A stretch of DNA of 36,003 nt, from positions 1 to 36,003 of the IMG/VR virus record IMGVR_UViG_3300037311_000466; one strand, 5' to 3'. The DNA comes from a virus (lineage: Duplodnaviria > Caudoviricetes). A program made the position numbers and the translations under genes. Positions within the stretch are counted from its first letter, which is position 1. Each line of letters opens with the position of its first letter. Under the pieces are notes generated by a model, which saw nothing but the letters and a program-made list of their open reading frames with translations, did not search any database and was not told the DNA's origin. Shown piece by piece: positions 1 to 36,003 of this stretch.

Positions 1-732
1 ATGCATAACGCTCCTAAATTTTTAAAAATAACCCCACCTAAAAATGGTCGAAGATGGGCAATCGGTGATATTCACGGTTGTTTTTATACACTTAAAGTAC
101 TTTTAGAGGATAGATTAAGCATTTGTCAGAATGATCATATTTATTTTTTGGGCGATTATATCGATAAAGGCCCACATAGCCATTTAGTATTGGATTATCT
201 GATGGATTTGCAAGTCAATGGTTATCAGTTATTTACCTTACGGGGCAATCACGAAGAAAATCTTTTATACGCCCAGCAAAATTATAATGATAGAATGTTA
301 AGGCTATTTGTAGCAAAAATGAATAAATCTCCTCAATTAATGGCTGACGATGGTCGTGTTAAGTCTGTTTATATTGATTTTTGTGAAAAAATGCCCTATT
401 ATATTGAATTGCAAGATTATTTTTTGGTTCACGCCGGATTCAGATTTCATTTAGCCGAGCCTTTTGCTGATTGGATAGGGATGTTAGAAGTAGGAAAAAC
501 TGATTCAGCGGCTATTTATTTAGAAAATAAAACTCTATTAGTCGGGCACCACCCCACAAATATCAGTGAAATTGAAAAAATGATTCTTCAAAAACAAAAA
601 ATAATTTGCTTAGACAATGGTTGTGTATATAACAAACCTCATAAACGCTTGGATTTCAATCAATTAGGTCATTTGTGTGCTTTTAATTTAGATACTTGGG
701 AGTTAATCAGACAAAAGAATCTGGATATATAA
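1..732 (+). CDS. Metallophosphoesterase (PPP/calcineurin-like Ser/Thr phosphatase family), probably a host gene flanking the prophage
   Basis: Motifs GDIHG, GDYIDKG, RGNHE, VHAG, GH and LDNGCV occur in canonical order. Confidence 0.9.
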   Translation: MHNAPKFLKITPPKNGRRWAIGDIHGCFYTLKVLLEDRLSICQNDHIYFLGDYIDKGPHSHLVLDYLMDLQVNGYQLFTLRGNHEENLLYAQQNYNDRMLRLFVAKMNKSPQLMADDGRVKSVYIDFCEKMPYYIELQDYFLVHAGFRFHLAEPFADWIGMLEVGKTDSAAIYLENKTLLVGHHPTNISEIEKMILQKQKIICLDNGCVYNKPHKRLDFNQLGHLCAFNLDTWELIRQKNLDI

Positions 733-803
733 ACTAAAAATCAAAAAATAAACTTTTTAAAACCGATTTAAAGAGTAATATCTCGAAATAATACAAGTAT
801 TTG

Positions 804-872
804 AGCGGGTGGATGGTTACAAACCTCGCCTCCGAAATGGAAATTCGGCACTCTATTTTAAGCTACACCCGC
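804..872 (-). tRNA. Non-canonical tRNA-Gly(UCC)-like gene
   Basis: Minus strand reads GCGGGTG TA GCTT AAAATA GAGT G CCGAA TTTCCAT TTCGG AGGC GAGG TTTGTAA CCATC CACCCGC T. It has a perfect 7-bp acceptor stem, a perfect 5-bp anticodon stem, anticodon TCC and discriminator U. The D-loop lacks GG, the T-loop lacks TTCG, the T-stem is bulged, and no CCA is encoded (CAA follows). Confidence 0.8.
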
Positions 873-878
873 GTATGA

Positions 879-1589
879 TTAATTCATTTTCTCGCCTTTA
901 TACATTTTTGCGCCCATTTCTTTTATTTTCTCAAAAGGCAAAACAGGCACACTTAATTCAGCTTTTTTATCTATAAGGTAGATATATCTAAGTTGATAAC
1001 CTTCCATCTTTTTAGCCCCAATTTCAAAATACTTCTTTAATGATGTGCTGCCATCCAAAGGTAAGCCATATTTTAAAGCTATTTCCCGGCACTTTTTCTG
1101 AGTTACATTAGCAGTCAGGCTTGTTTGCACAATTTTTTCTCCATCCGGCATCACCATTATACTTTTATTAGGGTTAATACCCGTTAAAACAAATCCTGAT
1201 GCTCTATAAATAGTGCCGTCTCCACATTGAGTCCCATCGGCAAAACTCAAAATCCAACGAATATGCGGGCAATGCTTTTTAATCAATCTAATGGCAATAG
1301 CTATACACCTACTTTCGGAGTTCTTGGGCAAAAAATCATCAAAAGCCATTCGGTTAAGCTCTATAAAGTCATACCATCGGGTATTTTTAACCAAACCTAT
1401 CACTTTCCGCTTATCTAAGGGGCTGCCGAAACTTAACACACCGTGCAGGTAATCTTCATAAAAACAGCCAAAATGCAAATTGCTGTTTTGGCAAACTTTG
1501 CCGGAATAATGATGCGCTTGCACAAATTCATTAGCCGTTTTTCGGTCAATGCGATATATTTTTATATCCTTTATGCTGATTCCGCCCAT
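879..1589 (-). CDS. Mom-like adenine modification enzyme (GNAT fold)
   Basis: Motifs ANEFVQAHHYSG, IELNRMAF, NSESRCI and ILSFADGTQCGDGTIYRASGF match phage Mom-family proteins. Its terminal position in a Mu-like genome matches Mu mom. Confidence 0.8.
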   Translation of the reverse strand: MGGISIKDIKIYRIDRKTANEFVQAHHYSGKVCQNSNLHFGCFYEDYLHGVLSFGSPLDKRKVIGLVKNTRWYDFIELNRMAFDDFLPKNSESRCIAIAIRLIKKHCPHIRWILSFADGTQCGDGTIYRASGFVLTGINPNKSIMVMPDGEKIVQTSLTANVTQKKCREIALKYGLPLDGSTSLKKYFEIGAKKMEGYQLRYIYLIDKKAELSVPVLPFEKIKEMGAKMYKGEKMN

Positions 1590-1804
1590 TCTTTTATAAT
1601 TTGATGTAAGGCGTTACCATTGCTGTTTTTATTGACTCCATCGCCCAAAACCCCTTTCTTCTTAACCTTCTTGATTGCCTCATCCACTTCTCTGGCTTGT
1701 TGAAATGAAAAGGTGAATGTTTTTTGGGTAATTACTGGGTCGTCTCCGGCGGGCAATCTAATCTCATCAACAATCTTCACTTCGTCAATATGTATTTTTC
1801 GCAT
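1571..1804 (-). CDS. Small protein coupled to the Mom-like gene; resembles the C-terminal segment of ParB-domain partners of Mom-like genes
   Basis: LPAGD...QKTFTF...Q...NKNSNGNALxxIIKEW pattern recalled from such partner proteins; overlaps the mom start by 19 bp. Confidence 0.55.
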   Translation of the reverse strand: MRKIHIDEVKIVDEIRLPAGDDPVITQKTFTFSFQQAREVDEAIKKVKKKGVLGDGVNKNSNGNALHQIIKEWAESA

Positions 1805-1918
1805 TTGGCTTTAAAAATTGAATGGGCTTTAAAAGGCATTTAAAATATACTTCAAATGTCTTTCAAAACCCAAATCTTTGTTAATGGCCTTTTTTACGAA
1901 TTAATTATAGGAAGGTTG

Positions 1919-1950
1919 CAAAATTATAAAGAAAAATGACAACCCTCAAA
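1919..1950 (-). promoter_or_regulatory. Bacteroidota housekeeping-sigma promoter for the 77-aa / Mom / tRNA operon
   Basis: Minus strand has TTTG (1950-1947), a 20-nt spacer, then TAATTTTG (1926-1919) followed by CA, matching the -33 TTTG / -7 TAnnTTTG consensus. Confidence 0.6.
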
Positions 1951-2736
1951 AGAAAAAGTATAATTCGGGTCTATCACCACACTCTGACCGCCCCCTGCAT
2001 TGTAAAAATTAATCACCCCGACTCCATTACTCCCAATCACAATGTTAGCGAACTTTGTGCCGTTTTCAGTAATTAGATTAAACTGCCGCGCCCCGCTTGG
2101 TCTATAACCTACCGGTAAGGTAAAAGCAGTCGTGCCGGAAGCCAGTTGATTGCCTGATGAGTTGATAATTCCACCTCTAAAAAAAACTATTCCATCCTTC
2201 TTTTTCACCTCAAAGTCTATGTCTTGGGTAGGTAGCGAAGAAAAATTACCGTTAATACCCGCCGACACCCAATCCGCATTTAATAAAGAATCTAAGGTGG
2301 ATTTTTTATACACCAAACCTTCAAATAATTTAGTCCCCTCAGTAGTGGTCGAGATACCAATGCTTTGCAAGCCCCCACCGGGAGGATTGTCTTGAATCTT
2401 GGCGCGTTTTGCGCTAAAACGCTTTTGTGTGCCTCCCAAAAACAAGGCACGGTCTATTTCATCCACATCAGTATCAGCTACAATAAATCTGGTTGAACCT
2501 AAATTAAGGCCAGTTTGCGCGGGCAAACTCCTCAACTTCCCGTCAATGAAGACTACCCCTGCCGAAACATTATTATTCGGAGCTACACCGCTTACCACGC
2601 AACCCGATACAATAAAAGCGGCAGACAATTGCCCAAACATATCTTGAATGGCTTGCAAAGTTATTTGCAAAGCCCCCAAATCATCGTCCATCAGCTCGAT
2701 ACCATCGCCGAGGTCGGTTAATATAATTTCTTTCAT
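1924..2736 (-). CDS. Short tail fibre / receptor-binding protein
   Basis: N-terminal IVSGC...AGVVFIDGKL baseplate-anchor-type segment, C-terminal GIVFFRGG...FTLPVGYRPS fibre head motif, and position after the baseplate wedge genes. Confidence 0.65.
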   Translation of the reverse strand: MKEIILTDLGDGIELMDDDLGALQITLQAIQDMFGQLSAAFIVSGCVVSGVAPNNNVSAGVVFIDGKLRSLPAQTGLNLGSTRFIVADTDVDEIDRALFLGGTQKRFSAKRAKIQDNPPGGGLQSIGISTTTEGTKLFEGLVYKKSTLDSLLNADWVSAGINGNFSSLPTQDIDFEVKKKDGIVFFRGGIINSSGNQLASGTTAFTLPVGYRPSGARQFNLITENGTKFANIVIGSNGVGVINFYNAGGGQSVVIDPNYTFSFEGCHFSL

Positions 2737-2738
2737 AT

Positions 2739-3239
2739 TTAAAAATATTCAATTGTATAATATTTGCCCGCCAATTTATATTTATCGACCAATGCTCTCA
2801 ATTCTAATTCATTGACCGTCAAGGCATTAGGAATATTGATAATAAAGGAAACATTCAGGCTCCCAGTTCCGGCAAATAAGAAAAAACCCTCCCGATTGGG
2901 TACGGTTGAACCATCCCGATAAATATAAGGCTTATCATAATTAATCAAATTATTCCCATCCCTAAACACAAACCGCCGGGGGCGCGGAAACCCATTGATG
3001 AAAATCCGCCTCAGCGTATTGTCATATTTATCATTCAACAAACGCTCTAAACTAATCACCTGCCCGGTAAAATCTAGCTCGTAGCGTTTATAATCTATAA
3101 ACTCGACAAACTGCCCGTGTAATTGATTCACCGGCCACAACAAAGCCCTTAACCACGCCACTTGCTTGGGCTTTCGTAATAGACTAGGCAAGAGCCAAGT
3201 GATGAGCTTCGTAATATCCCAATTATAATTATTCATCAA
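2739..3239 (-). CDS. Baseplate wedge protein (P2 gpI / Mu gp48-like)
   Basis: LLPSLLRKP, GQVISLERLLND and VDKYKLAGKYY motifs; directly follows the baseplate J-like gene. Confidence 0.65.
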   Translation of the reverse strand: MMNNYNWDITKLITWLLPSLLRKPKQVAWLRALLWPVNQLHGQFVEFIDYKRYELDFTGQVISLERLLNDKYDNTLRRIFINGFPRPRRFVFRDGNNLINYDKPYIYRDGSTVPNREGFFLFAGTGSLNVSFIINIPNALTVNELELRALVDKYKLAGKYYTIEYF

Positions 3240-4027
3240 GCAATATAGGTAATGTTTGAATTGGCCAAATCTAACTCCATATAACCCGCTTCGGTAATGT
3301 AGGTTGAGCCTACAAGCACATTGTTAGCCCCTTGCACGGCTCTCAACTCGGCAGTATCAGCATTTACATTGATGATTCCTTCCACATCTTCAATCGCCTC
3401 AATAAGCTTGTTTTTGTAAAAAACACCGTCAAAAGGTATGATAAATAGAAAATCACGAATCGCCTGCTCCACATCTGCCTGTATATCTATTAGCGTATAA
3501 ATAGCATCATAACTAATACTGGCCGTAATACGCAATTGATCAGCCTCCAAACTTACCACGCTCACCTCTGTACCTGCCGCCTTCATCTTATTAATGTAAG
3601 CCTCAAATTGCGATTTCTCCCCAACTGACAAAGCCTCGGGGTTATCCACATCGCCTTTGGCAACTTTCAAAGTAAGTACCCCTGCACCCTCTCTAAAACT
3701 CGCCCGAGTTACGATTTGCTTTTCGGGATCAATTACGCTATAGGGCTGATTATCCGGTAATTGCTCTATATTATCACCTAATTGGAATTTTTTAGCTATC
3801 TCAACATACCAACGAGCCGTTCCCCAGCGCGAAGCATCTATTTTAGCCTGCACCTCAGCTCGAAACAAATCCCACATCTGCTCCAATACATTGATAATCA
3901 CAGCCGCGATATACGCCCACAAATTCCAAATAGCCACTAAGCTAGTAGAATTTAATCCGGATAATTCAGGCTCTAATGACTTTTGAGTCAATATAGCCTG
4001 CTTTATTTCATTGACGGTTCTAGCCAT
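3236..4027 (-). CDS. Baseplate J-like protein
   Basis: MARTVNEIK...S.VAIWNLW...GTARWY...FQLGD...LKVAK...KAAGT pattern typical of Bacteroidota contractile-tail baseplate J proteins. Confidence 0.75.
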   Translation of the reverse strand: MARTVNEIKQAILTQKSLEPELSGLNSTSLVAIWNLWAYIAAVIINVLEQMWDLFRAEVQAKIDASRWGTARWYVEIAKKFQLGDNIEQLPDNQPYSVIDPEKQIVTRASFREGAGVLTLKVAKGDVDNPEALSVGEKSQFEAYINKMKAAGTEVSVVSLEADQLRITASISYDAIYTLIDIQADVEQAIRDFLFIIPFDGVFYKNKLIEAIEDVEGIINVNADTAELRAVQGANNVLVGSTYITEAGYMELDLANSNITYIA

Positions 4028-4049
4028 TTTTTAACTTTTAATTTGTTAC

Positions 4050-4433
4050 TTACACCTCTTCAATGCTCAGGAAAGGCTCTAAAACTTCAAGAAACACTGG
4101 TGGTATTTGTGCGTCTCCAAAGCCTTCTAATTTTAATTCAGGAGTACCGTGAATCTCTATGTTGGTTTTGAGCAATTCATCGTGTTCCTTTTCCATCTCC
4201 TCGAGCTCTTTGGTGCCCACCAAATTTTTAAAATTTGTGGTTTCATTATAGCCATATTTTAGCCACAAGTCTTTTTTTTGCTCATAATAATCTTTTTGTA
4301 AAGCATTCAGTTTTTTTCTGATTTGCAGAATTTGAAAGGAGAAGTAGGCTTTAAAGGTAAACTGTTGGGCAAGTAGATTAATAACATTACAAGCTTTCAG
4401 CGCATCTTCTAAACTAAGGTTTTTAACTTTCAT
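4050..4433 (-). CDS. Hypothetical helical phage protein in the tail-fibre cassette (possible fibre chaperone)
   Basis: 127-aa ORF co-oriented with the tail genes; function inferred from position only. Confidence 0.45.
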   Translation of the reverse strand: MKVKNLSLEDALKACNVINLLAQQFTFKAYFSFQILQIRKKLNALQKDYYEQKKDLWLKYGYNETTNFKNLVGTKELEEMEKEHDELLKTNIEIHGTPELKLEGFGDAQIPPVFLEVLEPFLSIEEV

Positions 4434-4458
4434 AATTTTTGATTTTAAATTTTAGTTC

Positions 4459-6615
4459 TTAATTTTTTGGTCTTATACCTATCAAGGAGACATTGATTGG
4501 GTTAATCCCCAAAGCTAAAGCTGGGCTTCCATTCGGAAAGGTATATATTTCATTATTGTAATCGGTAAATATGCTTGCCCCTGTTACAACACTATTCAAG
4601 TCTAATCCTAGAGTTTTGTCAGCGTTGTTTTGATTGCTTACCCAACTTGCATTAGGATAATAGAGGTTGTAGTCGGCTTGTAGTTCTAAGTACCAATTAG
4701 CGTAAGCATTATCTTCTTTCAAAAGTGCTGGTTGCTTCCCAGACTCAAGGTGATAAATAATGTTTCTATTGGCTTGGCTATAATAATAATTTTCCTGTGC
4801 CGGATTGAGATAACCGAAAACATCTAATATAGAAGCATCAGCTTTTTGAATACTTCTTAAATCAAGAATGAAGTTATTATTATATTTATTGTTATCATGC
4901 TTAATGGTGATTCCTACATAAGCGTGATTGCGGATAATGTTGTTTTCTATCGTAGCCAATCGCGTTTGGTCATCCGTGCGAATGCCGCCCCAAGTGCCGG
5001 GGCCTAGGCAATCTTTGATATAATTAAAAGTAATGCGGTTATAGTACCCGCAAGAGCTGATATATATGCCATTGGTATCATTGATGCGCCCGGAATAGGT
5101 AATGTTACTTAGCTTGTTATAGCTAATATCATTATAACTAGAGGATAAAAACCTAATAATAGGCTCCCAAGCATCTACAATCGGCACTTCTGGCCTTACA
5201 ATGGCTTTGCCGACCTCCCTTCTGGTTTGATAATTGGCATTGAAATGAAAGGATCTGCCGGAGCAAATGGAGATACCATTGGCTGGACAGTTTTTAAGCT
5301 CATTCCATTTTACTTGGTTGTAGCCTGATTGCCAAATGGCAATCCCACTACTGCCTTGATGTAGCCAGCCAATATTATCTACTGAGTTGTTGGTAATGAC
5401 ATTATTGCGACTTCTACGAGTTAATGAAATATCAATATCACTCACTACAATCCCATTACCGCCGAGATTTTTGAATTCACAGTAATTGACCGTTATATTT
5501 CTACAGTGTCCATCCAGCCTAAGTCCACTCGCCCCTGAATCTATGAAAACGCAATCTTGAATTCTGCAAGATTCGGCATTTTTGAGTTTCATTATGGCGT
5601 CATTAGCATCCACGAGGTGGAAATCGTGTAGCCCTCCTTTGTCGGCATCTACCCAATAGTAGGCATTTGCCCATCTAAATTTAAGATTAGTGAAACTTAA
5701 ATTCTTAACAGGGTTGGAGGGGCTACTGCCTTCTACTCGTATGAACTCGACTAGCTTGGGGATTTTGTAGGCTTTGGCATTGGGGCTTATGTCGCCACTT
5801 GGCCAAAGGTATATTCGATTGGTGGTACTATTAAAAACAAAGGTGTTTTGGGTAATATTGCCAATCCAATTATGTAAATAGGCTGTTTTTGTTTTGTCAG
5901 TGCGGTAATAAGAGTAAATCTGCGTCATAAAGGCACTGGCCGGAACCGAGGTGACGGCTGTATTAGTGCCGGTATTGACCGAAGAAAAGCCCTTGAGCAC
6001 ATTAAACATATAAGCCACCCGGGGCGTGATGCTAACGTAGATGTCGCTCAGATTAGCATTCGGAATTTTCCCCGATGGGAAATGCAAAGTATTGAGGTTA
6101 GCTGGATTGGTATTATCGTCATAAGCAGGAGTCCATCCGGCATCGATTGAATGATATAGGAGAGAATTAGTCGGACTGATTAGAAACCCGGAAAAAGGCT
6201 GACCGGTAGTATTATATTCATATAGCTTGCCTGCACTCCCACCGGGCTGATTGCTTACAACTCCGCTCAATACCCAACTGGTGGCATCTGCATAAGAGGT
6301 GATATATACATTCTCTTTGGATGCTCCTTTCCACTCTATCTGTACCCCTGACCCAACATCTTGATTATTGAAAATCAGGGTATTACTCAAATTGTAAGTA
6401 CCCGCCCGCAGGATTACTTCAATCTTCCCCTTATAACCTTGCGCTATTAGCTCCCTTACTCTGGCTTGAGCTTTATTCAAAGTTAAATACGGTTGTCTAT
6501 ATGCGCCAGTATTATTGTCATTGCCATTGGGGCTTACTACTACTTGCCTTGTTTGGGCAAATGCAGCTACTATCCAAAAGGAAAATAAAAGACTTAAAAT
6601 TATTTTTTTCATCAT
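4459..6615 (-). CDS. Right-handed parallel beta-helix protein (GH141/pectin-lyase-like, candidate depolymerase) with N-terminal signal peptide
   Basis: VSPNGNDNNTG...PYLTLNKAQ...VILRAGTY, Asn-rich beta-helix repeats, DTNGIY and IRTDD motifs; starts with the Sec-type signal MKKIILSLLFSFWIVAAFA-Q. Confidence 0.75.
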   Translation of the reverse strand: MMKKIILSLLFSFWIVAAFAQTRQVVVSPNGNDNNTGAYRQPYLTLNKAQARVRELIAQGYKGKIEVILRAGTYNLSNTLIFNNQDVGSGVQIEWKGASKENVYITSYADATSWVLSGVVSNQPGGSAGKLYEYNTTGQPFSGFLISPTNSLLYHSIDAGWTPAYDDNTNPANLNTLHFPSGKIPNANLSDIYVSITPRVAYMFNVLKGFSSVNTGTNTAVTSVPASAFMTQIYSYYRTDKTKTAYLHNWIGNITQNTFVFNSTTNRIYLWPSGDISPNAKAYKIPKLVEFIRVEGSSPSNPVKNLSFTNLKFRWANAYYWVDADKGGLHDFHLVDANDAIMKLKNAESCRIQDCVFIDSGASGLRLDGHCRNITVNYCEFKNLGGNGIVVSDIDISLTRRSRNNVITNNSVDNIGWLHQGSSGIAIWQSGYNQVKWNELKNCPANGISICSGRSFHFNANYQTRREVGKAIVRPEVPIVDAWEPIIRFLSSSYNDISYNKLSNITYSGRINDTNGIYISSCGYYNRITFNYIKDCLGPGTWGGIRTDDQTRLATIENNIIRNHAYVGITIKHDNNKYNNNFILDLRSIQKADASILDVFGYLNPAQENYYYSQANRNIIYHLESGKQPALLKEDNAYANWYLELQADYNLYYPNASWVSNQNNADKTLGLDLNSVVTGASIFTDYNNEIYTFPNGSPALALGINPINVSLIGIRPKN

Positions 6616-6626
6616 TATAATTAGGT

Positions 6627-6651
6627 TAAACAGTTGATTATCAGTATATTA
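6627..6651. promoter_or_regulatory. 25-bp palindrome TAA-N5-TGATTATCA-N5-TTA, copy 1
   Basis: TAA ACAGT TGATTATCA GTATA TTA; intergenic, 11 nt upstream of the 6615 start. Confidence 0.7.
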
Positions 6652-6652
6652 A

Positions 6653-9118
6653 TTAGCTTGGCAAAGTGGCAGCGTGTAAAACCATTTCTTCTAATATAAA
6701 GGATTCGTTTTGAGCTACATTACCGGTGGTAATCACTCTGTAAGCCCCCGTCAAGCCTCCCGTACTGTCTAAGAACCGCACTGTTACAGCTTGGCCACCA
6801 CCATTAGCTACTGGTTTTTCTCCATTCGCAAACTGTGAACCGGTATGCCGGATAGCCATGGCTGCATTATTAACAACCCGAACCCGCCCATAATAGAGTG
6901 TATTGATAGCTGTAATACCATTGTATTGTGCCCCCATTGTGCCAGAAGAGTTGGTTCTGGTAACTTGCAACCTTCGTGGCCCCGTTAGTATTGTCGAGGT
7001 ATTGTTGGTTGCATCGGTAACCTGCATATTACTAGGAATACCTGTCCCCGGGAAAGTGTTTTCGGCAGAATTAACAGCTAAGTTTGCCCCAATTTTAATA
7101 ACCGATTGCCAAGAACCATCAAAAGTGTAAGTCAAACCTCCTAATACCTTGATTCTTACTTGAAGTTTTGTATAATCGAACCCTAAACTTAAAGTAGGAA
7201 GCTTTGCCGGTAAAGAAACTGTCCAAGCAGTGAGTGTTTGCTGAGAACCACCAGTGGAGTTTGTGGCCTGCAATACTTGGTACTCAAAAACTGCTAAAGT
7301 GAACCCTGCTGGGTTTTTCACATCTGGGACAAATGAAGCAAAATCATCCGTTTCAACCAAAAGATTTTGCAATCCTGCTCCTTGATTCAGAACATCCACT
7401 CCGGTGAGAGAAACTGTACCATCAAGACTAATCGAATTAATTCTTTTTACAGAGATTTTAATTTTCGTTGAGCTAATACTCTCGATTTCCACAATATTTA
7501 CTGTATCAAGCTCTATGGTTTCTGATCCTTCCCAATCTACGGATAATCCCGTAGTAGTCCAAGTGGGATAATTGGTAGAAGGATTGACATACACTCTTTT
7601 TGTTACTCCTGCAATAGCTCCTGACATATCAAAAGCAAAAGCAATACTTGTTCCTGAGACTGGGGTGGTTTTGCCAATTTCTTCATTCTGGGTAAATGTT
7701 AAGGGAGTAGGCAAATTTGCGGTCTGAATATATTTATCTATTTTATTATCAATTTGACCTTGTGCTTTTCCAAAAGCGGACAAAATAGAATCCGTAGCAA
7801 TTATCGCTGAATTAGATGAGCTAAATCCTGTCAAAACAACGCTTCTAACATCCGTGGCCAATGATTGCCAAGATTTATCCCCTCGCCAATATTGAGCAGT
7901 TGTGCCTACTGAAATAGTATTTTCTTTAGCATTTAAAGCTGATTGCGTAGCCGTAGATATAGGCTTGTTAACATCCGAAGTATTATCGACATTACCCAAG
8001 CCAATATCCGTTTTACCCAGCACGATTACCCCGGTTTGTCCATTTACGCTGGTAACACTTCCACCCCCACTAGGATAAGAAATAGCTTGCCAAGATGACA
8101 GATTGCTTGGTGTATCAGCAACTAGTATATAAGTCATACTATTATCACTACGAATACACCAATCACCCCTTTGTCCATTGAGAGCCAACATTGCCGTTTG
8201 GTTGGCAACAGTTCCTAAAAACTCTGAAATAGCAACCGCCGGAATTTGCGAAGTAGGGATAACACCGCCGACCAAATCGGCTTTGGCATCTAAGGTAGTT
8301 TGAAGGTTAGTGATATTTGCAATTGTGTGCGTATGAGAAGTGCTGGCTTTTCCCGCTAATTGTGTATTTACCCAGCCTACGTGCGGAATAGAAAGTGTAC
8401 CAAAACTAGCACTAAAATCGGTTGTATAATTCCACCCTTTTTCATTAAAAACAGCAGCTCTGGTTCTAAAAAACACTCCATCATAATAGCCTATACCTAA
8501 GCCGATTGTAGGAATTGCTAAAGGATCTCCTAATGCTATATCTCCTAAATAAAAATTAGAAAAAATATTACCGGATGCTCCATACTTCAGCATTCTTATT
8601 TCAACATCACTCACATTAAACCTTGAACCGCCAGAAAGAATATTATTTCTATCAACCTGCCTAGCGACTAAAAATTGTGAAGGCGTAAGGCTGAAATAGG
8701 CTTTAGACACATCATCAGTAATCACCGAAAACTCTCCTAAAGCACTTGCATCTAAACCTATCTTGAAATTATTTAAAGGGGTAGTTTGTCCAAAATTGAG
8801 GTCAAAAGCCCCGTTGATGTTTGTGTTTTCAACTAAAGAACCGCCCAACTTCAAATTATCCCCATTCTTATTAAGCCCATTTTCCGCTGAAGACACTACA
8901 CTAGGCTTATTAATCACATTCGCCCAATCAATCTGTTTTTTTCCTCCAGTCTCGCCAGCAAATAAATCATTAAAAACATCAATATGAACAAGAGCATCCA
9001 CAACATCCAGTAGCCTTTGTCTCAACTCTATACCTTTTGTTTTCAAAGGATTAGACCCGCCGTTGCTCTTGACGGTGGTAGTTATTTCATTGCTAAGAGT
9101 GAGCTTACTTTTTGCCAT
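6653..9118 (-). CDS. Long tail fibre protein
   Basis: Fibre shaft motifs HTHTIANITNLQTTLDAK, VTSVNGQTG, IGLGNVDNTSDVNKPISTATQSALNAK, QYWRGDKSW and TDSILSAFGKAQGQI. Confidence 0.8.
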   Translation of the reverse strand: MAKSKLTLSNEITTTVKSNGGSNPLKTKGIELRQRLLDVVDALVHIDVFNDLFAGETGGKKQIDWANVINKPSVVSSAENGLNKNGDNLKLGGSLVENTNINGAFDLNFGQTTPLNNFKIGLDASALGEFSVITDDVSKAYFSLTPSQFLVARQVDRNNILSGGSRFNVSDVEIRMLKYGASGNIFSNFYLGDIALGDPLAIPTIGLGIGYYDGVFFRTRAAVFNEKGWNYTTDFSASFGTLSIPHVGWVNTQLAGKASTSHTHTIANITNLQTTLDAKADLVGGVIPTSQIPAVAISEFLGTVANQTAMLALNGQRGDWCIRSDNSMTYILVADTPSNLSSWQAISYPSGGGSVTSVNGQTGVIVLGKTDIGLGNVDNTSDVNKPISTATQSALNAKENTISVGTTAQYWRGDKSWQSLATDVRSVVLTGFSSSNSAIIATDSILSAFGKAQGQIDNKIDKYIQTANLPTPLTFTQNEEIGKTTPVSGTSIAFAFDMSGAIAGVTKRVYVNPSTNYPTWTTTGLSVDWEGSETIELDTVNIVEIESISSTKIKISVKRINSISLDGTVSLTGVDVLNQGAGLQNLLVETDDFASFVPDVKNPAGFTLAVFEYQVLQATNSTGGSQQTLTAWTVSLPAKLPTLSLGFDYTKLQVRIKVLGGLTYTFDGSWQSVIKIGANLAVNSAENTFPGTGIPSNMQVTDATNNTSTILTGPRRLQVTRTNSSGTMGAQYNGITAINTLYYGRVRVVNNAAMAIRHTGSQFANGEKPVANGGGQAVTVRFLDSTGGLTGAYRVITTGNVAQNESFILEEMVLHAATLPS

Positions 9119-9129
9119 TTTATTTTATA

Positions 9130-9432
9130 TTAATTAAAGTCGGTTTCGTCAAAATCTACCTCATCAAAATCAACTGTAATCAATACCAAACTATCATATT
9201 TCACCCCAGTATTGATTACAATATTTCTATTTTTAAAAAAACTTACCCGGTCTATTTGCCTGATATATTTGGCTTGTATATCAAGCACATCCCCGGCTTG
9301 GGTTTCATAGTCTAAGTTGAGTTGATTACTCAACATCAAATCAACCACCGCCTCTGCACTACCAAAAGCTCCCAAGGCTATATCAACAGGGTTTCTTCCC
9401 TCGTTTACTATAATTTTATAATCTTCTGGCAT
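9130..9432 (-). CDS. LysM-like baseplate protein (P2 gpX-like)
   Basis: VNEGRNPVDIALGAFGSAEAVVDLMLSNQL is a LysM-like pattern; position after the gp25-like gene. Confidence 0.6.
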   Translation of the reverse strand: MPEDYKIIVNEGRNPVDIALGAFGSAEAVVDLMLSNQLNLDYETQAGDVLDIQAKYIRQIDRVSFFKNRNIVINTGVKYDSLVLITVDFDEVDFDETDFN

Positions 9433-9709
9433 TTACTTTTAGATTTAGGCTCAAATCCTCATTGATTTGCAGAGACTCAATAAAATAGCGGTCATTTTGC
9501 AGGTTTTCAATTATAGAGGCTTTTAAAGCCTCCAAACGAGGGGCTTTGATATGCGCCTCTATATCCACTCCTATTTCGGGGTTTTCTCTAAAATCTCCGG
9601 TAGCGGCATACAAAATCAATTGCACATTTTGTTCATCAGCCTCACCTACCACAAAATCTCCCCCTTCAATCAGCAGATCAAGATTATCGGCCAGCAAAAT
9701 ATCTTGCAT
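9416..9709 (-). CDS. Baseplate sheath initiator (gp25/gpW-like)
   Basis: DLLIEGGDFVVG...GDFRENPEIGVDI motif, size and synteny. Confidence 0.65.
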   Translation of the reverse strand: MQDILLADNLDLLIEGGDFVVGEADEQNVQLILYAATGDFRENPEIGVDIEAHIKAPRLEALKASIIENLQNDRYFIESLQINEDLSLNLKVNARRL

Positions 9710-10224
9710 TATTGTAAAATATCAGGATTTTCAATGTCTGTCAAATTGGTAGTATTCAAATTACCGCCCGAAAAAATTGCAGTCGGCGGCTGCCCGTTTC
9801 CGGCGTGAACGTGTGTATTAGCCCAGCTAATAATCGCATTAATTTTGTCTTCAATTAAGTTTAAACGCTGTTTAACACTTTCCACTTTGGGTAATCCTTT
9901 CAATTGCCCCCCATTAAAAACTATCTTATCAGCCTTTAAATGAAACTCCTCCACTTCACTTGCCGCCAATAAATAAGCCTCGGTTTGATTATTTTCAATT
10001 AAACAAACCAAGGCCAAAGATTCCGGCTTGGGGTATATTACCAGCTTATTTGTAATATCATCTACAATAGCACACAAGCGAACGTCAAAAATTTCCGGTC
10101 TATCATCCTCAGGCTTTAGAGTGCAGGTATCTTGTTGCTTATCAACCGATACCACTTTGCCTTCTATAATCAAAACCGGAAACTTATCTTGAATGATTTT
10201 CCAGATTAAATCCGATAAATTCAT
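9709..10224 (-). CDS. Baseplate central spike (gpV/Mu gp45-like)
   Basis: N-terminal OB-fold-like segment and C-terminal metal-binding HxH motif (NTHVH). Confidence 0.75.
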   Translation of the reverse strand: MNLSDLIWKIIQDKFPVLIIEGKVVSVDKQQDTCTLKPEDDRPEIFDVRLCAIVDDITNKLVIYPKPESLALVCLIENNQTEAYLLAASEVEEFHLKADKIVFNGGQLKGLPKVESVKQRLNLIEDKINAIISWANTHVHAGNGQPPTAIFSGGNLNTTNLTDIENPDILQ

Positions 10225-10226
10225 TG

Positions 10227-11234
10227 TTAAACCTTTTGCCCAATCTCAATTGTACGCCGGTAGCCACTTGCTGAAAAATCAATACCCACAGCGTCCACCA
10301 AATAAGCCCCTCTTCTATCCGGATACTCAGCATCTAGCAGCTCAATAGTTTCGCCGTGTTCTACCGCTGGGATTCCAAAAGAGGTCAGCCCGCCTCTATA
10401 TCCATCAAAACGTACTTTCTTGAGTTCTTGGTTGGCGTATTTTTCAAGCGTTGTTTTGTCCAAAGCCCCATAATTACGCGTTTGCACATTTACGCCCTCG
10501 CCTTTTTCTCCTACTTCTACCACTATTTTTTTACCGCTCGGCAAGTTGGATATCGCCTTAATCCTCAACTTCATATCCTCCTTATCTTTATATTTAAGGT
10601 TATGGCTGACGATGTTTTTTTGCAAATCAAAAATAGTTCTTTCGGTATCCGGTTTAAAATCATAAGGAAAGCCAACTATCAAAACCGGCTTGCTATCATT
10701 AGTAGGATTGTGTCTAAAGTAACTCACCAAACCATAATTATCCCGGATAAATTGCAAGACTTGAGCGGCATTGGCTTTTTGAATACTAAACTTACCTAAA
10801 TCAATATCAATCGCCTGATAATCAAAGCCTAAACCTTGTGTAATAAATCCCACCACTTCTTTCAGGTTAGTTTTTGCGTATGACTTGTTAAGGGTGTTTT
10901 GTTTGAGCAAATAACTATAATCTTCACAAAGAACCTTAATAGGAATATTACCTTCCAGTTCTCGCACAAAGCCTTCAAATGTCCGAAGCAAATTACCATC
11001 ATAGCCCAGCTTAATTCTTACATTTTGCCCCCGCTTGATATAATCTCGCACTAATTTTTCCTCAAATTTGTACTCCTTCGGTAACTCAATCTCGGCTACA
11101 TCGGTTAATTCTTTCCACGAAGACTTTTGCTGAACTTTGGCAACCGCCTCAAATTGGATTTGTCCGATTGTTACTTGGCAACTCAGGACGTGATATGCAA
11201 ATAGCATAATACATAAAGTGATTTTGTTTTTCAT
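10227..11234 (-). CDS. Baseplate hub (late control D / Mu gp44-like); true start probably about 10 codons in (MLFAY)
   Basis: SSWKELTD...IKLGYDG...FEGFV...CED...GYRGGLTSFGIP...GAYLVDAV...GYRRTIEIG pattern. Confidence 0.75.
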   Translation of the reverse strand: MKNKITLCIMLFAYHVLSCQVTIGQIQFEAVAKVQQKSSWKELTDVAEIELPKEYKFEEKLVRDYIKRGQNVRIKLGYDGNLLRTFEGFVRELEGNIPIKVLCEDYSYLLKQNTLNKSYAKTNLKEVVGFITQGLGFDYQAIDIDLGKFSIQKANAAQVLQFIRDNYGLVSYFRHNPTNDSKPVLIVGFPYDFKPDTERTIFDLQKNIVSHNLKYKDKEDMKLRIKAISNLPSGKKIVVEVGEKGEGVNVQTRNYGALDKTTLEKYANQELKKVRFDGYRGGLTSFGIPAVEHGETIELLDAEYPDRRGAYLVDAVGIDFSASGYRRTIEIGQKV

Positions 11235-11250
11235 AAATTTTAAATTACTG

Positions 11251-11910
11251 TTATTGAATTAAGTTTTGTTGAATGATCAAACTAAATGGTTTAATTGATC
11301 TAGCCGTAATTACAAAGGGTTGAGTATCCTCATATCCTTCCAGAGCCGGGGTGTCCAACTCTTTAATATAAATATGGCTAATCCGATGATAATTAAACAA
11401 TCTGCTTACTACTTTAAAAACTGTATCCGTTTCAAACACTTGAATCAATCGACTCAATTCACGCTCCGGAAAACTACCTGCCGGGTTCCACAGCACCCCT
11501 CTAATCGTAATATCCACAGGTTCTACTCCGGCCACCTCTATTACTGAATCACCCGAACTCAGCACGGTTTCTGTTGTTTTTTTTCGCCGCCTTAAATCTA
11601 CAATCGGGTCATAATCAAAGGCGTATAGTAAACCGCCGTTATAAGACTGCAGTTCTATTTCATCAAACAAAGGCGTGCCAAAAACCGACATTGGGCTGAT
11701 GTAATCAGGGGATTTTTCAAGCACACTTACAGCGTCTAAACTGGGGCTAAAAGTCTTATTCTCCCCTAATAGTTGCTTTTTGAGTTGATTAAGACTTTGT
11801 GAATCCGGTAGTAAATATTCTTTTCCGCTAATTCCAAAAGCCTTCATTAATCTATCTCTTAGATTAACTTGCAAGTCCTTTTTACTTAAATTAACTTCCA
11901 GATTCGCCAT
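11251..11910 (-). CDS. DUF6046-like tail tube initiator (gpU-like)
   Basis: SVFGTPLF...DITIRG...DTQPFVITARS pattern; position before the hub gene. Confidence 0.6.
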   Translation of the reverse strand: MANLEVNLSKKDLQVNLRDRLMKAFGISGKEYLLPDSQSLNQLKKQLLGENKTFSPSLDAVSVLEKSPDYISPMSVFGTPLFDEIELQSYNGGLLYAFDYDPIVDLRRRKKTTETVLSSGDSVIEVAGVEPVDITIRGVLWNPAGSFPERELSRLIQVFETDTVFKVVSRLFNYHRISHIYIKELDTPALEGYEDTQPFVITARSIKPFSLIIQQNLIQ

Positions 11911-12082
11911 TCAATTCAATTCCTAAAAGTTTCTTTTCCGCTAGCCACTCGATTTTTTTAGCCGCTCTAAGCCATTCTTGACTAGATAGCCTTGTGGCAT
12001 CTACCTTTAAATAATAACTTATCAAGGCATCCCACTCCTCTATCCAACTTAGCTTACTTTGCTCTATGAAATTTTTTTTAAA
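11891..12082 (-). other. -1 programmed frameshift site and C-terminal extension of the tail assembly chaperone (G-T type)
   Basis: Slippery T TTA AAA AAA A (12082-12072) lies just before the stop. The -1 frame stays open to TAA at 11893-11891 and encodes NFIEQSKLSWIEEWDALISYYLKVDATRLSSQEWLRAAKKIEWLAEKKLLGIELNGESGS. Confidence 0.75.
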
Positions 12083-12735
12083 CTCCCTGACGCTCCCATT
12101 ATAATCTCAGCAATCGCTTTCACGCAAGAAGATACATACTTTGTATCAGATTTTATCTCCTCATCACCGACCAACCACAACGAACGTAAAATTTCTTTAG
12201 AGGCATTAAAAGGGGCTTTTTCTGATTGCACCAGATAGCGATTAATAATCTGCCTGATAGGTTTTTTCAAAACTGCAAAATAAAAATCGGTATAAGTTTC
12301 ATCCTTGGGAACTTTAACCAAATACACTTTGCCGTATTGTTTTTTCCAGTTGGCAATCAGCTCTTTACTGACTTTTATCAAGCCATCGTGTTTTTCTTGT
12401 AAATCCAGCAAAATGGAATCCGGGCCTATAACCGTTTGCGCTAATTGCGACACTGCCGCATTTACATAATCATCACCTTTTATTTCCTCGTCTCCCGCCA
12501 GCCAGCAACTGTTTAATAGTAAAATATTTGCATCAATCGGCGATTTATCCAATTTTTTGAGATACTCATTCAATTGGTATTCATTCGGCACTCTTACAAT
12601 GCAATTAAAAAATTCATTGTAAGTATTGTCTTTAGGTATTATCACCCAACAAATTTTAAATTTACTAGCCCACTCAGTTATTTGCGCTTCTGTTGCCAGA
12701 TTAAGGGCTAATAATTCCTGATCAATTTCTTTCAT
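12064..12735 (-). CDS. Tail assembly chaperone with tandemly duplicated domain
   Basis: Follows the tail tube gene, contains two copies of W...PKD.TY..F...P...WL.GDEEIK.D, and ends at a slippery site. Confidence 0.75.
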   Translation of the reverse strand: MKEIDQELLALNLATEAQITEWASKFKICWVIIPKDNTYNEFFNCIVRVPNEYQLNEYLKKLDKSPIDANILLLNSCWLAGDEEIKGDDYVNAAVSQLAQTVIGPDSILLDLQEKHDGLIKVSKELIANWKKQYGKVYLVKVPKDETYTDFYFAVLKKPIRQIINRYLVQSEKAPFNASKEILRSLWLVGDEEIKSDTKYVSSCVKAIAEIIMGASGSLKKIS

Positions 12736-13166
12736 TAGATTGTTTGATTAAAAAGAATATCTGAACAAATCCCCGGCAGCTCCACGATAATATCCTGATC
12801 CCCTTCACTTCCCCCGCCGCCATCTTTTGTCCATTCAAAATCTTTGATTACATCTACTACCACCCTTTGGCCATTGTCATACGAAACAGCTATATCAAAG
12901 GGCTCTACATCGGTAAGGTCAAAACCATCCCCGTATTTAGCTTTCAAGGCATCACGAATAGCCAGCAGTTCCGACATCGCCAACGACATCGTAACATCTT
13001 CATAAGTCTTTTTGCCTCTTGACCTACGTACCGGTTTACTCCCTTTACCATAGCCATTCGCTTTCTCTCGAGTTACACTGTAGCTCATTTGCGTGATGTG
13101 TACTGCTACCGAGCCAAACAATACCACATCCATATCATTCCAGCCGAACGCGCCTTTAACTGCCAT
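12735..13166 (-). CDS. Tail tube protein
   Basis: FGWNDM...YGKGSKPV...GKKTYE...PFDIAVSY pattern; 143 aa, directly after the sheath gene. Confidence 0.75.
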   Translation of the reverse strand: MAVKGAFGWNDMDVVLFGSVAVHITQMSYSVTREKANGYGKGSKPVRRSRGKKTYEDVTMSLAMSELLAIRDALKAKYGDGFDLTDVEPFDIAVSYDNGQRVVVDVIKDFEWTKDGGGGSEGDQDIIVELPGICSDILFNQTI

Positions 13167-13167
13167 A

Positions 13168-14424
13168 TTATAAAGTTTTTGAGATTTTTAATTGTACTTT
13201 AATGATTTTAGCTTCGCCAAAAGGTTGAACTTTTAAGCCCACTAATAACTCACTATTAGGCGGTAATAAATTGGAGTTTTTATCAATCGTTACCGTCCGG
13301 CCTGAAAACTGCCCCGTCATTCCCAAGTCTATTGATTTTTCGGCTTTAGCTTTAAAATAAGCTACTACACTCAAAGGCAGTTTACCGTTATCATCCACAT
13401 CTTGGGGTGATTTGACATCCGGCAACAAAGCCGCATACACTTGCAATGCCGCCTTATCAATTGTCCGGCTATAATGAATATAACATTCATTAATAGTACC
13501 ATCCACATCAATTTCAATCGGAGTACAGGTATGGGCATCATTCCATCTAAATCCGTTCTGTCGAGAATATTTGATGGGAAAAATATACCCTTTATCATCC
13601 AATACCGACCAGTCATCTTCATAATTCATTACTGATTGATGATTGCTGAATCCTGCCTTTGTCCATCTGCCGGTACTTGTCAAATTAAAAGCTCCCACCC
13701 AGCCTATATTTTCGTGAACATTGGCTCTGGCTATAGTTCCTAAGGCTGTACCCACCGCCGCGTAATTATTAAAAGTGGCTTGAATATGGGCAAAGTCATA
13801 ATCTTGACCTACCACCACACTTACCGCCGGGGCTTTTACATTCGTAATAGCCCGCAAATGTTGCAAACCAACCGCCGCCGGGTTGAAAAATTTACCCTCC
13901 AAAACAAAGCGTATGGGATACATTTTTTCAAAGGCATACTCTGCCAGCTCTTGGGCTTTGGGGATAGCCGCCAATAAATTAGCATCTAGCCCGGCGGTTA
14001 TAGTAGGCGTGTAAGGAGAGCCGCCGGTCAATAGCGGGTTATGAGCTATGGCCATTTGGAATATTTCGCCCTCAGCTTCGTTCAAAAGCTTTTTAGCATA
14101 TTCGTTTGCTACATCCACCATTTGATGGATACCCACACTTTGCGCTACTACCATCAACCAAAGAATAGTGCCTGAGTCAAAACCTACCTCCGAGTAAAAC
14201 TCTTTGATGTGATGATATACCACCACATTATTAGCAGTATCATAAGCTTCATTCAAGCCCAAGTTTTCCGCATCTTTCAAGGAAGTGAGCTTATAGGCCG
14301 TTCCCAAAGCCAGCTTTCCGGATACCGCCAAACCATTGGCTAATAAGCCACTGGCTGAATCGGCTGACAAATTAACCCCTAATTCGGGTTGTTCTTTTGT
14401 AATGATTACACCTTTTACATTCAT
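13168..14424 (-). CDS. Tail sheath protein (DUF2586-like)
   Basis: YHHIKEFY, AAVGTALG, HENIGWV, LDDKGYIF, GFRWND and RTIDKA motifs. Confidence 0.8.
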   Translation of the reverse strand: MNVKGVIITKEQPELGVNLSADSASGLLANGLAVSGKLALGTAYKLTSLKDAENLGLNEAYDTANNVVVYHHIKEFYSEVGFDSGTILWLMVVAQSVGIHQMVDVANEYAKKLLNEAEGEIFQMAIAHNPLLTGGSPYTPTITAGLDANLLAAIPKAQELAEYAFEKMYPIRFVLEGKFFNPAAVGLQHLRAITNVKAPAVSVVVGQDYDFAHIQATFNNYAAVGTALGTIARANVHENIGWVGAFNLTSTGRWTKAGFSNHQSVMNYEDDWSVLDDKGYIFPIKYSRQNGFRWNDAHTCTPIEIDVDGTINECYIHYSRTIDKAALQVYAALLPDVKSPQDVDDNGKLPLSVVAYFKAKAEKSIDLGMTGQFSGRTVTIDKNSNLLPPNSELLVGLKVQPFGEAKIIKVQLKISKTL

Positions 14425-14468
14425 TTCGTAAACTTTTTTAATGGATAAAATAAGAAATGTGGGGAGGT

Positions 14469-15062
14469 TTAATCATCCTCTTTTTTACCAAGTTGCTCAG
14501 GCTTTTCCGGTTTATCTTTATCTGATTTTTTATCCTCCGGCTTACCAATCACTAAGTAACCCTTATCAATAAAGGCGTGTATTTCCTTTTGGATAATTCC
14601 AAACAAAAACATCCAATCAATCTGCCTATGTATAGTCTGAGTGCTATCAGAGGTCTTGATAAGCACATACTTTACCAAATCATCCTCTTGAGACGTGTAT
14701 GTATTGTTAGCCTTATCATACACCGCTTTAATCTCTTTGTCCGGCACTTTATTTTTTGCAATAGCTACCGCCTGATACAAATGAGCATCGGCCACACTTT
14801 TTTGAACCGATTTTTGAAACTCAGGACTACAACTCAACGATAAACTAGGTAAAACCAAGAGCAAAATTAACTTCACGCGGTTTTTTACCTTTTCTGCATC
14901 TTTGGCTAAGATTAATCCTATTCCAACCAAAACCCCCAATAACCATAATACAATAGTAGTCGTCAGCAAGCCCATCATATCCAATACAATCAAAAGGATT
15001 GATAAAAGCCCCGACAGAGTAGTTCGCCAGTTTACGGCTCCTTTTACGATAAATTCTTTCAT
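14469..15062 (-). CDS. Putative holin fused in frame to a lipoprotein (spanin-like) domain
   Basis: Two TM helices with NWRTT and GIGLILAKD motifs, then VKLILLLVLPSLSLSC (lipobox-like) and a soluble domain. Confidence 0.5.
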   Translation of the reverse strand: MKEFIVKGAVNWRTTLSGLLSILLIVLDMMGLLTTTIVLWLLGVLVGIGLILAKDAEKVKNRVKLILLLVLPSLSLSCSPEFQKSVQKSVADAHLYQAVAIAKNKVPDKEIKAVYDKANNTYTSQEDDLVKYVLIKTSDSTQTIHRQIDWMFLFGIIQKEIHAFIDKGYLVIGKPEDKKSDKDKPEKPEQLGKKEDD

Positions 15063-15325
15063 TTTAAATCGGCTTTATTTCGATTATTTGAAACCTTTGC
15101 TTTAAATTCGCGCAATTCTGTAATTAATTGATGAAATTCCTCCCTGAACTCGGCCAGCATTTTTTTTAACTCCGACTCATTAGACTCAGTTTTGTTTTTG
15201 AAATTATCAAACTGCTCTTTTAGATTCTTATTTTCATTCTTGAGTACAGCTATTTCGAGTTTGAGGTTAATGTACACCCCAGTAAGGGCGGCAATTGCCC
15301 CAAAAAACCAAACAATTAATTCCAT
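15059..15325 (-). CDS. Membrane-anchored coiled-coil protein (lysis-module candidate)
   Basis: One N-terminal TM segment followed by a heptad-rich helix; overlaps the holin-like gene by 4 bp. Confidence 0.45.
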   Translation of the reverse strand: MELIVWFFGAIAALTGVYINLKLEIAVLKNENKNLKEQFDNFKNKTESNESELKKMLAEFREEFHQLITELREFKAKVSNNRNKADLK

Positions 15326-15374
15326 TATTGCGCAAACTGAAAATAATTTAAACTAAATTTAAAATCTGATTAAG

Positions 15375-16349
15375 CTAAGCCCCGTGAGATTGTACTATAG
15401 CGTACACCCCCACTTCATCTTTTCTCGCCTTGGCTGCTCCACCGTGGCCACCGCTTGAAATTAGATCAGCCTGATAAGTAGAGCTTCGGTTATCCTCAAA
15501 AAACCTAACAGTAGGCTCAAATCGTCTAACAAAATCTGGACTCCAAAACAAAATCCCTTGATTATCAGTCGGTTCTGAAACAAATTTTCTCAAGTTTTTA
15601 GGTGCAGGCGTGCTATCATTTGTATAAACCCCCGCCGAACTTCTTACCATTACATCAAAATCAAGTAACTTTCCAATGACCCCATATTGCATTTTCATCG
15701 CTGTTTCCAAGGTCGTGTAAGGAGTAAAAGCCCCACTTGATTTCAAATCCTGAAACAAGTCCACTAAAAAAACGGGTGAAACCAAAGCCTTAGCCCCTTG
15801 CAAGTCCACATCATCCTCGATAAACATTGATACAATCTGCATAATATTATCGAATTGCAGCTTTTTCCGAGTACCGGTCGCATTAGGGTTTTTCTTAGTC
15901 GCAGCCGCCCGATTCCCCCCGCTGGTTCTTACCATTTTATCAAGGCGGGTAGGTAGCCAAGCCTGCAAACAAGTAATGGCAAAATGACGCTCTAACACTT
16001 TAGCGTGATTGTTTACCTCTAGCTCCCGACTTCTATAATTGGTCATCATATCCTCGGGGCGGCTTATTCGGCGGGGATAAGTAAAGTGCCACTGCACCTC
16101 ATATTCCAGCACTTCATCATACGCATTTTGCACCGGCAAAGGGTAGTTTTCTGGGCTCACCCCGCCTTCAGCGTTTGCGCCTTCTTGCGGAATACTTACT
16201 TTACTGGGCACGCCAGCTTCAGCATTAGAGCCTAATGTAGCCCCGCTAGATTTATCATCTTTACTCGCCTTTACAAAAGAGTTATTTTCAAACAACTTCT
16301 GTTCTATCATCCGATTAAATTGGATGAGTAATTGTTGGGTAATCGGCAT
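15375..16349 (-). CDS. Major capsid protein (HK97 fold)
   Basis: 324 aa downstream of the protease/scaffold gene; GVIGKLLDFDVMVRS and YQADLIS...GAAKARKDEVGVYAI resemble Bacteroidota Mu-like capsid proteins. Confidence 0.75.
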   Translation of the reverse strand: MPITQQLLIQFNRMIEQKLFENNSFVKASKDDKSSGATLGSNAEAGVPSKVSIPQEGANAEGGVSPENYPLPVQNAYDEVLEYEVQWHFTYPRRISRPEDMMTNYRSRELEVNNHAKVLERHFAITCLQAWLPTRLDKMVRTSGGNRAAATKKNPNATGTRKKLQFDNIMQIVSMFIEDDVDLQGAKALVSPVFLVDLFQDLKSSGAFTPYTTLETAMKMQYGVIGKLLDFDVMVRSSAGVYTNDSTPAPKNLRKFVSEPTDNQGILFWSPDFVRRFEPTVRFFEDNRSSTYQADLISSGGHGGAAKARKDEVGVYAIVQSHGA

Positions 16350-16372
16350 TTTTAAGAATATTTCTTTTTAAT

Positions 16373-16397
16373 TAAACAATTGATTATCAGTACTTTA
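16373..16397. promoter_or_regulatory. 25-bp palindrome, copy 2
   Basis: TAA ACAAT TGATTATCA GTACT TTA; 23 nt upstream of the capsid start. Confidence 0.7.
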
Positions 16398-16415
16398 AGT
16401 CAAAATAAAGTAAAA

Positions 16416-16757
16416 CTAATCCAAAGTGGTAGCCACACTGGTAGCCACAAACTTAGAACCGTCAAAAACAAAAGGCATTGATTTGGTTTTATTAATAGTT
16501 CCTGCCATCGCCGGCCCCAAAAAACCAGTTCCCAAAGTTACACCTCGGGCGGTTTCGTCGCTTTTGGCCACCAAAGTCAATAAAGCTCCTTTTTTTAATT
16601 CTGGGTGCAAAGTCAAATTAAGGGTTACATTTTGGTCTAAAGTCCCCAAATTGATGATGCTATTTCTCTTTTTAACCGCTTGGGCAATATTAGCCGCCAC
16701 AGTCGGGGTAAATACGTCAGCCTCCCCAAAAGGCCAATCAACAAAACTTTCTTCCAT
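16416..16757 (-). CDS. Probable head decoration / cement protein
   Basis: 113-aa beta-rich protein between the protease and capsid genes. Confidence 0.5.
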   Translation of the reverse strand: MEESFVDWPFGEADVFTPTVAANIAQAVKKRNSIINLGTLDQNVTLNLTLHPELKKGALLTLVAKSDETARGVTLGTGFLGPAMAGTINKTKSMPFVFDGSKFVATSVATTLD

Positions 16758-16869
16758 CGTCGTATAAGAAAAATTAGATGTTTTTTAATTTTAAAATTTA
16801 TATAAGCCCGCCTAACTACCCTCTGGGCAAAGGTTTGCGGGCTATTATTGGTTTGTTTTCTTGATTAAT

Positions 16870-18045
16870 TTACTCCCCGTATTGAGCCGCAAACATTTGA
16901 TTGTACCACTCCGGGTCAGCCTTCATTTTCGCCTTTAATCCGGCGGGGTCGTTTTTCTCCCAATCTTCCAAAGTCCAATCTTTTTTATTGGCGGGCAAAT
17001 CATTTCCTTTCTTGGAAGCCTCAGAATTGACTTTATTCGTCTCAATTTCTTTAGCAAGGTCTTTAGGGGTAGGGAAAGTATGTAATAAATTTTTCACTAC
17101 TTCCGCACCTACTTTGTCAATCATTTTTCTAAATTCATCGGCTTGCTGGGTTGTAATCTTCTTTTCCTCAATCAAAGCATTGATTTCAGCCATTTCTAAT
17201 TCAGCCTGTTTAGCCTCTAGCACTTTTAAGCGAGCACTTATTGAATCCAGATTTGCTTTCTGACCTTTGATGCCATTTTCAATCAAAGCAATCAAATCAT
17301 CATCACTGGCATTAGCCTGAATATTTGCGGCAATACCTAATAAGCCTAGTAAGGCAACCAATTTAGGGTTCATAATTAATGTATTTTGGTTTTTGGGGCT
17401 TTCTACAAAAGCCGCCGGTTTAAAAATTTCGTTATATTGGGCTATAATCTCTAGCTCACTCATCGCCTCCGTGTTAGCCGGTACTTTGGCTGGATCATTA
17501 CTTAGCTCATCCGCCAAACCCGCTTTAATCGCTTCTTGGGCGTTAAACCATTTATCCACACCCACCGCAAGCCAATTATCCAACACCCATTTTTTATCTT
17601 TGCCGGTCTTAGCAGCAAATCTCTCCGCCATTCCATCATTCACCGTGTCTAGCAAATCCGCCGCATTTCTAAACTTTTGGGCTTGACCACTTACACTACC
17701 ACTGGCTTGATGGAGCATCATTTTACCGGATTTGCTTATAAATACTCTCGAGAAATAAGTGGTTAAATCCGCCATTGCACTGGCCGCCATCCCATCAATA
17801 TAGGCATTGATAATTTTCCCCTGAGATTTTAGATTCTCGATAATACTACCAATAGCATCAGCCTCAAACACCATCCCTCCGGGGCTATGTATCCGGGCAT
17901 TGATTACATCGTACTTTTTCGCCAATTCACTCAAAACGCTTATTAACGCCCGACTAGATACACTACCCCAGTCGTTGATTGTACCATACATCAGCACATC
18001 TACTTCGGGCTTTGGTTTATTGGCTTTGGCCAGTACTTCAAACAT
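16870..18045 (-). CDS. ClpP-type head maturation protease with C-terminal scaffold
   Basis: IHSPGG, IDGMAASMA, MMLHQAS and WFNAQEAIKAGLAD motifs, followed by a coiled-coil tail ending WEKNDPAGL. Confidence 0.9.
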   Translation of the reverse strand: MFEVLAKANKPKPEVDVLMYGTINDWGSVSSRALISVLSELAKKYDVINARIHSPGGMVFEADAIGSIIENLKSQGKIINAYIDGMAASAMADLTTYFSRVFISKSGKMMLHQASGSVSGQAQKFRNAADLLDTVNDGMAERFAAKTGKDKKWVLDNWLAVGVDKWFNAQEAIKAGLADELSNDPAKVPANTEAMSELEIIAQYNEIFKPAAFVESPKNQNTLIMNPKLVALLGLLGIAANIQANASDDDLIALIENGIKGQKANLDSISARLKVLEAKQAELEMAEINALIEEKKITTQQADEFRKMIDKVGAEVVKNLLHTFPTPKDLAKEIETNKVNSEASKKGNDLPANKKDWTLEDWEKNDPAGLKAKMKADPEWYNQMFAAQYGE

Positions 18046-18165
18046 TTTTGCTCAAAATTTTATAATACAAAGTAAAAGTTTATATTTTAGACTAATTTTT
18101 GCATTTTTGGAATTATTTAGGCGGTTTTTGGATATATTTTGCTCACTTAATAAACATAATTATTT

Positions 18166-18432
18166 ATGGCTAATTTTGCTCAAAAAGTAGATGGATTGCC
18201 GCGTGGCTATACCACCAAAGTTTTAGAGAAACTCGCTGAGCGTAAAATTTTTATTAGTCCTTGGAAGGTCTATAAAGTTGCCGGAGGCTCATCTTATGAC
18301 GAAGATATAATGTCTATCATTTTAGAAGTAAAAATGGAAGCTTTGGAGTCAAAAAAAATAGCCATCCAACGCAATCGAGAATTGGCCGAAAAAATTAAAC
18401 TTTTAGAAAAGGAAATCAACAATGGCACTTAG
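18166..18432 (+). CDS. Small putative DNA-binding protein, first gene of the rightward operon
   Basis: HTH-like N-terminus and coiled C-terminus; overlaps the next gene. Confidence 0.45.
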   Translation: MANFAQKVDGLPRGYTTKVLEKLAERKIFISPWKVYKVAGGSSYDEDIMSIILEVKMEALESKKIAIQRNRELAEKIKLLEKEINNGT

Positions 18433-18856
18433 TCGCGAACAAAAAAGGGCTTATGCCTTGCAGTTATATTTGCAAGACAACCTTAGTCAGGAGGAAATTT
18501 GCGAACTGGTAGAATGGACTCCCAAAACCTTCTACAATAATAAGGTAAAAGGCAAATGGGAAGAGATGCTTAAAATGAAGGCTTCGGCCAAAGAGCAGAC
18601 CATCGTAAATCTCTGGAATCGTATCTATGAATTATCATCCGCCAAAGATTCGGCGAAAACCAACGCCAAAGAAATCGCAATGCTATCCAAAGCCATTGAA
18701 CGCCACACCTCGGCCAGTGAAAACATCAGTCAAGTGATTGAAAATTTCAAAAACTTTATTAACTGGCTCAAATTGATTGACTTAGAGTTTTCGCAAAAGG
18801 TGAATAAATACCAAAAGGATTACGTGGGTGAACTTTTAACCAAATACAAACTATGA
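18422..18856 (+). CDS. Putative terminase small subunit (HTH)
   Basis: ALQLYLQDNLSQEEICELVEWTPKT...GKWEE HTH; immediately upstream of the large subunit. Confidence 0.7.
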   Translation: MALSREQKRAYALQLYLQDNLSQEEICELVEWTPKTFYNNKVKGKWEEMLKMKASAKEQTIVNLWNRIYELSSAKDSAKTNAKEIAMLSKAIERHTSASENISQVIENFKNFINWLKLIDLEFSQKVNKYQKDYVGELLTKYKL

Positions 18857-20418
18857 ACCTGCAAGAATTAGACTTACTAAGCAATAAAATCAAAAAATTC
18901 TCCCAAAAAGATTACGAGGAGTGGCTAGCTTTCTGCGAGCATATCCAAGAAATGACCCAAGTAATCCCGGATGAAACCAAGCCCGAAAAGGAAAAAAGAA
19001 TTGCCCGCCTTTTGAAGCCCGAAAATTACGGGGAATTTTTTGAGTATTATTTTCCGCATTACACCCTCAAAGCTGACGGCTCTAAAATCGCCTGCGCCCC
19101 TTATCATACGAAAATTGCCAACACCTTAATTAGTGAAAGCTTTGTAGATGTTGTTTTTGAAGGGCATCGGGGCTGCGCCAAATCCACGCACGGCAATATA
19201 GGTTTTCCTATGCGTAATATGCTGATTGGCGAAATGAATTTTATGTTGTTAATCGGTGAAACCGAGCCCAAAGCCTGCCGTTTGCTGGGTGATATTCAGG
19301 CTGAGTTTGAGTTTAATCAACTAATTATCAATGACTTTGGCAAACAGGTCGTTTCTGGCTCTTGGGCAGATGGCGAGTTTCAAACCAAAGGCGGGGTCTA
19401 TTTCTCCTCTTTAAGTTTAGGCCAAAACCCGCGCGGTATTCGCAAACGACAGCACCGACCCGATTATATTGTCGTAGATGATGTGGACAATAAAAGAAGG
19501 TGCAATAATCCACGCCTAATCCAAGAGTCCGTTGAATGGATTACTGATGATTTAATGCAGTGCTTTGGCTCCGAAAGAGGCCGTTTTTTATTAGTTAATA
19601 ACCGCATTCATAAGAATAGTATTCTAGTCAATATACTAAAATCCTTACCTTCCGTTCGTCATTTTCAAATCAATGCCTTAGACAAAAACGGTGAGCCCAC
19701 TTGGAAGGCTAAATACACTAAGGAGTACTGGGACAAAAAACAAGCCGATACTACTTTCCGCTCCTTCCAACGTGAGTATATGAATAATCCCATTGAAGAC
19801 GGAAAAATATTTAAAGCCGAGTGGATTCAATATAAAAAAATGCTCCGCTTAGATAAATATGATGCACTCGTATTGTATGGCGATTTGTCTTACAAAGAAA
19901 CCGGCGATTTCAAAGCAATGAAGCTTTGGGGCAAAATCGGGCGCGAATTTCATCGCATTGCCGTTTTTTGCCGCCAAACCTCCCGCGCCCAGTGCGCCAT
20001 TTGGCTCTATGATTTATACGAAGATTTAAAGCTGGAAAAATACGCTGTCAGCTATTTTATCGAAGGCTTATTTGCAATGGATGAATTTGTTAATGATTTT
20101 GACTTAGAAGGCGATAAACGAAAATATTATATTCCGGTGCAAGCCGACACCCGCCCCAAAGCCGCTAAATTTGACCGAATAGAGCAAATATCCGGGTTTT
20201 GGGAGCGTAGAAATGTATTTTATAACGAAGCCTACAAAGATTGTTCCGACGAACAAGCCGAATTAGACCAACTCCTAGCCTTCGAGAAAGGCTCCGGCGC
20301 GCCCGATGATGCCCCGGATGCTGATGCCGGGGCAATCGGCAAACTTAATGGGGTAACATATATCAACGAGGGCGAAACTCGCACTGGCAAACGCCCCAAA
20401 CCAAATTCTAACTACTAA
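18853..20418 (+). CDS. terL: Terminase large subunit
   Basis: HRGCAKST Walker A variant, RGIR...RPDYIVVDDVD Walker B, FQREYMNNP, nuclease YGDLSY and DDAPDA. Confidence 0.9.
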   Translation: MNLQELDLLSNKIKKFSQKDYEEWLAFCEHIQEMTQVIPDETKPEKEKRIARLLKPENYGEFFEYYFPHYTLKADGSKIACAPYHTKIANTLISESFVDVVFEGHRGCAKSTHGNIGFPMRNMLIGEMNFMLLIGETEPKACRLLGDIQAEFEFNQLIINDFGKQVVSGSWADGEFQTKGGVYFSSLSLGQNPRGIRKRQHRPDYIVVDDVDNKRRCNNPRLIQESVEWITDDLMQCFGSERGRFLLVNNRIHKNSILVNILKSLPSVRHFQINALDKNGEPTWKAKYTKEYWDKKQADTTFRSFQREYMNNPIEDGKIFKAEWIQYKKMLRLDKYDALVLYGDLSYKETGDFKAMKLWGKIGREFHRIAVFCRQTSRAQCAIWLYDLYEDLKLEKYAVSYFIEGLFAMDEFVNDFDLEGDKRKYYIPVQADTRPKAAKFDRIEQISGFWERRNVFYNEAYKDCSDEQAELDQLLAFEKGSGAPDDAPDADAGAIGKLNGVTYINEGETRTGKRPKPNSNY

Positions 20419-20423
20419 ACATT

Positions 20424-20846
20424 ATGGCATTTATTGAATTAACGGATTATCAACCCATCATCAATAACGAAGAGTTAGCGGTGATTAGCAACAATAACAG
20501 CAACTTTGAACGGGAAACAGCTGAAAAAATGGCAATGTCCAAAATCAAAGAAATGCTATCCCGGCAAATTGACATCGATTACGAATATGCCCAAAGCGGA
20601 GCAAACCGCAATCTAAGTTTACTAGAATACACCATTTATTTTACCCTATATATATTGTATTCCCGGATTGCCAAAGCCCAAGTGCCCGAAGATAGATACG
20701 AACAATACAAAGAGGCCAAGGAATGGCTAAAAGCTATTCAAGAAGATAAAATTACTTCCACCCTCAAACGCAAGCTATCCGACGATCAGGAAGAAAGCCC
20801 GGCGGTTCGCTTTGGCTCTAATCCGCGGTCTAATCATTTTTGGTAA
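20424..20846 (+). CDS. Head-tail adaptor (Mu gp36 / DUF1320-like)
   Basis: MAFIELTDY...VPEDRYEQYKEAKEWL...RFGSNP pattern. Confidence 0.75.
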   Translation: MAFIELTDYQPIINNEELAVISNNNSNFERETAEKMAMSKIKEMLSRQIDIDYEYAQSGANRNLSLLEYTIYFTLYILYSRIAKAQVPEDRYEQYKEAKEWLKAIQEDKITSTLKRKLSDDQEESPAVRFGSNPRSNHFW

Positions 20847-20939
20847 TTTTATAAATTTTAATAACCAAAACGCTTATAAATTTAACTACTTACACAAGTC
20901 AAAAATATTGTCTTTAAAATAGCTTTAAAATCGCTCACA

Positions 20940-23051
20940 ATGGCAAATCTCATAAAACTCGTACAATCAGGTTTTAAAAATACCCTTCAAAATTTGGGCT
21001 TAAAAAAGGCCGAAAATAATCTAAGCAAAGATGCTCAATTTTTAGCCAAAATCGACGAGGTTTTGATGCCCCTAGTCCTCCGCCAAAAGTTTTTGTACCG
21101 GGTAGATATTAGCCACTGGCGGCAAGGTCAAGAGGAAGCCTTAGATATTTACCGTCCCCGCCGGATTGTAATGCAAGAAGTCTATTTTGATGCCCTCCAA
21201 GATGCCCATTTGCAAGCCGTTTTACAAAGTCGCACTTTAAACGCATTAAATATACCCTTCAAAATATCGGATGATAAAACCGGAGAAATTGACGATTCAT
21301 TAACTCGTTTTTTTAAGAAAAAATGGTTTTTCAAGTTTCTCCGCTTTGCGATGGAGGCAAAATACCACGATTACTCTGTAATTGGTTTAAATATCAATCG
21401 CGGATTGATTGACAATGTCCATCTTTTACCGCGCGAAAACATCATTCCTGATACTAAAGAAGTTTTATTGGATGTTAATAGCGAACAAACTATATCGTTA
21501 GAAGCAAGCCCTTATAATAATTTATATATTTTCGTAGGAGGCAAAGACTTCGGCTTGTTAAATGAATGCGCCCCTCACACAATCTTTAAAAAGAGAACTT
21601 TGCAGTTTTGGTCTCAATTCCAAGAAATGTTTGGTGTTCCTTTTCGCTTTGCCACTTACACCGGCAACAATAAGCAAGTGATTGACCGTATTGAACAAAC
21701 CTTACAGGAAATGGGCTCCGCTGCCTATGGTTTGTTTCCGCACGGTACTACCATTGATTTCAAAGAGGTCAACCGCACGGATGTTTCCAATGTATTCAAT
21801 GTTGGGATTGATCGTGCTAACTCCGAAATATCCAAACGGGTACTGGGGCAAACAATGACTACTGATGGCGGGCAATCTTATGCCCAAGCCAGCGTACACG
21901 CTGATAAAGAGTCGGATATTACCAAAGCGGATTTGCGCGAACTTGAATTTGAAGTCAATGACAATTTATCCCCCATCCTAATGCGCTGGGGTGTGCCCTT
22001 ACAAGGCAAACGCTTTGAGTTTGATTTAAGCAAACGCCTGCCTTTGGCGCAATATCAACTCTCTATTGACCAATGGTTGAGCCAAAGTTTTGACATTGAC
22101 CAAAATTATATCGAAAAAACCTACGGCACACCCGTCAAACCCAAAGCTTTACCAGAGCCAAACCCCAAAGAACCCAATCCTAATCCAGAACCCGAAGAAG
22201 GAGAGGGAGCGGAAGAGGAGGAGGGTGAAGAGGTCAAACCTCAACCTAAAAAAACCAAAGGCCACACCCATTTCAAACCCTTGGCTCATTTCTATGCCGC
22301 TGATAATACGCTCTTGGCTATCTTTTTAAGACTGGCTGAAAAAGTCTTTAAAGGTACTTTAAAGGAGGTTTTGGATACTGATTTATTTACCTATTACAAA
22401 AATCAATACCAAAACGGTATTAGTGATGGTTTTGAAACCAGTATCGACAAACTCCCCAAAAACTCCCCGGAGGCCAAACTATTTGCCAACTTACTGACGG
22501 ATGCCGAAAAGTTTGCCGCCTACAAAACTTTTCAAGTAATCAAAGAACTTAAAATTTTAGCGGGCAAATACACCCAAGAGGGAGCGGATGAATACACCGC
22601 CGCCGCACAAAAAATTCACAACAATCACAATGTGAGTTATTTAGAAACTGAGGCCAATACCTATTTAGCCGCTACTCAAAACGCCCGCAATTGGTTGCAG
22701 TACGAAAAAGATAAGGATATTTTTCCCTATCTAAAATGGCAAACCGCCGGAGATGAAAGAGTGAGAAAATCCCACGACAAATTAGACGGTATCACCTTGC
22801 CGGTGGATGATGATTTTTGGGATACTCATCAACCACCCTTAGATCACAACTGCCGCTGCGAATTGATTCAAGTAACCAAAATCGCTAAACCAACCGATAA
22901 AGAAAAATTAAAAGACTTACCTACTTATGCCCCCGAATTAGCCACTAATCCGGCCAAAACCGGCAAAGTATATACCACCCAGCATCCTTATTATAAGGAC
23001 GTTGCTGAGGCCGACACCAAAAAAATCGAGAAATTTATTAAAAACGCATAA
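20940..23051 (+). CDS. Portal protein (Mu gp29 / DUF935) fused to a Mu gpF-like head morphogenesis domain
   Basis: Portal motifs DAHL, EMFGVP, NSEISKRVLGQTMTT and ASVH; an acidic/Pro linker; then gpF motifs TAGDERVRKSH...DDFW...PPLDHNCRC. Confidence 0.85.
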   Translation: MANLIKLVQSGFKNTLQNLGLKKAENNLSKDAQFLAKIDEVLMPLVLRQKFLYRVDISHWRQGQEEALDIYRPRRIVMQEVYFDALQDAHLQAVLQSRTLNALNIPFKISDDKTGEIDDSLTRFFKKKWFFKFLRFAMEAKYHDYSVIGLNINRGLIDNVHLLPRENIIPDTKEVLLDVNSEQTISLEASPYNNLYIFVGGKDFGLLNECAPHTIFKKRTLQFWSQFQEMFGVPFRFATYTGNNKQVIDRIEQTLQEMGSAAYGLFPHGTTIDFKEVNRTDVSNVFNVGIDRANSEISKRVLGQTMTTDGGQSYAQASVHADKESDITKADLRELEFEVNDNLSPILMRWGVPLQGKRFEFDLSKRLPLAQYQLSIDQWLSQSFDIDQNYIEKTYGTPVKPKALPEPNPKEPNPNPEPEEGEGAEEEEGEEVKPQPKKTKGHTHFKPLAHFYAADNTLLAIFLRLAEKVFKGTLKEVLDTDLFTYYKNQYQNGISDGFETSIDKLPKNSPEAKLFANLLTDAEKFAAYKTFQVIKELKILAGKYTQEGADEYTAAAQKIHNNHNVSYLETEANTYLAATQNARNWLQYEKDKDIFPYLKWQTAGDERVRKSHDKLDGITLPVDDDFWDTHQPPLDHNCRCELIQVTKIAKPTDKEKLKDLPTYAPELATNPAKTGKVYTTQHPYYKDVAEADTKKIEKFIKNA

Positions 23052-23080
23052 TTCTAAACCTGTAACTCATAAATAAAATT

Positions 23081-25009
23081 ATGATTGGCATAAACATTAT
23101 TTATAATTTAAAAGACCAACTAACCGGCGGTCTCCACAAAATAAAGGAGGCTTTTAGCCCCGTCGACAGACACATTAAAAGCCTCCAACTAAGTACCGCC
23201 AACTTATTTGCCGAAATGCGCGCCCAAATCCCTTTCTTAGATAGCTTCGTGGGCTTGCTTAAAAACCCCTATGTATTAGCGGCGGGAGGAGTGGCCGCCC
23301 TGACCGCCGGGGTAATTGGTTTGGGCTCACATTTATTTGATGTTTCGGCTGAAATTCAAAAAAATCAGCAAAGCGTAAAAGCGATTTTTGGGCTTACAGG
23401 TTTAGAAATGGAGAATATAACCTCTAAGTCTATTGCACTTAGTAAAACTTTTGACTTAGAAAGCAAAGACATTATCATTGCTGGCAATGCCTTACAAAAA
23501 GCGTATGCCGATGCTGGTTTAACCGCCGGTGAGTCATTAAATCTGATTCAACAGGGCTTGCAAGCAACCAACGGATTATTAGATTTAGAACAAATCAAAG
23601 AATATCCCACCCAATTAAAAGCTATTGGTTTGAGTGCCGAGCAAACTATAGCTTTAATGTCGCAAGGTATCAAACAAGGCGTTTTTAATGACAAAGCCCC
23701 AGACACCCTCAAAGAAATCGGTTTACGCATTCGCGAAATGCCCCAAGCTGCTAAAGATGCTTTGGCTAAACTAGGAATGGATAGTGCCAAAATAACCAAA
23801 GACTTAAACAGCGGAGCTAAATCCCAATTTCAAGTAATCCAAGAAATTGCCAACAAAGTTACTAACATCAAGGATGTGCAAGCCTATCAAGAGGCTGTAT
23901 CTAACGTTTTTGGCGGCCCCGGTGAAGATGCTGGCAAGGAGTTTTTAAAGTTTATCGCCCAATCTAAACTAGAAATGAAAGGTTTAATAGACTTACAAGA
24001 CCCTTTTATAAAATCCCAAAACCAACGAATTGCCTTAGAAGAAAAAATAATTGATAAACAGCAAGAGTTTGCTCCTGCCTTTAATCAACTAAAAGGCGAT
24101 TTTGATAATTTAATTCTTAAAGGCCAATTGCTTTTTTATGAAATAATCGCCGGTGCTGTACAAATTTTTCAAAATTTAGGTATTACCGGCACCGGTTTTT
24201 TCCAAGCTTTATCTTTAGGTATTGATTATTTACAAAAAGCCTTTACCTCTTGGCTTCCTTATATCGAGATAGGAGTCCATTTTTTAAGCAATTTGGTTAC
24301 TACCGCCTTGTGGTTGATTGATACAATGAGCCCCTTAATCCAATTATTCCTATTATTCAAAGGTATAATGCTGGCTATTAATATTATAATGGCCGCTAAT
24401 CCTTTGGGGGCTTTAATTACAGGACTGGTATTGGTTGCGGTAGGACTTAAGACCGCCTATGAACGCTCCGCCACCTTTCGCGCCTTTTTAGCCGGCTTAA
24501 TTGAAACTGCCAAAGCCCTTTACACTCCTATGGAGGCTCTTAGCCGGGTGATTATTGGGGTAATGACCTTTGATGCCGGGCGCATTCGCTCCGGGGTCAA
24601 AGATAGCATCAAGGCTTTCAATGAATTAAACGTGGCCGGAGCTTTCGAGAAGGGTTACAAATCTTCATTGGCCGCCGATTTAGCCAAACAAAAAAAGGAA
24701 GCCGAAGAAAAAGCCAAAAATGCTAACGCCGATTTAGGCTCAAAAGGAGCTAAAAGCGATTCACTTACGCCCGGCAAACCCGGCGGCACTGCCAACCCTA
24801 CTGCATCCCCTGAAAAAGCCGCTGACAAAGTAGTAAGCTCTGCTCAACAAACCCGCAATATCACCGTCAATATTGAGGCTCTGATGAAAGACACCAAGAT
24901 CCATCTCAAAGAAGTGGCCAATAGTATCGGGCTAAGTCCGCAAGACTTTGAAAAAATGATGGAAGAAACCTTATTACGAATAGTGCGAAATGTAGAGGCA
25001 ATTGCCTAA
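23081..25009 (+). CDS. Tail tape measure protein
   Basis: Ala/Gly-rich helical protein with DKAPDTLKE, VFGGPGEDAG and MAANPLG motifs plus hydrophobic segments. Confidence 0.85.
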   Translation: MIGINIIYNLKDQLTGGLHKIKEAFSPVDRHIKSLQLSTANLFAEMRAQIPFLDSFVGLLKNPYVLAAGGVAALTAGVIGLGSHLFDVSAEIQKNQQSVKAIFGLTGLEMENITSKSIALSKTFDLESKDIIIAGNALQKAYADAGLTAGESLNLIQQGLQATNGLLDLEQIKEYPTQLKAIGLSAEQTIALMSQGIKQGVFNDKAPDTLKEIGLRIREMPQAAKDALAKLGMDSAKITKDLNSGAKSQFQVIQEIANKVTNIKDVQAYQEAVSNVFGGPGEDAGKEFLKFIAQSKLEMKGLIDLQDPFIKSQNQRIALEEKIIDKQQEFAPAFNQLKGDFDNLILKGQLLFYEIIAGAVQIFQNLGITGTGFFQALSLGIDYLQKAFTSWLPYIEIGVHFLSNLVTTALWLIDTMSPLIQLFLLFKGIMLAINIIMAANPLGALITGLVLVAVGLKTAYERSATFRAFLAGLIETAKALYTPMEALSRVIIGVMTFDAGRIRSGVKDSIKAFNELNVAGAFEKGYKSSLAADLAKQKKEAEEKAKNANADLGSKGAKSDSLTPGKPGGTANPTASPEKAADKVVSSAQQTRNITVNIEALMKDTKIHLKEVANSIGLSPQDFEKMMEETLLRIVRNVEAIA

Positions 25010-25016
25010 TTAATAT

Positions 25017-25559
25017 ATGAGTATCAAAAAAATCATTCAGGCAAATGAAAGCCTATTAAAAGTCTATCGCCAAACTCCCCGTTTAGTCGGCGGTTTGGCC
25101 GTGGCTTTTTTTAAACAAAGTTTTGTGAGGCAAGGCTACATTGACGAAAAATACGAACGCTGGAAGCCCCGAAAACGAGCTGATAGCGGAGCCTATGCCA
25201 AACGCGCCGGTAAACGCGGTATATTAGTTAAGACCGCCCGCTTAAAACGCTCTATTCGAGTTTTAGCAACTACCACCGAAAGTGTTACTGTAGGCACTGA
25301 TGTAAAATACGCCCAAGCCCACAATGAAGGGTTTGAAGGCACGGTTAATCAGACCGTCAAACAGCATAACCGAAAAGCGCATACACGCTCCCGCAAGGGA
25401 AGGGAAGAAAAAGTAAGGGCGCATAAAGTCCAAGGCTTTCAAAGAAAGGCTAAAATGAAAATTCCCAAACGCCAATTTATGGGCGATTCCAAACTACTCG
25501 CCCGCCGGATTCAAATGAATATCGAGAAATTATTAATCGCCGAGTTAAAAAAATTATGA
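25017..25559 (+). CDS. Virion morphogenesis protein (Mu gpG / P2 gpS-like)
   Basis: W.PRK...ILVKTARLKRSI...VGTDVKYAQAHNEG...IPKRQFMG motifs. Confidence 0.85.
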   Translation: MSIKKIIQANESLLKVYRQTPRLVGGLAVAFFKQSFVRQGYIDEKYERWKPRKRADSGAYAKRAGKRGILVKTARLKRSIRVLATTTESVTVGTDVKYAQAHNEGFEGTVNQTVKQHNRKAHTRSRKGREEKVRAHKVQGFQRKAKMKIPKRQFMGDSKLLARRIQMNIEKLLIAELKKL

Positions 25560-25568
25560 ATACGCGCC

Positions 25569-25592
25569 CTTGCCTGTGTCTTCACAGGCAAG
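25569..25592. repeat. Perfect 10-bp intergenic inverted repeat
   Basis: CTTGCCTGTG-TCTT-CACAGGCAAG, with no U-tract. Confidence 0.6.
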
Positions 25593-25618
25593 CCTGTGCA
25601 TCAAACCCTTATTGAATT

Positions 25619-26161
25619 ATGAATACTCCCTTTTATTTAGAAGCTTTATACCTAGACATAGCCGCCCATCTTACCAGCCCCGAAAGCATCGCATTTTTGG
25701 CCGCTTATGATTTGCCCGCCGTTGCTCACGTAGATTTATTCTTGGGGCAATATGATAGCGAAGAAAATCAAATTGCTTATGCTACACCTGCCGTATTTAT
25801 CGAGTTTGCCGAGTCCCAATATACCGAGCGAGGCCGCCTTCAAGAAGCCGGATTAGAAACTATCCGTATCCACATTGAGCAAAGGCAAGTGGGTAGCACT
25901 GCTTATAACAGCCACAATCGCCCCCAGTCCTTACAAACCCTGCGCTTTATTGAGGCCATCCACGTGCTACTCAAAGGCTTCGAAGGTGATTTTTATGGTA
26001 AGTTTCGCCGGGTAGCCCGAGCCTCAGAACTCACTACCACTAATCATCCGGTGCATATTTTTGACTACACCACCCAAGCCACTTACGAGGCTACTGACAA
26101 ATACCGCAATTACACCCAAACTAATCCCAACGAAACAGCTTTGAAAGTTAGTAAGAGCTAA
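25619..26161 (+). CDS. Probable tail terminator / completion protein (Mu gp37-like)
   Basis: HVDLFLGQ...PAVFIEF pattern; follows the gpG-like gene. Confidence 0.6.
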   Translation: MNTPFYLEALYLDIAAHLTSPESIAFLAAYDLPAVAHVDLFLGQYDSEENQIAYATPAVFIEFAESQYTERGRLQEAGLETIRIHIEQRQVGSTAYNSHNRPQSLQTLRFIEAIHVLLKGFEGDFYGKFRRVARASELTTTNHPVHIFDYTTQATYEATDKYRNYTQTNPNETALKVSKS

Positions 26162-26178
26162 CCTCAAAAAATCCATTT

Positions 26179-26212
26179 CCCCTCCCCTTCAAAGGGGAGG
26201 CCGGGAGGGGTT
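26179..26212. repeat. REP-like GC-rich palindrome at the convergence of two transcription units
   Basis: CCCCTCCCCTTCAAAGGGGAGGCCGGGAGGGGTT; related to 28046..28081. Confidence 0.65.
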
Positions 26213-26404
26213 AAACACCTCCACCAGTGTTTCTTTCAAAAGCCAAACAAACTCAAAGCTTTCAGCTCTCAATGCCGCCCTTTCTTCATCTTTCAAAGAG
26301 CCGATATAGTACACTAAGTCATCAAAGTTTTTAACTAAAGTATCCAAGGAGCCTTGATTAGCTAATAAGTCGCGCAGTGGCTCCGGGTTCAACGGTTGAT
26401 TCAT
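26189..26404 (-). CDS. Small hypothetical protein, possibly independently expressed (moron-like)
   Basis: 71-aa helical ORF with two upstream TATATTTG boxes and an upstream terminator. Confidence 0.55.
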   Translation of the reverse strand: MNQPLNPEPLRDLLANQGSLDTLVKNFDDLVYYIGSLKDEERAALRAESFEFVWLLKETLVEVFNPSRPPL

Positions 26405-26504
26405 TAATATTTTAGGTTGTGTTATAATTTTTTAAGTTAAAAAACTTATCAAATATAATTCCAATTTGACAAATATATTAGCAAATTCTTGAAAAATACC
26501 CAAA

Positions 26505-26536
26505 AATAAAAGGCGGCCAATTGACCGCCTTTTATT
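26505..26536. terminator. Bidirectional intrinsic terminator ending the early/middle operon
   Basis: AATAAAAGGCGG-CCAATTGA-CCGCCTTTTATT, a perfect 12-bp inverted repeat with A/T tails. Confidence 0.75.
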
Positions 26537-26605
26537 CCAACCTAAAAAATTTATATGCAATCTTAAAATTCCTAAGCAAATACAACAAAAACTCAACCAA
26601 TTTGC

Positions 26606-26818
26606 TTATTTTTTAAACATTCTTTTCCTCCTCTTCCAAATTACCTGCATTCGCGCCCTGATAGCCAAGCCGCTCCGATGCGGCAGCCGATAACGAATTG
26701 TGCGTAAATCCGGCCAATGATTCCACAAAATTTGCTCTTCCATTCTACACCATCGGCTATTTTTCACCAGCGGTTTATCCGATTCTAAAGGCAATGTACC
26801 ATCTACCATCACAACCAA
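26606..26818 (-). CDS. Small basic protein with a Myb/SANT-like pattern
   Basis: RWCRMEEQIL...LPHRSGLAIRAR pattern and a basic tail. Confidence 0.5.
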   Translation of the reverse strand: MVVMVDGTLPLESDKPLVKNSRWCRMEEQILWNHWPDLRTIRYRLPHRSGLAIRARMQVIWKRRKRMFKK

Positions 26819-27141
26819 AATATTTTACTAAACCGAAGTTCCGGCAGAGCCTTTCTTATTTCCGCTTCTATCTCCACCCTTTGCCCTATAAGCTCCGATA
26901 ATAAGGCCCGGCTATTGATTTGAATGTGTAGCATCGCCTCCATCCGGGGCAAATAGATTCTTTCCGTTCTACTGGCTACCTTTTCACCCATCACCGCTCG
27001 CCAAGTCTCTTTAAGTTGTGCCTCGGCCAGTTTGTGGGTGTGCAAAGGCGAAGCTCCTAGCCAAGTCTTCAGTAAATCTTTCACCGTCCTAATCGGTTCT
27101 TGCGCCTTTTGCCAATAGTGATAATTATTTTCCGATACCAT
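26809..27141 (-). CDS. DUF721 / DciA-like protein
   Basis: KLAEAQLKETWRAVMGEKVASRTERIYL...LHIQINSRALLSEL...I...IF matches the DUF721 pattern W..vmG..ia.rT..i.....L.v...S..lr.EL. Confidence 0.7.
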   Translation of the reverse strand: MVSENNYHYWQKAQEPIRTVKDLLKTWLGASPLHTHKLAEAQLKETWRAVMGEKVASRTERIYLPRMEAMLHIQINSRALLSELIGQRVEIEAEIRKALPELRFSKIFWL

Positions 27142-27683
27142 TATTCTACCCCCCCTTTCACCACTTTCATTACTGTATTTTCCTCCCCTTCTGAGGGCTC
27201 GGGGCTTGTATTTGCTTTCATTTTTCCTCGTTTCCGGCTTTGCTCTTTTTTATTGAGCTTGTCGCACTGATCACACACCTGTTTTAGCTCCTCAAGCCCC
27301 AAAGCGTTCAATGGTTTTTTCACTGTTCCTTTGGCCATCAGCCAGCTGTCCACTTGTTGAGCTACATCGCCTTTCATTGCAAAAGTATCGCGCAAAACTG
27401 AAAAAATCTTTCTCCGCATCTGATTCATACTTTCAAACTCCTTCTCCGCATCCGTTTTATTTTCCGCTGAATAGGCAGTAGCCAAATCAGCTACCAATTT
27501 TACCAGTTCCTCATCCGTCAAAAAGCGATAATCATTTGCCCGATTTTCGCTATGAAGTTTAATCAACCTAATTTTTTCTTGGCTATTGATTTGTAGCCTT
27601 CCGGTATAAAAATTAAACTTTACATACAATTCCTTACGCTCTTGGGAACTAATAGCCCCCGTTTTTTCCTTTGTCGTCTCCAT
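27141..27683 (-). CDS. GemA (Mu gp16)-like protein
   Basis: LTDEELVKLVADL...MRRKIFS...KKPLNAL...ELKQV pattern; middle-operon position. Confidence 0.5.
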   Translation of the reverse strand: METTKEKTGAISSQERKELYVKFNFYTGRLQINSQEKIRLIKLHSENRANDYRFLTDEELVKLVADLATAYSAENKTDAEKEFESMNQMRRKIFSVLRDTFAMKGDVAQQVDSWLMAKGTVKKPLNALGLEELKQVCDQCDKLNKKEQSRKRGKMKANTSPEPSEGEENTVMKVVKGGVE

Positions 27684-27689
27684 TTCTCT

Positions 27690-27998
27690 TTACGTTAAAT
27701 AAGTTTGTTGGATTAAATCTCTTAACTCGATAATCAAATAATTTTGAGGCAATAGTCCTGAAAAATTCCAAAATGCAAGAGCTTCTGAGGCTTTGAATAT
27801 GAGCTTATTGGTAGGTTTGGGTAAAGTGAATTTTATGGAATTACGTTTATAAAATTCTGTGAGAGCCGCCAGAGCCATTTTATTTTTTAAATCGTAGCGG
27901 TCTATATATTGCCATTTTTTGCTAATTAATCCGGCAACAACCCCACCAAACCACACCAACTCGTCCTTATCCATCTTAAAACTCACCTTTTCTTGCAT
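27690..27998 (-). CDS. Hypothetical phage protein
   Basis: Co-oriented 102-aa ORF with tight spacing to its neighbours. Confidence 0.55.
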   Translation of the reverse strand: MQEKVSFKMDKDELVWFGGVVAGLISKKWQYIDRYDLKNKMALAALTEFYKRNSIKFTLPKPTNKLIFKASEALAFWNFSGLLPQNYLIIELRDLIQQTYLT

Positions 27999-28004
27999 TT
28001 TATT

Positions 28005-28029
28005 TAATCATTTGATTATCAATTACTTA
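28005..28029. promoter_or_regulatory. 25-bp palindrome, copy 3
   Basis: TAA TCATT TGATTATCA ATTAC TTA; 6 nt upstream of the 27998 start. Confidence 0.7.
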
Positions 28030-28045
28030 CTATTTTTCTATATTT

Positions 28046-28081
28046 CCCCCTCCCTCAAAGGGGAGGGCTAAGGGTGGGGGG
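28046..28081. repeat. REP-like GC-rich palindrome downstream of the amidase gene
   Basis: CCCCCTCCCTCAAAGGGGAGGGCTAAGGGTGGGGGG. Confidence 0.65.
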
Positions 28082-28933
28082 TCAAACTTGATAATACTCT
28101 TTCAAACCCATCACCCAAGCATCCGTAACCGCTTCCATAAACTCATTATTCTTAATGAGTTGGTAATCTTCCCAATTGGTAAAAAATAAGGTTTCAAAAA
28201 TCATTGCGGGCATCACAGTCATCAAAACCTCCTGATAATCTCCTTCGTAATCTCCATCCCCATCCCTTAAATCCTCGCGGTAAGCAATCTTAAACCTTTG
28301 TGTTTGTGCTTTAAAATGCTTCCAAAGTACTGTAGCAATAAGGTCTGACTCGGTCTTACCTCTTGAGGTAAAGTGCGAAGCTCCTCGCGCCTCAATGGAT
28401 TGGCCTTGATTTTCCATCCCGTGGGCATTGAAGTGAATACCCAACCAAACTGCCCGTCCTTTTTTCGGCAATACTTCTACGTTGTAGTCGTTATTAGCCA
28501 AATTAGTCCGCTCCCAGTTTTCGCGGTCTTGAGTGTTATGCCCTGTATAAAACACTCTAAACCCCGCTTCCGTCAGTTTTTGCCCCAGTCTTTTACCATA
28601 CACCCTATTCCAGTAACCTTCGTAGGCAGTCTCCATCAACTTTCCCTGTCTATCTAAAAAACTATAGTATTTACCGTGGTGTGCAAAAGTTAGGTACTTG
28701 CCATTCACAAAATCACCGTGCCCCCAGTTGACATATACTGACACTCCATTGGATTTTGTGTTAATTGGCAAATCTTGAGCTTTTGGAGCATCTCCCATTG
28801 CTTTTATGGCTTTATCTATTTCGTGCATTTGCTCCCACGCTATTTGCATCCCCTTCGTGAAGGCCACCTCTACCTCATTCAAAGCCTTTCGCAATACTTT
28901 GCTTGCTTCTTTTAACTCTTCTTGATTGCTCAT
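28082..28933 (-). CDS. N-acetylmuramoyl-L-alanine amidase (Amidase_3), probable endolysin
   Basis: Zn-ligand and catalytic motifs NWGHG, YEGYWN, GIHFNA and FETLFFTN. Confidence 0.85.
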   Translation of the reverse strand: MSNQEELKEASKVLRKALNEVEVAFTKGMQIAWEQMHEIDKAIKAMGDAPKAQDLPINTKSNGVSVYVNWGHGDFVNGKYLTFAHHGKYYSFLDRQGKLMETAYEGYWNRVYGKRLGQKLTEAGFRVFYTGHNTQDRENWERTNLANNDYNVEVLPKKGRAVWLGIHFNAHGMENQGQSIEARGASHFTSRGKTESDLIATVLWKHFKAQTQRFKIAYREDLRDGDGDYEGDYQEVLMTVMPAMIFETLFFTNWEDYQLIKNNEFMEAVTDAWVMGLKEYYQV

Positions 28934-28957
28934 AAAAATAAAATTTGTTTTTGATTT

Positions 28958-28991
28958 AAAAAATAACGCCTATATTTTGAGCATATAGGCG
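28958..28991 (-). terminator. Putative intrinsic terminator upstream of the amidase gene
   Basis: CGCCTATAT/ATATAGGCG stem (28967-28991) followed on the minus strand by TTATTTTTT. Confidence 0.5.
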
Positions 28992-29010
28992 CAAAAAAAA
29001 TGGCCTAATT

Positions 29011-29514
29011 TTAGGCCGATTCCGGCACTGGCAAACTAATTACCACTTTATACTCTTCCTCATTGATACCATCCACAAACCCGCCAAAATCCTCGTCTTT
29101 TTCGGCCAGCTTATTTTTGATATACTTTAGGCTGAAATCAAACTTCGGGGTTCCGTCTTTTTCTTTCAACACGGCATCCGGAAACTTACGCACAAAAGCT
29201 CCCCAAACTTTAGGGTTATGAAAGCTCTCACAAAAAACCACGCGGGGCGTTCTTTTAATTTGAACGGTGATGTTTCCAAAGTCCGTTTTTTCTTCCGAAA
29301 ACTCTGCCGGGTTTTCTTTCACATAAGCATACACTTCTTTTTCAATCTCGAGTAGCTCTTTCTCCACCTGTGATAATGAATACTCCTTGAGCCGCTTGAT
29401 AGCCTGCACTACTTCTTCCCGTTGTTTAATCAGCCGGGGGTAGTTTTCCTTGAGTTTTTTCAAAACCTTGTTTTTACTTACTCCTTCCTTTTTTTCTGTT
29501 TCTACTGTGTCCAT
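29011..29514 (-). CDS. Possible Gam-like host-nuclease inhibitor
   Basis: 167 aa with a long N-terminal helix, then YVKENP.EF...KTDFGNITVQIKRTPRV; typical position in Mu-like early operons. Confidence 0.5.
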   Translation of the reverse strand: MDTVETEKKEGVSKNKVLKKLKENYPRLIKQREEVVQAIKRLKEYSLSQVEKELLEIEKEVYAYVKENPAEFSEEKTDFGNITVQIKRTPRVVFCESFHNPKVWGAFVRKFPDAVLKEKDGTPKFDFSLKYIKNKLAEKDEDFGGFVDGINEEEYKVVISLPVPESA

Positions 29515-29674
29515 AAATATACTTTAAATTGGGTTTAAATTGTTCGTAAATATCCTTTAACCTATTCCAGATAGCCGCCCCCAGATGGGGGCTTTCGTGT
29601 GCGTCCGTATGTGCCAGCCAGATTGATCCGCCAACCACTAGCACAAATACCAAAATCAAGCTTATTAAGTCCAT
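29474..29674 (-). CDS. Small membrane protein
   Basis: N-terminal TM helix and basic tail. Confidence 0.45.
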   Translation of the reverse strand: MDLISLILVFVLVVGGSIWLAHTDAHESPHLGAAIWNRLKDIYEQFKPNLKYIYGHSRNRKKGRSK

Positions 29675-29677
29675 TTA

Positions 29678-29911
29678 TCAAATCTTTATATCACTCATAG
29701 AAATCACCTTTGACTCTAGCTCCTTGATTTCTATTTCTGCCAACTCTACTTGTTCCTTAGTGTAATTCAAACGCTCTCTCTGATTATCCAGAGCCGACTG
29801 CACGTTTTGATTATAAGCCTCTATTATCTCTATCAATTGCGCCCTTTGCGCGTTCAAATTCAGCCTGTTAAAGCTTTTTGTAATATCAGAGATCACTTTT
29901 TCTTCTTCCAT
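29678..29911 (-). CDS. Hypothetical coiled-coil protein
   Basis: Co-oriented ORF packed tightly in the operon. Confidence 0.55.
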   Translation of the reverse strand: MEEEKVISDITKSFNRLNLNAQRAQLIEIIEAYNQNVQSALDNQRERLNYTKEQVELAEIEIKELESKVISMSDIKI

Positions 29912-30114
29912 TTTACGCCTCCTTTCTTGCGTTTTTTCTTTGGGGGGGTTTTGTTACTATTAAGTGGTTTTAGCTTTTGCATTCGTTGTTCGGCATCAAA
30001 TTTTTTAGCCGCTTCCTGCAATTGCTCAAAATCCTTCATCCATTCATCGTAGCTCTTTTTCTCATACAAATCATCCAAAGATACATTTGGGTCATAATTC
30101 GGGTCATAACTCAT
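29893..30114 (-). CDS. Hypothetical protein with acidic N-terminus and very basic C-terminus
   Basis: Overlaps both neighbouring ORFs. Confidence 0.5.
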   Translation of the reverse strand: MSYDPNYDPNVSLDDLYEKKSYDEWMKDFEQLQEAAKKFDAEQRMQKLKPLNSNKTPPKKKRKKGGVKWKKKK

Positions 30115-30482
30115 CCTTCACCTCCTTCGTCTTCAAAATTTTCACCGGCATTTGTTTCAGCAATATCACAAGACCTACAAAGTCCGTTATTTTCCGCCCA
30201 CTCTATCTCACTTATTTCATCTTCACAGATAGAGCAGGTGTAAGGATTTTGTATCTCCACACTCTCCCCACAGTTCGGACACCAATGCTCATACCCTTTT
30301 CCTTTACAAGTATCACAAACCTCACATTCATCTACATCATACCAAAGCGGGTCTTCATCAAAGCGATTAACAAGCCCATCTTCACACTCCCGGCACTCGC
30401 GGTGGTGGGTTTTCTCGTGTCCGCAATGCGGGCAGGAGGTATCATAATCCACCTCAAAATCATCATCAAAAGTACACATCAC
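30111..30482 (-). CDS. Cys-rich multi-zinc-finger protein
   Basis: Six CxxC pairs (CPHC, CREC, CDTC, CPNC, CSIC, CRSC), including the DnaJ-like CDTCKGKG. Confidence 0.7.
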   Translation of the reverse strand: MMCTFDDDFEVDYDTSCPHCGHEKTHHRECRECEDGLVNRFDEDPLWYDVDECEVCDTCKGKGYEHWCPNCGESVEIQNPYTCSICEDEISEIEWAENNGLCRSCDIAETNAGENFEDEGGEG

Positions 30483-31165
30483 CCCAAAACCTCCTTCATC
30501 ACCCCATTGAGCATTGTATTAACTCCCCTTTCAAGGGCTTGGGGGTTTATATCCAAACTCAATTGCTCGCCCGCCTTTTTTCTCCGCTCAAAAATCGTAA
30601 TCCGTTTCTCCTCCGCAAACCGGCTCTCTACCTTGGCCGTACCTTCATAGCAAAAAACTTTAATGTCTGCTGCGTGCAAAATATCCGTACCGCCTTTGAT
30701 TTTCCCCTTGCCGTTCATTTGCGAGATGATGATAAAGATTTTAGAAGGATAGCGATTAATCAACTGCTTAAACTGCTCATAAGTCAAATTCATATAGTTA
30801 GAGCTATCAATCACTACCACTTTGTAACTTTTGCGTTTAAAATCATCGCTCATCATCTCCTCAAATGAGTATTTCTCTAACAAGAAGATTTTGTCTAGGT
30901 TCTGAATTTTATTACTTTCCACCCTATCCTGAAAAGTTTTGGCTATCCCTTCCTCCCAGCTATTATAACCCACCTTGCCAAACTTGGCCAAGTAATCACA
31001 CAAGCGCAAAACCAGCGTACTTTTTCCACTTCCACTTTTACCCCAAAACACTGCCTTAAAATTCGATTCGGGTTGCCCCAGCCACTCCTTCCATTGCCCA
31101 TCAAAAGCCAATATTTTAAATTGCTTCTCCCGAAGCGTTCTTAAACTAATTACTCTTTGCTTCAT
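30479..31165 (-). CDS. RecA/Sms-like P-loop ATPase
   Basis: Walker A GKSGSGKS, YNSWEEG, Walker B VVVIDS, IIISQ and HAADIKV. Confidence 0.8.
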   Translation of the reverse strand: MKQRVISLRTLREKQFKILAFDGQWKEWLGQPESNFKAVFWGKSGSGKSTLVLRLCDYLAKFGKVGYNSWEEGIAKTFQDRVESNKIQNLDKIFLLEKYSFEEMMSDDFKRKSYKVVVIDSSNYMNLTYEQFKQLINRYPSKIFIIISQMNGKGKIKGGTDILHAADIKVFCYEGTAKVESRFAEEKRITIFERRKKAGEQLSLDINPQALERGVNTMLNGVMKEVLG

Positions 31166-31466
31166 CTTCCATTTCTTTAATTAGTTTCAACTCATTGATA
31201 AGATTAGCCTTTCGGATATTAACTACCCGCAACTGGGCTACATTTTCATTCGGATTACTATCATAGATGCGTCTAAGCTTGGCCTCTTGTCCGACTATCT
31301 CCGCCATCAGCTCCACCAACTCCCCTTTCCTTTCCTTTAGTTTTCTCGGCAATTCCGTAAGCTTCAAATAACCTCTACCGTTATCACTGACTATAAACCC
31401 TCTAAATGGGTCTTCCTTCTGCAACTCAATATGCCTTTTCAAAGCATACGCATTATAACTCTCCAT
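31146..31466 (-). CDS. Hypothetical protein
   Basis: Co-oriented ORF overlapping the ATPase start. Confidence 0.55.
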   Translation of the reverse strand: MESYNAYALKRHIELQKEDPFRGFIVSDNGRGYLKLTELPRKLKERKGELVELMAEIVGQEAKLRRIYDSNPNENVAQLRVVNIRKANLINELKLIKEMEDEAKSN

Positions 31467-31473
31467 AATTTTA

Positions 31474-31498
31474 TAATTTATTGATTATCAATGATTTA
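31474..31498. promoter_or_regulatory. 25-bp palindrome, copy 4
   Basis: TAA TTTAT TGATTATCA ATGAT TTA; fills the 33-bp gap, 7 nt upstream of the 31466 start. Confidence 0.7.
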
Positions 31499-31499
31499 C

Positions 31500-31790
31500 T
31501 CAATCTTGTTTAAACCTTATCCATCGCCTTTTTTCCCTTTTCTTCGCCCGATACACCCGCTGTATTAGTCCCTCTTCGCTTTGGCTAAGGGTGAGGTGTT
31601 GAACCTCCAAATCATCCCTGAAATCAGTTACCCACATCACCGCCCCACTATCCCTAAGCTGATGTATGTATTGTGCACATCCACCCTCATTCCAGCCCGT
31701 TTGCTCTTGGAGCCAGCGCATCATTTCGCCCCAGTCCGGCCTATTTTGGCTGATAAACCGCAAGACGATTCGTTTAAAAGCCCTGCTCAT
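31500..31790 (-). CDS. Hypothetical protein, possible winged helix
   Basis: IVLRFISQN...YIHQLRDSGAV pattern. Confidence 0.5.
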   Translation of the reverse strand: MSRAFKRIVLRFISQNRPDWGEMMRWLQEQTGWNEGGCAQYIHQLRDSGAVMWVTDFRDDLEVQHLTLSQSEEGLIQRVYRAKKREKRRWIRFKQD

Positions 31791-32130
31791 AATTCATCCA
31801 TTTAGTATCCACACTACTATACTTACCTTGCCACACCAGATAATCCGGCGATTCCTTCCATTTTCGCAGAGCCGCCAAATTACTTTCCGCTTCGATAAAA
31901 AAATGTCGCGCTTGCCCTAGCATTTCTTCTGCAAATTCCGGCTTCACCACAATACACAATTCAAACAGCTTTTTCTTTTCCATACTATCTGCATTATAAG
32001 TTACCAGTTGCACCTTAGCACATTTTGACCAAGGAGCCAAAGCCTGATTAGCCTCATACAGCTCCAAAGTTTCTTTCAATTGAGTGAGTCGCTCTTTGAG
32101 CCGCCACACCCTAGCATCGTCTATTTGCAT
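31774..32130 (-). CDS. Hypothetical protein (start revised to ATG at 32130)
   Basis: The ATG (MQIDD) is preceded by an A-rich tract; the TTG start in the ORF track falls inside palindrome copy 5. Confidence 0.55.
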   Translation of the reverse strand: MQIDDARVWRLKERLTQLKETLELYEANQALAPWSKCAKVQLVTYNADSMEKKKLFELCIVVKPEFAEEMLGQARHFFIEAESNLAALRKWKESPDYLVWQGKYSSVDTKWMNYEQGF

Positions 32131-32136
32131 ATTTTT

Positions 32137-32161
32137 TAATTTACTGATTATCAACCACTTA
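32137..32161. promoter_or_regulatory. 25-bp palindrome, copy 5
   Basis: TAA TTTAC TGATTATCA ACCAC TTA; 6 nt upstream of ATG 32130. Confidence 0.7.
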
Positions 32162-32190
32162 TTTTTAAAAATCCAGACTTGTCGGGGTTT

Positions 32191-33132
32191 TTAAGGCTGT
32201 TTAAATATCTCCCGCATTAATCCCAAACTCACCCCCAAATTAGCCTCCGTAGCATATTGCAGAGTTTTACTTACATACCGGCGCAATTCTCGGTATTGCT
32301 GATGTTCACAGTATTTCACCAGCCAGTCTACCACCGCTTTATCCTCAAAGCCCTTCCCGATTTCGCGGCAAGCCGCCTTAATATCGTCCTTACTCAAGGT
32401 TTCAAAATGCTTCACACTATCGTATTGTTGTAGGCGAGTAGCGATTTGTTCAAATTTCATCACCATTTTAAGGAAAGGTTTTCTAGGCTTATCCGCCCCC
32501 AGTATTACCAGCCCGATTCTATCTTCCAAATCCACCAACAAATCCTTCACCGCCGTCCAGCACGTCAAACTTAACTCTTCCGCTTCATCAATGATAAGCA
32601 GCGGTTTCTGCATATTGGCAAACTGCTGCGTGATCAATTTCCGAATCTTAGCCCTACTCTCTCGCCCCTCTAGTTTCACCCCCAAGGTCTCCGCCAGCGT
32701 GAGCATAAATTCTTTGGGCGAATAATCACTTTTAGCCGCTATTAAATAAGTTTCATTCGGATTTTCCTTTACAAATCTTTGTGCCATATAGCTTTTGCCG
32801 GTTCCAGCCTTCCCATTAATCAGCCGGGTTTGTTGGTCAAGTTTAGCCTCTGTCATCGCCAGTTCTCCGGTGCTATAGTTGCGCGTATCCAAATGAAACC
32901 AATAACTCTCCGTTACTTTATAGCCGGTTACTCTCGCTATCGCCAAAAAATATTTATCATCTATCGGCGAGTCCTTACCGCTTACCTGAATACTAAATTT
33001 ATCATTTCGGATATGGCTCAACTGAGCTTCGCCCACCGCCGCCAGTTTTGAAAATCGGCTCTGGGTAGTATTTTGATTTTTGAGATACTGCCGCAAACTC
33101 TCGGCTATCTCTCTTTTTACTTCTTCGCGCAT
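32191..33132 (-). CDS. MuB-like AAA+ transposition ATPase
   Basis: N-terminal HTH, Walker A GKAGTGKS, Walker B LLIIDEAE and GLVILG; directly after the transposase gene. Confidence 0.85.
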   Translation of the reverse strand: MREEVKREIAESLRQYLKNQNTTQSRFSKLAAVGEAQLSHIRNDKFSIQVSGKDSPIDDKYFLAIARVTGYKVTESYWFHLDTRNYSTGELAMTEAKLDQQTRLINGKAGTGKSYMAQRFVKENPNETYLIAAKSDYSPKEFMLTLAETLGVKLEGRESRAKIRKLITQQFANMQKPLLIIDEAEELSLTCWTAVKDLLVDLEDRIGLVILGADKPRKPFLKMVMKFEQIATRLQQYDSVKHFETLSKDDIKAACREIGKGFEDKAVVDWLVKYCEHQQYRELRRYVSKTLQYATEANLGVSLGLMREIFKQP

Positions 33133-33144
33133 ACAAATTAAATT

Positions 33145-35190
33145 TTAGGCTTGTTTTTGATAATATTCCTTCAATTCTTGAGTTCTCAATTTCCTCATTT
33201 TTTCCAGCAGACCTTCTTGATTCCCCTCTCTCTCGTCCACCGTGTATTCTTCCCCTCCTGTATTCAATTCCCCTTCGGGTACTAGGGGGCTTTTGATTTC
33301 CCACCCTTTCAGTTCCTCCGCTTTTTGCTTGATTTGTTTTTTCACACTGGCTTGGTACTCCATAAACCTACTCAGGTTATCTTCATCCAGATCACTCTTT
33401 TCCACCTGTGCCGTTTGTACCTTCAAGTCGCTCGTCAACTCATAAGCTTCCCCCACATACACCCCATTTTGATAGATATAAGCTTTACTCCCGCCCGTAC
33501 TGGGCAATATATACACTTGCACCTCATAGCCTTTGAGCTGCGTCAAAATATCGCTTCCAGCCAAGTGGTAGTCTCGGCCATCCGCAAAAAACCGTTGATT
33601 ACGCTGGATAGTCGTTTTCTCAATCTTTTTTCCTATATAGTATGCCCAACTAGCTAAGTTAAATTTTTCCAAGTTCGGGTTAATATTTTTTTGCATCACC
33701 GCCAAACGGCTTTGCTCCCCTCCCCGCTTTGCCGGGTTGTTATTATAGTCTAAGATAATTCGCCCCGCCAAATCAAACGCCTCCCAATCTTTCAAAGCCC
33801 TAATTTTCAAATCCTGATTAAGCCGGTTTTCAATTTTTTGGGCAAATGGCCGCCCCTTAAAATCCCCGCCCAGCATTTTCTTCTCGTGCTGATACCGCAC
33901 TTTTTTTATCAATCCCTCAGCGTGTTTCTCTTGCGGATTCCCGCCCCGGCAAAATCGCACATTCGGAAACAAACCATTCAATAGCTCCACCTGCGTATTC
34001 GCGATGTGTTGTTCCACTTCTACCTCTCCCGGATTCACCTCTATACCCCAAGCCAATAAGTTTTTAAACATCTGCCTAATCGCCTGTTGAAACAAATCTG
34101 TATTTTTCTCCATTCCCATCGCCCAGCCCACACAAGCCTCACTCATCACATCAAATATCAGGTAAACCCAAAGTTTAGCCCGTTGCTTTTCCCCTTTTTT
34201 ATTCACCAACTCCACATCCAAAGCCATCACCTTATCATCCATCGTGAGTTTACTGAGGGCGTAGTTCGGTTTATTCCTATGCACGTGCGGCAGGTATTTC
34301 TGTTGAAACTGCAAACTGGATAAACGCACATAGTCTAGCTCCGCTCTACTCTCTTGTATCGTGTTATACACACTTTGTGCCGTCAGCTCCGGCCAGCCGC
34401 CCTTGCCTGTGTCCCCACTGGCTATCATTACTTCGCCGGTTTCTGGATTCACCAGTTCAATTTTGCCCAGCCTTAGTTGATTATACAAATAATGCACCTC
34501 CACGTAGTTGGGTTTATCCGCTCTGCTGGCCAGTAGTTTAATCGCCATCTTTACCCTATCATCCCTTTTCAGCGCATTACTATTACCCTTTTTCCCACTT
34601 ACCAAACATTCCAAACCCTCCTTTTTCCACGCCCACAGCTTCACTTTCATCCCCTGCACGGTATTGATTCTAATACACTGCAAGCCCCTATACAGCAATT
34701 GCCCCTTATCCCTTACTTCTAAGTCCCTAATCTGCCTCAGCATCGCTGGTATAAACTCCCCATCTTTGCTTTTAAACCCATACCCTTTGATTACTTGGGG
34801 CTTCTGACTCATAAACCGTAGCACCTCCGCACCCATCGCCACATCCATCACCTCCGCGTGATTTAAGCCCCTTTTTACCAGCCAATCTATATCCTTCGCC
34901 TTCACTGCTATAAAATCCCTCAATTGTGTCTGCAAAGCAAAGTACCGCCTCATATCCCCATACACCGCCTCAAACCTAAGCTGATGAACCGCACAAAGCG
35001 AGTCGTACAAATACAAATTCGCATTCGGGTGCAAATCCAACACCCCCAGTTCCCCGGCTTTAATGGATTGAATGGTAGAATAAGAAAGTTTTTTTTGTGA
35101 AATACCCTCACTTATAGAATCTTCCTTCACCCCAATCACCCGCGCCAGTGTCGGCAGGTCTATATAGATTTTTTGATTATAGTAATACAT
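33145..35190 (-). CDS. MuA-like transposase
   Basis: 681 aa; LVSGKKGNSNALK, RNase H core LTMDD...IFDVMSEACVGW, NPQEKHAEG and YNNNP; paired with a MuB-like gene. Confidence 0.85.
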   Translation of the reverse strand: MYYYNQKIYIDLPTLARVIGVKEDSISEGISQKKLSYSTIQSIKAGELGVLDLHPNANLYLYDSLCAVHQLRFEAVYGDMRRYFALQTQLRDFIAVKAKDIDWLVKRGLNHAEVMDVAMGAEVLRFMSQKPQVIKGYGFKSKDGEFIPAMLRQIRDLEVRDKGQLLYRGLQCIRINTVQGMKVKLWAWKKEGLECLVSGKKGNSNALKRDDRVKMAIKLLASRADKPNYVEVHYLYNQLRLGKIELVNPETGEVMIASGDTGKGGWPELTAQSVYNTIQESRAELDYVRLSSLQFQQKYLPHVHRNKPNYALSKLTMDDKVMALDVELVNKKGEKQRAKLWVYLIFDVMSEACVGWAMGMEKNTDLFQQAIRQMFKNLLAWGIEVNPGEVEVEQHIANTQVELLNGLFPNVRFCRGGNPQEKHAEGLIKKVRYQHEKKMLGGDFKGRPFAQKIENRLNQDLKIRALKDWEAFDLAGRIILDYNNNPAKRGGEQSRLAVMQKNINPNLEKFNLASWAYYIGKKIEKTTIQRNQRFFADGRDYHLAGSDILTQLKGYEVQVYILPSTGGSKAYIYQNGVYVGEAYELTSDLKVQTAQVEKSDLDEDNLSRFMEYQASVKKQIKQKAEELKGWEIKSPLVPEGELNTGGEEYTVDEREGNQEGLLEKMRKLRTQELKEYYQKQA

Positions 35191-35207
35191 TGTGTTTCTT
35201 GAGGGGG

Positions 35208-35552
35208 TTAAAATGGATTATCTAAACTTTCCTGCACTACCTTCAGCAGTACTTTCATTGTTTGTCTCACCCTACACCCTTCACAGCCGCCAATCTCACT
35301 CCCTTTCAATGTTTGCAGGGCTAGGGGCGAGCTCAAATCCTTCCTTACCAAATCATCCAAACCCACTCCATAAAAATCAGCCAATTCTATCAGCCTGTCA
35401 AGCGATGGCTCCACCACTCCCACTTCATAACTATTTAAGGTAGATCGCTTCCACCCCAGTTGGTTAGCTATCACCTTTACCGATCTCCTTCTACCCTCCC
35501 CATCCTCCTTTTTCCACCGCAAATACTTTAAATTTTCTGCCAAATAATTCAT
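35208..35552 (-). CDS. XRE-family HTH regulator
   Basis: LAENLKYLR...IANQLGWKRSTLNSYEVGVVEPSLDRLIELADFYGVGLDDLV. Confidence 0.9.
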   Translation of the reverse strand: MNYLAENLKYLRWKKEDGEGRRRSVKVIANQLGWKRSTLNSYEVGVVEPSLDRLIELADFYGVGLDDLVRKDLSSPLALQTLKGSEIGGCEGCRVRQTMKVLLKVVQESLDNPF

Positions 35553-35628
35553 ATCTTAAATTTGCTTTAAACCACTTTTTAAATATCATTAAACCGCCAT
35601 CTCACCACTTCACCATCTCGCTAATTTT

Positions 35629-36003
35629 TCACGCCGCCATCAACTCCACCTCTCCCAAAAACCTTTGTGTAATATCCGCCAATACATCCGCCCCGCTATC
35701 CCGCCGCTTTTTTATCGCCGCATACATCCCTATAAAAGCCGCTATATCTATTCCGGCTGGGTTTTCAAGCAAGTAGCTCTCTGCCTCCTCCAATACCCGC
35801 ATACTTTTGGCCCGCCCCTTACTCACCTGCCTCAGCCCCAAAAGCAAAAATTTCACGTATATCAAACTAGCCCCACTCCGCCGCGCTATCTGCACCCGCG
35901 CCCCGTGGGGCAAATATTTATTGAGCTTCTCGATATGTTTTTTCAAATCGAATTCCATACTTTTGTAAACTAGATGTTTGTTTTGATTTACAAAGTATGT
36001 CAT
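35629..36003 (-). CDS. Putative Ner/Cro-like DNA-binding protein
   Basis: LPHGARVQIARRSGASLIYVKFLLLG HTH-like segment; lies at the upstream end of the visible early operon. Confidence 0.5.
   Translation of the reverse strand: MTYFVNQNKHLVYKSMEFDLKKHIEKLNKYLPHGARVQIARRSGASLIYVKFLLLGLRQVSKGRAKSMRVLEEAESYLLENPAGIDIAAFIGMYAAIKKRRDSGADVLADITQRFLGEVELMAA

What the first reader, a model, noticed from the sequence alone, without database searches (positions are those of the whole stretch)
804..1589. Mom-like DNA hypermodification enzyme with its own non-canonical tRNA-Gly: candidate dedicated glycyl-donor system
Seen: a 69-nt cloverleaf starts 6 nt after the Mom-like stop codon on the same strand. 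It keeps the bacterial GlyRS identity set (G1-C72, C2-G71, G3-C70, U73, anticodon C35/C36) with perfect acceptor and anticodon stems. It has lost D-loop G18G19 and T-loop TTCG and has a bulged T-stem, the region EF-Tu reads. Established: Mu Mom makes N6-carbamoylmethyl-adenine and has a GNAT fold, and staphylococcal non-proteinogenic tRNA-Gly species that feed Fem ligases show similar D/T-loop losses. I recall recent work reporting Gly-tRNA-Gly as the Mom donor; this should be verified. Inference: the phage co-expresses a tRNA that is charged by host GlyRS but escapes translation, supplying glycine for anti-restriction DNA modification. Damage confined to the elbow and T-arm argues against random decay. 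Standard tRNA scanners may miss it or call it a pseudogene.
Basis: partly seen in the sequence, partly recalled or inferred. Interest (0 to 1): 0.92.

Follow-up and report, generated by a model that had tools for sequence, protein, structure and literature searches.

The report
Phage DNA-modifier's private glycine tRNA
Right behind its gene for Mom, an enzyme family that disguises phage DNA with glycine taken from charged glycine tRNA, this prophage carries a rebuilt glycine tRNA of a kind found almost only beside mom genes, and it is likely the enzyme's own glycine carrier, kept out of protein synthesis (not yet tested at the bench).

Summary
Confirmed. A Mu-like prophage ends with a Mom-family gene (879-1589, minus) followed 6 nt later by a tRNA-Gly(UCC)-like gene (804-872) that lies inside the phage end. 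It belongs to a widespread family. A covariance model finds it at 89 of 94 viral and 60 of 80 cellular loci of related mom genes. Searching by RNA pattern alone, 149 of 160 loci with the bulged T-arm have a mom gene within 1.5 kb, against 0 of 80 for ordinary tRNA-Gly. The family keeps the GlyRS identity bases almost invariant, but not the decoding loop, and nearly always has a one-base bulge in the EF-Tu-read T-stem. Best reading (0.75): a host-charged, translation-avoiding glycine donor for DNA modification. Expression, charging, EF-Tu escape and donor use are inferred, not shown. In print: Mom uses host Gly-tRNA (PMC13219725), and a tRNA-Gly-like locus inside Dehalococcoides island mom genes was noted without a function (PMC3146451). 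My searches found no paper linking the two. This scan reported the same pairing before on other DNA.

The parts
879..1589 (-). Mom-family GNAT gene (236 aa), predicted DNA adenine glycyl-transferase; last protein gene of the Mu-like prophage
   Evidence: PF25680 E 1e-49; phrog_1384; 8bv8 by sequence and by fold. Aligns to Mu H58, Y59, R111, S124, D149, Y159 as H27, Y28, R80, S93, D118, Y128; Mu R151, W48, W181 align to Q121, K17, K152 (read by hand from the alignment; residue roles from PMC13219725).
804..872 (-). tRNA-Gly(UCC)-like gene, 69 nt to U73: GlyRS identity bases, anticodon at 841-839, 4-bp T-stem with unpaired A at 814 (partner base 51 missing in the Rfam alignment)
   Evidence: Sequence; RF00005 41.9 bits; family model R1 67 bits, but it is a seed of that model; family covariation.
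801..803 (-). 3' trailer CAA; CCA is not encoded and would have to be added by the host
   Evidence: Sequence. In a named relative host (Larkinella knui) only 4 of 30 canonical tRNA genes examined encode CCA and 30 of 30 have C74, so this is ordinary for such hosts.
1571..1804 (-). 77-aa ORF overlapping the mom start; matches the C-terminal part of the roughly 200-aa partner gene that precedes mom in relatives
   Evidence: phmmer hits 151 of 162 upstream ORFs, the window's own included; no Pfam or PHROG hit.
729..758 (.). Prophage end: junction with host DNA at 728/729 and a short end repeat
   Evidence: Contigs of three other runs (X2, X4, X5) match the host gene up to 728 and then go on with other sequence. 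The 69.5-kb contig of run X1 (possibly this DNA's source) holds 731-758 again, direct and inverted, about 37 kb away.
1..732 (+). Host metallophosphoesterase gene, outside the prophage; its last codons are the insertion site
   Evidence: PF00149 E 1e-16; junction.

Best explanation
Shown here: the gene pair, its place inside the phage end, the family-wide two-way association, the covarying cloverleaf, the invariant GlyRS identity bases, the T-stem bulge and the drifting decoding loop. From print, for Mu Mom only: glycine is transferred from Gly-tRNA(Gly) to N6 of adenine in dsDNA and rearranges to 6-NcmdA. Inferred steps: (1) late transcription with mom, 5' and 3' processing and CCA addition by host enzymes; (2) glycylation through G1-C72, C2-G71, G3-C70, U73, C35, C36; (3) loss of EF-Tu binding, because the bulge sits among pairs 49-65, 50-64, 51-63 and in this copy base 51 is missing and A63 is unpaired; (4) U73 also limits removal of the glycine by DTD; (5) the enzyme thus draws on a pool that translation does not sequester, which spares host Gly-tRNA needed for virion protein synthesis.
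For: Mom to RNA: model R1 hits 89 of 94 viral and 60 of 80 cellular loci of related mom genes. Leaving out the seed loci, 43 of 48 and 42 of 62 (counted by hand). RNA to Mom: patterns holding only the bulged T-arm and 3' acceptor strand, no anticodon, gave 74 of 80 and 75 of 80 loci with a Mom-family hit within 1.5 kb; the matched unbulged tRNA-Gly pattern gave 0 of 80. Six of the 11 misses are cut short on one side. Structure: 98.5% of 1295 cells paired, 17 of 20 pairs with two-sided changes; T-stem 100% paired in the bulged register, 60.8% unbulged (the seeds were chosen for the bulge, so that contrast is biased). Among 134 distinct hits: G1-C72 and C2-G71 133 of 133 complete, U73 133 of 134, C35-C36 132 of 134, bulge 129 of 134; base 34 is T 90, A 34, G 6, C 2; U33 69 of 132; 7-nt loop 63 of 134. 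Canonical decoding loop in 13 of 71 and 10 of 55 parsed bulged RNAs against 63 of 66 parsed ordinary viral tRNA-Gly. In 100 further genomes of the Larkinella family with no PF25680 match, the six R1 hits at E <= 1e-10 were all ordinary unbulged tRNA-Gly (only 48 candidates scored per genome). Identity bases and the EF-Tu role of the first three T-stem pairs: PMC7826273 passages, PMC3239215 abstract and section 12. U73 as DTD antideterminant: PMC6097841 abstract. Mom chemistry: PMC13219725.
Against: No expression, charging, EF-Tu or modification data. Mu Mom works with all three host tRNA-Gly isoacceptors, so a private RNA is not chemically required. Of 12 annotated phage mom loci only Psychrobacter phage Y8A, the closest relative, has clear copies; Mu and nine others have no R1 hit and Melnitz-2 only a weak distant one. 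20 of 80 cellular and 5 of 94 viral close loci lack a hit within the 1.2-1.5 kb held (4 of these 25 are cut short); 15 of 22 further PF25680 loci from two phyla lack one. The window enzyme lacks Mu R151, which is essential in Mu Mom, and W48 and W181, so its activity is unproven. The window RNA has a canonical anticodon loop. I found no paper that measures EF-Tu binding to a T-stem with this bulge.
Confidence: 0.75

Rival explanations
1. The RNA is a brake, not a donor: a tRNA mimic that binds Mom and holds it back so that host DNA is not modified at the wrong time (an RNA antitoxin or decoy).
For: It explains the tight two-way linkage and the antisense, separately expressed copies just as well. 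Mom is thought to read mainly the acceptor end (PMC13219725 discussion), which is the invariant part.
Against: C35-C36 is kept in 132 of 134. These bases are GlyRS determinants, far from the acceptor end. A charged tRNA-Gly with a normal acceptor end should be a substrate, since every host isoacceptor is.
Confidence: 0.08
2. It is a working translational tRNA-Gly that tops up the pool drained by Mom or cut by host anticodon nucleases.
For: The window copy has a canonical UCC loop. 25 of 134 relatives have a canonical loop, and many keep D-loop GG and T-loop TTC. Linkage to mom would follow from the drain.
Against: Most relatives have 6- or 8-nt loops, no U33 or an ACC anticodon, and several have lost the D-arm. 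The bulge sits in the EF-Tu contact pairs. Ordinary phage-contig tRNA-Gly genes are never near mom (0 of 80).
Confidence: 0.07
3. It acts in cis on the mom message: processing of the tRNA-like fold cuts or stabilises the transcript and times Mom expression.
For: It hugs the gene. It overlaps the mom reading frame in 48 viral and 19 cellular loci and lies in the first codons in others, so its excision would cut the message.
Against: It occurs at the 5' end, at the 3' end, 350 nt downstream behind another gene (L095), and antisense in 55 of 75 copies of the window's subclass; strand changes at least 16 times on a fast tree of 158 proteins. Glycine identity would not be needed.
Confidence: 0.06
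4. It is a host tRNA remnant, an attachment-site scar or a decayed pseudogene.
For: ARAGORN misses it. Elbow bases are lost and CCA is not encoded.
Against: It lies about 75 nt inside the phage end, the insertion is in a protein gene, and no second piece of it is listed on the 69.5-kb contig. Stems covary across the family. L037 and L088 share the same odd D-loop and near-identical T-loop on different stems.
Confidence: 0.04

Closest known systems
Phage Mu Mom with host Gly-tRNA(Gly) (PF25680, PDB 8bv8; PMC13219725, bioRxiv 10.1101/2023.03.24.534169)
   Same: Same enzyme family and fold; six of nine residues named as important are kept; the donor amino acid matches the RNA's identity.
   Different: Mu uses host tRNAs and has no such RNA beside mom (L295). 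The paper's main text and two searchable supplements show no mention of a phage-encoded tRNA for the terms tried. The window clade has Q at R151.
76-bp tRNA-Gly-like 'pseudo-tRNA' (anticodon DCC) inside the mom homologue of Dehalococcoides ssrA genomic islands (PMC3146451)
   Same: Same pairing with mom and the same free wobble base. Six loci in five small unnamed Chloroflexota genomes carry a 76-nt bulged R1 hit starting 4-142 nt after the first start codon of mom, which fits that description, so it is probably the same family.
   Different: Reported for one lineage plus one fosmid, with no donor role proposed and, in the passages seen, no mention of a bulge. The paper's alignment is a picture, so identity with this family was not tested on its own sequences.
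Non-proteogenic tRNA-Gly NP1-NP3 of Staphylococcus, donors for FmhB/FemA/FemB (PMC7826273, PMC3239215)
   Same: GlyRS-charged tRNA-Gly reserved for a GNAT-fold aminoacyl transferase by weak EF-Tu binding: the model for how this works.
   Different: Those are chromosomal, staphylococcal only, serve cell-wall synthesis and weaken EF-Tu binding with A-U pairs (49-65, 50-64, 51-63). This family travels with mobile mom genes, has G-C-rich pairs broken by a bulge, and has a drifting anticodon loop.
Ordinary phage-borne tRNA-Gly genes
   Same: Same acceptor identity and cloverleaf.
   Different: Unbulged T-stem, canonical loop in 63 of 66 parsed, and 0 of 80 near mom.

Membership tests
Mom family (PF25680) | Sequence match over the curated cut-off | tested here: met
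   169 bits against a cut-off of 27.1
Mom family (PF25680) | GNAT fold like Mu Mom | tested here: met
   Model pLDDT 86; top Foldseek hit 8bv8, E 8e-18, next hit 5e-6
Mom family (PF25680) | Catalytic residues R111 and S124 | tested here: met
   R80 and S93; S93 invariant and R80 at least 90% conserved in 43 relatives
Mom family (PF25680) | Third essential residue R151 of Mu Mom | tested here: not met
   Aligns to Q121 across a one-residue gap. An invariant R129 nearby could stand in; that is inference.
Mom family (PF25680) | Forms 6-NcmdA on dsDNA | not testable with these tools
   Needs LC-MS of modified DNA
Canonical elongator tRNA-Gly | Cloverleaf with GlyRS identity bases G1-C72, C2-G71, G3-C70, U73, C35, C36 | tested here: met
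Canonical elongator tRNA-Gly | Continuous 5-bp T-stem with a 51-63 pair | tested here: not met
   Four pairs plus an unpaired A; base 51 gapped in the Rfam alignment; pair formed in 1 of 65 seeds in the unbulged register
Canonical elongator tRNA-Gly | Elbow bases G18, G19, C56, A58 | tested here: not met
   D-loop AAAAUA, T-loop UUUGUAA
Canonical elongator tRNA-Gly | 7-nt anticodon loop with U33 and purine 37 | tested here: met
   Met in the window copy; in only 25 of 134 relatives
Staphylococcal non-proteogenic tRNA-Gly (NP1-3) | Weak A49-U65, U50-A64, A51-U63 T-stem pairs | tested here: not met
   Window has G-C, A-U, bulge (definition)
Staphylococcal non-proteogenic tRNA-Gly (NP1-3) | Lineage confined to staphylococci, serving Fem ligases | tested here: not met
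   Found beside mom in phage contigs and in Bacteroidota, Bacillota, Pseudomonadota and Chloroflexota records
Staphylococcal non-proteogenic tRNA-Gly (NP1-3) | Charged by GlyRS and bound poorly by EF-Tu | not testable with these tools
   Bench assay needed
mom-embedded tRNA-Gly-like locus of Dehalococcoides islands | 76-nt tRNA-Gly-like fold with DCC anticodon at the start of a mom homologue | tested here: inconclusive
The window copy is 3' of mom and of the shorter 4-bp subclass.

The most novel reading that the evidence does not exclude
Mobile elements across bacteria carry an orthogonal enzyme-RNA pair: a Mom clade that prefers, or needs, its own bulged tRNA-Gly, an RNA that is charged by the host but invisible to EF-Tu and the ribosome. 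It would be a dedicated aminoacyl-carrier RNA class for DNA modification, shrinking in some lineages to a D-armless minimal carrier, with the bulge at pairs 50-64/51-63 acting as a natural single-base switch out of translation.
Probability: 0.35. Interest if true: 0.9.

Novelty: new variant of a known kind. Interest (0 to 1): 0.76.

Why it matters
It would extend non-ribosomal tRNAs from the staphylococcal cell wall to DNA chemistry and to phages and islands, and answer how an enzyme that needs Gly-tRNA competes with EF-Tu late in infection. It gives a function to a large class of annotated 'pseudo-tRNAs' (the two narrow patterns alone match about 950 and about 220 stored viral stretches). The bulge is a marker for finding remote Mom-like enzymes: 77 of the 149 partners scored weaker than E 1e-50 against the close-relative profile. 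It is directly testable, because a coupled GlyRS-Mom assay exists and a cultured phage (Psychrobacter Y8A, OQ059336) carries two copies. It also offers a natural design for chargeable tRNAs that avoid translation.

Tried and rejected
ARAGORN at default settings misses the window RNA; at a lowered threshold it is too noisy to use. Expression: no RNA holder listed, which is no evidence either way; the runs laid were contigs of DNA-type runs. The promoter scan found no site on the minus strand in 600-2000 (sigma-70 consensus only). Link between T-stem length and encoded CCA: 0 of 57 in the 4-bp class against 52 of 66 in the 5-bp class, repeated in the pattern sets (4 of 80 against 71 of 80). It did not survive a test for kinship: 7 independent pairs on starred branches, same direction 2.3, opposite 0, no difference 4.7, p 0.5, and Bacteroidota-type hosts rarely encode CCA. 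I therefore do not claim that the C-A/U-A end is a ribosome-avoiding end. 'D-loop and T-loop loss is the signature' was rejected. 'Host remnant outside the phage' was rejected. The first control pattern was one base too long and was replaced. The tree is FastTree with 43 of 155 inner branches starred, so it shows mixing of states, not direction. The supplement figure of PMC3146451 holds no readable sequence, and one of three supplement files of PMC13219725 is a scan that was not searched. No complex prediction was run, since the tool does not score RNA partners. The metagenome scan was not used.

Full report
Observation. The window is one record of 36,003 bases holding most of a Mu-like prophage: transposase and transposition ATPase, Mu-type portal and head genes, contractile tail genes. 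The last protein gene, 879-1589 on the minus strand, is a Mom-family GNAT: PF25680 E 1e-49, phrog_1384 E 1e-50, Mu Mom 8bv8 E 7e-21 by sequence and top hit by fold. Six bases after its stop codon a 69-nt cloverleaf runs from 872 to 804. ARAGORN misses it; Rfam's tRNA model finds it at 41.9 bits and nothing else in the window. In the Rfam alignment base 51 is missing and A63 (window 814) has no partner.

It lies inside the phage. Contigs from three other runs match the neighbouring host phosphoesterase gene up to 728 and then continue with other sequence, as an empty site would. The 69.5-kb contig that spans the stretch (run X1, possibly this DNA's source) holds 731-758 again, direct and inverted, about 37 kb away, as the other end of a transposable phage would, and lists no second piece of the RNA. 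The RNA is thus about 75 nt inside the end and is not an attachment-site scar.

It is a family tied to mom, seen from the protein side. I fetched 14 plus 80 viral and 80 cellular loci of relatives 48-62% identical (the last two are the best 80 of 591 and of 158 confirmed). A descriptor scan gave 64 non-redundant seeds, which with the window made alignment A2 and model R1 (one D-armless candidate, L038, was left out). R1 hits 89 of 94 viral and 60 of 80 cellular loci, 86 and 51 of them within -60 to +150 nt of the end of the protein match. Without seed loci the counts are 43 of 48 and 42 of 62 (counted by hand). Some loci are near duplicates; 134 of 155 hits are distinct. The four stems covary: 98.5% of cells paired, 17 of 20 pairs with two-sided changes, against 39-51% paired when partners are slid. 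The seeds were selected for stems and bulge, so these figures lean that way.

Seen from the RNA side. Two DNA patterns with only the bulged T-arm and the 3' acceptor strand were scanned against viral contigs. Of the 80 loci with full flanks from each, 74 and 75 have a Mom-family hit within 1.5 kb; a matched pattern for the ordinary T-arm gave 0 of 80 (40 further short loci per scan were not counted). Although the patterns do not specify it, nearly all carry NCC at the anticodon. Only 23 and 49 partners are close relatives (E < 1e-50), so the pairing spans distant Mom groups. In 100 further genomes of the Larkinella family none had a PF25680 match and the six strong R1 hits were ordinary tRNA-Gly.

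What is kept and what drifts. Among 134 distinct RNAs: G1-C72 and C2-G71 133 of 133, G3-C70 121 (plus 7 G-U), U73 133, C35-C36 132, a T-stem bulge two pairs from the acceptor junction 129 (A in 105). Base 34 is T 90, A 34, G 6, C 2; U33 69 of 132; loops of 6, 7 and 8 nt number 29, 63 and 42; D-loop GG 66; T-loop TTC 58. A canonical decoding loop is found in 13 of 71 and 10 of 55 parsed bulged RNAs against 63 of 66 parsed ordinary ones. Some copies have lost the D-arm. The kept bases are the GlyRS identity set (PMC7826273 passage). The bulge falls among the three T-stem pairs that set EF-Tu affinity (PMC3239215 abstract). This pattern is what selection for charging without decoding would leave. 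The window copy is of the 4-bp subclass (57 of 134) and its own anticodon loop is canonical. Position and strand vary: in that subclass 55 of 75 are antisense to mom, in the 5-bp pattern set 74 of 74 are on the same strand, which favours action in trans.

Mechanism. Mu Mom transfers glycine from Gly-tRNA(Gly) to N6 of adenine in dsDNA; all three E. coli isoacceptors work and Gly-tRNA(Ala) does not (PMC13219725; I read the abstract, introduction, sections 6, 7, 9, 10, 13, 14, 38 and term searches). In Staphylococcus EF-Tu sequesters proteogenic Gly-tRNA from FmhB, and reserved tRNAs evade it. Every step for this RNA is inferred. Against it: Mu needs no such RNA; of 12 annotated phage mom loci only Y8A has clear copies; a quarter of close cellular loci and 15 of 22 further PF25680 loci have none nearby; the window enzyme has Q at Mu's essential R151. 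Rivals are a decoy (0.08), a translational top-up (0.07), a cis element (0.06) and a relic (0.04).

What is in print. PMC3146451 (passages) describes a conserved 76-bp tRNA-Gly-like locus, anticodon DCC, within the first 150 bp of the mom homologue in 16 Dehalococcoides islands and a marine fosmid, and assigns it no donor role. Six loci in five small unnamed Chloroflexota genomes have a bulged 76-nt R1 hit at the start of mom, so it is probably the same family. The Mom papers do not mention a phage-encoded tRNA for the terms searched (one scanned supplement file not searchable, bioRxiv supplements closed). Literature searches that found no paper linking the RNA to the donor role: (seen as listings); the library lacks most subscription papers. 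PMC7824862 (passages) treats Mom as using an acyl-CoA. This scan has reported the same pairing on other DNA at least five times; those notes are not independent evidence, but two of them led me to PMC3146451.

Verdict. A real, widespread, mom-linked tRNA-Gly variant; it works like the staphylococcal reserved tRNAs but is not one of them. New variant of a known kind, interest 0.76.

Noticed in passing
L095:1949-2245 (Larkinella knui prophage, closest named relative): A Tad2-like anti-Thoeris gene (PF11195, E 2e-23) sits between mom and the bulged tRNA (2255-2327), so this spot may be an anti-defence cluster.
   Followed up: no
L296:2117-2184 and 2189-2257 (Psychrobacter phage Y8A, OQ059336); also L038, L049, L054, L082, L090, L098: Shortened copies without a proper D-arm; two in tandem and unannotated in the cultured phage Y8A. 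A ready test system.
   Followed up: partly
window 1571-1804 minus: 77-aa ORF equal to the conserved C-terminal part of the roughly 200-aa partner that precedes mom in most relatives. In Y8A the gene at that place is annotated as a ParB/sulfiredoxin-domain protein (homology to it not tested). The window version lacks the N-terminal part.
   Followed up: partly
family-wide (A3, A4): Two subclasses: 4-bp T-stem plus bulge, almost never encoding CCA (trailer C-A/T-A) and often antisense; 5-bp T-stem plus bulge, mostly encoding CCA and nearly always sense. Not separable from kinship.
   Followed up: yes
L115, L117, L171 (about 1948-2191): Tandem pairs of copies, most of them without the bulge and all with poor 3' ends; possibly decaying or repurposed.
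   Followed up: no
L009, L158, L162 and probably L112, L118, L124, L130, L137, L138: The RNA lies 650-950 nt downstream; in the first three a second mom-like gene begins right after the first, and the RNA follows that second gene.
   Followed up: no
window 6626-6652, 16372-16398, 19312-19337, 28003-28030, 31472-31497, 32135-32160: A repeated near-palindromic motif centred on TGATTATCA, mostly between genes (families D1-D3, D7); possibly a regulator site.
   Followed up: no
window 4459-6615 minus: 718-aa right-handed beta-helix protein (PF13229) among the tail genes, with no PHROG hit; possibly a depolymerase or cargo gene.
   Followed up: no
window 882-1589, residues Q121 and R129: This Mom clade lacks Mu's essential R151 but has an invariant Arg right after the Y159 equivalent; a candidate site of changed tRNA recognition.
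   Followed up: no
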